From Clostridia bacterium (GTDB taxonomy: Bacteria > Bacillota > Clostridia > Monoglobales > Monoglobaceae), in assembly GCA_045578465.1 (NCBI GenBank), contig JAZNKJ010000009.1, forward strand, positions 14,881-78,880: a stretch of 64,000 nt of DNA, given 5' to 3'. Each line of letters opens with the position of its first letter. The stretch's first letter is position 1. The position numbers were made by a program, and so were the translations under genes. Below the pieces are notes generated by a model. That model was not told the DNA's origin. It ran no database searches and saw nothing but the letters and a program-made list of their open reading frames with translations. Below are positions 1 to 64,000 of the stretch, piece after piece.

Positions 1-74
1 AAGGCTCACAACCGTTTCTGCCCACAATCTTATGAATGAAACCAATGTAAGAGGGCAAAAGAGGAAGGACAGCG

Positions 75-1064
75 TTGATAAAATTGCCGCTGCCTTTATA
101 TTGCAATCCTATCTTGACAGTCAGAGAAATGCCTGAAAGTCCCTTTTTATATTCAAGCGACAACAAGCGTTATCACACCCTGAATTATTATCTTCAAAAT
201 AAATTTGGAAAACGAGTTATGCGTGCTTCTTTGGATGCAGGTTTTTCCTGCCCTAACATTGGCGGGAGATGCGCCATTGGCGGATGCACTTACTGCACTA
301 GCGGAGCTTCTGAATTTACCGAAAAGGGAAGCATCACCGCTCAGATGAAAAAGGAAGAGGAGCGTATTTTTAAAAAATTTGGAGAAACTCCTCTAATTGC
401 ATATTTTCAAGCCCATTCAAACACCTATGCCCCTCTTGAAATTTTAAAAGAAAAGTATGAAGAAGCATTATCTTTTCCCTCGGTTATAGGAATAAGCATT
501 GCAACCCGAAGCGATTGCCTTGAAAAAGAGAAGATTGACTATCTTAAAGAGCTTTCAGAGACAACTTTTCTTTCCGTTGAGCTTGGCCTTCAAACCGTTT
601 CGGACAAAACGGCGGAAAAATGCAACCGAGGTCATAATTTTGATACCTTTCTTGACGCCTTTAACCGTCTTAAAGAGGCAAAAATAAGAACCTCTGTCCA
701 TATTATAAACGGCCTTTATGATGAAACAAAGGAAGATATGATAAACACCGCCAGAGTTTTAGGGAAACTCCGCCCTGACGGAGTTAAAATTCATCTTCTT
801 CATATTATGAAAAATACTTTTATGGAAAAAGAACTGGAAAATGGAATAATTACCCCTATGACATATGAAGATTATATAGAAACAGTCTGCACACAACTTC
901 GCTATCTTCCGAAAGAGACTGTTATTGAGAGAATAACAGGGGACGGCTCAAAGGAAAATCTTATTGCCCCAAAATGGAGCATTGACAAAATCAAAGTTTT
1001 GGGCGGAATTGATAAATATATGGCAGAAAATAACTTTTGCCAGGGAGATTTATTTAATATTTAA
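75..1064 (+). CDS. radical SAM protein, TIGR01212/YtqA-like family
   Basis: 329-aa ORF with family-typical N-terminus (YHTLNYYLQNKFGKRV..LDAGFSCPN) and a Cys cluster (CAIGGCTYC). The TTG start at 75 is preceded by GAGGAAGGA. An ATG at 129 is an alternative start. Confidence 0.8.
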   Translation: MIKLPLPLYCNPILTVREMPESPFLYSSDNKRYHTLNYYLQNKFGKRVMRASLDAGFSCPNIGGRCAIGGCTYCTSGASEFTEKGSITAQMKKEEERIFKKFGETPLIAYFQAHSNTYAPLEILKEKYEEALSFPSVIGISIATRSDCLEKEKIDYLKELSETTFLSVELGLQTVSDKTAEKCNRGHNFDTFLDAFNRLKEAKIRTSVHIINGLYDETKEDMINTARVLGKLRPDGVKIHLLHIMKNTFMEKELENGIITPMTYEDYIETVCTQLRYLPKETVIERITGDGSKENLIAPKWSIDKIKVLGGIDKYMAENNFCQGDLFNI

Positions 1065-1072
1065 AAAAAGAC

Positions 1073-1101
1073 TTGCAAAAAACACTTTTCTGTGTTAGAA
1101 T
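1073..1101 (+). promoter_or_regulatory. sigma-A type promoter for tRNA-Leu(CAA)
   Basis: TTGCAA (1073..1078), 17-nt spacer, TGtTAGAAT extended -10 (TAGAAT 1096..1101), about 13 nt upstream of the tRNA 5' end. Confidence 0.5.
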
Positions 1102-1114
1102 AGATTTTGCATTA

Positions 1115-1201
1115 GCCGGTGTGGTGGAATTGGCAGACGCGCTGGACTCAAAATCCTGTGGTAGAAATACCGTATCGGTTCGACCCCGATCACCGGCACC
1201 A
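1115..1201 (+). tRNA. tRNA-Leu (anticodon CAA), encoded CCA
   Basis: Manual cloverleaf. Acceptor GCCGGTG/CACCGGC. Anticodon loop CTCAAAA gives CAA. Long variable arm (GGTA..TACC). T arm ATCGG-TTCGACC-CCGAT. Discriminator A plus CCA. One U-U mismatch at 28:42 in the anticodon stem. Confidence 0.9.
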
Positions 1202-1202
1202 G

Positions 1203-1239
1203 AAAAGACAAGAAGAAACTTCTTGTCTTTTTATTTTTT
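1203..1239 (+). terminator. intrinsic terminator after tRNA-Leu
   Basis: 13-bp stem AAAAGACAAGAAG/CTTCTTGTCTTTT with a 3-nt loop, followed by a T-run. Confidence 0.7.
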
Positions 1240-1240
1240 C

Positions 1241-1277
1241 AAAACTAAAAAGGAGCAGAAAATCTGCTCCTTTTTTT
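1241..1277 (-). terminator. hairpin terminator downstream of gyrB
   Basis: Stem AGGAGCAG/CTGCTCCT flanked by A/T runs on both sides, located just after the gyrB stop at 1279. Confidence 0.6.
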
Positions 1278-1278
1278 A

Positions 1279-3213
<1,935 letters not shown>

Positions 3214-3217
3214 TCAA

Positions 3218-3481
3218 TTATAGATAACTAAGTTTCTTCCGAACTCTGCCGGAAAGAGCCTTTGTTGAAATATTTGTAATATAAATAACCGATTGGCCGT
3301 CTTTTTCGCAAATTATAAAGGATTTTGGAATTTCCTCAGAAACATTTTTAACAAATCCTTCTTCCGTGGAAATTTTTAGAAATTCTTTACTGTATTTTGA
3401 AATTGACGAGCTTTCAAGGTCCATCATTGCAATTATATCATCAGTGTTAACAACTGTGTCGCGACCTAAATGAAGATACAT
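3218..3481 (-). CDS. remB: DUF370 / RemB-like small protein
   Basis: 87-aa ORF in the conserved slot between recF and gyrB. N-terminus MYLHLGRDTVVNTDDIIAMMDL resembles RemA/RemB-family proteins. Confidence 0.7.
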   Translation of the reverse strand: MYLHLGRDTVVNTDDIIAMMDLESSSISKYSKEFLKISTEEGFVKNVSEEIPKSFIICEKDGQSVIYITNISTKALSGRVRKKLSYL

Positions 3482-4569
3482 TATAATGCCCTTCCTTCTT
3501 GGATTTTTATTTCTTTCGCATCTAAATTTTTAAATTTTTCCGCATCAGTGCAGGTTATTATAATCTGCATATCCTTTATTTTTGAAATTATATAGCTTTG
3601 TCTTTCTTCGTCAAGCTCACTCATTATATCATCCAGAAGAAGAACGGGATATTCTCCGATTTCTTCATAGATAAGATAAACCTCTGCTATTTTCTGAACT
3701 AAAGCAACTGTTTTTTGCTGTCCTGATGAGCCGAAAGTTTTAACATTTTTGCCGTTTATAAAATATTCAATATCATCTCTGTGACAGCCGATAAAAATTT
3801 CTTTTAAAAAGACTTCTTTTTTATAATTTCCTTCAAATTTTTCTTTAATTTTTTGTTTAATTATTTCATCATCAAATTCTTCAATAATGCCGAAATTACT
3901 GCTGTATTTTATTTCAATATTTTCTTTTTCTTTTGATATTTCAAGCTGAATTTTTTTCGCAATTTCTTCAATTTTTTTAATATATAAAAATCTGTATTTT
4001 ATAATCTCAAAACACAAAGAAATAAGCTTATCATTTAAAATATCAAGAGTGATTTTATCAACTATTTCGTTTTTAAGAAGCGCTGTTTTGCTTTCAATCG
4101 CCTTTTTATATTCACTAATATATGAAAAATATTTTTTATGAAGCTGACTTATTAAAATATCAAGATTTTTTCGTCTTGCCGATGGACCGCTTTTTATAAT
4201 ATTCATACACTCAGGCCCAAAATAACAAACATTAAATTTTCCAACCAGATCACTATTTTTCTTAACCTGAATTTCATTTATAAATACGCGCTTTTTGTTA
4301 TTTTTTTTAATAATTATTTCAGCTGAAATTTCTCTTTTTCCCCCTATAAAATCCATTTTTAAATTAGCTTCATTTTCGCCGAATTTTATAAGTTCTTCAT
4401 CGTGATAAGTCCTGTTTGACTTACCCATTGAAAAAAGATATATTCCCTCTAAAATATTAGTTTTTCCCTGAGCATTTTTTCCGTAAATTATATTAACTGA
4501 TGGAGAAAAATCAATTTTTTCGTTTTCATAATTACGAAAATTTTTAAGACTTATATTTTTAACTATCAT
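3481..4569 (-). CDS. recF: DNA replication/repair protein RecF
   Basis: 362-aa ORF with Walker A GKNAQGKTNILEGI, signature SSGQQKT and Walker B LLLDDIMSELD. Its ATG overlaps the dnaN TGA (ATGA). Confidence 0.93.
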   Translation of the reverse strand: MIVKNISLKNFRNYENEKIDFSPSVNIIYGKNAQGKTNILEGIYLFSMGKSNRTYHDEELIKFGENEANLKMDFIGGKREISAEIIIKKNNKKRVFINEIQVKKNSDLVGKFNVCYFGPECMNIIKSGPSARRKNLDILISQLHKKYFSYISEYKKAIESKTALLKNEIVDKITLDILNDKLISLCFEIIKYRFLYIKKIEEIAKKIQLEISKEKENIEIKYSSNFGIIEEFDDEIIKQKIKEKFEGNYKKEVFLKEIFIGCHRDDIEYFINGKNVKTFGSSGQQKTVALVQKIAEVYLIYEEIGEYPVLLLDDIMSELDEERQSYIISKIKDMQIIITCTDAEKFKNLDAKEIKIQEGRAL

Positions 4570-5666
4570 ATTTTAACAGGAAGAACTAAATAAATAAAAT
4601 CTTCATTATCAACAGGCGCAATAATTAAAGGTTCTTTACTTCCTTTAAGTTTAAGCATAACCTTATCTTCATCACAAGCTCTGAGCGCCTCTAAAATAAA
4701 GCTGCTGTTAAAGCCCATAATAATATCTTCCTCCCCTGTTGAAACATTAATATTATCATCAACGAAGCCAAGCGCTGTTTCGCATGAAACATTTATGTTA
4801 TCTCCGCCGATATGTATTTTAACAGGACATTTTGTTATATCATTTATAACAATTAAAGATGCTCTGTAAACACTGCTCATAAGCTCAGATACAGGACATT
4901 CAATATTATAAGGGAATTCTCTGTTTATAAGAGCCTCATAATTCATATATTCCCCTTCAATTAAGCGGGTAACAAGCTTATAGTTTTCATCAATGAAAAC
5001 AGCATGCTTTGAAGTTGAATTTATAAGAATTTTTTCATCTTCATCTTTTAAAAGCTTAGAAAGTTCAAGTAGTGCTTTTTCAGGAATAATAAACTTTTTC
5101 TTTTCACATTCTTCTTCAATTTCATATTTGCGGTATGCAAGACGATATCCGTCAAGAGCAACCATTTTTATCTCTTTTTTATCAATTTCCATTAAGCAAC
5201 CACGAAGAACAGGACGATCATCTTTTTTATAAACAGAGAAAACTGTTCTGTTTATCATATCTCGAAGCATATTTTTGCTTATTGAAATACTATAATCGTG
5301 ATTAATTATAGGAAGTTCAGGAAATTCAGATGGATTAAGACCCATAATTTCAAATTTTGCGTTTCCGCTTTTGATAGTTGTTAAAAATTTATCTCCAACC
5401 TCAATGCTAACAATATCAGAAGATAAATTTTTAATAATATTCATAAACATTTTTGCGTTTATAACAACTTGTCCTTCCTCTTTAACATCAGCTTCGAAGG
5501 AAGATTCAATCCCGATTTCAAGATCATTGGCAACGATTTCAATCCTGCCTGAATAAGCCTTAATTAAAAGGCCTTCCAAGACTGCCATAGAAGAATGAGT
5601 TGCAACAGCTTTTGAAACAATATTTAAGGTTTCATTCAAGATATTTTGAGAACATAAAAATTTCAT
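4566..5666 (-). CDS. dnaN: DNA polymerase III beta subunit (sliding clamp)
   Basis: 366-aa ORF with a typical three-domain clamp sequence (MKFLCSQNILNETLNIVSKAV.. ..LVLPVKI). Sits in the dnaN-recF context. Confidence 0.93.
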   Translation of the reverse strand: MKFLCSQNILNETLNIVSKAVATHSSMAVLEGLLIKAYSGRIEIVANDLEIGIESSFEADVKEEGQVVINAKMFMNIIKNLSSDIVSIEVGDKFLTTIKSGNAKFEIMGLNPSEFPELPIINHDYSISISKNMLRDMINRTVFSVYKKDDRPVLRGCLMEIDKKEIKMVALDGYRLAYRKYEIEEECEKKKFIIPEKALLELSKLLKDEDEKILINSTSKHAVFIDENYKLVTRLIEGEYMNYEALINREFPYNIECPVSELMSSVYRASLIVINDITKCPVKIHIGGDNINVSCETALGFVDDNINVSTGEEDIIMGFNSSFILEALRACDEDKVMLKLKGSKEPLIIAPVDNEDFIYLVLPVKI

Positions 5667-5997
5667 AACTTTAAACCTCTCTTTAATAATCTGTGCGTAC
5701 TTACATTATAACATATTGAAAACGAAAAATAAAGCATTTTTTTTGATTTTTTAAATAATATTTGATTTTTTTCTATAAAAATATAATAATTATAATATTT
5801 ATTTGGTGGCTGTTGTTGTAGGTCTTGTTTAAACTGTTGAAAAGGCTAAAAAAGCTTATAAAAAAGAGACATTTTTGCCTGACTAAAACTTGTTTATAAT
5901 CGTGTTTCATTATCAACAGTTTTAACAATGAAGTAAAAGTAAAAAATTTATACACATTTTTTCAGTTGTTAATTAACAAGTAAAATGTTAATAAGTC
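5667..5997. other. AT-rich non-coding region upstream of dnaN; candidate oriC remnant or half
   Basis: About 330 bp without a credible ORF. Extreme AT tract at 5721..5815. Two 8/9 DnaA-box matches in the same orientation: TTATCAACA at 5913..5921 and TTATACACA at 5951..5959. This is the position where the dnaA-dnaN intergenic origin element lies in other Firmicutes. Confidence 0.35.
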
Positions 5998-6026
5998 TTG
6001 ACAAAAAAAGAAAAATGATATATTAT
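5998..6026 (+). promoter_or_regulatory. sigma-A type promoter for ferredoxin gene
   Basis: Consensus TTGACA (5998..6003), 17-nt spacer, TATTAT (6021..6026). GAGGTG RBS lies before the ATG at 6066. Confidence 0.6.
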
Positions 6027-6065
6027 AACCTAGAAGGAAATATATTTTTAAAGAGGTGAAAATAA

Positions 6066-6236
6066 ATGGCTTTCATTATCAACGAAGAATGTATCAGCTG
6101 TGGTGTTTGCGCAAGCGAATGTCCTGTTGAATGTATTACAGAAGGCGCTGAAAGATATGAAATTGATGCAGATGCTTGCATTTCTTGCGGTAACTGTGCA
6201 ACAGTTTGTCCAGTAGGAGCTCCTGTAGAAGAGTAA
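6066..6236 (+). CDS. fdx: 2x[4Fe-4S] clostridial-type ferredoxin (56 aa)
   Basis: Not in the ORF track because it is under 60 aa. My translation is MAFIINEECISCGVCASECPVECITEGAERYEIDADACISCGNCATVCPVGAPVEE, with two CxxCxxCxxxCP motifs. It has a strong RBS, promoter and terminator. Confidence 0.9.
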   Translation: MAFIINEECISCGVCASECPVECITEGAERYEIDADACISCGNCATVCPVGAPVEE

Positions 6237-6242
6237 AAATTA

Positions 6243-6273
6243 TACCGGTGCTGAATGCACCGGTAATTTTTTT
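6243..6273 (+). terminator. intrinsic terminator after ferredoxin gene
   Basis: Stem TACCGGTGC/GCACCGGTA, loop TGAAT, then a T7 run. Confidence 0.75.
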
Positions 6274-6286
6274 ATGAGGAAAAATT

Positions 6287-6982
6287 ATGAACAGAGATTT
6301 ATTTATAGATTGCATAGAGAAGTTTGGTGGAGAAATTTCTGAAGAAAAACTAAATCAATTTGAAAAGTTTTCATCTCTTTTGGTAGAATGGAACGAAAAA
6401 ATGAATTTAACTGCAATAACTGATCCTAACGGCATTTCCGTCCGTCATTTTGCGGATAGTATTTCTCCTCTTTTTTATGCTGAAATAAAGGAAAATGCAA
6501 AAATTATAGATGTTGGAACAGGGGCAGGTTTTCCCGGAGTTCCGCTCAAAATTATGCGCCCTGATTTAGAAATAACCTTAATGGATTCTCTTAATAAAAG
6601 AATAACATTTTTAAAGGAAGTCAGGGAACAAATCGGCCTTGAAAAAACAGAATGTGTTCACGCAAGAGCCGAAGAATTCGGACGAAAAGAAGAATATCGT
6701 GAAAAATATGATATTGGGGTGTCCCGCGCTGTTGCATCGCTCAAAGTTTTAGCTGAATATGTCCTTCCGTTTATTAAAGTTGGCGGATATTTTATATCTA
6801 TGAAGGCTTTTGAAATAGAGGAAGAGGTTAATGAGGCAAAAGAGAAGATAAAACTCTTAGGCGGAAAAATCGAAGAAATAAAGGAAATTGAAATTCCAAA
6901 CTCAGACGCAGTAAGAAAATTAGTTATAATCAAAAAAATCTCAAAAACTGATAAAAAATACCCAGGAAGAAAGATAAAATAA
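6287..6982 (+). CDS. rsmG: 16S rRNA (guanine527-N7)-methyltransferase RsmG (GidB)
   Basis: 231-aa ORF with family-typical LLVEWNEKMNLTAITDP..RHFADS and the SAM motif IDVGTGAGFPGVPLKI. Confidence 0.9.
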   Translation: MNRDLFIDCIEKFGGEISEEKLNQFEKFSSLLVEWNEKMNLTAITDPNGISVRHFADSISPLFYAEIKENAKIIDVGTGAGFPGVPLKIMRPDLEITLMDSLNKRITFLKEVREQIGLEKTECVHARAEEFGRKEEYREKYDIGVSRAVASLKVLAEYVLPFIKVGGYFISMKAFEIEEEVNEAKEKIKLLGGKIEEIKEIEIPNSDAVRKLVIIKKISKTDKKYPGRKIK

Positions 6983-7003
6983 TTATGAAGGGATGTTTTT
7001 TAT

Positions 7004-7171
7004 ATGAAGTTGATGAATTTTATATTTAGTTTTATTTTGTTAATAATATTGATTATAATTTTATTTTTTTTATTAGTTTGCTCACCAATTATAGGAGGAA
7101 TAATTTTACTATTGAGTGGAATTTTTGGATTATTATTCGGAATATTTTTATTGATACATAGAAGAAAATAA
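7004..7171 (+). CDS. hypothetical small hydrophobic peptide (55 aa, 2 predicted TM)
   Basis: Unlisted ORF MKLMNFIFSFILLIILIIILFFLLVCSPIIGGIILLLSGIFGLLFGIFLLIHRRK. GAAGGGA lies 9 nt upstream and a hairpin terminator follows. It could also be a chance ORF in AT-rich DNA. Confidence 0.35.
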   Translation: MKLMNFIFSFILLIILIIILFFLLVCSPIIGGIILLLSGIFGLLFGIFLLIHRRK

Positions 7172-7197
7172 GGAGATGCAAAAGCATCTCCTTTTTA
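7171..7197. terminator. bidirectional hairpin between the small ORF and serS
   Basis: Stem AGGAGATGC/GCATCTCCT, loop AAAA, T-run on the plus strand and an A-rich run on the other side. serS stops at 7201. Confidence 0.65.
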
Positions 7198-7200
7198 ATT

Positions 7201-8478
7201 TTATTTTTCAATTTTTTCCATTCCGCCAAGATATGGTCTTAAAACCTCAGGAATTGTGATACTTCCGTCTGCGTTCTGGTAGTTTTCAAGTATTGCGGCA
7301 ACTGTTCTACCGATTGCAACGCCTGAGCCGTTTAATGTATGAACAAGCTGTGCTTTATCCTTTGGAGAATTCTTATATTTGATGTTGGCACGGCGGGCTT
7401 GGAAGTCTTCAAAGTTAGAGCAAGAAGAAATTTCAACAAATCTTCCGTAGCTTGGCATCCAAACCTCAATATCATATTTGAGTGCTGCTGTAAAGCCTAA
7501 ATCTCCGATACAGATTTTAACAACACGGTATGGGATTTTTAAGAGCTTTAATACGGATTCTGCATCTGCTACAAGCTTTTCAAGTTCAGCATAAGATTCT
7601 TCCGGTTTTGTAAATTTAACAAGCTCAACCTTATTGAACTGGTGCTGACGGATAAGACCTCTTGTGTCACGGCCTGCGCTGCCTGCCTCGGCTCTGAAAC
7701 ATGCTGTATATGCACAATATTTAATAGGAAGCTCATTTCCGTCTAAAATTTCGTCTCTGTGCATATTTGTTACAGGAACTTCGGCGGTTGGAACTAAGAA
7801 ATAGTCAGTATTTGAAACTTTAAATGCGTCTTCTTCAAATTTTGGAAGCTGACCTGTTCCGATCATACTGTTTCTATGCACCATAAATGGCGGGAAAATC
7901 TCAGTATAGCCGTTTTGTCTTGTATGTGTATCAAGATAGAAGTTGATAACCGCTCTTTCTAAGGCAGCACCCTTATCTTTATAAACGGTAAAGCGTGTTC
8001 CTGTGATTTTTGCGGCAGTTGCAGCGTCTAAAATGCCTAAATCTTCGCCCAAATCCCAGTGTGCTTTTGGCTCAAAATCAAACTTAGTAGGTTCTAAATA
8101 GCGTCTTACCTCAACATTATCCTCGTCAGTATCCCCTTCCGGAACAGACTCGTTTGCGATGTTTGGAATTGTATACATAATTGTCTGGATTTTCTCATCC
8201 AAGTCACGAACTTTATCGTCACATTTCTTGATTTCATCAGATAATTCCTTCATCTCCGCAAAGATTGGGGCAGTGTCTTTTCCCTCTTTTTTAAGGGCAG
8301 GAATCTGCTTGGAAACCTCGTTCTGCTTGCTCTTCATCTGCTCAACAGTATAAAGAATTTCTCTTCTTTCTTTATCAAGAGCGAGGAGGCCGTCAACATC
8401 AACGCGTGTTTCCTTTCTTCTTTCCAGAGCTTTAATAAGTTTTTCAGGTTCATTTCTTAAAATTTTAATGTCAATCAT
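7201..8478 (-). CDS. serS: serine--tRNA ligase
   Basis: 425-aa ORF with an N-terminal coiled-coil arm and class II core motifs ([39 protein letters not shown]). Confidence 0.96.
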
Positions 8479-8493
8479 TCTTTTTTCTCCTTT

Positions 8494-8925
8494 TTACTTG
8501 GCGTTTATATTAAGTTCACGGCAAAGACTTTCATAAAAAGAGAGAGCCGTAAAATCAAATCCGTTTGTATTTATTTTTAAAAGTTCTTTTTTTGCGTCCT
8601 CGATTTTTCCTTCCTTAATTAAAAGGCTTATGTCGGAAAGGTCAATCATGGATTGCTGATAAGTTATAAGACTGCCTTTTTCCGAGGAAGTCGCTGAGCT
8701 TTTCAAAAGATTAATTTCATCTTCCAATTCTTCAATTTCTTCGGAAAGTTTTTTGTTCTCTTTATTGAGCTTTGCATTTTGCTCTGCAAGACTCTCTATC
8801 CGATTTTCAATTTTAACAGAGCTTTCGCTTCGGTCTTCACAAAGCCAGAAGAAAAAGACGAGAGCTAAAACAACAAAACACAACAAAATGAGGGTTATAA
8901 AAAGTTTCTTGTCTTTTTTTATCAT
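8494..8925 (-). CDS. hypothetical membrane-anchored coiled-coil protein
   Basis: 143-aa ORF with an N-terminal TM (LFITLILLCFVVLALVFFFW) followed by a heptad-rich segment. It sits between parB and serS. It may correspond to the small TM/coiled-coil proteins often found after parB in Clostridia, but I did not recognise it with certainty. Confidence 0.5.
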   Translation of the reverse strand: MIKKDKKLFITLILLCFVVLALVFFFWLCEDRSESSVKIENRIESLAEQNAKLNKENKKLSEEIEELEDEINLLKSSATSSEKGSLITYQQSMIDLSDISLLIKEGKIEDAKKELLKINTNGFDFTALSFYESLCRELNINAK

Positions 8926-9085
8926 TTTTTTGTCCTCCTTTTAAGTCCTCTCTAAAATATCCAAAAAAACGGGGTTTTAAAAGGTTTTAGGGTTTAAAAC
9001 GAGAAATCACACTAAGATATTCTCAAAAATCGTTTTAAAGGGCAATTTTAGAGGCGCATTTTTCGGGGTTTGGTTTACATAACAA

Positions 9086-9973
9086 TCATTTTTTAAATTC
9101 GAACAAAAGGCGTTCAAAATCTTCGGAGCTGTAAAATTCAAACTCGATTTTCCCCTTATTTTTGCCTGAGGAAATTTTTACCTTTGTCTTAAAAATATCT
9201 CCAAGTTGCTTTTCAACATTTTTATAAGAGGGAGAAATTTTTGGTTGGGCTTTCTTCGGCTTCTTATTTAAAAGGGAAGAAACCAGAGCTTCTGTCTGGC
9301 GAACACTTAAATCTTCTTTTATAATTCTCTCTGCGATTTCCAGCTGAAGAATATTGTCTTCAACGGGAAGAAGCGTTCTTGCGTGGCCCTGAGAAAGTTT
9401 TTTCTCCTGAACCATCTTTTTGATTTCAGAAGAAAGGTTGTTAAGACGGAGCGCGTTGGCAACAGCGCTACGGCTTTTACCCACTTTTTCAGCAATCTGC
9501 TCCTGATTTAAGGAGAAGGCTTCCATAAGTTTTTTATAGCCTTCGGCCTCTTCGATTGGGTTTAAATCCTCTCTTTGAAGATTTTCGATTAAAGCAACTT
9601 CCATAACTTCTTCGGAGGAATAATCCTTGATAATACAAGGAATTTCTTTAAGTCCTGCAAGCTTTGAGGCTCTCCATCTGCGCTCTCCGGCGATGATTAT
9701 ATACATTCCGTTTTCTGATTTTCGAACTAAAATCGGAGAAACAACGCCGTGAGTTTTAATGGATTCTGAAAGGGCTGTGAGGGCTTCTTTATCAAAATTC
9801 TTTCTCGGTTGGTCAGGGTTTGGCTCAACATCAATTATTTTAAGAGAAACAACGCTCTCTTTTGAATTTTCCTCGTTTTTTATAAGCTCTACTGCAGTAG
9901 TTTTGTCTTCCACATCAGTAAACAAAGCGCCAAGACCTTTTCCAAGGCCTCTTTTTTGTTTTGCTTTTTCCAT
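9086..9973 (-). CDS. parB: chromosome partitioning protein ParB/Spo0J
   Basis: 295-aa ORF with the ParB box (GVVSPILVR..IIAGERRWRASKLAG) and an HTH (QEQIAEKVGKSRSAVANALRL). TGA stop falls at the expected C-terminus. Confidence 0.93.
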   Translation of the reverse strand: MEKAKQKRGLGKGLGALFTDVEDKTTAVELIKNEENSKESVVSLKIIDVEPNPDQPRKNFDKEALTALSESIKTHGVVSPILVRKSENGMYIIIAGERRWRASKLAGLKEIPCIIKDYSSEEVMEVALIENLQREDLNPIEEAEGYKKLMEAFSLNQEQIAEKVGKSRSAVANALRLNNLSSEIKKMVQEKKLSQGHARTLLPVEDNILQLEIAERIIKEDLSVRQTEALVSSLLNKKPKKAQPKISPSYKNVEKQLGDIFKTKVKISSGKNKGKIEFEFYSSEDFERLLFEFKK

Positions 9974-9982
9974 AATAAACTC

Positions 9983-10747
9983 CTATCTGTTATTATCTAT
10001 AACTTCCTGAGCAAGTTCCATATAGCTTTCGGCACCTCTGGAATTTTTATCGTAAACTATAATAGGCTGACCAAAGCTGGGGGCCTCGGCAAGACGGACG
10101 CTTCTCGGGATAATAGAGCCATAAACCTTTTTCCCGAAAAAACGCTTAACTTCTTCGACAACCTGAATTGAAAGGTTTGTTCTGGCGTCAAACATTGTAA
10201 GGAGAACGCCCTCGATGTCAAGAGGCGGATTAATGCCCTTCTTTATTATTCTTATGGTGTTTGTAAGCTGGCTTAACCCCTCTAATGCGTAATATTCGCA
10301 CTGAATTGGGACTAAAATGGTGTCTGCCGCTGCAAAAGAGTTAAGAGTTATAAGACCAAGAGACGGCGGACAGTCAATTATAATAAAGTCAAAGTCGTCT
10401 TTAACCTCGCTTATTGCCTTTTTAAGCAGGAATTCGCGGTCAGCTTTGCCTACGAGTTCAAGCTCTGCGCCCGCAAGGTCGATATTGGACGGGCAAATCC
10501 AGAGGTTATCAAACTCGGTTTTAACCATGGCCTCGCTCATGGGCATATCATTTATAATACAGTCATATACGGAAGAACTGAGGTTTCTCGGGTCAAGGCC
10601 AAGACCACTTGTGGTATTTCCCTGCGGGTCAATGTCAACTATAAGGGTTTTTCTGTTTTTTGCCCCAAGACAGGCGCTTAAATTAACGGCAGTGGTAGTC
10701 TTTCCGACTCCGCCCTTCTGGTTGCCGATAGCAATTGTCTTACCCAT
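9983..10747 (-). CDS. parA: ParA/Soj family ATPase
   Basis: 254-aa ORF with the deviant Walker A NQKGGVGKTTTAVNL. Sits immediately upstream of parB. Confidence 0.93.
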   Translation of the reverse strand: MGKTIAIGNQKGGVGKTTTAVNLSACLGAKNRKTLIVDIDPQGNTTSGLGLDPRNLSSSVYDCIINDMPMSEAMVKTEFDNLWICPSNIDLAGAELELVGKADREFLLKKAISEVKDDFDFIIIDCPPSLGLITLNSFAAADTILVPIQCEYYALEGLSQLTNTIRIIKKGINPPLDIEGVLLTMFDARTNLSIQVVEEVKRFFGKKVYGSIIPRSVRLAEAPSFGQPIIVYDKNSRGAESYMELAQEVIDNNR

Positions 10748-10834
10748 AATTCCTCCAAAATAGTTTGATTTTCTTCCTTTTATTATAGCACAAATAGAAA
10801 ATAATACAATAGTTTTAATGCAAAAAACTCAAAA

Positions 10835-10850
10835 TGTTTCACGTGAAACA
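10835..10850. promoter_or_regulatory. parS centromere-like site
   Basis: Perfect 16-bp palindrome TGTTTCACGTGAAACA, identical to the Firmicute parS consensus, in the tex-parA intergenic region. Confidence 0.85.
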
Positions 10851-10851
10851 T

Positions 10852-12999
10852 TTATTTTTTGATAACCCTTGAAAGTGAAATTCTGTTTTTGTTTAAATCT
10901 ACTTCTATTACCTCGACTTCAAGGATATCGCCGATAGAAACAACATCTGTCGGATGCTTGACAAACTTGTCGGAAAGGCGGGAAATATGGATAAGCCCGT
11001 CCTGATGCACGCCAATATCCACAAATGCGCCGAAATCTACAACATTTCGCACTGTTCCTTGGAGAATCATTCCCGCTTTAATGTCTTTTATGTCCATAAC
11101 ATCGGATTTTAAGACAGGAGCAGCAATGCTTTCTCTTATATCACGGCCCGGTTTAACGATTTCCTTTAAAATATCCTCAATGGTAGGAACGCCAACCCCT
11201 GTTTCCTCGCTTAATTTCTTAATGTCGGCATCGGAGAGCTTGTCTTTGATGCCTTTTATATTGCCGTTTTTAATATCTTCTTCCGTATAACCCGTTTTTT
11301 CAAGGAGAATTTTCGTAAAGCCGTAGGATTCAGGATGAACTGAGGTGTTGTCCAAAATATTATCTCCCTCAGGAATTCTTAAAAAGCCTGCACACTGCAA
11401 AAATGCCTTAGGGCCGAGCTTTTCAACCTTTTTAAGCTGGTTTCTGTTCTTAAACTTGCCCTCTTTTTCTCTGTAAGAAACAATATTTTTGGCAATTGAT
11501 GAGTTTATTCCTGAGATGTATTCAAGGAGAGGAGCGGATGCTGTGTTAAGGTCAACACCCACGCTGTTAACACAGTCTTCAACAACGCCCCCCAATGCTT
11601 CATCAAGACGCTTAGGGTTCATATCGTGCTGATACTGGCCAACGCCTATTGATTTCGGGTCAATCTTAACAAGCTCAGAGAGCGGGTCCTGAGCGCGTCT
11701 TGCGATTGAAACGGCGCTTCTCTGGGTAACATCAAAGTCAGGGAATTCCTCTGCCCCAAGCTTTGACGCGGAATAAACCGATGCTCCCGCTTCATTTGTT
11801 ATAATATATTTAACCCCTTCCATTCCTTTAAGGGTGTCTGCAACAAATTTCTCTGTCTCTCTTGATGCGGTGCCGTTGCCGATAGAGATTAGGTTTACAT
11901 TATATTTCTTTATAAGGCCTTTAATAAATTCCTTTGCGCTTTCATACTGAGCGGTGGAATGGGTTACGAAAATAACCCCTGTGTCTAAAACTTTGCCTGT
12001 TGCATCAACAACCCCAACCTTACAGCCTGTCCGATACCCTGGGTCAAGACCAATAACTGTCTTGTCTTTAAGAGGCGGCTGCAAAAGAAGGTTTTTAAGA
12101 TTAACCTTGAAAATTGCAATAGCCTTTTCCTGAGCGATATCTGTAAGCTCGTTTCTTATATCCCTCTCAATAGACGGGGCGATAAGCCTCTTATAACTAT
12201 CCTCAATTGCGGATTCAATATATGGAGCAAAAACAGTAATTCCCAAAATTTCCCTTTTTTTAAGTCTATCTAAGATTTTTTCCTCGTCGCAGTCGATTTT
12301 GACAGATAAAAACTTCTCTTTTTCTCCTCGGTCGATTGCCAGAACTCTGTGGGAAGCGATTTTTGTAACAGGTTCAGAGAAATCATAGTAGATTGCATAG
12401 ACAGAGTCTTCTTCCGTTGAGCCTTTTGAAGAAAGGATGCCGCTTCTGAAAGTTATGTCTCGGATAAACTTGCGATAATCCGCGTTATCGGAGATTTCTT
12501 CGGCAATAATGTCAAGAGCGCCTGCGATAGCGTCTTCGGAGGTTTTGACTTCTTTTTCTTCATTTATATATTCGCTGGCGATTTCTTCAATAGTTTTGTC
12601 GGTTTTTTCCTGAGCCATAATGATTTTTGCAAGAGGTTCAAGGCCCTTTTCCTTTGCAACGGTGGCTCTTGTGCGCCTTTTCGGGCGGTAAGGGCGGTAA
12701 ATATCTTCAAGCTCGGTAAGCTTTTCCGCCTTGTCAATTTTTTCGACAAGTTCAGGAGTAAGCTTTCCTTGTTCCTCAATAATTCGCTTTATATCCGCTC
12801 TTTTTTCTTCAAGGTTGCGAAGATACATAAGTCTTTCATAAAAAGCGCGGAGAACCTCGTCGTTAAGCTCGCCTGTTGCCTCTTTTCTGTAACGGGAAAT
12901 AAAAGGGATTGTGTTTCCCTCGTCAATTAAGGCAACGGTGTTGTCCACCTGCCACTGTTTTAAATTAAGTTCTGATGCAAGTTTTTCGTTTATTGTCAT
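10852..12999 (-). CDS. tex: Tex-like transcription accessory protein (S1 RNA-binding domain)
   Basis: 715-aa ORF with N-terminus ELNLKQWQVDNTVALIDEGNTIPFISRYRKE, a YqgF-like and HhH middle, and a C-terminal S1 domain (GTVRNVVDFGAFVDIG). Confidence 0.9.
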   Translation of the reverse strand: MTINEKLASELNLKQWQVDNTVALIDEGNTIPFISRYRKEATGELNDEVLRAFYERLMYLRNLEEKRADIKRIIEEQGKLTPELVEKIDKAEKLTELEDIYRPYRPKRRTRATVAKEKGLEPLAKIIMAQEKTDKTIEEIASEYINEEKEVKTSEDAIAGALDIIAEEISDNADYRKFIRDITFRSGILSSKGSTEEDSVYAIYYDFSEPVTKIASHRVLAIDRGEKEKFLSVKIDCDEEKILDRLKKREILGITVFAPYIESAIEDSYKRLIAPSIERDIRNELTDIAQEKAIAIFKVNLKNLLLQPPLKDKTVIGLDPGYRTGCKVGVVDATGKVLDTGVIFVTHSTAQYESAKEFIKGLIKKYNVNLISIGNGTASRETEKFVADTLKGMEGVKYIITNEAGASVYSASKLGAEEFPDFDVTQRSAVSIARRAQDPLSELVKIDPKSIGVGQYQHDMNPKRLDEALGGVVEDCVNSVGVDLNTASAPLLEYISGINSSIAKNIVSYREKEGKFKNRNQLKKVEKLGPKAFLQCAGFLRIPEGDNILDNTSVHPESYGFTKILLEKTGYTEEDIKNGNIKGIKDKLSDADIKKLSEETGVGVPTIEDILKEIVKPGRDIRESIAAPVLKSDVMDIKDIKAGMILQGTVRNVVDFGAFVDIGVHQDGLIHISRLSDKFVKHPTDVVSIGDILEVEVIEVDLNKNRISLSRVIKK

Positions 13000-13046
13000 T
13001 TTTTAACCTTTCTGCCCGAAAAATTTTCTTGGCGGGGCAAAGCCAT

Positions 13047-13676
13047 CTATTCTTCAAAGGCGAAGAAGTCATCCTCTCCAAAGGAGAGAGAAATCTTGCC
13101 GTTTGTTGCTTCAATCAGGGTTTTTTCAAGTCGATTTGCGTCTTCCGTGGGGACATAAACCGTAGCTTTAACTATATCTGAATATTCAGGAGGAAGAGCT
13201 GCATGAGTAAAGGCGGAAAGCTCGTTCTGGACCTTCCCCCAAAGGGTGTAATCGCAGGTAAGGGTAAGGCTTTTGCACCTTATCATAAGGAGCCGTCCTG
13301 CCTGGTCAACTCCTTGCCTTGCGGTTGAGGAATAGGCGTGGACAAGCCCCCCCGTTCCTAAAAGAATTCCGCCGAAATATCTGGTAACCACCACTATTAT
13401 ATCCGTAAGTCCCTCTTTTTTAAGCATATCAAGAACGGGGACGCCCCCTGTTCCTGCCGGCTCTCCGTCGTCGCTGTATCTCATTATATTGTTTTCCCTT
13501 AAAATATAGGCGTAAACATTGTGTCGGGCATCCCAATATTTCTGTTTCAAGGAATTTATGAGAGAAAGGGCCTCTTCCTCTGTTTTGATTGGGAGGACCG
13601 TTGCAATAAAGCGGGAGCGCTTGATGGTTTGCTCCGCTTCGCCCTGCTTTTTAACGGTTAAATATCTGTCTTCTAT
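13047..13676 (-). CDS. yigZ: YigZ / IMPACT family (UPF0029) protein, apparent non-canonical start
   Basis: The track ORF (13047..13550) begins at an internal TTG with no RBS. The same frame stays open 42 codons further upstream and encodes the conserved family N-terminus (EDRYLTVKKQGEAEQTIKRSRFIATVLPIKTEEEA). The only plausible start is ATA at 13674..13676, 6 nt after AAGGCGGTGA. Confidence 0.6.
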   Translation of the reverse strand: MEDRYLTVKKQGEAEQTIKRSRFIATVLPIKTEEEALSLINSLKQKYWDARHNVYAYILRENNIMRYSDDGEPAGTGGVPVLDMLKKEGLTDIIVVVTRYFGGILLGTGGLVHAYSSTARQGVDQAGRLLMIRCKSLTLTCDYTLWGKVQNELSAFTHAALPPEYSDIVKATVYVPTEDANRLEKTLIEATNGKISLSFGEDDFFAFEE

Positions 13677-13707
13677 GGCTCTTCACCGCCTTTTTTCTTA
13701 TATATTA

Positions 13708-13736
13708 AGTATAAACTAAATGAAAACAAAAGTAAA
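13708..13736 (-). promoter_or_regulatory. sigma-A type promoter for yigZ-tex
   Basis: On the minus strand: TTTACT (13736..13731), 17-nt spacer, TATACT (13713..13708). This places the transcription start about 25 nt upstream of the ATA codon. Confidence 0.5.
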
Positions 13737-13892
13737 TAGTTTTATTACGCCTTTGTTACATAAGGGCAAAAATATTACCAAAAGATTACGAAAACTTTAA
13801 AGAATGATTAATCCTTTATTTTATTAAAGTTACATTGTTGAGAAATTTTTTTCAAATTGATAATATAAGAATACAGATGGGAGGGGAAAAAT

Positions 13893-14378
13893 GTGGCCGT
13901 TAAGGAAAGACTGACCATTCTTGCAATTGCAGTTATTGCTCCGATTTTCATGGTTTGTTTTGACATTCGGGCATTCTGGATTGCCACTTCTCTTATAATG
14001 CTGTATTTTTCCATCAAATCTCTTAAAAATCTGTGTGTGCTCAATTTTGCATCCGATGCTTATTATGAGAAGCACGGTGAAAAGGTTTGCGAATATCAAA
14101 GCGCCTTTGCGGTTTTAACCGATGCAATACTTATGTGCGGGGCTTATGCCCTTATTGTGATAATGCTTTTTATCTCTCTCTTTATGTTTAAAGCGCCACT
14201 TATGAGAGGCTTTTCCGCTCTTTTGATGGCCATTTGGGCATTCGACTTTTATAAGGTTTTTTCAAAGCCTGATGAGAGCGAGGAATGGGGCATTAAAGAT
14301 ACCGTGAAAGAAATTATTATGTGGTTTCAGGGCGTTGGCTCTGTGGTGTTCACGGTGGTTGCACAGTTTATGATGTAA
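13893..14378 (+). CDS. hypothetical integral membrane protein (about 4 TM)
   Basis: 161-aa ORF with a GTG start. Hydrophobic segments run throughout. Promoter-like TTGAGA-17-TAATAT upstream and a terminator hairpin downstream. Confidence 0.55.
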   Translation: MAVKERLTILAIAVIAPIFMVCFDIRAFWIATSLIMLYFSIKSLKNLCVLNFASDAYYEKHGEKVCEYQSAFAVLTDAILMCGAYALIVIMLFISLFMFKAPLMRGFSALLMAIWAFDFYKVFSKPDESEEWGIKDTVKEIIMWFQGVGSVVFTVVAQFMM

Positions 14379-14501
14379 AAAAAGTAACTCCTTTTATATT
14401 TTTTATTTTTTAACAAGAGAGAAGAGCCGTATTTTTACGGCTTTTTTCTTTTGTATAAATAAGGAAGAAATGGTTAAAATCATAAAAAAGGAGTGAATGA
14501 A

Positions 14502-14789
14502 ATGACGGCGAAAAGCTCAAGAAGAGTTGTTATTATAAATAATATAAAATCGGATAGAATCGAGCAGGCGATTTTTATTTTAAGGGGGGACAAGGACGGG
14601 AAGCCAAGCAGTTTTGTTCTTCAAGAGGCGCAGGAGATTATCGACAACTATATCCACAAAATAAAAGAGGGAGACCCCTTTATAAAAGAGGCGTATCCCA
14701 AGAAAAGAAACCGCGCAGGCCTTATTTCCGCCGTCATTGTTTTAGGGATGCTGTCATTAGCTGTTGCCTTTAAGTTTTTGGTGGGATAA
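14502..14789 (+). CDS. hypothetical protein with C-terminal TM anchor
   Basis: The ATG at 14502 lies 9 nt after AAGGAG; the track start at 14493 is a GTG overlapping the RBS. The C-terminal segment LISAVIVLGMLSLAVAFKFLVG is hydrophobic. Family not recognised. Confidence 0.5.
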   Translation: MTAKSSRRVVIINNIKSDRIEQAIFILRGDKDGKPSSFVLQEAQEIIDNYIHKIKEGDPFIKEAYPKKRNRAGLISAVIVLGMLSLAVAFKFLVG

Positions 14790-14854
14790 AGGGACCAAAA
14801 TTGGCTGGTGGGCATATTATAGTAATAGAATATGTTCAAGAAAGGCTGATTTAA

Positions 14855-15415
14855 ATGACGAAAATTTTTATAGACGCCGGTCACGGCGGTCCCGACCCGG
14901 GTGCCGTTGGAAACGGAGTTACGGAAGAATATGTTAACCTTAATGTTGCGAGGTATCTGGCGGATGAGCTGAGAAGCTTAGGCTATGATGTTATGGAATA
15001 CAGGACGACGCCAACGGAAAATGTTCTGGCGGATAAAAATGCGGATTTAAGAAACAGGGCGCAAATGGCAAACGATTGGGGAGCTGACTATTTTGTAAGC
15101 ATTCATACAAACAGTTCTATAAATCCCACGGCCCAAGGGGCAGAGGCCTATGTTTATCGCTTCGGAGGAGAGGCAGAAAGATTGGCAGAGTCAATATTAG
15201 AGGCCATTTCCGATAGACTTGGCTCGGTCAATCGTGGGGTTTTTGAGGCAAACTTTGCTGTTTTAAGACGAACAAGAATGCCTGCGGTTTTAGTTGAGCT
15301 TGGGTATCTGACAAACGCCACGGAGGCTCTTAACTTAAACAGCCCTGCCTGGCAAAGAGCCGTAGCAGAGGCAATCGCCGTTGGAATTGTCTCGGAAGTG
15401 GGCCCTTCTATATAA
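14855..15415 (+). CDS. N-acetylmuramoyl-L-alanine amidase, Amidase_3 catalytic domain only
   Basis: 186-aa ORF. IFIDAGHGGPDPGAVG..FVSIHTNS..VLVELGYLTN matches the CwlD/LytC-type zinc amidase signature. There is no signal peptide or wall-binding domain, and an in-frame TAA lies directly upstream of the ATG. Confidence 0.85.
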   Translation: MTKIFIDAGHGGPDPGAVGNGVTEEYVNLNVARYLADELRSLGYDVMEYRTTPTENVLADKNADLRNRAQMANDWGADYFVSIHTNSSINPTAQGAEAYVYRFGGEAERLAESILEAISDRLGSVNRGVFEANFAVLRRTRMPAVLVELGYLTNATEALNLNSPAWQRAVAEAIAVGIVSEVGPSI

Positions 15416-15420
15416 TTAAA

Positions 15421-15451
15421 AAAGCGGTGCAAAAGGCACCGCTTATTTTTT
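15421..15451 (+). terminator. intrinsic terminator after amidase gene
   Basis: Stem AGCGGTGC/GCACCGCT followed by TATTTTTT. Confidence 0.7.
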
Positions 15452-15528
15452 AAGAGAATATTGACAGTTTAAACATATTTTGTTATAATTTGTTTACTAA
15501 GTAAATGAATTATACAAGGAGAAAAGCT

Positions 15529-16467
15529 ATGAATAAAAAAGCAACATTTTTTATAGACGATGTTATCTGGGTTTTCCGTGATTTAACAAGGCAGAGACCT
15601 GCTTCTTTATGGGACAACCCATATATGGCAACTCTTAAAAAGGCTCACGACGAGTATGGGGTAAAAACACAGCTTAATGTTTTTTATAGGACTTGTTTCT
15701 GGTATGGGGATGACGAGTTTTCTCTTGCTGATATGACAGACGCATATAAAAAGGAATTTGAAGAAGCCTCCGATTGGCTCAAAATGGGTTTTCACTCAAA
15801 AGAGGAATGGCCTGACTATCCATTCATAAATGCAGACTATGGTCTTGTTGACAGAGTTTTTAAGCTTATATACGGCGAGGTTTGCCGTTTTGCAGGAGAG
15901 AAATCCTTTGCTAAGGCAGTTGTTCCACACTGGATTCCTATGTCAGAGGAGGGAATTCGTGCCCTTAGGGATAACGGCATCCGCAGAACTTATGCATCTT
16001 CGGGAAGTAAAGAGGAGTGGAGCGGGGATGAAAATGCGCTTCCTTACGGACATTCTTTCAGACTTTTACATAACAAAAAGCCTGAATCAGGGGTTTATAA
16101 GGTAGAAACAACAGATTTACCATTTTCCGATGCCCTTTGTTCATATAACCACCTTGAAGAAGAGGACTATGCAAAGATTGACGGTAAGATTGCAACAATT
16201 AAGGATAAAAAATATGATGTTTATTATATGCCAAAATGTCAGGTGATTTTGAACCTTATCCCAGGGGAAGAACTTCCCGGCGAACTTTCAAAATATACAG
16301 ATGACGAGTTTATTAACATTGGCGACCATGAGCAGTATTTCTATCCTGACTATTATGCATACCAGCCATATTATGCAGAGAGTATTCTCACAATGGGAAG
16401 AATGCTCAAAGAGGCGGGATATACCTTTATGTTTATGGAGGACCTCCCAACAGAAAGTGGCTGTTAA
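15529..16467 (+). CDS. hypothetical protein (312 aa), family not recognised
   Basis: The ATG at 15529 lies 6 nt after AGGAGA; the track start at 15505 lacks an RBS. The protein is soluble and acidic. A possible deacetylase/hydrolase-like fold is only a guess. Confidence 0.55.
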   Translation: MNKKATFFIDDVIWVFRDLTRQRPASLWDNPYMATLKKAHDEYGVKTQLNVFYRTCFWYGDDEFSLADMTDAYKKEFEEASDWLKMGFHSKEEWPDYPFINADYGLVDRVFKLIYGEVCRFAGEKSFAKAVVPHWIPMSEEGIRALRDNGIRRTYASSGSKEEWSGDENALPYGHSFRLLHNKKPESGVYKVETTDLPFSDALCSYNHLEEEDYAKIDGKIATIKDKKYDVYYMPKCQVILNLIPGEELPGELSKYTDDEFINIGDHEQYFYPDYYAYQPYYAESILTMGRMLKEAGYTFMFMEDLPTESGC

Positions 16468-16496
16468 AAAACTCCGGATCGCAAAAATAAAAAAAT

Positions 16497-16530
16497 AAAA
16501 GACTGTAAACTTTTGTTTACAGTCTTTTTT
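16497..16530. terminator. bidirectional terminator
   Basis: 14-bp stem AAAAGACTGTAAAC/GTTTACAGTCTTTT between convergent genes. Confidence 0.75.
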
Positions 16531-16542
16531 GTTTGTTAAAGT

Positions 16543-17148
16543 TTAGCCACCAAAAGAGGACTGAATTTCTTCAACAGCCTCTTCAAGTCCGCCCATAAGC
16601 GCATTTGCAAAGTTGTCGTCTGCATCAACCTTCCAAACTCCGTCTTCTTTGGAAACTTCCAATATAACCTCGGTTGTAATCTTATCAAGGTCAGGAGCAG
16701 TTATTTTTTCCAAAAGCATTTCTTCCATTTTAGCAGTAAGCTCGTCCTCGCTCATATTTGAAAAAGCGGAAGTAAATGCAAGCTGCATTGCTGATGCGAA
16801 GAAGTCTTTAAAAACAGGCTTCATATCGATTGCCGTTATGCTTGTTTTAACATTGACAGTGTCTTCGTCGATTTGCTCGGAAGAAACAATTTTATATTCA
16901 ACACCGCCAAACATAGCCTTAACAATTTCTTCTGTGTTTCCCGTTAAGAGAGCGTCGTCAGCATCCGTAATGTCTTCACTGTCTTCAACAAATTTGTTAA
17001 GGGCCTCTAAATCAAAGGCCTTTAAAGCTGAAAACATATTGTGAACGGTCTTTTCTGCCTCTTTAACTGCATCATCTCCGCAGGAAACAAAGGCAAACGC
17101 TAAAACAAAAACTAATAAAAGGGCTGTGATTTGTTTGAAATTTTTCAT
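16543..17148 (-). CDS. hypothetical lipoprotein
   Basis: 201-aa ORF with a signal peptide and lipobox (LAFAFVSCGDD). The mature part is acidic. Confidence 0.65.
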   Translation of the reverse strand: MKNFKQITALLLVFVLAFAFVSCGDDAVKEAEKTVHNMFSALKAFDLEALNKFVEDSEDITDADDALLTGNTEEIVKAMFGGVEYKIVSSEQIDEDTVNVKTSITAIDMKPVFKDFFASAMQLAFTSAFSNMSEDELTAKMEEMLLEKITAPDLDKITTEVILEVSKEDGVWKVDADDNFANALMGGLEEAVEEIQSSFGG

Positions 17149-17178
17149 TTTTCAACTCTCCTTTTTATATAGAAAATT

Positions 17179-18855
17179 TTAGAAAAGTCCTGTTATAACT
17201 CCGTTTTCGTCAACATCAATTTTTTCAGCAGCAGGAACTTTCGGAAGTCCCGGCATGGTCATTATGTCGCCTGTTAAGGCAACGATAAAGCCTGCGCCTG
17301 CTGAAATTTTAACATTTCGAACCGTTACCGTAAAGCCCTCAGGTGCGCCGATTTTTGTTAAATCGTCAGAGAAGCTATACTGTGTTTTCGCCATACAAAC
17401 AGGGAGGTTGCCATAACCGAGAGCAGTAAGCTCGTCAATTTGCTTTTTCGCCTGAGGTGTAAAGTTAACGCCGTCACCGCGGTAAATCTTTTTAACGATT
17501 GCGCCGATTTTATTTTCAATTGTGTCTTCTGTTTCATAAGAGAAAGTGAAATCGTTTTCTCTTTCGCAAAGAGCAACAACCTCTTTTGCCATTTCAATTC
17601 CGCCTTCTCCGCCTTTTGCCCAGACATCAGAAAGAACAACATTAACGCCGAGAGCCTTGCACTTTTCAATAACGAGGTTAACCTCTGCGTCGGTATCTGT
17701 TGGGAATTTATTTACCGCAACAACGCAAGGAAGCTTATAAACATCTGTTATATTGCTAAGATGACGAAGAAGGTTTGGCATACCCTTCTCTAAGGCATCA
17801 AGATTTTCTTCGCCAAGTGCTGTTTTTGGCACGCCGCCGTGCATTTTAAGAGCGCGGATGGTAGCAACCAAAACAACAGCGGATGGTTTAAGATTTGCAA
17901 AACGGCACTTAATGTCAAGGAACTTTTCAGCACCAAGGTCAGCGCCAAAGCCTGCCTCTGTAATTGCGTAGTCCCCAAGCTTCATAGCCATTTTTGTGGC
18001 AAGAACAGAGTTACAGCCGTGAGCGATATTTGCAAAAGGTCCGCCGTGGATGAGTGCAGGAGTTCCCTCTAAGGTCTGAACTAAGTTTGGCTTTAATGCG
18101 TCCTTTAAGAGAGCTGTCATTGCCCCAGCCGCATTAAGCTGACCTGCTGTAACAGGTTTATTGTCAAAGGTATAGCCAACAACGATTCTTGAAAGTCTTT
18201 CTTTAAGGTCGGTTATTGAGCTTGAAAGACAAAGGATAGCCATAATTTCGGATGCAACAGTAATGTCATAACCGTCTTCACGAGGCACACCGTTAACCTT
18301 TCCGCCAAGACCGTCAACCACAAAGCGAAGCTGTCTGTCGTTCATATCAACACAGCGCTTCCAGGTGATTTTTCTCTGGTCGATGCCCAGAGCATTTCCC
18401 TGATGGATGTGGTTATCTAAAAGCGCCGCCAAAAGGTTGTTTGCTGCGCCGATTGCGTGGAAGTCTCCTGTAAAATGGAGATTTATGTCTTCCATAGGGA
18501 CAACCTGAGCGTATCCGCCGCCTGCTGCTCCTCCTTTAATTCCAAATACCGGGCCAAGAGATGGCTCGCGGAGAGCAACCATAACATTCTTGCCGATTTT
18601 TCTTAGTCCGTCAGCAAGACCGATTGTTGTTGTGGTTTTTCCCTCTCCCGCAGGAGTTGGGGTAATTGCTGTAACTAAAACCAGCCTACCCTCTTTTCTC
18701 TGGCTTTCTTTAAGAAGGGAAAGGTCAACTTTCGCCTTATACCTTCCGTATTGCTCTAAATATTTGTCATCAATCCCGGCAGTTTTGGCAATTTCGGTAA
18801 TGTTTTGCATTTTCGTGCTTTGTGCAATTTCAATATCCGTTTTCATTTTTCTCAC
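17179..18855 (-). CDS. fhs: formate--tetrahydrofolate ligase
   Basis: 558-aa ORF with [16 protein letters not shown] and overall FTHFS similarity. It starts 6 nt after the purL stop, so it is the last gene of the pur operon. Confidence 0.95.
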
Positions 18856-18861
18856 TCCCGA

Positions 18862-21039
18862 TTATTTAAAATATTCAACAGCGCCTTCAAACATTCCCAT
18901 ATCGAAAACGCCCTCAACATTCTTATAAAGTCCTGTGCCAATTCTCTCTGAGTGTCCCATCTTACCGATAACTCTTCCGTCAGGAGAGGTTATACCCTCA
19001 ATGGCGAAAGCTGATCCGTTAGGGTTATACTGAATGTCATAAGTTGGATTTCCCTCTAAATCAGTGTATTGAGTTACAATCTGTCCGTTTTCAGCAAGAG
19101 ATTTGATAATTTCGTCGCTTGCTAAGAATCTTCCCTCGCCGTGAGAGATTGGAACAGTATAAATATCTCCAACCTGAGTTTTGGAAAGCCAAGGAGATTT
19201 ATTAGATGCAATTCTTGTTCTGACAAGCTTTGACTGGTGTCTTGAAATTGTGTTAAAGGTAAGTGTCGGGCTGTTTTCGTCAGCATCAACAATCTTTCCG
19301 TAAGGAACAAGACCCAGCTTGATAAGAGCCTGGAATCCGTTACAGATACCAGCCATAAGACCGTCACGGTTATCAAGGAGGTCTGAAACCGCCTCTTTGA
19401 TTTCAGCACTTCTGAAAAATGCTGTAATAAATTTACCTGAACCGTCTGGCTCGTCTCCCCCTGAGAAACCGCCCGGAACGAAGATAATCTGAGACTGCTT
19501 TGTTTTTTCTGCAAAAGCTTTGGCTGATTCTGCTATCGCCTTAGAAGAAAGATTGTTTATAACAAAGATTTCAGCCTCTGCCCCAGCTCGCTCCATAGCT
19601 TTCGCTGTGTCATATTCACAGTTTGTTCCGGGGAAAACAGGGATTAAAACTTTTGGCTTAGCCACTTTGATTGCAGGAGCAACTCTTTCCTTTGCTTCAT
19701 AAGAAAAAGCAGGAATTTTGTCAGTCTTGGTTTCAATGTTGCACTTAAAGATCTTTTCAAGTCTGCCCTCATAGATTTCATAAAGGTCAGGGAGTGCGAT
19801 TTTCTCGCTACCCTTTGCGATAATTTCCTCAGCAGTAGTTTCGCCAAGGAGAACACCGTCTAAATCAGCGTCTGTTTCAATAATGAATGAGCCGTAGTTG
19901 TAGCCGAATATGGTTTCTGTTGAAACTTCTTCATTAAACTTAAAGCCGATGTTATTTCCCATAGCCATCTTTAAAATTGCCTCGGCAACACCGCCGTAAG
20001 TCGGTGTGTAAGCGGCATATACCTTGCCCTCTCTCATAAGAGCTGTAACTTTATTAAATAAAGCTTTAAGAGAAGATGCGTCAGGGAGATTGTTTTCGTT
20101 ATATTCTGGGCTTAAAAGGTAAACCTTATGACCTGCGCCCTTAAATTCAGGGGAAATAATATTCTTTATTTCGTCCTTTGAAACAGCAAAAGAAACAAGA
20201 GTCGGAGGAACATCAAGGTCCTCAAAGGTTCCGCTCATTGAGTCTTTACCGCCGATTGATGCAATTTCAAGGTCCATCTGAGCATCAAATGCACCAAGTA
20301 AAGCAGAGGCAGGCTTGCCCCATCTTTCTTTCTTGCCGTTTGGCTTTTCAAAGTATTCCTGGAATGTAAGATAAACCTCATTAAAATCAGAGCCTGCTGC
20401 AATAAGCTTTGAAACTGATTCAACAACAGCTAAATATGCACTGTGGTATGGGCTCTTTTCTGCGATAAATGGGTTATATCCCCAAGCCATTAAAGAACAG
20501 GTCTTAGAGTCCTTTTTCTCCATAGAGATTTTATTAACCATAGCCTGAATAGGTGTTCTCTGGTGCTTTCCGCCAAATGGCATAAGGATTGTTCCTGCGC
20601 CGATTGTGGAGTCAAATCTTTCAGATAAACCTCTCTTTGAGCAAACATTAAGGTCGCCAGCAAGAGCTTTATAATTTTCTGTGAAGTTGTCACCGATTTC
20701 CTTTTCAAAGCCCTCAATCTTATTTGGAGCAATTTCTGTATGCTTTTCCGCTCCGTTTGAGTTTAAGAACTCACGGGAGAGGTTAACAATTTCGTTTCCG
20801 TTCCATGTCATTGTAAGATATGGTCTTTCGGTAACGCGGGCAACAACTGTTGCCTCTAAGTTTTCCGATTTAGCAAGCTCACAGAAACGGTCTGCGTCCT
20901 CTTTTGCAACAACAACAGCCATCCTTTCCTGAGATTCGGAAATTGCAAGCTCTGTTCCGTCAAGACCGTCATATTTTTTAGGAACGGCGTCAAGGTTTAT
21001 ATAAAGTCCGTCAGCAAGCTCGCCGATAGCGACCGACAC
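18862..21039 (-). CDS. purL: phosphoribosylformylglycinamidine synthase, C-terminal portion (FGAM synthase plus glutaminase domain)
   Basis: 725-aa track ORF. It is in the same reading frame as 21181..22548, and the frame is open up to 21180. Contains the glutaminase nucleophile motif GICNGFQAL. See the finding on the in-frame TGA. Confidence 0.85.
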   Translation of the reverse strand: MSVAIGELADGLYINLDAVPKKYDGLDGTELAISESQERMAVVVAKEDADRFCELAKSENLEATVVARVTERPYLTMTWNGNEIVNLSREFLNSNGAEKHTEIAPNKIEGFEKEIGDNFTENYKALAGDLNVCSKRGLSERFDSTIGAGTILMPFGGKHQRTPIQAMVNKISMEKKDSKTCSLMAWGYNPFIAEKSPYHSAYLAVVESVSKLIAAGSDFNEVYLTFQEYFEKPNGKKERWGKPASALLGAFDAQMDLEIASIGGKDSMSGTFEDLDVPPTLVSFAVSKDEIKNIISPEFKGAGHKVYLLSPEYNENNLPDASSLKALFNKVTALMREGKVYAAYTPTYGGVAEAILKMAMGNNIGFKFNEEVSTETIFGYNYGSFIIETDADLDGVLLGETTAEEIIAKGSEKIALPDLYEIYEGRLEKIFKCNIETKTDKIPAFSYEAKERVAPAIKVAKPKVLIPVFPGTNCEYDTAKAMERAGAEAEIFVINNLSSKAIAESAKAFAEKTKQSQIIFVPGGFSGGDEPDGSGKFITAFFRSAEIKEAVSDLLDNRDGLMAGICNGFQALIKLGLVPYGKIVDADENSPTLTFNTISRHQSKLVRTRIASNKSPWLSKTQVGDIYTVPISHGEGRFLASDEIIKSLAENGQIVTQYTDLEGNPTYDIQYNPNGSAFAIEGITSPDGRVIGKMGHSERIGTGLYKNVEGVFDMGMFEGAVEYFK

Positions 21040-21180
21040 ACCGCCTGCCCCAAAGTCATTACAACGCTTGATAAGACGGGAAGCCTCTGCGTTTCTGAAA
21101 AGTCTCTGGAGCTTTCTTTCCTCAGGAGCATTACCCTTTTGAACTTCTGCGCCACAGCTCTCAAGAGATGAGAGATCCCT

Positions 21181-22548
21181 TCATTGAGAAGAACCTGTTG
21201 CACCGCCACAGCCGTCTCGACCTGTCTTTCCGCCAAGAAGAATAACGATGTCTCCGTCAATTGGGCGTTCACGGCGAACATTTTCAGCCTTAGCTGCCGC
21301 AATAACAGCACCGATTTCCATTCTCTTTGCTGCATAGCCGTCGTGATAAAGCTCGTCAACCTGACCTGTTGCAAGACCAATCTGGTTACCGTATGAACTG
21401 TAACCGCTTGCAGCAGTTGTAACGATTTTTCTCTGAGGAAGCTTTCCTTTAAGAGTTTTTGAAACTGGAACAGTCGGGTCAGCCGCACCTGTTACACGCA
21501 TAGCCGCATAAACATAGCTTCGTCCTGAAAGCGGGTCGCGGATAGCACCGCCGATACAGGTTGCCGCACCGCCGAAAGGCTCGATTTCTGTCGGGTGGTT
21601 ATGGGTTTCGTTCTTGAAAAGGAGAAGCCATTTCTCCATTTTTCCCTCACACTCAACATCAATCTTAACTGTGCAGGCGTTGATTTCCTCGCTCTCGTCA
21701 AGGCCTTCGAGCTTGCCCTCTGCCTTTAAAAATCTTGTTGCAAGAGTTGCAATATCCATAAGATTAACAGGCTTTGTTCTACCTAGCTTTTCACGGGTAG
21801 CAATATATCTGTCATAAGCCTTTTGCAAAATCTCATCTTCAAATGTGATTTTGTCGATAGTTGTTAAAAATGTTGTATGACGGCAATGGTCAGACCAATA
21901 TGTGTCAATCATTTTAATTTCTGTTATAGTTGGGTCTCTCTTTTCGGAAACGAAATAACTTTGACAGAATTTTATATCGTCAAAGTCCATAGCAAGACCG
22001 TTTTCGTTTATAAAAGTTTTAAGCTCATCGTCATTAAGCTTTGTAAAGCCGTCAAGAGTTTTAACGGTTGTTGGAATTTCATATTCTGTTTTAAGAGTTT
22101 CGGCAATCTCTAAGCTTGCCTCTCTTGCTTCAACAGGGTTAATAACATATTTTTTGATTGCCTCCACATCAGAAGAAGAAAGCTCTCCTTTGAGGGCATA
22201 AATAGTTGCTGTTTTAACAAGAGGACGCTCCCCTTTTGAAATAAGCTGAATACACTCAGCAGCAGATGCCGCTCTCTGGTCGAACTGGCCTGGGAGATAT
22301 TCAACCCCGAAAACAGTATAGCCGTCAAGAGAAAGGGCGTCAGTTGCAATATCAAGAGGAGGCTCAGAGAAAACTGTGTTTACGCAGTAGTCGAAAAGCT
22401 CCTTGTCGATACCCTCAACATCATAGCGGTTAAAAAGTCTGACCTCTTTTAAGCCTTTTATCTGTAAAAGTGAAGTTAAATCGGATAAAAGAGCCTTTGC
22501 CTCGTTTGCAAGGTGAGGTTTTTTCTCAACATAAATTCTGTATACCAT
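21181..22548 (-). CDS. purL: phosphoribosylformylglycinamidine synthase, N-terminal portion ending at an in-frame TGA
   Basis: 455-aa ORF ending ..GKTGRDGCGGATGSSQ-TGA. The continuation RDLSSLESCGAEVQKGNAPEERKLQRLFRN.. is colinear with single-chain FGAM synthases. The ATG overlaps the purD TAA. Confidence 0.85.
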   Translation of the reverse strand: MVYRIYVEKKPHLANEAKALLSDLTSLLQIKGLKEVRLFNRYDVEGIDKELFDYCVNTVFSEPPLDIATDALSLDGYTVFGVEYLPGQFDQRAASAAECIQLISKGERPLVKTATIYALKGELSSSDVEAIKKYVINPVEAREASLEIAETLKTEYEIPTTVKTLDGFTKLNDDELKTFINENGLAMDFDDIKFCQSYFVSEKRDPTITEIKMIDTYWSDHCRHTTFLTTIDKITFEDEILQKAYDRYIATREKLGRTKPVNLMDIATLATRFLKAEGKLEGLDESEEINACTVKIDVECEGKMEKWLLLFKNETHNHPTEIEPFGGAATCIGGAIRDPLSGRSYVYAAMRVTGAADPTVPVSKTLKGKLPQRKIVTTAASGYSSYGNQIGLATGQVDELYHDGYAAKRMEIGAVIAAAKAENVRRERPIDGDIVILLGGKTGRDGCGGATGSSQ

Positions 22549-23816
22549 TAGTTTTCCTGCCTTTCTGCCATAAGAGCTCTCTTACCTATATCGTTTCTAT
22601 AATAAGCGTTATCAAAGGAAACGGTTTTAACTGTTTCGTATGCCTTTACGATTGCGCCTTCTAGTGTGTCGGCGGTTTCTGTAACACCTAAAACCCTGCC
22701 CCCTGCGGTTAAGAGTTTGCCATCAACCAGCTTTGCCCCTGCAACATAGATGTTTTTATCAGTTGGCATTTTAATCTCAAATCCGCTTTCGTATTTTTCA
22801 GGATAGCCCTTTGACGCCATAACAACGCAAGCGGCACAGCCGTCAGAGAATTCAACCTCTGCTTTATCCAAGGTTTTGTCGCTTATATGAAGCATAATGT
22901 CAAGAAGGTCGCTTTTTAAGAGCGGAAGAACAACCTGAGTTTCAGGGTCTCCGAAACGGCAGTTATATTCAATAACTTTCGGGCCTTTTTCCGTGAGCAT
23001 AAGACCGAAATATAAACAACCTGAAAAGCTTCTGCCCTCTTTGTTCATAGCCTCAATAGTGGGGAGGAAAATTGTTTCCATACATTCCTTTGCAATTGCA
23101 TCCGTATAGTATGGGTTAGGAGCGATTGTGCCCATTCCCCCTGTGTTTAAGCCCTCGTCATTGTCCTTTGCTCTCTTGTGGTCCATTGAAGAAACCATAG
23201 GGATTAAGGTTTTTCCGTCAGTAAAGGATAAAACGGAAACCTCAGGGCCTGTTAAAAATTCTTCTATAACAATATTCTCTCCGCTTGCCCCGAAAACTTT
23301 ATCTTCCATAATAGAGCGGACAGCGTCCTTTGCCTCTTCTCTTGTCTGAGCGATTATAACGCCCTTTCCGAGAGCCAGTCCGTCTGCTTTGATAACAGTT
23401 GGGATTGGAGCAGTTTCAAGATATTCATAAGCCTTTTTAGGGTCAGAAAAAATCTCAAAAGCCGCAGTTGGAATATTATATTTTTTCATAAGGTTTTTGG
23501 AAAACGCCTTGCTTCCCTCGATTATTGCTGCCTTTTTATCAGGGCCGAAGGTCTTAACCCCGATTTCGTTTAAGGCATCAACTGCGCCTAAGACAAGCGG
23601 GTCGTCAGGAGCAACAACGGCAAAATCTATCTGGTTTTCCTTTGCAAAAGCGGTTATTTTATCAATCTCTTTTGCCCCGATAGCGACGCAAGTGGCATCC
23701 TGAGCAATTCCGCCGTTTCCCGGAAGAGCATAAATTTCTGAAACCTGTTTGGTTTCTTTAAGTTTTTTAATGATGGCATGCTCACGGCCTCCGCCACCGA
23801 CTACCATAATTTTCAT
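22548..23816 (-). CDS. purD: phosphoribosylamine--glycine ligase
   Basis: 422-aa ORF. MKIMVVGGGGREHAI.. and an ATP-grasp core typical of PurD. Confidence 0.95.
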   Translation of the reverse strand: MKIMVVGGGGREHAIIKKLKETKQVSEIYALPGNGGIAQDATCVAIGAKEIDKITAFAKENQIDFAVVAPDDPLVLGAVDALNEIGVKTFGPDKKAAIIEGSKAFSKNLMKKYNIPTAAFEIFSDPKKAYEYLETAPIPTVIKADGLALGKGVIIAQTREEAKDAVRSIMEDKVFGASGENIVIEEFLTGPEVSVLSFTDGKTLIPMVSSMDHKRAKDNDEGLNTGGMGTIAPNPYYTDAIAKECMETIFLPTIEAMNKEGRSFSGCLYFGLMLTEKGPKVIEYNCRFGDPETQVVLPLLKSDLLDIMLHISDKTLDKAEVEFSDGCAACVVMASKGYPEKYESGFEIKMPTDKNIYVAGAKLVDGKLLTAGGRVLGVTETADTLEGAIVKAYETVKTVSFDNAYYRNDIGKRALMAERQEN

Positions 23817-23838
23817 AAGAGAAGTCCTCCTTTTAAGA

Positions 23839-25026
23839 TTAGTGGTGGAAAAGGCGCATTTTTGTCATTGCCATAACCATACCGTGTTTATTACAAGCTG
23901 AAATTACATTATCATCTCTGATTGAGCCGCCAGGCTGTGCAACATAGGAAACACCGCTCTTTGCCGCTCTTTCAATGTTATCCCCGAATGGGAAGAACGC
24001 ATCAGAACCAAGAGCAACACCCTTTATTGTGCTAAGGTATGCTTTTTGTTCTGCCTTTGTAAAGGCTTCTGGCTTTTCTTTAAAGAGTGTCTGCCAGATT
24101 CCGTCTGCCAATACATCTTCATCGTCGTCGGAAATATAAATGTCGATTGCATTATCTCTGTCTGGACGGCCAACAGTGTCAAGGAACGGAAGATTTAAAA
24201 CTTTCTCGTGCTGACGGAGATGCCAGATATCAGCCTTGTTACCTGCAAGACGGGTGCAGTGAATTCTTGACTGCTGTCCTGCGCCAACGCCGATAGCCTG
24301 TCCGTCCTTTGCGAAGCAAACAGAGTTTGACTGTGTATATTTAAGTGTAATTAACGCAATTATAAGGTCTCGCTTTGCTTCTGTTGGAAGATTTTTGTTG
24401 TCTGTAACGATTTCACTGAGAAGTTCTTCGTCAATTTTGAAATTGTTTCTTCCCTGTTGGAATGTGATGCCAAAGACCTGCTTTTTCTCAATTTCGTCAG
24501 GAACGAAATTAGGGTCAATCTTAACAATGTTGTATGTGCCCTTTCTCTTTTCCTTTAAAATTTCAAGAGCCTCAGGGTCGTAATCAGGAGCAATAACCCC
24601 GTCAGAAACCTCTCTCTTAATGAGTTTTGCAGTTGTAACATCGCACTTGTGGGAAAGAGCAATCCAGTCCCCGAAAGAGCTCATTCTGTCTGTGCCTCTG
24701 GCTCTTGCATAAGCTGTTGCAAGAGGAGATTCGTCAAGACCCTCAATATCGTCAACCCAGCAAGCCTTTTTAAGAGTATCGCTCATTGGGATACCAACGG
24801 CTGCTGATGTGGGGCTTACATGCTTAAAAGATGTTGCGGTTTCAATTCCGCCAAGAGCTGTGCTTAATTCCTTAACTAACTGCCAGCTGTTAAAAGCGTC
24901 AAGAAAGTTTATATAACCGGGGCGGCCGCAAAGTATTTCAATTGGAAGAGCGCTTCCGTCTTCCATATAAATTTTAGCTGGTTTCTGGTTAGGGTTACAT
25001 CCATATTTAAGTTCAAATTCCTGCAT
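23839..25026 (-). CDS. purH: AICAR formyltransferase (PurH transformylase domain only, no MGS-like cyclohydrolase domain)
   Basis: 395-aa ORF matching only the C-terminal AICARFT domain of bifunctional PurH (..GAGQQSRIHCTRLA.. ..GGSIRDDNVI..MRLFHH). Confidence 0.85.
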   Translation of the reverse strand: MQEFELKYGCNPNQKPAKIYMEDGSALPIEILCGRPGYINFLDAFNSWQLVKELSTALGGIETATSFKHVSPTSAAVGIPMSDTLKKACWVDDIEGLDESPLATAYARARGTDRMSSFGDWIALSHKCDVTTAKLIKREVSDGVIAPDYDPEALEILKEKRKGTYNIVKIDPNFVPDEIEKKQVFGITFQQGRNNFKIDEELLSEIVTDNKNLPTEAKRDLIIALITLKYTQSNSVCFAKDGQAIGVGAGQQSRIHCTRLAGNKADIWHLRQHEKVLNLPFLDTVGRPDRDNAIDIYISDDDEDVLADGIWQTLFKEKPEAFTKAEQKAYLSTIKGVALGSDAFFPFGDNIERAAKSGVSYVAQPGGSIRDDNVISACNKHGMVMAMTKMRLFHH

Positions 25027-25038
25027 TTTTATCTCCTC

Positions 25039-25758
25039 CTATTTATTCTTGTTAATAAGGCGGTTTGTTTCCTCGCCTGTTTCAAGGTCAATGTAGCGAA
25101 CATAAAGGGAAATTTTGTTCTGCTCGTTAAGATTTGTCCAAATACCGTTTGTGAAATCATCAATATCGTTTGGAATTGCAACTCTTTCAGGCTCTCCGCA
25201 GAAGGTTGGAATTGGGTTTCCGTCACAGATATATGTGTGGAGGAAATGCCCAAGACCATTTAACGGTGCATATTCATAGTGATATCTGTTGCAAGCTGTG
25301 CCCTCTGCGTCGGCACTCTTTAAAATGCTCATTTCGTATGTAAAGTCAGGCTTGTCGAAAGTAAACATAGCACTGATTCTTGGTGTGAAATTAGGAGCAT
25401 CAGGCTCAAACTCACGGGTTGTAAGAGCTTCTTTAAAGGTTTTGTCCTCTTTAACGAAGTTATAGATTGTGTCTGTCTGGTCTCCGTTTGTAACGATGAG
25501 CTTGTTATCAAAAACTCGGACAGGAGAATAGATAATAAGGCTTGGGTCTTCCACTTTTGATGCATCAAAAGGATGGATTATAACCTCGCTTCCGTCTTCG
25601 ATAAAGATACGGTTACGGCTGTTTTCGCTACGGCCCATAATGAAGTATGCAAAAACCGCTTTCTTTCCGTCTTCGCTCTTTCCGCAGATAATTCCACGAC
25701 CAGCGTATGAGTTGTTTTTAAGCAAATCTTCGATTTTGTTGATTTCGTAAATATTCAT
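25039..25758 (-). CDS. purO: IMP cyclohydrolase, archaeal PurO-like type
   Basis: 239-aa ORF. NSYAGRGIICGKSEDGKKAVFAYFIMGRSENSRNR resembles the PurO (IMP_cyclohyd) family. It lies adjacent to the stand-alone AICARFT gene. Confidence 0.75.
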   Translation of the reverse strand: MNIYEINKIEDLLKNNSYAGRGIICGKSEDGKKAVFAYFIMGRSENSRNRIFIEDGSEVIIHPFDASKVEDPSLIIYSPVRVFDNKLIVTNGDQTDTIYNFVKEDKTFKEALTTREFEPDAPNFTPRISAMFTFDKPDFTYEMSILKSADAEGTACNRYHYEYAPLNGLGHFLHTYICDGNPIPTFCGEPERVAIPNDIDDFTNGIWTNLNEQNKISLYVRYIDLETGEETNRLINKNK

Positions 25759-25772
25759 TTTTGTATCTCCAA

Positions 25773-26384
25773 TTATTTCTTATTTTTTAAAATCTTTTTA
25801 GCAACCTTTTCAGTTGCAAGAGGAAGTATCTTCCATTCCGCGTGGCGCATAACTCTCATCTGCAAGGACTTCGCGGTGTCATTTCTTGAAATGTTAACCG
25901 CCTTTTGCATAATTATTTCGCCGCCGTCAGGAATTTCGTTTACATAGTGGACTGTTGCCCCCGTAACCTTAACCCCGTAGGAAAGAGCCGCCTCGTGGAC
26001 TTTGAGCCCGTAAAAACCCTCTCCGCAAAATGAAGGGATAAGTGATGGGTGGACATTTATAATCCTCTTTTCATATTCCTTTATAAAGTTCTCACTGAGG
26101 ATACTCATAAATCCTGCAAGAACAATAAAATCTATTTCGTTTTCTTTAAGGTGGTGCAAAATTTTCTCTTCAAATTCGGCCTGAGAGGAGCAGTCCTTTT
26201 TGGAAACGATAACAGAGAGAATGTTGTTTTCTTCTGCTCGTGTTAAGGCATAGGCGTCCTTGTTGCTTGAAACAACAAGGGAAATCTCTCCGCTTTTTAT
26301 AATGCCACTCTTCTGGGCATCAATTAAGGCTTGAAGATTTGTTCCTCCTCCTGAAACCAAAACTGCAATTTTAGCTTTTAGCAT
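25773..26384 (-). CDS. purN: phosphoribosylglycinamide formyltransferase
   Basis: 203-aa ORF with [17 protein letters not shown] and NVHPSLIP motifs. Confidence 0.93.
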
Positions 26385-27415
26385 ATTATAACCTTGTCCT
26401 CCGATTTAACGATTTCGCCGATGATGTATGCGTCTTCTCCGTTTTCTTTAAGAGTTTTAAGAGCAGTTTCTGCTTCTTCTGCACTAACAACAATGCTCAT
26501 ACCAACGCCCATATTAAAGGTGTTGAACATATCACGCTCTGAAATGTTGCCTGTCTTTGCAATAAGGTCAAAAATCGGGAGAACTTTGATTGCGCTCTTG
26601 TCGATTTTTGCGCCAAAGCCGTCAGGAAGACTTCTTGGAATGTTTTCGTAGAAACCGCCACCTGTTATATGGGAAACAGCCTTAACAGTAACCTTTTCAA
26701 AAAGGGCAAGCATAGGTTTAACATAAATTTTTGTTGGTGTTAAAAGAGTTTCAAGGATTGACTTTCCGCCAAGAGAGTCAACAGGAGACTTAATGTCTGC
26801 ATTTTCAATGTCGAAAACCTTGCGGACAAGAGAAAATCCGTTTGAATGAACGCCTGAGGAAGGAAGACCAATAATTACATCTCCCTCTTTAACAGCAGAG
26901 TTGTCTAAAACCTTTGATTTATCAACAACGCCAACTGAAAAACCTGCTAAATCATATTCGTCGATTGGATAAAAGCCCGGCATCTCAGCAGTCTCTCCGC
27001 CGATTAAAGCACAGCCTGACTGAACACAGCCTTCGGCAATGCCTGAAACGATGTCAGCGATTTTTTCAGGAACATTCTTTCCGCAAGCGATATAATCAAG
27101 GAAGAAAAGCGGCTTAGCGCCAACGCAGATAATATCGTTAACACACATAGCAACACAGTCAATACCAACTGTGTTGTGCTTGTCGGATAAGAAAGCAAGT
27201 TTAAGCTTTGTTCCAACACCGTCAGTTCCGCTTACTAAAACAGGCTTTTCTATCCCTGTCATATCAAGCTCAAAAAGGCCGCCGAAACCGCCGATGTCGG
27301 TGGTTTTTCCGTTTGCCATAGTTTTTGCAATATGCTGTTTCATAAGTTCAACGGCTCTGTATCCCGCTGTAATATCAACGCCTGCCGCTGCATAACTTTC
27401 ACTGTAACTCTTCAT
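26378..27415 (-). CDS. purM: phosphoribosylformylglycinamidine cyclo-ligase (AIR synthase)
   Basis: 345-aa [25 protein letters not shown] are typical of PurM. Confidence 0.95.
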
Positions 27416-27436
27416 AAGATTTAAGTCCTTTCTGAT

Positions 27437-28861
27437 TTATTCTTTACCTGACCAACAATAAGTGCATAATTTACAAGGCTCAATGCCTATTGCTTCAATA
27501 ATTCCATCTAAGGATTGGAATTCTAATGAATCAAAGTGAAGCTTCTCGCAAATGGTTTTGCGGAGGTTTTTACCTCTCTCAGTTTTAGAGTCGCTGTATT
27601 CCTCAATGTGTTTAAAACCCTCTTCCCCTTCAAGCTCCATAATAACCTGACGGGCGATAAGCTCCATATCGCTTGTTGCACGGGAGAAATTAAGGTATTT
27701 ACAACCGTACATAATAGGCGGACAAGCGGAGCGCATATGAACGGATTTTGCTCCGTTCTCATAAAGGAAGTCAACGGTTTCTTTAAGCTGAGTTCCTCTA
27801 ACAATTGAGTCATCAACAAAAAGAAGATTTTTATCGTGGATAAGCTCAGAAACAGGAATCTGTTTCATTTTCGCAATCTTGTTTCTGTCCTTCTGGCTTG
27901 CAGGAGTAAAACTCTTCTGCCAGGTTGGAGTATATTTTATAAAAGGTCTTGCAAAAGGAATGTGGCTCTTGTTTGCATAGCCGATTGCGTGAGGAGTTCC
28001 CGAGTCGGGCACTCCGCAGGCATAATCAATACCTTCCGTAAGTCCTGCCTCCATATCGCTCTCTGCCATAATCTCGCCGTTTTTGCATCTCATAGTTTCT
28101 ACATTTATTCCCTCATAGACTGAGGTCGGATAGCCATAATAAGACCAGAGGAAAGCGCACATTCTCATTTCCTCTCCCGGAGGGGCAAGAACCGTGCAGC
28201 TGTCTGCCGTAAGCTCAACGATTTCCCCCGGTCCAAGCTCCTTAAAATCGTCATAGCCAAGCTTTTTATAAGCAAAATCCTCAAAGGAAACGCAAAATCC
28301 GTCTTCGTTTTTCCCAATCAGAACAGGAATTCTTCCAAGACGGTCGCGGGCCGCAATAATATTTCCGTCATCTTTTAAAATAAGGATTGATGCGGTTCCG
28401 TCAATAACGCTTTGAGCAAATTTAATACCCTCGGCAAAGGAATCCTTTTGGTTAATTAAAGAGGCCACAAGCTCTGTGGAGTTTACCTTTCCTCCTGTCA
28501 TAACGCTGAAATGTCCTCCGTCTGTTAAGAGATACTTTTTAATAAGCTCCTCGGAGTTATTGATAAGACCAATTGTTGAAATGGCATAAGAGCCAATGTT
28601 AGAACGGATTAAAAGAGGTTGCGGGTCGCTGTCGCTTATACAGCCGATAGCACTCTTTCCCTGCATCTCTTCAAAAACCTTAGCAAATTTTGTTCTAAAA
28701 GGTGCATTTTCGATATTATGAATGTCTCTTTGGAGACCAACTTTATCGCAAACCGCCGCCATTCCGCCTCGGCGTGTGCCTAAATGGGAATGATAGTCCG
28801 TGCCGAAAAAGACATCGGAGATTGCGTCGTGCTTACTTACTGTTCCAAAAAATCCTCCCAT
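27437..28861 (-). CDS. purF: amidophosphoribosyltransferase homolog lacking the N-terminal catalytic cysteine
   Basis: 474-aa ORF. The PRTase domain is clear (GVPDSGTPHAIGYA, LLFVDDSIVRGTQ). The N-terminus reads MGGFFGT.., not MCGI/VxG. The start is well defined by GGAGG 7 nt upstream. Confidence 0.8.
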   Translation of the reverse strand: MGGFFGTVSKHDAISDVFFGTDYHSHLGTRRGGMAAVCDKVGLQRDIHNIENAPFRTKFAKVFEEMQGKSAIGCISDSDPQPLLIRSNIGSYAISTIGLINNSEELIKKYLLTDGGHFSVMTGGKVNSTELVASLINQKDSFAEGIKFAQSVIDGTASILILKDDGNIIAARDRLGRIPVLIGKNEDGFCVSFEDFAYKKLGYDDFKELGPGEIVELTADSCTVLAPPGEEMRMCAFLWSYYGYPTSVYEGINVETMRCKNGEIMAESDMEAGLTEGIDYACGVPDSGTPHAIGYANKSHIPFARPFIKYTPTWQKSFTPASQKDRNKIAKMKQIPVSELIHDKNLLFVDDSIVRGTQLKETVDFLYENGAKSVHMRSACPPIMYGCKYLNFSRATSDMELIARQVIMELEGEEGFKHIEEYSDSKTERGKNLRKTICEKLHFDSLEFQSLDGIIEAIGIEPCKLCTYCWSGKE

Positions 28862-28874
28862 GTTTTACCTCCGT

Positions 28875-29369
28875 TTAGTTGTTGAAATTATCCTCGATTG
28901 CTTTGTTTTTCTCCAAAACCTTTTCTGCGGCTTTCCTTCTTGCTTCAATAAGTTTTTCAGAGAGAGCTTCGTCGGATACCGCAAGAATCTGTATTGCAAG
29001 GAGGGCTGCATTAACTGCGCCGTTTATGCCAACAGTTGCAACAGGGATACCCGGGGGCATCTGAACTGTTGATAAAAGGGCGTCCATTCCGTCAAGAACG
29101 GCTGCTTTAACGGGAATACCGATAACAGGAAGGGTAGTGTTAGCTGCAATTGCTCCTGCAAGGTGCGCTGCCATTCCCGCAGCGGCAATGATTGCCCCAA
29201 AACCATTTTTAATTGCATTTTGAGAAAAGTCCTTTGCCTGCTCGGGTGTTCTGTGAGCAGAGAAAACATGAACTTCAAAAGGAACACCATATTCCTTTAA
29301 AGTATTTATAGCTTTTTCGACCACAGGCAAATCGCTGTCAGAACCCATAATGATACCTATTTTTTTCAT
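28875..29369 (-). CDS. purE: 5-(carboxyamino)imidazole ribonucleotide mutase, class I-like PurE
   Basis: The ATG at 29369 (MKKIGIIMGSDSD) follows GGAGG; the track GTG at 29384 overlaps the RBS. The SAHRTP motif suggests class I. Confidence 0.9.
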   Translation of the reverse strand: MKKIGIIMGSDSDLPVVEKAINTLKEYGVPFEVHVFSAHRTPEQAKDFSQNAIKNGFGAIIAAAGMAAHLAGAIAANTTLPVIGIPVKAAVLDGMDALLSTVQMPPGIPVATVGINGAVNAALLAIQILAVSDEALSEKLIEARRKAAEKVLEKNKAIEDNFNN

Positions 29370-29393
29370 AATGACAACCTCCACAAGAATTTT

Positions 29394-29508
29394 AAAAATA
29401 AAAAAGGGTAGACAAATCCAATAAATGAATTGTCTGCCCAGACGGTCGGCTTTATATTCCTTTTGCTCCCACGCGGTTTTCCGCTTCTTCCGTCAGTAAC
29501 AAAAGGTT
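29394..29508 (-). promoter_or_regulatory. ZTP (pfl-motif) riboswitch with terminator expression platform
   Basis: Minus-strand leader: CCUUUUG-UUACUGACGGAAGAA-GCGGAAAACCGC-GUGGGAGC-AAAAGG..linker..GCCGACCGUCUGGGCAGAC. P1 is CCUUUUG/CAAAAGG. P2 hairpin is GCGG-AAAA-CCGC. GACGG/CCGUC are complementary, matching the consensus ACUGGCG..CCGCCUGGGCA. GGGCAGACAA..UUGUCUACCC plus a U-run forms a terminator that overlaps the 3' aptamer strand. Confidence 0.75.
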
Positions 29509-29570
29509 ATTTCGGTCCTTTTCCGCTCTGCATAAAAACTAAGAAAGAACAGACCTTTGATACATATATA

Positions 29571-29600
29571 ATTATAACAGTTACAGGGGGTTTTTGTCAA
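29571..29600 (-). promoter_or_regulatory. sigma-A type promoter of the pur operon
   Basis: On the minus strand: consensus TTGACA (29600..29595), 18-nt spacer, consensus TATAAT (29576..29571). Confidence 0.7.
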
Positions 29601-29659
29601 GGAAATTTTGCCGAAAAAAGACGAAATTCCTCATATTATTTGAGCAAGAGGAAAAACAT

Positions 29660-29688
29660 TTGCAATCGTCAAAAAGATATGTTAAAAT
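29660..29688 (+). promoter_or_regulatory. sigma-A type promoter of the GH13/glycogen cluster
   Basis: TTGCAA (29660..29665), 17-nt spacer, TGtTAAAAT extended -10 (TAAAAT 29683..29688). Confidence 0.55.
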
Positions 29689-29718
29689 TTATAAAAAGAA
29701 AGACATTAAGGAGACGAA

Positions 29719-31596
29719 ATGAAGGCATACTATAATTCAAGAGATTTAAAACATAAAAAGCCTTTCGGGGCAATGAAAACGGAAAGCTCTGCCGAGTTTT
29801 TTATAGAAACGGAGGGCGTTTTTTCCGCGAAATTGCGTCTTTGGTATGACGACAGAGAAACCCTTATCCCAATGGAGAAAAAAGAGGGCGGGTTTTCCTG
29901 CTGTGTGGCTATGCCAAGAACGGCTCAGCTGGTCTGGTATCATTTTATTTTAGAGACCGACGAGGGCTGGAAATTCTATTATGACAACGACGAAAGATTT
30001 GGCGGTGTCGGGGCAATAAAAAACTGCCCTGAGGGCCATTCTTATCAGATAACCTTATACGATAAGGATTTTAAAACGCCAAAGTGGTTTTATGACGCTG
30101 TTATGTATCAGATTTTCCCTGACAGATTTTATAAAGGGGAAGAAAAACCAAAAAAGAGAGAAGAATATATTCTTCATAAGGATTGGTATGAGCCTTTTAC
30201 ATTCCAGAAGCACCCCTTTGAAAACGGCCCTGCCTGCAACGATTTTTACGGCGGAAATTTAAAGGGAATTGAGGAAAAACTCCCGTATCTTGCGGATTTG
30301 GGCATAAGCGTTATTTATTTAAACCCTATTTTTGACGCCTATTCAAACCATAAATATGACACGGCGGACTATACAAAAATTGACCCAATGTTTGGGACGG
30401 AAGAGGACTTTAAACGCCTCTGCGAAAAAGCGAAAAAGAGAGGTATCCGCATAATACTTGACGGCGTTTTCTCTCATACGGGGTCTGACAGCGTTTATTT
30501 CAACAAGTATAAAAGCTACGGCGAGGGAGTGGGAGCTTATCAGGACATAAACTCCCCATACAGAAAGTGGTATCAGTTTAAAAATGACGGAAAATATGAA
30601 AGCTGGTGGGGTTGCACCAATCTTCCTAATGTAAATGAGACCGAGCCGACATATTTAGACCATATTTTAACGGGGGAAGATGCTATAATAAAGAAGTGGC
30701 TCCGTCTCGGAGCATCAGGCTGGCGTCTTGATGTGGCTGACGAGCTTCCCGACAGCTTTATAAAGACACTTCGCAAAGAGGCGAAAAGCGAAAAAGAGGA
30801 CTGCGTCATAATCGGCGAGGTCTGGGAAGACGCCTCAAACAAAGTAAGTTACAGCAGCCAGAGAGAATATCTCTTAGGCGACGAGCTTGACAGCGTTATG
30901 AACTATCCTTTTAAGGACAGTATGATTGACTTTATAAAGGGATATATAAACGCTCCTCAGTTTGAAAAATGCATAATGAAAATCGCGGAAAATTATCCAA
31001 AAGAGGTTTTATACAGCCTTATGAATATGGCAGGGACCCATGACACAGCGAGAATTAAAACTGTTTTGGGAACAAATGATGACCCGACCTATATGAGTGA
31101 TGAGGATAAGTGGAATTATTCTCTATGCGGGGACGAGGAAAGAATTGCAACGGAGAGGCTTATGCTTATGGTGTTTATGCAGATGACCTTCGTTGGCGTT
31201 CCGTCGATTTATTACGGAGACGAGGCGGGAATGGAAGGTTTCCGCGACCCGTATAACCGAAAGCCTTTCCCTTGGAGAAATATAAATGAGGAACTTTTAA
31301 GCTATCATAAGGAGCTTATAAAACTCCGAAACGAAAACGACTTTTTAAAAAGGGGGACATTCGAGCCTCTTTATGCAAAGGATAAGGTTTTTGTTTATCT
31401 TCGCGAGATAAAAGACGGAAAAGATGTTTTCGGGAATAAGGCGAAAAACGGAGCGGGACTTTTCATAGTGAACTGTTCAGATGAAATGGCTTATATAAAG
31501 ACGGAGGAGCTTGGGGAAAAGGCAAAAGAACTTCTGGAAAATGCGGAAGAAATAGCGATTTCTCCAAGAAAAACGCGGTTTTTTATTGGAAAATAA
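29719..31596 (+). CDS. GH13 alpha-amylase family hydrolase (neopullulanase/cyclomaltodextrinase-like)
   Basis: 625-aa ORF with an N-terminal domain followed by GH13 conserved regions (VMYQIFPDRF, DGVFSHT, GWRLDVADEL, IIGEVWED, THDTAR). Confidence 0.88.
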   Translation: MKAYYNSRDLKHKKPFGAMKTESSAEFFIETEGVFSAKLRLWYDDRETLIPMEKKEGGFSCCVAMPRTAQLVWYHFILETDEGWKFYYDNDERFGGVGAIKNCPEGHSYQITLYDKDFKTPKWFYDAVMYQIFPDRFYKGEEKPKKREEYILHKDWYEPFTFQKHPFENGPACNDFYGGNLKGIEEKLPYLADLGISVIYLNPIFDAYSNHKYDTADYTKIDPMFGTEEDFKRLCEKAKKRGIRIILDGVFSHTGSDSVYFNKYKSYGEGVGAYQDINSPYRKWYQFKNDGKYESWWGCTNLPNVNETEPTYLDHILTGEDAIIKKWLRLGASGWRLDVADELPDSFIKTLRKEAKSEKEDCVIIGEVWEDASNKVSYSSQREYLLGDELDSVMNYPFKDSMIDFIKGYINAPQFEKCIMKIAENYPKEVLYSLMNMAGTHDTARIKTVLGTNDDPTYMSDEDKWNYSLCGDEERIATERLMLMVFMQMTFVGVPSIYYGDEAGMEGFRDPYNRKPFPWRNINEELLSYHKELIKLRNENDFLKRGTFEPLYAKDKVFVYLREIKDGKDVFGNKAKNGAGLFIVNCSDEMAYIKTEELGEKAKELLENAEEIAISPRKTRFFIGK

Positions 31597-31631
31597 CAAA
31601 GGAACACGGAATATTTTGGTAAGTATTGGCA

Positions 31632-31660
31632 TAGACAAAGGCAAAAATCTTTGATACAAT
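31632..31660 (+). promoter_or_regulatory. candidate promoter upstream of glgB
   Basis: TAGACA (31632..31637), 17-nt spacer, TGaTACAAT extended -10 (TACAAT 31655..31660). Confidence 0.45.
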
Positions 31661-31742
31661 GAAAATAGTAAAATTATACTGTTTCGTAAAAGGTTTTTGC
31701 CTTTGTTATAGGCAACATTACCAAAACGAAGAGGGAGACACC

Positions 31743-33662
31743 ATGAGAAAAACGAATAAAGAAGCAAAAGTTAACTATACATCGGAGCCTCTTCTCTATC
31801 TTTTTAATCAGGGCAAGCATTATAATCTTTATAAGATGCTGGGTGCCCATAAGGAAAGAAGAGAAGGTAAAAAGGGCTACCGCTTTGCTGTATGGGCCCC
31901 GGAAGCGTCGGCTGTAAGCGTCGTTTGCGACAGTAACGGCTGGGATAAGACCAAAAACCCTATGGATTTTTATGAAAATCACGGCGTTTGGGAGACCTTT
32001 ATAGAGGGTATTGAAGAGGGCGAGGTTTATAAGTATCTTATAACAACCCGAAACGGTCAGGAACTTTATAAGGCAGACCCTATGGCTTTTGCAAGTCAGC
32101 TCCGCCCTGAAACCGCATCGGTTACGGCGGATTTGTCTTATAAATGGAACGACGATGAGTGGCTCTTAAAGAGAGAAAAAACAGAGCCTTATAATAAGCC
32201 CATAAACATTTATGAAATGCACTTTGGCTCTTGGAAAACCCATGAGGACGGAAGCTTTTTAACCTATCGTGAAATGGCGAAAGAGCTTGTTCCCTATATT
32301 AAAAAGCAGGGGTATACTCATATTGAGCTTATGCCTCTTGCGGAGTATCCTTTTGACGGCTCCTGGGGGTATCAGGTAACAGGATATTACAGCGCCACAA
32401 GCAGATTCGGCAGCGGCGAAGATTTAAAATATTTTATTGACGAGTGCCACGGCGCAGGGATTGGAGTTATAATGGACTGGGTTCCTGCCCATTTCCCAAA
32501 AGACAGTCACGGCCTTGCCCGTTTTGACGGAAGCTGTTTATATGAGCATCCCGACAGCAGACGGGGAGAGCATAAAGAATGGGGAACTTTGGTTTTTGAC
32601 TGGACAAAAACGGAAATTCATTCATTCCTCATCTCCAATGCAATCTTCTGGCTCAGCGAATATCATTTTGACGGTCTCCGCGTTGATGCCGTTTCAAGTA
32701 TGCTCTATCTTGACTATAACAGAGGGTGGGATTGGCTCCCTAACAAATTCGGGGGTAAGGAAAATCTCGAAGCCATTGAGTTTTTACAGTCTCTTAATAA
32801 AGCGGTTTTTGAAAGATTTCCAAACATCTTAATGATTGCGGAAGAGTCAACTGCCTGGGGCGGAGTTACAAAACCTGTCCACGAGGGCGGTCTTGGATTT
32901 AACTTTAAGTGGAATATGGGCTGGATGAACGACATATTAAGATATATGGCGATGGATCCATACTTCCGAGGCTCAAACCATAATCTTATAACATTCTCAA
33001 TGATGTATGCTTACTCGGAAAACTACATTCTTCCCCTTTCTCACGACGAGGTGGTTCACGGCAAGAAGTCTCTCGTTGACAAAATGTACGGGGATTATGA
33101 GCAGAAGTTCAAGAGCCTGAGACTTTTATACAGCTTTATGTATGCCCACCCGGGAAAGAAGATGCTCTTTATGGGCGGAGAGTTTGGCCAGTTTATAGAG
33201 TGGCGTTTTGCAGAGGGTCTGGATTGGCTTCTTTTAGACTATGACAGACACGCCCAGATGAAAGACTTTACGAGAGATTTAAATAAATTTTATTCTTCTC
33301 ATAAATCCTTCCACGAAAACGATTCTGACTGGAACGGGTTTAAATGGATTAATGCGGGCGACAGCGAGCATAGCGTCATAAGCTTTATGAGAATAAGCCG
33401 AAGCAAACGAGAAAAAATAATTGCCGTCTTGAACTTTGCGGCGAGAGACCATAAGGAATATTATATCGGTGTTCCCTCAGCAGGGGAATATGAGGTTATC
33501 TTCACAACCGATGATATAAAATACGGCGGAGAGGGGAAAATCAAGGGGCCTTTCAAAGCTGAAAAAGGAAAAACGGGAGATTTTGATTATTATATCAAAG
33601 CGGATTTGCCTGCTCTTTCTTCAATGTATCTTAAAAAGTCCGCAAAAAGCAGAAAAGCTTAA
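31743..33662 (+). CDS. glgB: 1,4-alpha-glucan branching enzyme
   Basis: The ATG at 31743 follows GAGGGAG; the track start at 31659 lacks an RBS. GH13_9 motifs are present (DWVPAHF, GLRVDAV, MIAEEST, LSHDEVVHGK). Confidence 0.94.
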   Translation: MRKTNKEAKVNYTSEPLLYLFNQGKHYNLYKMLGAHKERREGKKGYRFAVWAPEASAVSVVCDSNGWDKTKNPMDFYENHGVWETFIEGIEEGEVYKYLITTRNGQELYKADPMAFASQLRPETASVTADLSYKWNDDEWLLKREKTEPYNKPINIYEMHFGSWKTHEDGSFLTYREMAKELVPYIKKQGYTHIELMPLAEYPFDGSWGYQVTGYYSATSRFGSGEDLKYFIDECHGAGIGVIMDWVPAHFPKDSHGLARFDGSCLYEHPDSRRGEHKEWGTLVFDWTKTEIHSFLISNAIFWLSEYHFDGLRVDAVSSMLYLDYNRGWDWLPNKFGGKENLEAIEFLQSLNKAVFERFPNILMIAEESTAWGGVTKPVHEGGLGFNFKWNMGWMNDILRYMAMDPYFRGSNHNLITFSMMYAYSENYILPLSHDEVVHGKKSLVDKMYGDYEQKFKSLRLLYSFMYAHPGKKMLFMGGEFGQFIEWRFAEGLDWLLLDYDRHAQMKDFTRDLNKFYSSHKSFHENDSDWNGFKWINAGDSEHSVISFMRISRSKREKIIAVLNFAARDHKEYYIGVPSAGEYEVIFTTDDIKYGGEGKIKGPFKAEKGKTGDFDYYIKADLPALSSMYLKKSAKSRKA

Positions 33663-33686
33663 CTTAAATCAATTGGAGGCGTTTTT

Positions 33687-34949
33687 ATGAATTCAAAAGA
33701 ATGTGTAGCCATGATTTTGGCAGGCGGTCAGGGAAGCCGACTTGGCGCCCTTACAACCAATGTTGCAAAGCCTGCTGTGCCTTTTGGAGGAAAATATCGA
33801 ATTATCGATTTTCCGCTCAGTAATTGCAGCCATTCAGGAATTGACACCGTGGGAGTTTTAACTCAGTATCAACCCCTTGAACTTAATACTTATATAGGAG
33901 GCGGTCAGCCTTGGGACTTAGACAGGCGTAACGGCGGAGTTTATGTTCTCCCCCCTTATGTTTCTGCTGAAAAAGGGGAATGGTATAAAGGAACCGCTAA
34001 CGCAATCTATCAGAACATAGGTTTTATCAGTCAGTTCAACCCTGAATATGTTGTTATTCTGTCAGGGGACCATATTTATAAAATGGACTACTCTGCTATG
34101 CTGAAAGCGCATAAGAAGGCAAAAGCCGATGCAACCATTGCCGTAATTGAAGTGCCTTGGACAGAAGCTTCAAGATTTGGGATTATGAACACCGACGAGG
34201 ATATGAATATAGTTGAGTTTGAGGAAAAACCAAAAGAGCCAAAGAGCAACCTGGCTTCAATGGGTGTTTATGTTTTCAGCTGGGGACCTCTTAAAAAATA
34301 TCTTATCGCCGACGAAAATGACGAGACATCTGATAACGATTTCGGGAAAAATATTATCCCGAAAATGCTTGGCGACGGATTAAAACTTTTCGCTTATCGC
34401 TTTGACGGATACTGGAAAGATGTTGGAACTATCCAGAGCCTTTGGGAAGCAAATATGGAGCTTCTTGACGAGAATCCAAAGTTCAATCTTGATAGCGATA
34501 ACTGGAAGATTTACAGCAAAAACCCTGTTCTTCCTCCACAGTATATTTCCGAAACAGGAAAGATTTCAAATAGTTATGTAACCGAGGGCTGTGAAATAAG
34601 CGGAACCGTTGAACACAGCGTTATCTCTGCGGGCGTAACCGTTGAAGAGGGCGCGGTTGTCCGCGACTCCATCATATATGGCGGAGTTCATATTGGTAAA
34701 GATGCGGTTATCTATAAATCTGTTATAGGCGGAAACACTTATATTTCATCCGGTGCAAAAATAGGTTGCACCGATGATGATGCTATTGACAAATATATCA
34801 ATAAGAAAATCTGCACAGATGACATAACACTCCTTGGTGCAAACATAGTCATAGACGAGAAGATTAAAATCAAGAGTGGATCAATGGTCGTTAAAAATGT
34901 TATGGGTAGCGACAAGAAAACATCTAAGGGACAAAAGGAGGAAAATTAG
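33687..34949 (+). CDS. glgC: glucose-1-phosphate adenylyltransferase
   Basis: 420-aa ORF with [36 protein letters not shown] and a C-terminal left-handed beta-helix. Confidence 0.95.
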
Positions 34950-34950
34950 T

Positions 34951-36072
34951 ATGCAAAACAACACAATGGGACTTATTTTCTCCGAAAATCCGGAGGCTAA
35001 CTTAGGAATACTCACAAACAAAAGAGCCTTGGCGGCTGTTCCGGTTGGAGGCAGATACAGAATTATCGATTTCGTGCTCTCAAATATGATAAACTCGGGC
35101 ATAATCAATATAGGAATGCCAACTGCTGCAAGAACACAGTCTTTAACTGACCACCTTGGAACAGGCAGAGATTGGGACCTTGACAGAAAAGGAAACGGAC
35201 TTTTCTTAATCCCTCTTTATGATAGCGATTCAGCATCCATAGGGGGCGTTGGAAACATATTCAACTCCTTTGGCTTTTTAAAGAGAGCTAAGCAGGAATA
35301 TGTTGTGGTAAGCGACTGTAACACAGTCTGCAACATTACTTATGATGAGGTTATGGCATTCCATATGGAAAACAACGCAGACATTACTCTCATTTATACG
35401 GATGTCCCTGAGCTTTCCGACTCCGATTTAAAGAGACATATATTGCTTGATGTTTCTGATGAGGGCAGAGTAACGGATATGCAGATTTATCCTACAATCC
35501 AAAAGTCAAACCATTCATATATGCACACCTTTTTAATTAAAAAGGAACTCTTAATGGAGCTTACAGGGGACTGCGTTTCTCACGGAAAGACAAGTATTTC
35601 CAAGGACATTCTTCTTGAAAACCTTTCAAGACTTAATGTTTTAGGCTATAAATTTACAGGCTATCGCAAAAAGATTGATAGCATTCAGGCATATTTTCAG
35701 TTCAATCTTGACCTTCTTAAAAAGGATGTCAGGGACGAACTTTTCGGCAACATTGACAACAACAAGATTTTCACAAAGGTAAAGGATATGGTTCCCACAA
35801 GATACGGCAAGAACTCTCAGGTTTCAAATTCCTTTATTGCCGACGGTTGCACAATTGAAGGAACTGTTAAAAACAGTATCATCTTCCGTGGGGTTACAAT
35901 CGCCGAGGGAGCAACAGTTGAGAATGCGATAATTATGCAGAATTCTCAGATTCTTGAAAATTGTCTTGTTGAGAATGCAATCTTTGACAAGGAAGTTGTT
36001 TTAGGAAAGGGCAAAAAGCTTGTAGGCCAGGAAACCTATCCTGCTTTGGTTGGTAAGAGAGTTATTATCTAA
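34951..36072 (+). CDS. glgD: glucose-1-phosphate adenylyltransferase subunit GlgD
   Basis: The ATG at 34951 lies directly after the glgC TAG and GGAGGAAAA. It is a paralog of GlgC lacking the catalytic G-rich loop (..VPVGGRYRIIDFVLSNM..). This is the Firmicute glgC-glgD arrangement. Confidence 0.88.
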   Translation: MQNNTMGLIFSENPEANLGILTNKRALAAVPVGGRYRIIDFVLSNMINSGIINIGMPTAARTQSLTDHLGTGRDWDLDRKGNGLFLIPLYDSDSASIGGVGNIFNSFGFLKRAKQEYVVVSDCNTVCNITYDEVMAFHMENNADITLIYTDVPELSDSDLKRHILLDVSDEGRVTDMQIYPTIQKSNHSYMHTFLIKKELLMELTGDCVSHGKTSISKDILLENLSRLNVLGYKFTGYRKKIDSIQAYFQFNLDLLKKDVRDELFGNIDNNKIFTKVKDMVPTRYGKNSQVSNSFIADGCTIEGTVKNSIIFRGVTIAEGATVENAIIMQNSQILENCLVENAIFDKEVVLGKGKKLVGQETYPALVGKRVII

Positions 36073-36105
36073 CCAAAGGAAAACGCAGAAAGGATTGATG
36101 ACAAA

Positions 36106-37533
36106 ATGAAAATACTTATGGCCTCCTCCGAGGTTGCGCCATATGCTAAAAGCGGAGGCTTGGGCGATGTTTTGGGTGCTCTCCCTCAGGCCCTTGTAAA
36201 AGAAGGGCATGAGGTAGCTGTTGTGCTTCCTAAATACGGCGGAATCAAAGAAGAATTTGTAAATCAGATGGAGTATAAATTCTTTATTTATATCCCTGTT
36301 GGTTGGAGAAATAAATATTGCGGAGTTTTTGAAATAGTTAAAGACGGCGTTTCCTATTATTTCGTCGACAACGAATATTATTTCGGTGCAAAAGAGCTCT
36401 ATCTCTGGAACGATTTGGAAAGGTTTGCCTTTTTCGATAAGGCCTGCCTTGAAATCTTAAAAGGGATTAACTTTAAACCTGATGTTATCCACTGCAATGA
36501 CTGGCAGACGGGAATGATTCCTGTGCTACTCGACGCATATTATAAAAGAGATGAGTTTTATTCCGGTATTAAAACCGTGTTTACTATCCATAACCTTAAA
36601 TATCAAGGTGTTTATGATGTGAATGTGGCCCGTGATTTCTTCTCTTTAAATGAGGGATATTTCACTAACGATAAACTGGAATACCACGGCTGTGCCAACC
36701 TTTTAAAAGCGGGAATTGTTTATGCAAACGAGGTAACAACTGTTAGCCCGACTTATGCAAACGAGATTAAAACTCCAATCGGCGGAGAGGGTCTTGACGG
36801 CCTGCTTCGTGCAAGAGAAAATTCTCTTACGGGGATTATAAACGGAATTGACTATAATGAATATAATCCGCGGACGGATAAAATGATTTTTAAGAATTTC
36901 AATCTCAACAACTTCATAGAAGGCAAAAAGGCAAACAAAATGGCTCTTCAAGAGTATCTAAACCTTCCTGTTGACGGGGAAAAGGTTATGATTGGCCTTG
37001 TTTCAAGACTGGTTGACCAAAAGGGTCTTGATTTAATTGCAAACGCTATGGATTCTCTTATGGGAATGGATATTCAGTTTGTAATTTTGGGAACGGGGGA
37101 AGAAAAATATGAAAATCTTTTCCGCCATTATGCTTATCATAATCCCCATAAGGTTTCGGCGAATATCACTTTTTCAAATGACCTTGCCCATAAGATTTAT
37201 GCAGGCTGTGATTTGTTCTTAATGCCGTCAATGTTTGAGCCTTGTGGCTTAGGACAGCTTATCGCTCTCTCCTACGGAACAATCCCGATTGTCCGTGAAA
37301 CAGGCGGTCTTTCTGACACCATAAAACCTTATAACGAATTTACGGGAGAGGGAAATGGTTTCAGCTTTGCTCCTTATAACGCAGAGGACATGATGTTTAC
37401 CATTCGCAGAGCCATAGATTTCTTCTCCAATAAAGAGGTTTGGAAGAAACTTGTCCGCCGTGCATTAAAAGAAAATTTCTCCTGGGAAGAATCTGCAAAA
37501 AAATATATTGAAATTTATGAGAAAATAGTGTAA
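36106..37533 (+). CDS. glgA: glycogen synthase (ADP-glucose type)
   Basis: 475-aa ORF. MKILMASSEVAPYAKSGGLGDV.. plus the GT5 C-terminal motifs. Confidence 0.95.
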   Translation: MKILMASSEVAPYAKSGGLGDVLGALPQALVKEGHEVAVVLPKYGGIKEEFVNQMEYKFFIYIPVGWRNKYCGVFEIVKDGVSYYFVDNEYYFGAKELYLWNDLERFAFFDKACLEILKGINFKPDVIHCNDWQTGMIPVLLDAYYKRDEFYSGIKTVFTIHNLKYQGVYDVNVARDFFSLNEGYFTNDKLEYHGCANLLKAGIVYANEVTTVSPTYANEIKTPIGGEGLDGLLRARENSLTGIINGIDYNEYNPRTDKMIFKNFNLNNFIEGKKANKMALQEYLNLPVDGEKVMIGLVSRLVDQKGLDLIANAMDSLMGMDIQFVILGTGEEKYENLFRHYAYHNPHKVSANITFSNDLAHKIYAGCDLFLMPSMFEPCGLGQLIALSYGTIPIVRETGGLSDTIKPYNEFTGEGNGFSFAPYNAEDMMFTIRRAIDFFSNKEVWKKLVRRALKENFSWEESAKKYIEIYEKIV

Positions 37534-37538
37534 AATAA

Positions 37539-37597
37539 GAGAGGTAACGCTTTTTGGCGTTACCTCTCCCCATAATTTCGGGGAATTCTTATTTTTT
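37539..37597 (+). terminator. strong hairpin(s) between glgA and glgP (partial terminator or stability element)
   Basis: Perfect 12-bp stem GAGAGGTAACGC/GCGTTACCTCTC (37539..37568), then a CCCC..GGGG mini-hairpin and a T6 run about 22 nt later. Confidence 0.45.
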
Positions 37598-37627
37598 AAG
37601 GCAGTAAAAATGAAAGGTGAAAAAGAA

Positions 37628-40084
37628 ATGGCAAAAAAGATGACAAAAGCGGAGTATACGGCGCAAAAAGAGCAAATCAAAAGCGCTGTTGCAGGAAAGC
37701 TCCGCAGACACTACGCGAAAACTTTTGAAAACGCAACCCCTGCCCAGATTTATAAGGCTTGTGCAAGCGTTGTTCAGGATACAATTATGGAGAAATGGGC
37801 GCTTTCAAGAGAGAGACTTGAAAACGGCCACGAAAAAGAGCTTTATTATCTCTCTTTTGAGTTTTTAATGGGTAGAGCTCTCGGTAATAACCTTATAAAC
37901 ATTTTGCAAATGGATGTGTATAGGGACGCCCTCTCTGAATGCGGTCTTGACCTTGCTCAGATTGAAGAAGTTGAAAATGATGCAGGACTTGGAAACGGTG
38001 GTTTAGGACGACTTGCGGCTTGTTTCTTAGACTCTCTTTCAACTCTTGAAATTCCTGCATTCGGTTGCGGAATAAGATATGAATATGGTCTCTTCCGCCA
38101 GAAAATCGTTGACGGCTACCAGACAGAAATGCCTGACCCGTGGCTTGAAGACGGAAACGCATGGGAAGTTGAACGCCCTGAGGATCAGGTTGAAGTTCAC
38201 TATAACGGAAGAATTGAAGAATATTTTGAAGACGGAAAAATGAAGTTCCGCCACACCGACTATAACACAGTTATTGGTATGCCTTATGATATGCCGATTT
38301 CAGGCTTTGACTCAAAGCTTGTTAACACATTAAGACTCTGGAAAGCCCGCTCTCCTCAGGTTATCAATATGAGCGAGTTTAACCGTGGGGACTATGCAAT
38401 GGCTATGAAGGATAAAGAGCTTGCGGAAGTGGTTTCTAAAATCCTTTATCCAGAGGATAACCACTATGAAGGAAAACTTTTAAGACTTAAACAGCAGTAT
38501 TTCTTCGTGTCTGCAACAATCCAGTGGATTTTAAAGAAGCAAAAGCGCAGAGGCCACTCCCTCTATGAACTTCCGAAGTATGTGCAAATTCATATAAACG
38601 ATACCCACCCAACTCTTGCAATTCCTGAGCTTATGCGAATTTTGATGGACGAAGAAGGCTTTGGTTGGGACGAGGCATGGGATGTTGCAACAAAAACCTT
38701 TGCTTATACAAACCATACAATCTTAACAGAAGCATTAGAAAGATGGCCGGTTTCAATGTTTGAAACCCTTCTTCCGAGAATTCTCCAGATTGTCCGTGAA
38801 ATTGACAGAAGACAAAGAGAAAATTTAAGAAATACTTTCGGGGACGACCACGGCAAGATTGAATATATGGCGGTTATATCTAACGGAAATGTTAATATGG
38901 CAAATATGTGTATGACAACCTGCCACAGCATAAATGGTGTTGCGGCTCTCCATACAGAGATTCTTAAAAAGGAAACATTTAAGGATTATTACAGCATCTA
39001 TCCTGATAAGTTCAAGAATGTAACAAACGGCGTAACTCCAAGAAGATGGCTCTATAAGGCAAATCCGGCTCTTGCTTCTCTTATAACCGACGCAATCGGG
39101 GATAAGTGGATTAAGAAAGCGGAAAATCTTGAAAAGCTTATGCCTTTTGCCGATGACAGCGCATTTTGTGAGAAGTTTGACAAGATTAAGAATGACAATA
39201 AGATTGTTCTTGCAAACTATATTAAAGAGCATAACGGAATTACAGTTGACCCAAGCTCATTATTTGATGTGCAGATTAAGAGACTTCACGAATATAAGCG
39301 TCAGCTCCTTAAAGTTATGCATATTATCTATCGCTATAAGATGATAACCGAAAATCCGTCTCAGGCATCTATGCTCCCTGAAACATTCATTTTCGGGGCA
39401 AAGGCGGCGCCTGGTTATCATGCGGCAAAGCTTATTATCAAGCTTATCAATAATGTTGCTGAGGTTGTTAACAACGACCCGAGAACAAAGGACATTTTAA
39501 AGGTTGTTTTCATTGAGAATTACAGCGTTTCAATAGCCGAGAAAATCGTTGCGGCGGCAAACCTTTCCGAGCAGATTTCAACTGCGTCCAAAGAGGCAAG
39601 CGGAACAGGTAATATGAAGCTTATGCTTAACGGTGCGCTGACAATCGGAACAATGGACGGCGCTAATGTTGAAATTGCAGAGAGAGTGGGACTTGATAAT
39701 ATTTATATCTTCGGCCTTTCCTCTGATGAGGTTCTCTCAATTTATGCATCAGGGCACAGCCCAAGCCCTGCAATTTATTCTGAGAATATGGTTATAAAAT
39801 CAATTGTGGATTCCCTTATTGACGGAACATTCTCCAAAGATAAGCAAAACCTCTTTAACGATATTTACCACGAGCTTGTGTTCGGCAGAGGAAACTTTGC
39901 AGACCAGTATCTCTTGCTCCGTGACTTTGAATCTTATCTCAATGCAAGCCATAAGGTTGCAAAAGAATTCGTTCAGCCTGAGATTTGGAACAAGAAAGCG
40001 GTTATCAATGTTTCCAAGGCAGGATTTTTCTCCTCCGACAGATCCATCGAAGACTATAACCGAGACATCTGGCATTTAAGATAA
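37628..40084 (+). CDS. glgP: glycogen/alpha-glucan phosphorylase
   Basis: The ATG at 37628 follows AAAGGTGA. GT35 motifs are present (GLGNGGLGRLAACFLDS, EASGTGNMKLMLNGALT with the PLP lysine). Confidence 0.94.
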   Translation: MAKKMTKAEYTAQKEQIKSAVAGKLRRHYAKTFENATPAQIYKACASVVQDTIMEKWALSRERLENGHEKELYYLSFEFLMGRALGNNLINILQMDVYRDALSECGLDLAQIEEVENDAGLGNGGLGRLAACFLDSLSTLEIPAFGCGIRYEYGLFRQKIVDGYQTEMPDPWLEDGNAWEVERPEDQVEVHYNGRIEEYFEDGKMKFRHTDYNTVIGMPYDMPISGFDSKLVNTLRLWKARSPQVINMSEFNRGDYAMAMKDKELAEVVSKILYPEDNHYEGKLLRLKQQYFFVSATIQWILKKQKRRGHSLYELPKYVQIHINDTHPTLAIPELMRILMDEEGFGWDEAWDVATKTFAYTNHTILTEALERWPVSMFETLLPRILQIVREIDRRQRENLRNTFGDDHGKIEYMAVISNGNVNMANMCMTTCHSINGVAALHTEILKKETFKDYYSIYPDKFKNVTNGVTPRRWLYKANPALASLITDAIGDKWIKKAENLEKLMPFADDSAFCEKFDKIKNDNKIVLANYIKEHNGITVDPSSLFDVQIKRLHEYKRQLLKVMHIIYRYKMITENPSQASMLPETFIFGAKAAPGYHAAKLIIKLINNVAEVVNNDPRTKDILKVVFIENYSVSIAEKIVAAANLSEQISTASKEASGTGNMKLMLNGALTIGTMDGANVEIAERVGLDNIYIFGLSSDEVLSIYASGHSPSPAIYSENMVIKSIVDSLIDGTFSKDKQNLFNDIYHELVFGRGNFADQYLLLRDFESYLNASHKVAKEFVQPEIWNKKAVINVSKAGFFSSDRSIEDYNRDIWHLR

Positions 40085-40086
40085 TT

Positions 40087-40118
40087 AAAAAGACCTTGCA
40101 ACTGCAAGGTCTTTTATT
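40087..40118. terminator. bidirectional terminator between glgP and malQ
   Basis: Stem AAGACCTT/AAGGTCTT with loop GCAACTGC, flanked by A and T runs. Confidence 0.7.
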
Positions 40119-40119
40119 T

Positions 40120-41604
40120 TTATATTCTTCCGAAACGGGCGGATGTGTCATAAATCTTTTTTGCCAGAGGGAAAGTAAGAAGCTCTTTCTTAACTCGCCA
40201 TTGCCAGTTGTTTCCCGTTGTGGCAGGAGTGTTTATCCTCGCCTCATCCCCCAGCTTTAAATAGTCCGAAAGGGGAACAATGCAAAGCTTCGCCTGACTT
40301 CTCATGATAAGAGCAATAAGAGGGTCAACAAGAATTTCTCTCGGGGCGTTATCTACGCAAAGATACTCGCAAACCGCCTTAAAATCTTCATCACTAAGGT
40401 TTTTAAGCCAGGATAGGAGAGTTTCGTTGTCGTGGGTCCCTGTGTATGCCACGCAATTTTCGGGGTAATTGTGAGGGAGATAGTCGTTTTTAAAACCGGT
40501 ATCTCTTGAATCAAATGCGAATTCAATAACTTTTATCCCTGCAAAACCGCTGTCTTTTAAAAGCTGTTTAACCTCAGGGGTTATAAAACCTAAATCCTCT
40601 GCAATAACATTTTTCTCTCCCAAAACCTTTTCCATCTCTAAAAAGAGCTCCATCCCCGGCCCTTTTTCCCACTTACCGATTGTTGCGTCGGGATTTCCAT
40701 AGGGGATTGAATAGTAAGCCTCAAAACCTCGGAAATGGTCAATTCGAAGACAGTCAAAAAGCTTAAAGGAATGGTCAAGACGCTTCATCCACCAGAAATA
40801 GTTTTCCTTTTTGTGAGTTTTCCAGTCATAAAGGGGGTTCCCCCAAAGCTGACCCAAAGGAGAAAAGGCATCAGGAGGGCATCCTGCAACGGCGATTGGA
40901 GTGCGGTCTTCTTCCAACTGAAAAAGCTGTGGGTTTGCCCAGACATCCGCGCTGTCCATTGAAGCGTAAATCGGAAGATCGCCGATTATTAAAATGCCTT
41001 TTTCGTTTGCGTATTTTTTAAGTGCTTTCCACTGAGAAGAAAATTCAAATTGTAAGAAACACCAGAAGTTCATCTCGTCTGAAAGATCGCTCTGATATTT
41101 TAAGAGGGCAGAAGGCTCTCTTCTTTTTATGTCCTCATCCCATAAAAGCCATTCTTTTCCGCCGTAGCGCCCTTTGATTGCCATAAAAAGAGCATAGTCT
41201 AAGAGCCAATAGGAATTTTCTCTTTTGAAGGTTTCAAAGTCCTCATCAGGGACAAATCTTGAATAGGCCTTTCTCAAAAGAGGATAGCGGTTATTATACT
41301 GTTTTTCATAGTCAACATAATTTTCGTCTGTGCCAAAGTCGCAAAAGTCACATTCCTCACGGGAGAGGAGCTTCTTTTCTATGAGCGTGTCAAGGCTTAT
41401 CATATAAGGATTTCCGGCAAAAGAGGAAGGAGACTGATAAGGGGAGTCGCCGTAGCTGGTCTGCCCTAAGGGGAGAATTTGCCAATAACTCTGCCCTGAC
41501 AAAGATAAAAAGTCAACAAACTCATAAGCACTTTTGGAAAAACAGCCTATACCGTATTTTGACGGCAGAGAAGTTATTGGTAGTAAAACACCTGCTTTTT
41601 TCAT
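40120..41604 (-). CDS. malQ: 4-alpha-glucanotransferase (amylomaltase)
   Basis: 494-aa ORF. GVLLPITSLPS.. and GH77 regions (IIGDLPIY, RIDHFRGF, IAEDLG, TGTHDN). Confidence 0.94.
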   Translation of the reverse strand: MKKAGVLLPITSLPSKYGIGCFSKSAYEFVDFLSLSGQSYWQILPLGQTSYGDSPYQSPSSFAGNPYMISLDTLIEKKLLSREECDFCDFGTDENYVDYEKQYNNRYPLLRKAYSRFVPDEDFETFKRENSYWLLDYALFMAIKGRYGGKEWLLWDEDIKRREPSALLKYQSDLSDEMNFWCFLQFEFSSQWKALKKYANEKGILIIGDLPIYASMDSADVWANPQLFQLEEDRTPIAVAGCPPDAFSPLGQLWGNPLYDWKTHKKENYFWWMKRLDHSFKLFDCLRIDHFRGFEAYYSIPYGNPDATIGKWEKGPGMELFLEMEKVLGEKNVIAEDLGFITPEVKQLLKDSGFAGIKVIEFAFDSRDTGFKNDYLPHNYPENCVAYTGTHDNETLLSWLKNLSDEDFKAVCEYLCVDNAPREILVDPLIALIMRSQAKLCIVPLSDYLKLGDEARINTPATTGNNWQWRVKKELLTFPLAKKIYDTSARFGRI

Positions 41605-41622
41605 TTTTGCCTCCTTGTTAAT

Positions 41623-42450
41623 TTAAAGCTCGCCATCTGCCACAATTAAAACTCCGCAGTGGTCCGAAACTTTTTTGGTATCTTTCCCGTCAAATAGGAC
41701 CTTTGATGAGAAAACTTTAATATTATGATTTGAAAATATATAGTCAATCCGTTTGTCTTTTTTGTTGTGACTCCAACCGTCAATTTTTCCAAAGACGGTT
41801 GCGCCTTCGTCCTTTTCCTTTGCTAAGGAATAAGTGTCAAGCCAGCCTGATTTTAAGATTTCGCTGTATGCTCCGCTCTCTTCTGAGGAGGGTGCATTGA
41901 AATCTCCCATAAGAAAAATGTTTTCATCGCTTTTCGGAGAAAGGTGGTGGTTAAGACTTTCAAGCTGATAGGAAAAAGGCTCTTCACTATCGCCCATCCA
42001 ACCCGTGTGAACACAGCAGAAAATCTTATTCCCGATTTTAACGGACAATGCCTTGCGGGTACGAAAATTCTTATAGTCCGTGCCCTTTGAAATATAGAAA
42101 GATTTTATTTCCTCAAAGGGAGTTTTAGAAAAAAGCGAGAGACCTTCGTCAAATTTTTCATATCCGCACTTTATCCCTGCCCAGGTGAAAAAATAATTTT
42201 CTCCCTGTTCTTTAAGGATTTTTGCAATTTTTAAAGCATGATTGTCGATTTTAAGGGGAATGAAGTTATCCCCTTTTATAAAACCGAAAGTTTCGGGCGA
42301 GGGACAAAGGGGAGAATTAACCCCCTGATTGACCTCTTGAAGTGCAATAACATCAGGTTTTATTTTAACAATTTCTTCGGCAAAAATCAAGCACTTTTTT
42401 TCATATTCTTCTTCAATAAGACTGTGGGTGTTAAGAGTTAAAAGCTTCAT
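41623..42450 (-). CDS. endonuclease/exonuclease/phosphatase family protein, MapP-like (putative maltose 6'-phosphate phosphatase)
   Basis: 275-aa ORF with EEP-fold motifs (LLTLNTHS.., ALQEVNQ, GDFN, SDHCGV). It lies immediately downstream of a glucose/maltose-family PTS gene, as mapP does in Enterococcus faecalis. Confidence 0.6.
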   Translation of the reverse strand: MKLLTLNTHSLIEEEYEKKCLIFAEEIVKIKPDVIALQEVNQGVNSPLCPSPETFGFIKGDNFIPLKIDNHALKIAKILKEQGENYFFTWAGIKCGYEKFDEGLSLFSKTPFEEIKSFYISKGTDYKNFRTRKALSVKIGNKIFCCVHTGWMGDSEEPFSYQLESLNHHLSPKSDENIFLMGDFNAPSSEESGAYSEILKSGWLDTYSLAKEKDEGATVFGKIDGWSHNKKDKRIDYIFSNHNIKVFSSKVLFDGKDTKKVSDHCGVLIVADGEL

Positions 42451-42451
42451 A

Positions 42452-44578
42452 TTAAAGAATATCGTTAATGTCGGACTTTAAAATGTCCGCCTGAGGCCCG
42501 TAAACCGCCTGAACTCCCGTTCCCTTAACGAAAAGTCCGAGAGCGCCTTCTTTTTTCCACTCTTTAAGAGGAGCGACCTTTTCGGGATCTTTAACGGTTA
42601 TCCGAAGCCTTGTCATACAGGCGTCAACCAGAGAAATGTTTTCCCTGCCTCCTAAGAGCGCAATAATTCGCTCTGCCTTGTCGTTTTTCTTTTCTTCTTT
42701 ATCGTTTGGAACTTCCTCTAAGGGTGCGTCGGTGTAATTTCCCATTCGCCCCGGAGTTGCATAGCCTAGTTTTCCTATCATATAGTATGCAACAAAATAG
42801 CCAACGGCGAAGAAAAGAATTGTAACTAAAACAAAGTTTATGATGTCTCCTAAAAGTCCTGCGTTTATTGACATAGGGAGCCTTGTTAAAAGCTCAATGT
42901 TCCCGAAAGAGTGAAGCCTTAAATTTATAATTCCAGCCGAGGCAAAGGCAATTCCTTGCAAAACAGAATAGACAATATAAAGAGGGATTGCGCAGAACAT
43001 AAACATAAATTCAAGAGGCTCTGTTACTCCCGTTAAGAATACCGCAAGTCCTGATGAGAGGAACATTGATTTATATTTGCTTCGCTTGTCTTTATCAACT
43101 CGGCGATACATGGCAAGACCAACCCCTAAAAGAAGACCTGACGAGCCAATCATCTGCCCCACCTTAAATCTTGCAGGGGTAATTCCGTTTAAGAGCGCGG
43201 TGTATGACGCTGTGTCCCCCGCGTTTTTAAAGCCGATAAGGTCAGAAATCCAGGCAAGCCAGAGAGGGTCCTGACCGAAAACAGTTGTGCCCGCGCTGGC
43301 TCCCGTCTGAATTATATAAGTTCCGCCGAAAGAGGTGTAGTTCATTGGGATTGTAAGCATATGATGAAGCCCGAAGGGGAGAAGAAGACGCTCTAATGTT
43401 CCGTAAATAAATGGCGCAAGGATTGGGGAAGTGTCTGCCGAAGATGCAATCCAAAGGCCGAATTTGTTAATCCCCATCTGGATAAAGGGCCAGATAATAG
43501 AAAGGATTAAAGATGCAAGAACCGAATAGAAAATAACAACCAAGGGAACAAATCGTTTACCGTTAAAGAATGACAAAACATCAGGGAGAGAACGGAAATT
43601 ATAGTATTTATTATAGACAATTCCGCCCAAGAAACCTGAAATAATACCAACGAAAACACCCATATTAAGGGCAGGAGAACCAAGAACGGAAGTGAAATAA
43701 CCGTTAACTAAAATCTCCTGACCGAAAAGGGTCTTTGTTGTGGCATCAGGATTTGCCAGCATATCTGCCGTAACGCCGAAAATGTTTCCCGTTATATTAT
43801 TTATGAGGATAAATGCAAGAAGTGCCGCGAAAGCTCCTCCTGCTCGTTCCTTTGCCCAGGACCCACCAATTGCCACAGCGAAAAGAATATGCAGGTTTCC
43901 TATAATCGCCCAGCCGATGTTTTCAAGGATACTGCCAATGCGTAAAACAATGGAGGTGTCGCCCCCCGACATTGAGATAAGCTTTCCTATACTTATCATA
44001 ATTCCTGCCGCAGGCATAACGGCAATAACCACCATTAAAACCTTTCCAAGCTTTTGCAAAAAGTCAAAAACTTTGCCCTTGCCTGCTCCCTTTGTGGAAA
44101 CTTCTTCCGAGGGGAGAGAAACAGTAAAAAGGGTTTCCTTTGGTTTTTTAAGAGAGTCGCTTGCAGGTTTTATTTCTGCACCCTCAGGGAGATTGCAGAC
44201 AATAACAGGGGTTATGGGATTTATATTGTTGTTTTTAAGAATGCTAAGGTCAACCTCTGCGATAAGGTCACCTGCTTTAACCTTGTCCCCCTCTTTTTTA
44301 AAGACCGTAAAGCCTTTCCCTTCAAGAGAAACTGTTTCAAGGCCAACATGAATTAAAACTTCAAGGCCATTATCCCCCGTAAAGCTGAATGCGTGCTTTG
44401 TGCTTGCGATATTGGTAAGCTCCCCGTCAACAGGGCTTAAAATCTTTCCGTCTTTGGGGATAATCGCAACCCCGTCTCCCAAAATCTTTTCCGAAAAGGT
44501 GGAGTCAGGGACTTTTTCAAGAGGAACAATTTCCCCGAAAAGGGGTGCCAAAACTTTTGGTATTTTTTTATCTTTCAT
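42452..44578 (-). CDS. PTS transporter, glucose/maltose family, domain order EIIA-EIIC-EIIB
   Basis: 708-aa ORF. N-terminal EIIA-Glc (TKHAF.., LIHVGLETVSLEGKGF), a central polytopic EIIC, and C-terminal EIIB (LVDACMTRLRITV). Confidence 0.88.
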   Translation of the reverse strand: MKDKKIPKVLAPLFGEIVPLEKVPDSTFSEKILGDGVAIIPKDGKILSPVDGELTNIASTKHAFSFTGDNGLEVLIHVGLETVSLEGKGFTVFKKEGDKVKAGDLIAEVDLSILKNNNINPITPVIVCNLPEGAEIKPASDSLKKPKETLFTVSLPSEEVSTKGAGKGKVFDFLQKLGKVLMVVIAVMPAAGIMISIGKLISMSGGDTSIVLRIGSILENIGWAIIGNLHILFAVAIGGSWAKERAGGAFAALLAFILINNITGNIFGVTADMLANPDATTKTLFGQEILVNGYFTSVLGSPALNMGVFVGIISGFLGGIVYNKYYNFRSLPDVLSFFNGKRFVPLVVIFYSVLASLILSIIWPFIQMGINKFGLWIASSADTSPILAPFIYGTLERLLLPFGLHHMLTIPMNYTSFGGTYIIQTGASAGTTVFGQDPLWLAWISDLIGFKNAGDTASYTALLNGITPARFKVGQMIGSSGLLLGVGLAMYRRVDKDKRSKYKSMFLSSGLAVFLTGVTEPLEFMFMFCAIPLYIVYSVLQGIAFASAGIINLRLHSFGNIELLTRLPMSINAGLLGDIINFVLVTILFFAVGYFVAYYMIGKLGYATPGRMGNYTDAPLEEVPNDKEEKKNDKAERIIALLGGRENISLVDACMTRLRITVKDPEKVAPLKEWKKEGALGLFVKGTGVQAVYGPQADILKSDINDIL

Positions 44579-46847
44579 TCTTTTCGTTCCTTTCTTTTAG
44601 GTGCCATATATCTTCGTTATATTCTCTTATTGTTCTGTCTGAGGAGAAATATGAGGCACCGCTGATATTATAAAGCATTTTCTCTGCCCAAGCGAGGCGG
44701 TCTTCGTAGTCTGAAAGCGCCTTATCCTTGGTTTTTTTATAGCTTTCAAAATCGGGGAAGGTCATAAAATAATCTTTCTTCAAAAGCTCGTTTTTAAGAC
44801 GGGTAAGAGACTTTTCGTCCCCGATTTTCTTCATTTTTTCGTCGGTAATAAAGTCTATGCACCGTTTAAGGTCAGGGTTTTTAAGATAATAACTTTCGGG
44901 ATTATAGTTTTTCTGTTTATAGCGGAGAAGCACCGTCTTGCTGTCTTCGCCGAAAATATAAATGTTGTCCTCTCCGACAATTTTATGAATTTCAACATTG
45001 GCTCCGTCCATTGTTCCGAGGGTTATAGCGCCGCCAAGCATAAGCTTCATATTTCCCGTTCCGCTTGCCTCCTTTGATGCAAGAGAAATCTGTTCGGAAA
45101 TGTCGCAGGCAGGGATAAGCTTTTCCGCTATTGTTACATTATAGTTTTCCACCATAACGACTTTAAGATGAGGAGATACGGTTTTGTCAGCTTCTATAAG
45201 CTTTCCAAGGCAAAGAATAAGATGAATAATGTCCTTTGCAATGGTGTAGGCAGGAGCCGCCTTTGCCCCGAAGATTGCCGTTATGGGGCGGAGAGGGAGC
45301 TTTCCCTCCTTAATCTCAAAATACTTATCAATGAGATAGAGGGCGTTAAGCTGTTGCCTCTTATATTCGTGAAGTCTTTTGATTTGCATATCAAAAACGG
45401 AATTTTCGTTAAGCTCTATTTTTTGAGTTTTATAAAGATAGTCGCAAAGGCGTTTTTTGTTTTCCCGTTTTATCTCTAAAAGGCGGTTTAAGAATTTCTC
45501 GTCCTTCGCATAGTCTTTAAGCTTTTTAAGCTCAGCAGGGTCCTTTTTAAAGCCGTTTCCGATTTTGTCTTCAATCAGGTCGCAAAGAGGCTTGTTTGAG
45601 CTTAAAAGCCAGCGGCGAAAGGTTATGCCGTTAGTCTTGTTATTGAATTTGTCGGGGTAGATTTTATAGAAAGAGGAAAGCTCGTTCTCTTTTAGGATAG
45701 AAGTGTGAAGAGAAGCCACCCCGTTTACACTGAACGAATAATGAATATCCATATTTGCCATATGAACTCTGTCCTCTTTGTCGATTATATAAACCGTTTC
45801 ATCAGAAAACTTTCTTCGCACCCGATTATCTAAAACCTCAATAATCGGAACAATCTGCGGAGCGACCTCTTTTAAAAATGAGATGTCCCATTTTTCAAGA
45901 GCCTCTGCCAGAATGGTGTGGTTGGTGTAGGCAACAGTTTTTGAAACTGCCAAAATTGCATCGTCTATGGTAAGGCCTTTTTCCATTAAAAGACGGATAA
46001 GCTCAGGGATAATCATTGAGGGATGAGTGTCGTTAATCTGGATTACGGCGTAGTCGGAAAGGTCGTAAAGCTTGCACCCTTTTTCTATGCACTCGTCTAA
46101 GATAAGCTGAGCGGCGCAGCTTACCATAAAATACTGCTGATAAACCCGAAGTAGCCGACCTTTATCATCGCTGTCGTCAGGATAGAGAAAAAGAGTAAGG
46201 TTTCTCTTAATGTCCTCTTTGTCAAAGTCAATCCCCTTTTTGACGAGGCTTTCATCAATGGTTGGGGTGTCAAAAAGGCGGAGAGTGTTAACCCCTCCCA
46301 TATAGCCGATAATGTCAAGATTTAAAAGACGGGCAGAAACAGAAAAATCCTTAAAAGAAACGGTATAGGATTTGTTTTCTCCTTCTGAAAAACCTGATGC
46401 GTCAAGCCAGGGATTTACTTCTTCGGTCTGTTTGCTGTCTTTAAAGACCTGTTTGAAAAGGCCAAAGTGATAGCAAAGACCGATTCCATCTCCGCATAGG
46501 TTTAAGGTGGCGATGGAGTCTAAAAAGCAGGCGGCAAGTCGGCCAAGACCGCCGTTTCCTAGTGATGGCTCTGCCTCCATTTCTTCAAATTTTTCAATGT
46601 CTAACCCGTTTTTTGAAAGAAAGTCGCGGATTTCTTCGTAGATGCCAAGATTTAAAAGGTTGTTGGTTAAAAGCCTCCCCAGAAGAAATTCCGCCGAAAC
46701 ATAATAGAGCTTTTTCTTAGTCTCCTTTGTCCTTTTCTCTTTCGCAAGATGCTTAATTGTCTTAACCAAGGCAAAATAGATTTCACTGTCCGTGCAGGAA
46801 GAAATGTCTTTTTCCAAAAAGTTTTTAAAAAGGTCTGTTGCCCTCAT
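44568..46847 (-). CDS. alpha-glucan (maltodextrin/glycogen) phosphorylase, second paralog
   Basis: The ATG at 46847 follows GGAAAGGAA; the track start at 46889 has no RBS. GT35 motifs are present (SLGNGGLGRLAACFLDS, EASGTGNMKLMLGGAIT). The 3' end overlaps the PTS start by 11 nt. Confidence 0.9.
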   Translation of the reverse strand: MRATDLFKNFLEKDISSCTDSEIYFALVKTIKHLAKEKRTKETKKKLYYVSAEFLLGRLLTNNLLNLGIYEEIRDFLSKNGLDIEKFEEMEAEPSLGNGGLGRLAACFLDSIATLNLCGDGIGLCYHFGLFKQVFKDSKQTEEVNPWLDASGFSEGENKSYTVSFKDFSVSARLLNLDIIGYMGGVNTLRLFDTPTIDESLVKKGIDFDKEDIKRNLTLFLYPDDSDDKGRLLRVYQQYFMVSCAAQLILDECIEKGCKLYDLSDYAVIQINDTHPSMIIPELIRLLMEKGLTIDDAILAVSKTVAYTNHTILAEALEKWDISFLKEVAPQIVPIIEVLDNRVRRKFSDETVYIIDKEDRVHMANMDIHYSFSVNGVASLHTSILKENELSSFYKIYPDKFNNKTNGITFRRWLLSSNKPLCDLIEDKIGNGFKKDPAELKKLKDYAKDEKFLNRLLEIKRENKKRLCDYLYKTQKIELNENSVFDMQIKRLHEYKRQQLNALYLIDKYFEIKEGKLPLRPITAIFGAKAAPAYTIAKDIIHLILCLGKLIEADKTVSPHLKVVMVENYNVTIAEKLIPACDISEQISLASKEASGTGNMKLMLGGAITLGTMDGANVEIHKIVGEDNIYIFGEDSKTVLLRYKQKNYNPESYYLKNPDLKRCIDFITDEKMKKIGDEKSLTRLKNELLKKDYFMTFPDFESYKKTKDKALSDYEDRLAWAEKMLYNISGASYFSSDRTIREYNEDIWHLKERNEKNER

Positions 46848-46920
46848 AAAAATCGTTCCTTTCCATTTTATTAAGGTTATTATTGACAAATATGAGAAAA
46901 TTCATTCTTTTGGGCAACAA

Positions 46921-47140
46921 AATGGGATAAGAAAAAACTCCGGACCGCAAAAATACTGGAATATAAAAACAAAAAGGCAATATCCTTTTGATTTTAGTTT
47001 TAAAGATGAAGAAAAACCGAAAGGGTTCGGTTTTTCAAATTTAAATTGTATTTTTGCTATGAACAAACTTCGCCTTTCGCAGTATCTGTATACGGCTTCG
47101 GACTCAGTTTGCCCATTCCAAAGATTTTTCTTATCCCATT
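46921..47140. repeat. 16-bp perfect inverted repeat bracketing a 188-bp non-coding segment
   Basis: AATGGGATAAGAAAAA at 46921..46936 and its exact reverse complement TTTTTCTTATCCCATT at 47125..47140. The interior contains a terminator-like hairpin (AAAAACCGAA-AGGG-TTCGGTTTTT, about 47008..47032) and the 24-nt motif also found at 16466. Confidence 0.8.
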
Positions 47141-47169
47141 AAAAAAAGCCACTCCAATTTGGAGTGGCT
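47141..47169 (-). terminator. intrinsic terminator of gap
   Basis: Stem AGCCACTCC/GGAGTGGCT with a U7 run on the minus strand. Confidence 0.75.
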
Positions 47170-47183
47170 TTAAGTTTTAAATA

Positions 47184-48197
47184 TTAGCCGAGTTCAGCAA
47201 AGTATTTGATTGTTCTAACCATCTGGCTTGTGTATGAGTTTTCGTTGTCATACCAAGAAACAACCTGAACTTCGTAAAGGTCATCAGCGATAGGAGCAAC
47301 CATTGTCTGAGTTGCATCAAAGAGTGAACCGTATGTGATACCAACGATATCAGAAGATACGATTTCGTCTTCGTTGTAACCAAAGGAAGCAGAAGAAGCA
47401 GCCTTCATAGCAGCGTTGATGCCTTCCTTAGTGATGTCCTTACCCTTAACAACAGCTGTAAGGATTGTTGTAGAACCTGTTGGAACCGGAACTCTCTGTG
47501 CAGCACCGATGAGCTTGCCGTTAAGTTCAGGAATAACAAGGCCGATAGCCTTAGCAGCACCTGTAGAGTTAGGAACGATGTTAACCGCACCAGCTCTTGC
47601 TCTTCTTAAATCGCCCTTTCTGTGAGGACCGTCTAAGATCATCTGGTCGCCTGTGTAAGCATGGATTGTAGCCATGATACCAGACTGGATTGGAGCGTAG
47701 TCGTTAAGAGCCTTAGCCATAGGAGCGAGGCAGTTTGTTGTACAAGAAGCAGCGGAAATGATAGTATCATCTTTTGTAAGAGTTCCTTCGTTTACGCTGA
47801 AAACAACTGTTTTAAGGTCGTTACCTGCTGGAGCAGAAATAACAACTTTCTTAGCACCTGCATCAATATGAGCCTGAGACTTTTCTTTGGAGCAGTAGAA
47901 ACCTGTACATTCAAGAACAACATCTACATTAAGAGCGCCCCAAGGACATTCCTTAGCGTCTTTGATAGCATAGATTTTAATTTCTTTTCCGTCAACTGTG
48001 ATGCTGTCATCACCAGCAACTACTGTATGACCGTCATATCTTCCCTGAGAAGAGTCATACTTTAAAAGATGCGCAAGCATCTTAGGATCTGTTAAGTCGT
48101 TGATTGCAACAACCTCATAACCTTCTGCACCAAACATCTGTCTGAATGCAAGACGACCGATACGGCCGAAACCATTGATAGCAACTTTAACTGCCAT
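47184..48197 (-). CDS. gap: type I glyceraldehyde-3-phosphate dehydrogenase
   Basis: 337-aa ORF with [10 protein letters not shown] and the catalytic SCTTNCLAP. Confidence 0.97.
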
Positions 48198-48312
48198 TTC
48201 AAAATACCTCCAAAAATTTTTATTTTAAATTAAGATAATATTATTTTACACCATTTTGCCAAATTATACAAGTACTTTTTGGAAATTTGTTAAAAGTTTA
48301 ACCTATTTTATA

Positions 48313-49095
48313 TTATTGGTCGCTAAGCTTTGTTAAAAATGCCCGAGTTCTCTCGCTTTTCGGCGATTTTAAGACCTCTTCGGGCGTGCCTTCCTCTTCA
48401 ATAAGGCCGTCATCCATAAAGATTATCTTATCGCTTACTGCCTCTGCAAAGTCGATTTCGTGAGTTACTATAACCATAGTTGTTTTTTCCGATGCAAGCT
48501 TTCTTATAACCTTTAAGATTTCCCCTGTAAGCTCTGGGTCAAGAGCCGAGGTTGGCTCGTCAAAAAAGAGAATGGATGGCTTTAAAGCAAGAGCTCTTGC
48601 GATGGAAACTCTCTGCTTTTGCCCACCTGATAATTCGCAAGGGTAGCTGTCAATTTTATCTTTAAGACCCACACGGTCCAAAATTTCAATAGCTTCTTCG
48701 CGGATTTTATCAAAAAGCTCTTTCCTCTTTTTGCGGTCTTTTTTATACTCCTCTTTTGCGTGGAGCTTTGGCGCCAGCATAACATTGTCTAAAACTGTAT
48801 ACTGAGGGAAAAGGTTAAAATCCTGAAAAACAAGCCCGAAGTGGAGTTGTTTTTGTTGCATTTCCTTAGCGGAAATCTTTTCGCCTGCACGGAAAATAAC
48901 TTCTCCGTTAACCAAGAACTCGCCCTCGTCTGCAATTTCAAGAAGGTTTATGCAACGAAGAAGAGTGGTCTTTCCGCTTCCCGAAGAGCCGATTATGGAG
49001 AGAACCTGTCCCTTTTCTAAGGTAAGGTCTATTCCTTTTAAAACCTTGGTCTTTCCAAAGCTTTTATGTATATTTTTAAGCTCAAGTATTGACAT
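48313..49095 (-). CDS. amino acid ABC transporter ATP-binding protein
   Basis: 260-aa ORF with Walker A GSSGSGKTT, signature LSGGQKQR and Walker B ILFFDEPTSALD. Confidence 0.9.
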   Translation of the reverse strand: MSILELKNIHKSFGKTKVLKGIDLTLEKGQVLSIIGSSGSGKTTLLRCINLLEIADEGEFLVNGEVIFRAGEKISAKEMQQKQLHFGLVFQDFNLFPQYTVLDNVMLAPKLHAKEEYKKDRKKRKELFDKIREEAIEILDRVGLKDKIDSYPCELSGGQKQRVSIARALALKPSILFFDEPTSALDPELTGEILKVIRKLASEKTTMVIVTHEIDFAEAVSDKIIFMDDGLIEEEGTPEEVLKSPKSERTRAFLTKLSDQ

Positions 49096-49097
49096 AA

Positions 49098-49745
49098 TTA
49101 ACCTCTGTAATAATTCAATTTCTTCTCAACATACCCGAAAATGAGGGTAAGAATTCCGCAGAACGCCAGATAGAAAACTCCTGAATAGAAAAGGGGCCAT
49201 AAAATACCGCTGGCATTTGCAAGTCTTTTTGCGTTCCATATGATTTCATAAACCATAATGGTGTTTGCAAGAGAAGTGTCTTTGACCAAAGTCAGAAATT
49301 CGTTGCTCATAGGCGGAACAATCCGCTTAACAACCTGCATTAAAACCACCTTGAAAAAGGTCTGGGTTTTGGTAAGACCTAAAACCTGTCCTGCCTCATA
49401 CTGCCCTTTGGGTATGCTTTCAATGCCCCCTCGGAAAATCTCCGAAAAGTAGCAGGCATAGTTTATAACAAAAGCAATAATTGCGGCAACAAAGGTATTA
49501 ACCCCTTTTATGCCTATAAACCCGGGGCCAAAACCGAAAATTATAAGCTGGAGCATAAGAGGGGTTCCTCTTATAATCCATATAATGGTCCGAATCGGCC
49601 ATCTGATAACCTTAAAACGACTCATTGACCCAAAGGAGATAATAAGCCCTAAGGGGAGAGCCATAAGAAGAGTTAAGCCAAAAATCTCAAAGGTTGTGCT
49701 AAACCCTTCTAAAAGGTTTTTCGTAACAGTAATTAGCATTGACAT
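49098..49745 (-). CDS. amino acid ABC transporter permease (HisMQ family)
   Basis: 215-aa polytopic ORF with an EAA-like loop (ESIPKGQYEAGQVLGLT). Confidence 0.88.
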   Translation of the reverse strand: MSMLITVTKNLLEGFSTTFEIFGLTLLMALPLGLIISFGSMSRFKVIRWPIRTIIWIIRGTPLMLQLIIFGFGPGFIGIKGVNTFVAAIIAFVINYACYFSEIFRGGIESIPKGQYEAGQVLGLTKTQTFFKVVLMQVVKRIVPPMSNEFLTLVKDTSLANTIMVYEIIWNAKRLANASGILWPLFYSGVFYLAFCGILTLIFGYVEKKLNYYRG

Positions 49746-49773
49746 AGTGACACCTTAAAATTTCAATTAGTTA

Positions 49774-50526
49774 TTATAAAGCGAGGTTAAGACCGTATTT
49801 TTCAGCGAGAGCATCAAGTGTTCCGTCTGCTTTGAGTTCATCAATTGCAGCGTTAACACTGTCTAAAAGCTCTGTATCTTCAGGTCTGAAACCGATACCA
49901 TATTCTTCGGATGTAAGCTCAACAGCATAAGAGAATGTGTCATAGCTTGTGCCATCTTTTGTCATTGTCTTTGCCATTGTTATATCGATAACGCAAGCGT
50001 CAGCCTGACCGCCTTTAACAGCTAAGAGAGCGTCCTGCTGTGTTGCAACTGCAACATAGTTTTTATCAAGTCCGTTTTCCTTGATTGCAGCTTCGCCGGC
50101 AGAGCCTGCTTCTGCTGTAAATTTAAGGTCTTTCATAGATTCAGCATCAGCATATTTTTCAATCATATCTTCTGCCATAACAACAACCTGTGCGTTCTTA
50201 ACATAAGCCTTGGAAACAGCACAGTTAGCCTTAACATCGTCAGAAATTGTCATACCGTTCCAGATACAGTCAATCTGGTCAGACTTTAAGATAGCAAACT
50301 TTGTGTCCCAGTTGATTTCAACGAATTCAGGAGTTTTGCCAAGCTTTTCGCAAACAGCCTCAGCAAATTCTGTGTCAAAACCTGTTAAAGAACCGTCTTC
50401 AGCTAAGAAATTCATTGGCTCATAAATTGTGTAACCGATAACGAGCTTGTCGTCACCCTTTTCGCCGCATGCGCAAAAAGCGAAAACCATAACTGCTGCC
50501 ATAAGTAAAGCAATAATTTTTTTCAT
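49774..50526 (-). CDS. amino acid ABC transporter substrate-binding lipoprotein (SBP family 3)
   Basis: 250-aa ORF with a lipobox (VFAFCACG) and a periplasmic-binding type 3 pattern (GFDTEFAEAV..). Confidence 0.85.
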   Translation of the reverse strand: MKKIIALLMAAVMVFAFCACGEKGDDKLVIGYTIYEPMNFLAEDGSLTGFDTEFAEAVCEKLGKTPEFVEINWDTKFAILKSDQIDCIWNGMTISDDVKANCAVSKAYVKNAQVVVMAEDMIEKYADAESMKDLKFTAEAGSAGEAAIKENGLDKNYVAVATQQDALLAVKGGQADACVIDITMAKTMTKDGTSYDTFSYAVELTSEEYGIGFRPEDTELLDSVNAAIDELKADGTLDALAEKYGLNLAL

Positions 50527-50658
50527 AATAAATTCCTCCTATGTGTCAGTGCACAAAAATATAGGAACATTATAACACAGTATGAAAAATTTTGCAACAG
50601 ATATTCTTTACATTTAGCAAAAAATATGTTATAAATAAAGGCAGGAGAGTGAAAAAAT

Positions 50659-51243
50659 ATGGAATTTGTATTGGCAAGCCAGAATAAGCATAAGGCTGTC
50701 GAAATTGAGAATATATTAGGCGAGGGTTTTTTCATTATAACAATGGACGAAACAAAGGCGAAAGGCCTTGACATAATCGAGGACGGAGAAACATTCGAGG
50801 AAAACGCTTTAATCAAGGCAAGAACAGTTGCAAAAATCACAAATCTTCCAACCATTGCCGACGATAGCGGTCTTTGCGTTGAGTATCTCGGCGGTGCGCC
50901 TGGGGTTTATACTGCAAGATATGCAGGGGAGGGCGCAACGGACGATGAGAATATAGACAAGCTTTTAGACGCACTTGCGGGCGTTCCCGAAGAAAAAAGA
51001 GGGGCATATTTTGCCTGTGCAATTGCAGTTGTTTTTCCAGACGGAGAAGAAAAAACTTTCTTTGGAAAGTGCGACGGAAGAATTTTAGAGGAAAGACGAG
51101 GAGCAAACGGCTTTGGCTATGACCCGATTTTCTTTGCTTTCGAATATAATATGTCTATGGCGGAGATTCCGATGGAAGATAAAAACAAAATAAGCCATAG
51201 AAGCCGAGCGCTCTCGGAAATGATGAAAGGATTGAAAGAGTAA
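50659..51243 (+). CDS. rdgB: non-canonical purine NTP pyrophosphatase (RdgB/HAM1 family)
   Basis: 194-aa ORF with LASQNKHKAVE..ETFEENALIKA..DDSGLCV..GFGYDPIF..SHR. Confidence 0.92.
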   Translation: MEFVLASQNKHKAVEIENILGEGFFIITMDETKAKGLDIIEDGETFEENALIKARTVAKITNLPTIADDSGLCVEYLGGAPGVYTARYAGEGATDDENIDKLLDALAGVPEEKRGAYFACAIAVVFPDGEEKTFFGKCDGRILEERRGANGFGYDPIFFAFEYNMSMAEIPMEDKNKISHRSRALSEMMKGLKE

Positions 51244-51969
51244 GTGAAACGGATTTTAAGTCATATGCGCCGTGCAATTGATGACTATGAAATGATAAAA
51301 GACGGCGATATTATTGCTGTTGGAATTTCAGGGGGCAAGGACTCTCTTGCGCTTCTTTATGCCCTTTCTCAGTATCACCATTTTGCGAATAAGGACTTTT
51401 CCCTTAAAGCCATAACGATTGATATGGGCTTTGGAATGGACTATTCCTCAATAGAAAAATTCTGTGAGGAAATTGATGTTCCTTACATAGTCAAGAAAAC
51501 GGAAATAAGTCAGGTTTTATTTGATATAAGAAAAGAAAGCAACCCCTGTTCTCTTTGCGCCAAAATGCGTCGGGGTGCTCTTTGCGAGCTTGCAAAGGAA
51601 ATAGGTTGCAACAAGGTGGCATTAGGGCATCATCAGGAGGATGTTATTGAAACATTTTTCCTCTCCCTTTTCTATGAGGGACGCCTTAACACCTTCGCTC
51701 CCGTTACCTATCTTTCACGAACAGATATGTTTGTTATCCGCCCGTTTATCTATGTTCCCGAGGGGGACATAAAGGGGGCATCTTCCCGTCTTGAATTCCC
51801 TGTTGTTAAGAATTTATGCCCAATGGACGGAGTTTCCAAAAGGCAGGATATGAAAGATTTTATAAACGAGAAAAATAAGGGCGACCACCACTTTAAAACA
51901 AGAATGATGCACGCTATTAAAAGCGGACTTGAGCCTTGGAAAACTGAGGCGGAAAAGGGGCAGGAGTAA
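51244..51969 (+). CDS. PP-loop ATPase, TtcA-like tRNA 2-thiocytidine synthetase family
   Basis: 241-aa ORF from a GTG start; an ATG at 51265 is also possible. Contains the SGGKDS PP-loop and CSLC cysteine motifs. Confidence 0.8.
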   Translation: MKRILSHMRRAIDDYEMIKDGDIIAVGISGGKDSLALLYALSQYHHFANKDFSLKAITIDMGFGMDYSSIEKFCEEIDVPYIVKKTEISQVLFDIRKESNPCSLCAKMRRGALCELAKEIGCNKVALGHHQEDVIETFFLSLFYEGRLNTFAPVTYLSRTDMFVIRPFIYVPEGDIKGASSRLEFPVVKNLCPMDGVSKRQDMKDFINEKNKGDHHFKTRMMHAIKSGLEPWKTEAEKGQE

Positions 51970-52712
51970 TGATTTATCCATACGAGAGGCTTGACGATTT
52001 GCAAACGGGAGGCCTTAAACTTATCCAGAACCCAAACTGGTTTTGTTTCGGGGTTGACGCGGTTTTGCTTTCTGATTTTGCCGCAAAAGGTATTAAAAAG
52101 GATGCCAAGGTGTTAGACCTTTGCTCAGGGAGCGGGATTATCCCCATTTTGCTTACAAGAAAAAGCCTTGCCAAAGCCATAACGGGCCTTGAAATCCAGG
52201 AAGAAGTCTGTGATATGGCAAAAAGAAGCGTTGAGCTTAACTCTCTTTCGGATAAAGTGGAAATGCTTTGCGGAGATTTAAAGGACGGCGTAAAACTTTT
52301 CGGGAAAAGCAGTTTTGACAATATAAGTTGCAACCCGCCGTATAAGGAAAACCTTGGCGGACTTAAAAACAAAGAAGACAATATGACAATTTCAAGGCAT
52401 GAAGTTTTATGCTCTCTTGAAGATATAATTTCTGTTTCAGCAGACCTTTTAAAGCCTTACGGAAAACTTGCTTTAATTCATCGCCCTGAAAGACTTGCAG
52501 ACATTTTGTGTCTTATGCGAAAGTATAAAATCGAGCCGAAAAGACTTCGATTTGTTCACCCCTCTCCAACTAAAACCGCAACAATGATTCTTATAGAGGG
52601 GGCAAAATGCGGAAAGCCAAAACTCTTTTTGGACCCGCCTCTTTATGTTCACGACGAAAAAGGAAACTATACAGATGAAATAAACGAAATTTACGGAAGG
52701 GATAAGGAATGA
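51969..52712 (+). CDS. SAM-dependent methyltransferase, tRNA (adenine37-N6) TrmN6/YabB-like
   Basis: 247-aa ORF with the SAM motif VLDLCSGSG and the catalytic NPPY. It precedes rsmI, as yabB does in Bacillus. Confidence 0.75.
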   Translation: MIYPYERLDDLQTGGLKLIQNPNWFCFGVDAVLLSDFAAKGIKKDAKVLDLCSGSGIIPILLTRKSLAKAITGLEIQEEVCDMAKRSVELNSLSDKVEMLCGDLKDGVKLFGKSSFDNISCNPPYKENLGGLKNKEDNMTISRHEVLCSLEDIISVSADLLKPYGKLALIHRPERLADILCLMRKYKIEPKRLRFVHPSPTKTATMILIEGAKCGKPKLFLDPPLYVHDEKGNYTDEINEIYGRDKE

Positions 52713-53557
52713 GCGGAACACTCTATATATGCGGAACACCCATAGGAAACCTTGGGGACATAACCATAAGAGCTCTTGAAACCTTGAAGACGGTGGATAT
52801 AATCGCCGCCGAGGATACAAGAAACACCTTAAAGCTCTTAAATCATTTTGAGATAAAGGCCCCTCTTATGAGTTATCACGAGCATAACAAGGAAAGCGCA
52901 GGGAAAGAGCTTTTAAAGCTTTTAACAGAGGGCAAGAATATTGCACTTGTGTCGGATGCGGGCATGCCCGTCATTTCTGACCCTGGGGAAGAACTTGTTA
53001 AACTCTGCATTGAAAACGATATTGAAATCGTAACCCTCTGCGGCCCAACCGCCTTTACAACGGCTCTGGTTTACAGCGGAATTTCAGGAAGAAGATTTTC
53101 CTTTGAGGGCTTTCTGCCTGTTCCTAAAAAAGAGAGGTCAGCCCAGCTTGAAGAAGTTAAAAACGATACAAGGACACTTATTTTCTATGAGGCACCTCAT
53201 AAGCTCCTTAAAACTCTTTCCGATTTGAAAGATGCTTTGGGAAACAGAAAGATTGCGGTTTGCCGTGAGCTTACTAAAAGGTATGAGGAGATAATCAGGG
53301 GGGATATTGAATCCGCCATTTCTCATTTTGAAGAAACCTCTCCAAAAGGGGAATTTGTTCTGGTTGTGGAAGGGGCAAACGAGGAAGAAATCCTCAGAGA
53401 AAAACGGGAAAATCTTCCCTCTCCCGAAGAACTTTTGAAGCTAAGGCAAAGCGAAACTCTCTATGGTAAAGAGCTTGTAAAAGCCGTTGCTCAGGAGCTT
53501 AATATTCCAAAGAGAGAGGTTTATGAAATATATCTTAAAATGGAGAAGAAACAATGA
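52709..53557 (+). CDS. rsmI: 16S rRNA (cytidine1402-2'-O)-methyltransferase
   Basis: 282-aa ORF. GTLYICGTPIGNLGDIT..AAEDTR.. is the tetrapyrrole-methylase-fold RsmI signature. Confidence 0.92.
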   Translation: MSGTLYICGTPIGNLGDITIRALETLKTVDIIAAEDTRNTLKLLNHFEIKAPLMSYHEHNKESAGKELLKLLTEGKNIALVSDAGMPVISDPGEELVKLCIENDIEIVTLCGPTAFTTALVYSGISGRRFSFEGFLPVPKKERSAQLEEVKNDTRTLIFYEAPHKLLKTLSDLKDALGNRKIAVCRELTKRYEEIIRGDIESAISHFEETSPKGEFVLVVEGANEEEILREKRENLPSPEELLKLRQSETLYGKELVKAVAQELNIPKREVYEIYLKMEKKQ

Positions 53558-54456
53558 TTTATACAGTAACCCTAAACCCTGCAATTGACTATATTGCAAC
53601 CACAACGGATTTTAATTTGGGCGAGCTTAACTATGCCGATTCTGCTCAGATGACTTTCGGCGGAAAAGGTCTTAATGTGTCTGCGGTTTTGTCAACCCTT
53701 GATGTGCCTAATATCGCCCTGGGCTTTATAGGTGGTTTTACAGGAGATGCCATTATAAAAATGGCGGAAGATGCTGGGGTAAAGTGCGACTTTATCCGTT
53801 TAGAGGGTCAGAATTCAAGAATAAATGTTAAAATTAAAAGCGGAGAGGAAACCGAACTTAACGGGAAAGGCCCCGTTGTTTCAGGCACCGCTCTTAACGC
53901 TCTATACAGTAAGCTTGGCGAATTAAAAGAGGGGGACATTCTTGTTTTATCAGGAAGCGTCCCAAATGGAATTTCCCCAACAATTTATATGGATTTAATG
54001 TCAAGACTTCCGAAAGGGGTTAAGACTGTTGTTGATGCCTCAGGTCAGGCCCTTAAAAATGCTCTAAGCTGTAAACCTTACCTTATAAAGCCAAATGCTC
54101 ACGAGCTTGGGGATATTTACGGGGTAAAAATTGAAGTTAAAACCGATGCGGTGTTCTATGGAAGAAAGCTCATTGATGCCGGAGCGGAAAATGTTCTTGT
54201 TTCTCTTGGCGGTGGGGGAGCGGTCCTTGTAACACGCGATGAGGCTTATGAAATGAACGCCCCTGAGGGAGAGGCGTTAAACTCTGTGGGAGCAGGGGAC
54301 TCAATGGTGGCAGGCTTCCTTACAGCCATCGTAAACGGCGAGGGGCTTCTTGACGCTTTAAGACTTGGAATCTGCGCAGGGTCAGCAACGGCTTTTTCGG
54401 AAACTCTTGCAACAAAGGACGAAATTTTGAAACTTTTAAACGCAGAGCTTCGCTAA
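53554..54456 (+). CDS. pfkB: 1-phosphofructokinase family hexose kinase (PfkB/FruK)
   Basis: 300-aa ORF with MIYTVTLNPAIDY.. and GAGDSMVAGF. Confidence 0.88.
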   Translation: MIYTVTLNPAIDYIATTTDFNLGELNYADSAQMTFGGKGLNVSAVLSTLDVPNIALGFIGGFTGDAIIKMAEDAGVKCDFIRLEGQNSRINVKIKSGEETELNGKGPVVSGTALNALYSKLGELKEGDILVLSGSVPNGISPTIYMDLMSRLPKGVKTVVDASGQALKNALSCKPYLIKPNAHELGDIYGVKIEVKTDAVFYGRKLIDAGAENVLVSLGGGGAVLVTRDEAYEMNAPEGEALNSVGAGDSMVAGFLTAIVNGEGLLDALRLGICAGSATAFSETLATKDEILKLLNAELR

Positions 54457-54527
54457 ATTGACTTTTTTGAAAATAAGGGTATAATATAAACAGAAGAAAA
54501 GACAAAGTTAAGTTAAGGAGAACGGTT

Positions 54528-56465
54528 ATGAAAGGGATTATAAGAATATCGGCTGTTGTGCCGGAAATTTCCGTTGGGAATGTGGACAAAAACCTTGCGG
54601 AGATTATGGAAAAAATTAAAGAGGCGAGAGAAAACGGGGCAAGGATTGTTCTCTTCCCTGAGCTTTCTTTGTGCGGGTATACCTGCGCCGATTTGTTCTT
54701 TCAGAAAACCCTTATTTCATCTTCTTATAAAGCAATAAAACGGGTTGCAAGCTTAACTTTGGAACAGGATATAACAGTAGTTTTAGGTGCGCCTTTAATG
54801 TATAAAGGAAGGCTCTTTGACTGCGCATTTGTTATTGCAAAAGGTAAGGTTTTAGGCGTTGTCCCGAAATCCACTATAAAGAACTATGAAGGCTTTTCGG
54901 AAAAGAGATATTTTGCATCAGGGGAAGGCGTAAGAGAAATAATTTCCTCAAAAGAGCTTATGTTTAAGGACGAATATGACATTCCTTTCGGGGAGGATTT
55001 GATTTTCTCCCTTGGCGGTGCAAGATTCGGAATTGAAATCGGAGAAGACTTAATGTCTCCCGTTCAAATAAGCAGTCTTTTATCCCTTGGCGGAGCGGAA
55101 ATAATCTTAAACCCCGGCGCAAACAACGAAACCGTTGGGAGTCGCGAAAAAACCGAAGACGCAATAAGAGAGGCTTCAAGAAGAAACCTCTGCGCCTATG
55201 CTTTTGCATCCGTTGGGGCAACAGAATCAACCTCTGATATGGTTTTCTCAGGACAGATTTGCGCTTACGAGAGAGGCAATCTTGTTACTAAAAACGAAAC
55301 AGTTGCGGCGGAAGAAGATATGCTCTTTATGGATATTGACCTTGACAAAATAAGGGCGGACCGTCTTAAAAATACAACCTTTAAGGATTTTATTGATGCA
55401 GAACAAAACGAGTTTTGCGAGATTTTAATTGATGTCGAGGAAGAGGAAAACGACGGCAGATTTTTGAAGGTAAAAAAAACTCCCTTTATCCCAGAGGATA
55501 AAGAGGAGCGAGAAAAAAGATGCAAAGAAATATTTGAAGTTCAGGCAAAAGGCCTTGCAAAACGCCTTAAAATAACAGGCGGAAAGGCGGTTATCGGCAT
55601 ATCAGGAGGCCTTGACTCAACTCTTGCCCTTTTGGTTTGCACAAGGGCAATGGATATTCTTGGACTTCCAAGAGAAAATATTTTCGCCCTTACTATGCCT
55701 GCTTTCGGCACATCAGGAAGAACATATAACAACGCCAAAAAGCTTATGGAAGCTTTGGGAGTAACGGCGAAAGAAATAGATATAAAAGATGCCTGCCTCA
55801 AACATTTTGAGGACATCGGACACGACAAAGAAAAACTCGATTTGACCTATGAAAATGCTCAGGCAAGAGAAAGAACCCAGGTCTTGATGGACTATGCGGG
55901 CGAAGTCGGCGGTATCGTTGTGGGCACAGGAGATTTAAGCGAAATGGCGCTTGGCTGGTGCACCTATAACGGCGACCATATGAGTATGTATAGCGTGAAC
56001 TGCGGAATTCCCAAAACTTTGATTTTTGAGATTGTTAAAACCCTTTCTATGACGGAAGCTTTTGAAAATGCAAAAGAGGTTTTAGAGGATGTTGTTGACA
56101 CACCCGTAAGTCCCGAGCTTTTGCCTCCCGATAAAAAAGGTGAGATTTCTCAGGAAACGGAAAGTCTTGTTGGGCCGTATATTCTCCACGATTTCTTTAT
56201 ATATAATGTCATCCGTTTCGGATTTTCTCCAAGCAAGATTTTTGAAATGGCGAAAATCGCCTTTAAGGATGATTTTTCAGAAGAAATCCTATTAAAATGG
56301 CTTAAAAATTTCTATAAGAGATTTTTCACTCAGCAATTTAAAAGAAACTGCGTCCCCGACGGGATTAAAATAGGAAGCGTTGGCCTTTCTCCAAGAGGCG
56401 ACTTCTCTATGCCGTCTGACGCGGCAGCAGACATCTGGCTCCGCGAAGCCGAAAATTTAATATAA
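54528..56465 (+). CDS. nadE: NAD+ synthase (glutamine-dependent, long form)
   Basis: 645-aa ORF with an N-terminal nitrilase-like CN-hydrolase domain and a C-terminal synthetase with the PP-loop GISGGLDS. Confidence 0.9.
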   Translation: MKGIIRISAVVPEISVGNVDKNLAEIMEKIKEARENGARIVLFPELSLCGYTCADLFFQKTLISSSYKAIKRVASLTLEQDITVVLGAPLMYKGRLFDCAFVIAKGKVLGVVPKSTIKNYEGFSEKRYFASGEGVREIISSKELMFKDEYDIPFGEDLIFSLGGARFGIEIGEDLMSPVQISSLLSLGGAEIILNPGANNETVGSREKTEDAIREASRRNLCAYAFASVGATESTSDMVFSGQICAYERGNLVTKNETVAAEEDMLFMDIDLDKIRADRLKNTTFKDFIDAEQNEFCEILIDVEEEENDGRFLKVKKTPFIPEDKEEREKRCKEIFEVQAKGLAKRLKITGGKAVIGISGGLDSTLALLVCTRAMDILGLPRENIFALTMPAFGTSGRTYNNAKKLMEALGVTAKEIDIKDACLKHFEDIGHDKEKLDLTYENAQARERTQVLMDYAGEVGGIVVGTGDLSEMALGWCTYNGDHMSMYSVNCGIPKTLIFEIVKTLSMTEAFENAKEVLEDVVDTPVSPELLPPDKKGEISQETESLVGPYILHDFFIYNVIRFGFSPSKIFEMAKIAFKDDFSEEILLKWLKNFYKRFFTQQFKRNCVPDGIKIGSVGLSPRGDFSMPSDAAADIWLREAENLI

Positions 56466-56469
56466 AAAT

Positions 56470-56502
56470 AAAAGAGCTTTGAATTCTCAAAGCTCTTTTT
56501 TG
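56470..56502 (+). terminator. intrinsic terminator of nadE
   Basis: Palindrome AAAGAGCTTTGAATTCTCAAAGCTCTTT followed by a T-run. Confidence 0.75.
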
Positions 56503-56746
56503 TGTTTAAAATAAGGGATGAGCAGGAAGAAATCGGTGTTATAGACAGTGGTTTTGAAGAAATATACATACCCGCTGTTACTATGCCTGTGACCTTGAAC
56601 ATGGGGACAGCTTAAAGAATTTTGATAAGATGTTTTAGTTTCAAGAGAGAGAAGTGTTTTTATTTGTTGAAGAAATTCCTTATATAAAAACCATCCGGTG
56701 AAAACACTCCTTCAAAAAAGTCAGCGGATTTATACTGTGAGAGATT

Positions 56747-57030
56747 TTATATGTCTATTGTCAGATCTGAGTCTATAATATCGTTAATCGACTTCTCGCC
56801 GGAAACAATCGTCAATCCATTTTCTCCGCCTTGTAGTTTTCCTTCGATAGTGTCATAAATAAGCGGACAATTTTCGTGCTTATCTTTGACTTCAACAGAA
56901 AAATTTTCCGGTCGATTATTTTCAGGCTCTCTATGAAAGTTTGTTCTCTATCCTTTATGGAATCAAAAAAATCTTCTAAAATGTTGCTTCCAATGTGGGC
57001 AACGAATTCAAAATTTAGAGAAAACTCTTG
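56747..57030 (-). pseudogene. C-terminal remnant of an unidentified gene (no start codon, one frameshift)
   Basis: Minus-strand translation reads ..LNFEFVAHIGSNILEDFFDSIKDREQTFIESLKIIDR. A frame change follows at the A5T5 run near 56897..56912. It then reads ENFSVEVKDKHENCPLIYDTIEGKLQGGENGLTIVSGEKSINDIIDSDLTIDI before a stop. The composition is protein-like, but there is no start and the upstream part is replaced by the divergent cassette. Confidence 0.4.
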
Positions 57031-57056
57031 AAAAATTAAATGGAGAGTGATACAAT
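57028..57056 (+). promoter_or_regulatory. sigma-A type promoter of the two-ORF cassette
   Basis: TTGAAA (57028..57033), 17-nt spacer, TGaTACAAT extended -10 (TACAAT 57051..57056). Confidence 0.6.
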
Positions 57057-57088
57057 AAAGGTGAAAAAAGTGAAAGCGAGTCGATATA

Positions 57089-57565
57089 ATGAATGAGCAC
57101 GTTGAACAAAGCTTTGTTGGTTCATCAGAAAGTGGTGTGACAAAATATTTAGATTTTTGTTATTTAGATAATATTATCGGAAAACCATTATTGAAAAGAG
57201 AAATTCAATCTATTATTCAATTAGCAGAAAAAGGGCTTTTGGATGATGCATATTCAAAAACGGTTAACATGTTGATGATAATTCTTGCTGAATATATTGC
57301 TCCCAAATTAGACAAAAAAGAGTATTTCTCATTTTATGATGCAATAGAGTATTTAATCATCCATTCAGAGAAGGAAATAGCGGGTGCATTAACTTCAATA
57401 AATGGCGAGTTTAACTTTGTCGAGGAAATAAATGAAATGGCATTGTTTTATTTGCTTTCGTTAGTAACTTATACATACGATATGCTACTTGATAGATATG
57501 GCGAAATGGAGTTTATGGATGAAGGGGCGCCAAGAACTAAGAAAGGAACAAAAAATGAATTATGA
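57089..57565 (+). CDS. hypothetical helical protein, faint sigma-70 region 1.2/2-like
   Basis: 158-aa ORF. By eye, VTKYLD..IGKPLLKREIQSIIQLAEKG..NMLMIILAEYI..FSFYDAIEY is colinear with SigA regions 1.2-2.2, but the 2.3/2.4 residues are not conserved. The stop overlaps the start of the next ORF. Confidence 0.55.
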   Translation: MNEHVEQSFVGSSESGVTKYLDFCYLDNIIGKPLLKREIQSIIQLAEKGLLDDAYSKTVNMLMIILAEYIAPKLDKKEYFSFYDAIEYLIIHSEKEIAGALTSINGEFNFVEEINEMALFYLLSLVTYTYDMLLDRYGEMEFMDEGAPRTKKGTKNEL

Positions 57566-57893
57566 TGTTGAATATGAGCTCTTTAATTTCACACTTAAAG
57601 AAATTTTGATGATACTTTCGGTAACACTTACCGAAAGAGAGTTTGAGTTTATGGCTTTTCGTTTAGGACTTTTGATAGATAGAAAATTTAGTGAGAAAGA
57701 ATTGCAAACTAATTACCTGGAATTGCAAAAACAACGGATAATTATTCCGCACTCGTTTCAAGAAATTGCTCTTAGGTACGGCTATACCCTTGTGAGAACA
57801 AAAGCTATAGCTACAAAAATAGACAGAAAGATTCTAAACACTCTTCGTCATAATAAAATTCGCAGTGCCAAATTAAAAGCTTTTCTGGAGTAG
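57555..57893 (+). CDS. stand-alone sigma-70 region 4-like HTH protein (112 aa)
   Basis: The ATG at 57555 follows GAAAGGA. LTEREFEFMAFRLGL and SFQEIALRYGYTLVRTKAIATKIDRKILNTLRHNKIRSAKLKAFLE resemble the C-terminus of primary sigma factors, including the terminal ..LK.FLE. Confidence 0.6.
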   Translation: MNYDVEYELFNFTLKEILMILSVTLTEREFEFMAFRLGLLIDRKFSEKELQTNYLELQKQRIIIPHSFQEIALRYGYTLVRTKAIATKIDRKILNTLRHNKIRSAKLKAFLE

Positions 57894-57921
57894 TAATGTA
57901 GAGCAAATTGATCTTACATAT

Positions 57922-57958
57922 AAAAAAGGTACAGCTATATTAGCTGTACCTTTTTTTT
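57922..57958. terminator. bidirectional terminator between the cassette and tRNA-Leu
   Basis: Stem AAAAAAGGTACAGC/GCTGTACCTTTTTT with loop TATATTA. Confidence 0.75.
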
Positions 57959-57961
57959 CAG

Positions 57962-58048
57962 TGGTGCGGATGACAAGATTTGAACTTGCACCGAGAAACC
58001 TCGACTGGCACCTGAAGCCAGCGCGTCTGCCGATTCCGCCACATCCGC
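57962..58048 (-). tRNA. tRNA-Leu (anticodon CAG), encoded CCA
   Basis: Manual fold of the minus strand. Acceptor GCGGATG/CATCCGC. Anticodon arm CTGGC-TTCAGGT-GCCAG gives CAG. Long variable arm. T loop TTCAAAT. Discriminator A plus CCA. Confidence 0.9.
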
Positions 58049-58102
58049 ATTTGACCAGCAAAAAAATTGTATCACAAAACTGTTTTTTAGTCAATGATTT
58101 TT

Positions 58103-59326
58103 CTAACTTTCAATTTTTGAAGGGTTAATTTTCTTTATGCTCACAAGAAGAACAAGAGGGAAAATTACGGAAACAAAAATTCCTGCTTTAAGGCCTGCCT
58201 GCTCAGGTCCTACCCCTAAAACATTTCCGAGGTTTGTATAAGTCTTAACTAAATCTGCAACAATTCCTGCTATGTATGGGCCGAAGGTACAGCCTAGATC
58301 TCCGAAAAAGGCAAGGAGACCGAAAAGGGTTGTTCCGCCTTTTGGAAAGCATCTTGATGCCAGAGAAAAACAGCCGGGCCAGAGAATGCTTGACCCAAGG
58401 CCAAGAAGTGCACAACCGATTAAAGCGATAGCAGGGGACGGGGAAAGGGAAGTTAAAAGATAACAGATAATCCCTAGAACCGCAGAGCCAATAAGGGTAA
58501 GACGAAGATTTATTTTATTCCCCAAGAAGCCATAAAGAACTCTTCCAGAGCCCATAAAAAGAGCGAAAAGTCCGGGGCCTAAAAGGTCGCCCACTACCTT
58601 TGAAACTCCAAGGCCCTTTTCTGCGAAAAGAGAGGACCACTGGGCAATTGTCATTTCCGTTGCCCCTGAGCAGAGCATCATCAAAAGAAAAAGACAAAAG
58701 GTTTTAGAACTAAGAAGCTCCCGAAGGGGAGTTTTTTCTTCTTTTGAAACCATAGGTGCAAAAGGAACTCTCAAAAAATTAAAGATATTTACAAAAGGAA
58801 TAATCGCCCAGATAATCGGAAGAATAAACCAGTTTTGCCCCCCTAAAAGCTTTAAGGCAAGGGTTGAGAATAGGACAACCGCAAGCTGTCCCCAGCAGTA
58901 AAAGGAATGAAGAAGACTCATAGCGGAGGACTTGCTTTCCGAGGGGATTGCGTCAACCACAGGGCTTACCATAACCTCAATAAGCCCGCTTCCGTAGGCA
59001 TAAAAAACTATGGCGATTATCATTCCGACATAGGGAGAGGGCAGAATTTTCGGGAGAACGCCCAAAAGGACAAGACCAATGGTGCTTACAATATGGGCAA
59101 GAACGATTGAATTTCTGCAACCGAATTTATCCACCGTATAAACCGAAAGAATGTCAGTTATAATCTGCACTCCGAAATTTATAAAGATAAGGAAGCTTAT
59201 CTGGGTCAGGGAGATATTATAATCCTGCTGAAAGATAACAAAAAACACAGGGGCGAGGTTGTTTACAATCGCCTGAGTGAAATATCCGATATAGCAAGAA
59301 AGAATTGTTGACTTATATGAAGCCAT
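58103..59326 (-). CDS. MFS transporter
   Basis: 407-aa ORF with about 12 hydrophobic segments in a typical MFS layout. It starts 11 nt after the rseP stop. Confidence 0.8.
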   Translation of the reverse strand: MASYKSTILSCYIGYFTQAIVNNLAPVFFVIFQQDYNISLTQISFLIFINFGVQIITDILSVYTVDKFGCRNSIVLAHIVSTIGLVLLGVLPKILPSPYVGMIIAIVFYAYGSGLIEVMVSPVVDAIPSESKSSAMSLLHSFYCWGQLAVVLFSTLALKLLGGQNWFILPIIWAIIPFVNIFNFLRVPFAPMVSKEEKTPLRELLSSKTFCLFLLMMLCSGATEMTIAQWSSLFAEKGLGVSKVVGDLLGPGLFALFMGSGRVLYGFLGNKINLRLTLIGSAVLGIICYLLTSLSPSPAIALIGCALLGLGSSILWPGCFSLASRCFPKGGTTLFGLLAFFGDLGCTFGPYIAGIVADLVKTYTNLGNVLGVGPEQAGLKAGIFVSVIFPLVLLVSIKKINPSKIES

Positions 59327-59337
59327 TTAATAATCAC

Positions 59338-60387
59338 CTAACCTATAATTCTTAAAATGTCGTTCCATGTGGCAAAAACCATTAAACCAAGGAGGAGAAT
59401 AAGGCCGAGAAAATGGACTATCCCCTCTTTTTCAGGTGGAATTCTCCGCCTGATAATAAGCTCAATTAATATGAAGAAAATTCTTCCGCCGTCCAGAGCA
59501 GGGAAAGGAAGAAGATTCATAATTCCGATGTTGACCGAAATAAATCCTGCCAAAAACAAAAGATTTAAAAGTCCCAAAAGTCCGCCTCCGCTGCTTGTTA
59601 CGGCGTTTTCCATCTGGTCAATAACTCCCACGGGGCCTGATAAATCGCTGAGCTTTGCCTCTCCCGAAAGGAGCATATCAAGACTTAGAAATACGATTTT
59701 CCCCATATAAACCGTCTGGAAAAAGCTCTCTCTTAAAACGCCGAAGAAAGTAGGGGGCTTGATTGCATTTTGAATACCGATTATTTTATAGGTATTTCCC
59801 TGGGCCTCATATTCATAAAGAGGAATGTTTTCAAAGGTCTTCTTTTCCCCGTCTCTTTTAACGGTTATGTCAAAAGAGTCATTTTCGGAGAAAGAAAGAG
59901 CAACTGAAATTTCCTGCTGGATATTTACGCTGTGGCCGTTGATTTCGGTTATAATGTCTCCCTCTTCAATATATGAAGAAGCAGGTGCATCTGGCATAAC
60001 ATTTAAAACCGTTGTTGTAGGGAGCCCGCCTTTTGCAGAGAAAGAAATAACCAGAAGGGAGATTATAAACCCTAAAACAATGTTCATAAACGCCCCTGAG
60101 GCTAAAATAACAAATCGGGCAAACTTGGACTTTTTGGAGAAAGAGCCTTCCTCCTCGCTATCCCCGTCTTCCCCCTCCATCTGACAAAAACCGCCGATTG
60201 GGATGGCGCGGACAGAATATTTTGTCCCCGTTTTTCCTTGCTTTGACCAGATTTTCGGTCCCATTCCAATAGCGAATTCGTGGACCGTAACACCAAAAAT
60301 ACGGGCAGAGATAAAGTGCCCGAATTCATGGACGAATATTATAACTGAAAAGAATAAAATCGCAAAGACAATAGTTAAAAATGTCAT
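59338..60387 (-). CDS. rseP: RIP (site-2) zinc metalloprotease RseP/RasP
   Basis: 349-aa ORF with HEFGH, a PDZ-like middle and C-terminal NLLPFPALDGG. Confidence 0.93.
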   Translation of the reverse strand: MTFLTIVFAILFFSVIIFVHEFGHFISARIFGVTVHEFAIGMGPKIWSKQGKTGTKYSVRAIPIGGFCQMEGEDGDSEEEGSFSKKSKFARFVILASGAFMNIVLGFIISLLVISFSAKGGLPTTTVLNVMPDAPASSYIEEGDIITEINGHSVNIQQEISVALSFSENDSFDITVKRDGEKKTFENIPLYEYEAQGNTYKIIGIQNAIKPPTFFGVLRESFFQTVYMGKIVFLSLDMLLSGEAKLSDLSGPVGVIDQMENAVTSSGGGLLGLLNLLFLAGFISVNIGIMNLLPFPALDGGRIFFILIELIIRRRIPPEKEGIVHFLGLILLLGLMVFATWNDILRIIG

Positions 60388-61523
60388 TTAAAGCGCTCCC
60401 TTACATCTGCATCAATTCTTAATATATCATCTATTGTGGGATTTTCGATGTTTTTATATTCGCTTAAAGTTTTTTCAACTGTTTCTCCGATTTGGAGGAA
60501 AGAGATTTCTCCCTTTAAGAATTTCTCAACTGCAACTTCGTTTGAAGCGTTTAAAACAGTCGGCATAATTCCGCCCATCTTTCCTGCCTCTTTTGCAAGG
60601 CGCAAGCAGGAGAAGGTCTCCTCATCAGGCTCGAAAAATGTGAGTTTTTTAAGGTCGGCAAAATTAAGCCTTTTGTCAGGCGATGGAAGCCTCTTTGGAT
60701 AGGTAAAAGCATACTGAATCGGGTGCTTCATTGACGGAAGAGAAAGCTGAGCGATAACGCTTAAATCTTCATATTCCACCATTGAATGAATTATGCTCTC
60801 TCTCTGAACAACAACTTCAATATCGTCGATGTCCACTCCGAAAAGCCATTTTGCCTCAATAACTTCAAGACCTTTATTCATAAGTGTTGCGCTGTCTATT
60901 GTAATTTTCGCTCCCATACTCCAATTAGGGTGAGAGAGCGCCATTTCTTTTGTAACTCCTTTAAGTTCATCACGGGTTTTCCCGAAGAACGGCCCACCTG
61001 ACGCGGTTAAAAGGATTTTTCTTATTTTGTTATGGCGGTTCCCCTCTAAACTCTGGAAAATTGCACAGTGTTCACTGTCAACGGGAAGAAGTCTGACTTT
61101 TTTCTCCGCAATTTTGTCCATAAAAAGCTTTCCTGCCGTAACCAGAGTTTCCTTGTTGGCAAGAGCGATGTCCTTTCCGCTCTCTATTGCGTGAATGGTT
61201 GGGACAAGGCCTGAAAAACCTACGATAGAAGATAAAACCATCTCACTTTCAGGATGGGTTGCAACCTCTATAAGCCCCTCCTGGCCGCTTAAAACCTTAA
61301 CTGAGGTGTCAGAGAGTCGGACTTTAAGGTCCTTTGCCCCTTCTTCTGAAAAGACCGCAACAATCTGGGGGGAGTATTTTCTCGCCTGCTCTTCGAGCAG
61401 TCGGACATTTTTGTTTCCGCTTATTGCTTTAATATTTATATCTTTAATTCCTTTAAGGTCGTCTACAACATTGAGGGCCTGAGTTCCGATTGAACCCGTT
61501 GAGCCTAAGATTGAAATGTTCAT
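60384..61523 (-). CDS. dxr: 1-deoxy-D-xylulose-5-phosphate reductoisomerase
   Basis: 379-aa ORF with ILGSTGSIGTQAL, LANKE and HPNWSMG motifs. Confidence 0.96.
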   Translation of the reverse strand: MNISILGSTGSIGTQALNVVDDLKGIKDINIKAISGNKNVRLLEEQARKYSPQIVAVFSEEGAKDLKVRLSDTSVKVLSGQEGLIEVATHPESEMVLSSIVGFSGLVPTIHAIESGKDIALANKETLVTAGKLFMDKIAEKKVRLLPVDSEHCAIFQSLEGNRHNKIRKILLTASGGPFFGKTRDELKGVTKEMALSHPNWSMGAKITIDSATLMNKGLEVIEAKWLFGVDIDDIEVVVQRESIIHSMVEYEDLSVIAQLSLPSMKHPIQYAFTYPKRLPSPDKRLNFADLKKLTFFEPDEETFSCLRLAKEAGKMGGIMPTVLNASNEVAVEKFLKGEISFLQIGETVEKTLSEYKNIENPTIDDILRIDADVRERFK

Positions 61524-61540
61524 ATCTTTACCTCTTTTAA

Positions 61541-61570
61541 ATTAAAAGGGGCAGGCAACTTGCCGCCCCT
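61541..61570 (-). terminator. hairpin terminator after cdsA
   Basis: GC-rich stem GGGGCGGCAA/TTGCC(T)GCCCC on the minus strand, followed by UUUU. Confidence 0.55.
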
Positions 61571-61587
61571 AAGATTATCTTTAATTG

Positions 61588-62388
61588 TTAAATGCCGATA
61601 TATGTAATATAAGTATATACCACAGGTGCAACAAAAATTATACTGTCAATACGGTCTAAAATTCCGCCGTGGCCCGGGATTAAGTTGCCGTAGTCCTTGA
61701 TGCCGTATTGTCTTTTGATAGCTGATGCCGTAAGGTCTCCCAGCTGAGCCGAAACAGAGCCGATAAGTCCTAAGATAAAGAGGCTTAAAAAGTTTACATC
61801 CTGATTAAAGAACTTATTTACAATAAGACCGAATAACATACAGAAAAGACCGCATCCAACAGTTCCGCCGATTGCCCCTTCAATTGTCTTTTTCGGGCTG
61901 AGGTTCGGGCAAAGCTTGTGCTTTCCGATTGCAACCCCCGTAAAATATGCGCAGGTGTCAGTTAAGAATGCACAGATTACGATAAGCCAGATATAAAACT
62001 CTCCGCCATTCATCTGACGAATGCCAATTATGTAGGATAAAAGGTAAGGTATGTAAAGAACGCTGAGAAGAGTTAAACTTATCATATTTGCGTTTATTTT
62101 CTGGTTAAAAATCAGCATAAGGATAAATAAAATTGCAGGGAACCAAAGAGTAAACGGAAGCCCCAGCATTGGGAATATAAAATATCCTGCAACAAAATGC
62201 ACTGCTGAAATATAACCCATAATGCAAAGTGGCTTGCTCTTTAAAAGGTCAGTTGCTTTATAGAATTCGTAAAGACCCATAATGGAAACGACTAAAACTA
62301 TAATTCCCCAAACCCAGTCAAAAGGTTGAAGCAAAGCCAGAATAAGTAAAGGAGCGTAAGTAAAGGCTGATATAATTCTTGTTTTCAT
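61588..62388 (-). CDS. cdsA: phosphatidate cytidylyltransferase
   Basis: 266-aa polytopic ORF with the C-terminal signature SAIKRQYGIKDYGNLIPGHGGILDRIDS. Confidence 0.93.
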   Translation of the reverse strand: MKTRIISAFTYAPLLILALLQPFDWVWGIIVLVVSIMGLYEFYKATDLLKSKPLCIMGYISAVHFVAGYFIFPMLGLPFTLWFPAILFILMLIFNQKINANMISLTLLSVLYIPYLLSYIIGIRQMNGGEFYIWLIVICAFLTDTCAYFTGVAIGKHKLCPNLSPKKTIEGAIGGTVGCGLFCMLFGLIVNKFFNQDVNFLSLFILGLIGSVSAQLGDLTASAIKRQYGIKDYGNLIPGHGGILDRIDSIIFVAPVVYTYITYIGI

Positions 62389-62405
62389 AGGTAAAATTCC
62401 TTTCT

Positions 62406-63149
62406 TTAAACCTTGCCAAATCGGCGGTTACGCTTTTGATAGTCAATAATTGCCCTTTCCATATCCTTTTCGGAAAAGTCAGGCCAGTTTATATCGCTGT
62501 ACCAAAGCTCTGCATAAGCCGACTGCCAGAGCAAAAAGTTTGAAAGTCTTAATTCTCCGCTTGGGCGGATAATAAGGTCAACGGGTGGGTTATCCCCTGT
62601 ATACATATTTTTGTCAAGAAACTCTTTTGTAATTTCTTCGGGAGTCATTTCTCCCTTTTTAACTGCTTCGGCGGCAATTCTTGCAGCACGGACAATCTCA
62701 TCCTGACCGCCGTAGTTAAGTGCCATATTGAGAATAATCCCCGTATTACCATTGGTTATCTCTATGGCGTGGTCAATTGCCTTGTTGATTTTCTCGGATA
62801 AAGCGCTTCTGTCCCCGATAACGCGGAGGATAATATTTGTCCCTGCAAACTTTTCCTCTGCCATTTGGAGATAGTTATAAAGAAGCTCCATAAGGTTATC
62901 AACCTCTGCCTTTGGCCTGTTCCAGTTTTCTGTGGAGAAAGCGTAGGAGGTAATTGCCTTTATGCCGATTTTGTCACAATATTTAACGATTTTCTCAAAG
63001 GTGTCTGCCCCTGCTCTGTGCCCCGCACTTCTGGGGAGATGCCTTTCTTTTGCCCATCTTCCGTTGCCGTCCATAATAACACCGATATGCCGTGGGAGAT
63101 TATTTGGGTCAATTGAGAGGGCTTCCTCTTTTTTCTTTCTAAAAAGCAT
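62406..63149 (-). CDS. uppS: isoprenyl transferase (undecaprenyl diphosphate synthase)
   Basis: 247-aa ORF with HIGVIMDGNGRWA and ELRLSNFLLWQSAYAE. Confidence 0.95.
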   Translation of the reverse strand: MLFRKKKEEALSIDPNNLPRHIGVIMDGNGRWAKERHLPRSAGHRAGADTFEKIVKYCDKIGIKAITSYAFSTENWNRPKAEVDNLMELLYNYLQMAEEKFAGTNIILRVIGDRSALSEKINKAIDHAIEITNGNTGIILNMALNYGGQDEIVRAARIAAEAVKKGEMTPEEITKEFLDKNMYTGDNPPVDLIIRPSGELRLSNFLLWQSAYAELWYSDINWPDFSEKDMERAIIDYQKRNRRFGKV

Positions 63150-63193
63150 AGCGAGCCTCCGTCAAAGCCCATGGGAAATAAATCCCATAAGCC

Positions 63194-63736
63194 TTAAACT
63201 TCCATAATTTCCTTTTCTTTGTTAGCTACAATTGTGTCGATTTCCTTAACGAACTTGTCAGTAAGCTTCTGGATATCGTTTTCAAGACCTTTTAAATCAT
63301 CCTCTGTGATTTCTCCGTCTTTCTTCTGTTTCTTAAAGCCTTCGATTGCGTCACGGCGAATACCTCTGACTGTAACCTTTGCCTCTTCGCCACGCTTGGA
63401 GATAGATTTTGCAAGGTCCTTTCTTCTCTCTTCTGTAAGAGGAGGGAAGTTAAGGCGGATGCATCTTCCGTCGTTGTTTGGTGTTATGCCGATATCTGAT
63501 TTTAAGATAGCTTTTTCAACTTCGCCTAAAATAGAGCCGTCCCATGGCTGAATAACAATTGTTCTTGGCTCTGGAACAGAGATTGTTCCAACCTGAGCAA
63601 TTGGAGTTGCCGCTCCGTAATATTCAACTGTAACCTTATCTAAGATAGCAGGATTAGCGCGTCCTGCACGAATTGCCGCAAAATCATTGTTAAGGGCAAC
63701 GATAGCTTTATCCATTTTTGTTTCTGCATTTTTCAT
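63194..63736 (-). CDS. frr: ribosome recycling factor
   Basis: 180-aa ORF with ..FAAIRAGRANPAILD..VEYYG.. in the pyrH-frr-uppS-cdsA context. Confidence 0.95.
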   Translation of the reverse strand: MKNAETKMDKAIVALNNDFAAIRAGRANPAILDKVTVEYYGAATPIAQVGTISVPEPRTIVIQPWDGSILGEVEKAILKSDIGITPNNDGRCIRLNFPPLTEERRKDLAKSISKRGEEAKVTVRGIRRDAIEGFKKQKKDGEITEDDLKGLENDIQKLTDKFVKEIDTIVANKEKEIMEV

Positions 63737-63760
63737 AATAATCTTTCCTTTCTGAAATTA

Positions 63761-64000
63761 TTAGTAAACTATGGTGCCGATTTTTTCGCCTTTAAGACCT
63801 TTTATAATATTGTCAGGGTCGTTAAGACCGAAAACTAAAATCGGGATATTGTTATCCATACAAAGAGAGGTTGCAGTTGAGTCCATAACCCCAAGACCTT
63901 TGTTTAAAACATCTATATAACGGAGCGAATCGAGTTTTTTAGCGTCAGGGTTTATATGCGGATCACTGTCGTAAACCCCGTCAACAGCTTTTGCCAAAAG
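63761..64000 (-). CDS. pyrH: UMP kinase, C-terminal part (gene continues beyond the window)
   Basis: The open frame to the window edge ends ..[25 protein letters not shown], typical of PyrH. It sits upstream of frr. Confidence 0.85.

Follow-up and report, generated by a model that had tools for sequence, protein, structure and literature searches.

A free-standing homologue of primary sigma factor region 4 in a probable mobile-element remnant next to a tRNA-Leu gene

The closest described counterpart of the protein considered here is region 4 of the primary sigma factors SigA and RpoD, which it resembles from the end of the 3.2–4 linker (YELxxxxL) via region 4.1 (LTxRE...RxG) and the helix-turn-helix (HTH) of region 4.2 to the RSxKLKxFLE tail, with an alignment that reaches the last residue of SigA. 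Structural neighbours of its model among separate proteins include small phage proteins with a Sigma70_r4 domain (76–136 aa in BFVD, for example, A0A8S5Q5G5 and A0A6J5LKM7) and phage DUF1492 proteins, which are uncharacterised single-domain proteins of roughly 100 aa with the sigma region 4 (sigma4) fold and are located on mobile DNA. A further point of comparison is Tn916 Orf7, which is annotated as sigma-70 region 4-like. Orf7 and Orf8 are small positive regulators encoded near the recombination genes of this Gram-positive mobile element (PMC5812530). Sigma functions divided between two side-by-side genes are found in Bacillus subtilis SigO–RsoA and in gp55 and gp33 of phage T4, systems in which a region-2-type subunit binds core RNA polymerase (RNAP) and recognises the −10 element. 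Phages also carry orphan NADAR antitoxin-like enzymes that act against DarTG1 (PMC11257639).

Here we analysed a two-gene cassette in a 64,000-nt stretch of DNA (the window) from a Clostridia bacterium of the Monoglobaceae, whose NadE had a best match of only 51% identity in a search for close relatives. A first-pass annotation had read the cassette as a promoter-to-terminator unit for a split, SigA-derived sigma factor. The parts that it described are present: we found both open reading frames (ORFs), ORF1 (57089–57565, plus strand; 158 aa, pI 4.6) and ORF2 (57555–57893, plus strand; 112 aa, pI 9.6), the 11-nt overlap between them (ATGAATTATGA), a promoter-like site upstream and a hairpin downstream. 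The frame, start codon and ribosome-binding site of ORF2 are all intact. As set out below, ORF2 is a stand-alone homologue of primary sigma region 4, and the acidic ORF1 is an orphan coding sequence that is not sigma-like.

The assignment of ORF2 to region 4, made by eye in the first-pass annotation, was borne out by sequence comparison. BLASTP placed ORF2 residues 7–112 on residues 296–371, the very end, of B. subtilis SigA with an E-value of 2e-5 and a 21-aa gap. A profile of seven family members retrieved SigA/RpoD region 4 from the PDB with a best E-value of 3.4e-9; of the 60 listed matches, 58 belonged to the sigma-70 family, and apart from two these were primary factors (SigA, RpoD or HrdB); the matches came in two colinear pieces that run up to the sigma C terminus. 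The distant relative P0008 passed the Pfam Sigma70_r4 model (PF04545) with 36.6 bits against a cutoff of 24.1, where P0007 scored 22.4 bits, and the best NCBIfam matches of P0008 were to the C-terminal end of RpoD models. ORF2 alone matched nothing in Pfam or NCBIfam (E ≤ 10) or in PHROGs, and cutting out its insertion still gave no Pfam match, so the sigma assignment rests on transitive profile evidence and on a structural model from only seven sequences. That AlphaFold model reached a pLDDT of 85.5 (58 from the four close sequences only, too uncertain for use), and its best 50 Foldseek matches were all sigma region 4, with target-normalised TM-scores of up to 0.78 and modest E-values (7e-3 at best). 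Together, profiles and predicted fold indicate that the ORF2 family, a free-standing region 4, originated from a primary sigma factor of the SigA/RpoD type. The GerE (LuxR C-terminal HTH) domain of Pfam was absent from ORF2, P0006, P0007 and P0008, and a LuxR/GerE-type regulator was rejected because the best sequence and structural matches are sigma factors.

Within ORF2, region 4.1 spans roughly residues 19–39, a family-specific insertion roughly residues 40–66, and the region 4.2 HTH with the C-terminal tail residues 67–112, all on the plus strand; the positive charge of the protein is concentrated in the HTH and tail. Both the insertion of about 20 aa and the FLE ending noted in the first-pass annotation are visible in the alignment. 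Unlike SigA and RpoD, ORF2 is a separate protein without regions 1–3, with 21–25 aa extra between 4.1 and 4.2 and three to four extra residues before LRH. Its length, its single sigma4 fold and the absence of any other sigma region place it among free-standing sigma4 proteins of about 75–150 aa. Identity to the phage Sigma70_r4 and DUF1492 proteins is only 10–20%, and the ORF2 family, unlike the phage Sigma70_r4 proteins, is closest to primary sigma factors and keeps the C-terminal tail.

The family is very rare, with about eight known members. Only three close relatives of ORF2 were found (65–76% identity), and P0006, P0007 and P0008 were added when 1.84 billion representative proteins were searched exhaustively with HMMER. 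No further members were found in IMG/VR (searched with protein patterns and two DNA patterns), in GTDB genomes or by tblastn of the sigma4-like protein against phage and plasmid collections; in JGI metagenomes, the protein pattern gave no match and the DNA pattern gave eight chance matches and no relative. Values of dN/dS across the family were 0.17–0.45, which indicates purifying selection, and dN of the window copy against the outgroup L007 was no higher than that of its relatives. A decaying sigA duplicate, as had been considered, is at odds with this selection, with the unaccelerated window copy and with the foreign, low-GC island in which the gene lies.

Conservation follows the sigma4 scaffold: the LTxRE motif, the HTH and the KLKxFLE tail are kept, as is the insertion (about 21–25 aa across the family), which is modelled in ORF2 as two short helices. 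The tail residues L107, F110 and L111 are retained, L111 being invariant in the family. In the numbering of Escherichia coli sigma70, in which R584 is the main −35 base-reading arginine, ORF2 has L79, V80 and A84 at the positions of R584, E585 and Q589; the residue aligned with R584 is replaced in all members and those aligned with E585 and Q589 in most. In the close subfamily, the recognition helix is among the best conserved and most basic segments. Two members of the family are acidic (L007, pI 4.8; L004, pI 6.0), which makes a poor fit to a pure DNA binder.

Related loci place the gene in a mobile-element setting, on short metagenomic contigs (≤8.9 kb) none of which contains a complete element with both ends. 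There the sigma4-like gene belongs to a module with genes for two small membrane proteins (77 and 72 aa) and a 311-aa protein; an M23 peptidase gene is also among the neighbours, and in L096 a tyrosine integrase gene adjoins the relative. The sigma4-like gene usually follows a NADAR gene, either full-length or truncated, and elsewhere it follows an unrelated gene for a 132/138-aa protein: the upstream ORF of L002 matches Pfam NADAR with an E-value of 4.6e-19, L007 has a full NADAR gene and L096 a 5′-truncated one. The DNA on this side has been swapped independently in several loci, and the sigma4-like gene has always been kept. Neighbour families A6, A7 and A8 showed no sigma similarity, and no neighbour was sigma2-like. 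The 311-aa protein had no phage or plasmid match and no Pfam, PHROG or PDB assignment, and IMG/VR, the phage and plasmid collections and GTDB genomes gave no match that would assign the element to a type.

In the window, the cassette lies in a low-GC island (56600–57900; 30–33% GC against 40–44% in the flanks) between the nadE terminator and a tRNA-Leu gene. Upstream of ORF1, TTGAAA at 57028–57033 is followed by a 17-nt spacer and TG-n-TACAAT ending at 57056, an extended −10 arrangement with 10 of 12 consensus matches and the TG present. This promoter-like element (57011–57066, plus strand) is homologous to intergenic DNA 5′ of the 311-aa gene family, with 79–87% identity by blastn to L007 4474–4526 and L006 1863–1899. 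The pattern TTGAAA-17-TGATAYAAT is conserved in L007, L006, L096, L097 and L098, and the copy in L096 is the best promoter-like site of that locus (11 of 12).

Immediately before ORF2 lies the 3′ remnant of a NADAR gene (57490–57554, plus strand), which encodes LWMKGRQELRKEQ at 57513–57551 in the ORF2 frame; tblastn of the L002 NADAR C terminus against the window recovered 12 of 13 identical residues (E = 0.005). About 65 nt, or about 13–20 codons, of NADAR are left, and the ORF2 ribosome-binding site, AAAGGA at 57542–57547, is inside this remnant. The last ~20 codons of ORF1 are NADAR-derived DNA read out of frame, a 1-nt indel in the DNA alignment setting the ORF1 C terminus outside the NADAR frame. 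The ATGA-type overlap of stop and start codons is, by this alignment, inherited from the ancestral junction of NADAR and the sigma4-like gene, and the apparent translational coupling, which had been taken as a sign of partnership, is therefore no evidence that ORF1 and ORF2 work together.

Downstream, a hairpin with a perfect 16-bp stem (57922–57956, unstranded) has an A6 run at one flank and a T8 run at the opposite flank; its 72-nt stretch folds at −23.6 kcal/mol (z = −4.8), and none of 200 shuffles folds as well. After a further 5 nt comes the 3′ terminus of a tRNA-Leu gene in convergent orientation, with anticodon CAG (57962–58048, minus strand; ARAGORN, Rfam tRNA 54.7 bits), the only feature above the Rfam threshold in 56300–58200. 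The hairpin and the tRNA 3′ end have homologous counterparts at the element end of L096, L097 and L098, and L097 has a 315-aa element gene, the hairpin and tRNA-Leu(CAG) arranged as in the window. By its sequence, the hairpin resembles an intrinsic terminator that could serve either strand, and the convergent tRNA gene shares it; being close to that gene and homologous to element ends, it is not a dedicated terminator of the cassette.

The order in the window, read from these homologies, is a borrowed promoter, the orphan ORF1, the NADAR 3′ remnant, the sigma4-like gene, the element-end hairpin and the tRNA. A search of the window for an integrase gene, an att repeat and other element genes found none, the 3′ end of tRNA-Leu is not repeated there in the manner of an att site, and 56500–57010 contains no intact gene; the sigma4-like gene appears to be the only survivor of the element module. 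From the arrangement at the other loci, we infer that an element at tRNA-Leu(CAG) left the cassette behind as a mosaic, low-GC remnant. The apparent operon logic of promoter, coupled ORFs and terminator would then have arisen incidentally, as a decayed element recombined near a tRNA gene.

ORF1 is a genuine coding sequence by length and composition, and a chance ORF is unlikely: only 10 of 20,000 shuffles reach 158 codons, and its GC1/2/3 pattern, compared by codon position with those of ORF2, nadE and the MFS gene alongside the composition profile of the island, agrees with that of ORF2. No homologue other than itself was found among about 15 billion proteins; Pfam and NCBIfam (E ≤ 10), PDB sequences and phage and plasmid collections gave no match, and the best PHROGs match had an E-value of only 0.083. 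The first-pass annotation had aligned ORF1 with sigma regions 1.2–2.2. The best BLASTP match to SigA has an E-value of 12, the claimed segments were not recovered, and no region 2 (Sigma70_r2) was detected by Pfam, NCBIfam, PDB sequence search or BLASTP against SigA. Profile searches thus supported the ORF2 half of that proposal, through the family profile and a relative, and returned nothing for ORF1. Because ORF1 sits behind the promoter of the 311-aa gene, its kinship with the 311-aa family was tested and rejected (hhalign E = 0.28; hmmsearch 1.7 bits, equalled by 218 of 3,000 shuffles). Comparison with the 132/138-aa and 127/128-aa neighbour families found nothing.

We place the probability at about 0.55 that the cassette is a rearranged mobile-element fragment at tRNA-Leu(CAG) in which ORF2 is, most plausibly, an HTH transcription regulator. 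A promoter copied from the 311-aa gene of the element now precedes the orphan ORF1, the NADAR end and the sigma4-like gene. Since region 2 is missing from ORF2, the protein is not a sigma factor: a lone region 4 would be expected neither to recruit core RNAP nor to melt the −10 element. We suggest that it would instead act as a small basic HTH regulator of element genes, with a DNA specificity other than TTGACA, in a role analogous to the one that small sigma-like regulators play in conjugative transposons and phages. The likeness to Tn916 Orf7/Orf8 is that of small element-encoded regulators; the neighbouring genes differ, and the regulatory role of the sigma4-like gene is one that we infer. 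With the element targets gone from this genome, ORF2 may have been kept for an effect directed at the host, or it may be a young relic.

An alternative, which we regard as unlikely, is that ORF2 would serve as a sigma4 decoy or competitor, having kept the surfaces by which primary sigma binds the beta-flap tip helix of RNAP or is gripped by activators and anti-sigma proteins. Such a protein might displace SigA region 4 and damp −35-dependent promoters while sparing extended −10 promoters, the type used by the element itself, or it might titrate sigma4-binding host factors. The family matches RpoD/SigA best, rather than ECF factors or LuxR-type HTHs, and it retains the far C-terminal KLKxFLE tail, which does not read DNA; these features suit a decoy, as do the replacement of the base-reading residues, the two acidic members and the extended −10 type of the conserved element promoter. 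The hydrophobic residues of the tail, however, may merely belong to the fold core, and the highly conserved, basic recognition helix of the close subfamily suits DNA binding. The literature searched contained no direct precedent for stand-alone sigma region 4 proteins or decoys. Phages are known to use NADAR genes, the neighbours in related loci, for counter-defence (PMC11257639), and the module could therefore serve to manipulate the host; the sigma4-like protein is linked to NADAR by adjacency, in that a NADAR gene was its gene's ancestral neighbour on the upstream side. The fuller scenario, in which a family of element genes captured the 3′ end of a primary-sigma gene as a sigma4 decoy that would steer transcription from −35-dependent host promoters to the extended −10 promoters of the element, with the conserved 4.1–4.2 insertion as the source of the new function, seems to us rather unlikely.

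It is doubtful, too, that the cassette is a non-functional relic, in which the sigma4-like gene would be leftover cargo, perhaps transcribed from the borrowed promoter, and ORF1 a junction-generated or truncated fragment. The missing module genes, integrase and att repeat, the gene-free stretch upstream and the out-of-frame NADAR terminus of the orphan ORF1 all speak for decay of the locus, but ORF2 itself has an intact frame, start codon and ribosome-binding site, a near-consensus promoter upstream and a dN against the outgroup that does not exceed that of its relatives, and its gene was retained elsewhere while the upstream DNA was replaced. The two-polypeptide sigma factor of the first-pass annotation, with ORF1 as a degenerate sigma2 and ORF2 as sigma4 in the manner of SigO–RsoA or gp55/gp33, we consider highly improbable. 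The ORFs lie side by side in the same orientation and overlap, with a single promoter in front, one is acidic and the other basic, and ORF1 is real coding sequence. Against this, ORF1 lacks the residues that recognise and melt the −10 element and has no similarity to regions 1.2–2.x in Pfam, NCBIfam, PDB or pairwise comparison; no region-2-type subunit is detectable in ORF1 or among the neighbour families; and the overlap is a legacy of the NADAR junction. A co-conserved gene pair would be expected of a system like SigO–RsoA, yet in relatives the sigma4-like gene is kept next to other upstream genes, and its pairing with ORF1 is unique to the window. By sequence, ORF1 is unrelated to sigma factors and the split-sigma reading is unsupported; the only thing shared with SigO–RsoA and gp55/gp33 is the concept of divided sigma functions.

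The present value of these results is mostly corrective, in that they speak against a split sigma factor. Should the sigma4-like protein prove to act on RNAP or −35-type DNA, mobile elements would have in it a compact natural device for retuning promoter recognition of the host, and it would also exemplify the capture of a single domain of a housekeeping sigma factor by an element.

The cassette that a first-pass annotation had read as a split sigma factor comprises two plus-strand genes, ORF1 (57089–57565, 158 aa) and ORF2 (57555–57893, 112 aa), which overlap in ATGAATTATGA, as described. The near-consensus extended −10 promoter and strong hairpin reported around them were also found: a sigma-70-type promoter-like site on the same strand (57028–57056, TTGAAA-17-TG-n-TACAAT; 10/12 matches, TG included) and a perfect 16-bp stem followed by a T-run (57922–57956; z-score −4.8; 0/200 shuffles fold as well). 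Missing from that description was a minus-strand tRNA-Leu(CAG) at 57962–58048, the 3′ end of which lies 5 nt from the hairpin. The GC content of 56600–57800 is 30–33%, compared with 40–44% on either side, and both flanks of this stretch carry ordinary chromosomal genes, named here from their translations: a putative NAD synthetase gene (nadE, 645 aa, 54528–56465) on the 5′ flank, and on the 3′ flank a putative MFS transporter gene (407-aa membrane protein) followed by two more minus-strand ORFs. The nadE stop codon is directly followed by a hairpin of 13 bp flanked by T-runs on either side (56470–56499); it looks like a two-way terminator and delimits the low-GC stretch upstream. The approximately 500 nt from there to the promoter (56500–57010) hold no intact gene; a single minus-strand reading frame with several internal stops spans nearly all of them and may be a decayed gene, and its translation had no match in Pfam. 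The best NadE match among 185,579 GTDB species representatives (Eubacteriales, Faecousia and Oscillospiraceae MAGs) is only 51% identical, so none of these representatives is closely related to the source organism.

ORF2 is a free-standing homolog of sigma region 4. The ORF2 sequence alone had no match in Pfam or NCBIfam, and a search of 5.8 billion protein clusters returned only three close relatives (P0002, P0003 and P0004; 65–76% identity). Exhaustive HMMER searching of 1.84 billion representatives with the four-sequence profile added three distant members, P0006, P0007 and P0008; with a 113-aa protein from L096, one of the related metagenomic loci, about eight members are known. In Pfam, P0008 exceeded the Sigma70_r4 threshold (36.6 bits versus 24.1, E = 3e-9) and P0007 fell just below it (22.4 bits versus 24.1), and the top NCBIfam matches of P0008 were the C-terminal ends of RpoD models. 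Searched against the PDB, the seven-member profile gave a best E value of 3.4e-9; 58 of the 60 matches listed were sigma-70-family proteins, all but two of these being SigA, RpoD or HrdB. The matches fell into two colinear pieces, query residues 19–39/45 on region 4.1 and 65–111 on region 4.2 plus the tail, and extended to the last residue of sigma. BLASTP against B. subtilis SigA aligned ORF2 residues 7–112 with 296–371 (E = 2e-5) across a 21-aa gap, in line with the proposed insertion of about 20 aa between 4.1 and 4.2 and with the FLE end noted in both proteins. An AlphaFold model built from the seven-sequence alignment (pLDDT 85.5) matched region 4 of sigma-70-family factors in all of its best 50 Foldseek hits in the PDB, with target-normalised TM-scores of up to 0.78, probabilities of about 1 and modest E values (7e-3 at best). 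The by-eye alignment of ORF2 to the primary sigma C-terminus is thus borne out by pairwise, family-profile and structural comparison.

The 4.1–4.2 insertion is present in every family member, with D42 and L50 invariant inside it; R28-E29 (an LTxRE motif), G38, E70, A72, R91 and L111 are invariant as well. In E. coli sigma70 numbering, ORF2 L79, V80 and A84 align with R584, E585 and Q589, and R81 and K83 are kept opposite R586 and R588; in the sequence alignments R584 is kept in none of the members. ORF2 is basic (pI 9.6), and its HTH and tail carry the positive charge; among the distant members, two are acidic. With pairwise dN/dS values of 0.17–0.45, the gene is under constraint and shows no visible decay. 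The window copy shows no extra divergence (dN to the outgroup L007, 0.40 versus 0.34–0.40 for relatives), which argues against the suggestion of a decaying sigA duplicate. P0008 is the most sigma-like member, and the partial gene 5′ of it (L004/L005, 1–105) has the terminal motif ...NGRHRILAARAIG..., which by eye recalls a ParB/sulfiredoxin-type motif.

ORF1 is neither sigma-like nor a partner of ORF2. No homolog was found besides ORF1 itself, with no match in Pfam, NCBIfam or the PDB, none by tblastn in phage and plasmid collections, and a PHROG match only at E = 0.083. The segments proposed to be colinear with sigma regions 1.2–2.2 were not recovered by BLASTP against SigA (best E = 12). A chance ORF is unlikely, judging from its length (158 codons were reached by 10/20000 shuffles) and its codon-position GC, which resembles that of ORF2, unlike host genes. 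Nor is the pair conserved, as the gene 5′ of the sigma4-like gene varies: it is a NADAR gene in L002, L003 and L007 (Pfam E = 4.6e-19), a 5′-truncated NADAR gene in L096, and a gene for an unrelated 138-aa or 132-aa protein in L001 or L006. The NADAR C-terminus LWMKGRQELRKEQ is still encoded at window 57513–57551, in the frame of ORF2. Compared with L002 and L003 the window has a 1-nt indel, through which the last ~20 codons of ORF1 read NADAR DNA out of frame and end at the old NADAR stop codon; the stop/start overlap thus derives from the junction between NADAR and the sigma4-like gene, and translational coupling, offered as a sign of function, is uninformative on a partnership. NADAR has been trimmed independently, to 57 codons in L096 (2477–2640), ~15 in L001 (~1110–1160) and ~20 in the window (57490–57554), and the sigma4-like gene is intact in each.

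In related loci the sigma4-like gene belongs to a module of a putative mobile element, in which it is preceded by NADAR and SH3+M23 peptidase genes and followed by genes for a 77-aa membrane protein, often a 72-aa membrane protein, and a 311-aa protein. Some loci carry two tandem paralogous genes 3′ of the 311-aa gene (128 and 127 aa, 37–39% mutual identity; L096 4507–5303, L098 2267–3063), which had no family or PDB match. L096 also encodes a tyrosine integrase (Pfam Phage_integrase, E = 4e-14), oriented away from the sigma4-like gene. In L097, a hairpin and tRNA-Leu(CAG) (1503–1588) come after the 315-aa gene; next are a gene for a 284-aa protein that has a partial DNA_topoisoIV (GyrA-like) domain and, on the same strand as the first, a second tRNA-Leu(CAG) (2661–2747). 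The tRNA tandem looks like successive insertions at one tRNA. Window 57919–57986, which spans the hairpin and the 3′-terminal ~25 nt of the tRNA, shares ~79% identity with the module ends of L096 and L098; the match to L097 is longer (57911–58050), at 70% identity. The promoter region (57011–57066) shares 79–87% identity with intergenic DNA 5′ of the 311-aa gene in L007 and L006, and the near-consensus extended −10 element TTGAAA-17-TGATAYAAT is kept 5′ of this uncharacterised gene family in five loci (L096 3467–3495; L007, L006, L097 and L098). GGAG-n-TGAT within this element is similar to a Shine-Dalgarno sequence as well, and in L007 it is located right at the annotated start codon, so a promoter is not the sole reading. 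The window cassette is thus a mosaic, ordered as 311-gene promoter, unique ~420-nt ORF1 segment, NADAR 3′ remnant, sigma4-like gene, element end and tRNA-Leu. Searches of IMG/VR, GTDB genomes, JGI contigs and the collections of phages and plasmids returned no match from which the type of element could be named.

Isolated region 4 can neither engage the beta-prime clamp helices of core RNAP nor melt a −10 element, so ORF2 alone is no sigma factor. With no region-2-like protein detectable in ORF1 or any neighbour family, and neither sigma similarity nor conserved pairing for ORF1, the headline claim of a split SigA-derived sigma factor is very improbable. We favour, with a probability of roughly 0.45–0.55, the reading of ORF2 as a small basic HTH protein that would regulate element genes with an altered DNA specificity: the recognition helix is conserved and basic, backbone-contact residues are retained while base-reading residues are replaced, the module places the gene next to recombination genes, and the small regulators Orf7 and Orf8 of Tn916 offer an analogy (PMC5812530).

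The main rival, which we consider unlikely, is a sigma4 decoy competing for the beta-flap tip or for sigma4-binding proteins. Several features fit a decoy: the family resembles primary sigma specifically and keeps the C-terminal tail, some members are acidic, the promoter of the element is of the extended −10 type, and a NADAR counter-defence gene adjoins (PMC11257639). Also doubtful, and ranked after the decoy, is that the window copy no longer has a role in this genome; the window was found to contain neither an integrase nor an att repeat, nor any further gene of the module.

The sigma4-like family is a rare variant of small free-standing Sigma70_r4-domain proteins. Such proteins are annotated in many phages, none characterised, and are structural neighbours of the ORF2 model; a stand-alone primary-sigma region 4 protein or decoy was not found described in the searchable literature. 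What sets the family apart from the phage proteins is that it is close to primary sigma, carries the insertion and is linked to an element at tRNA-Leu(CAG).
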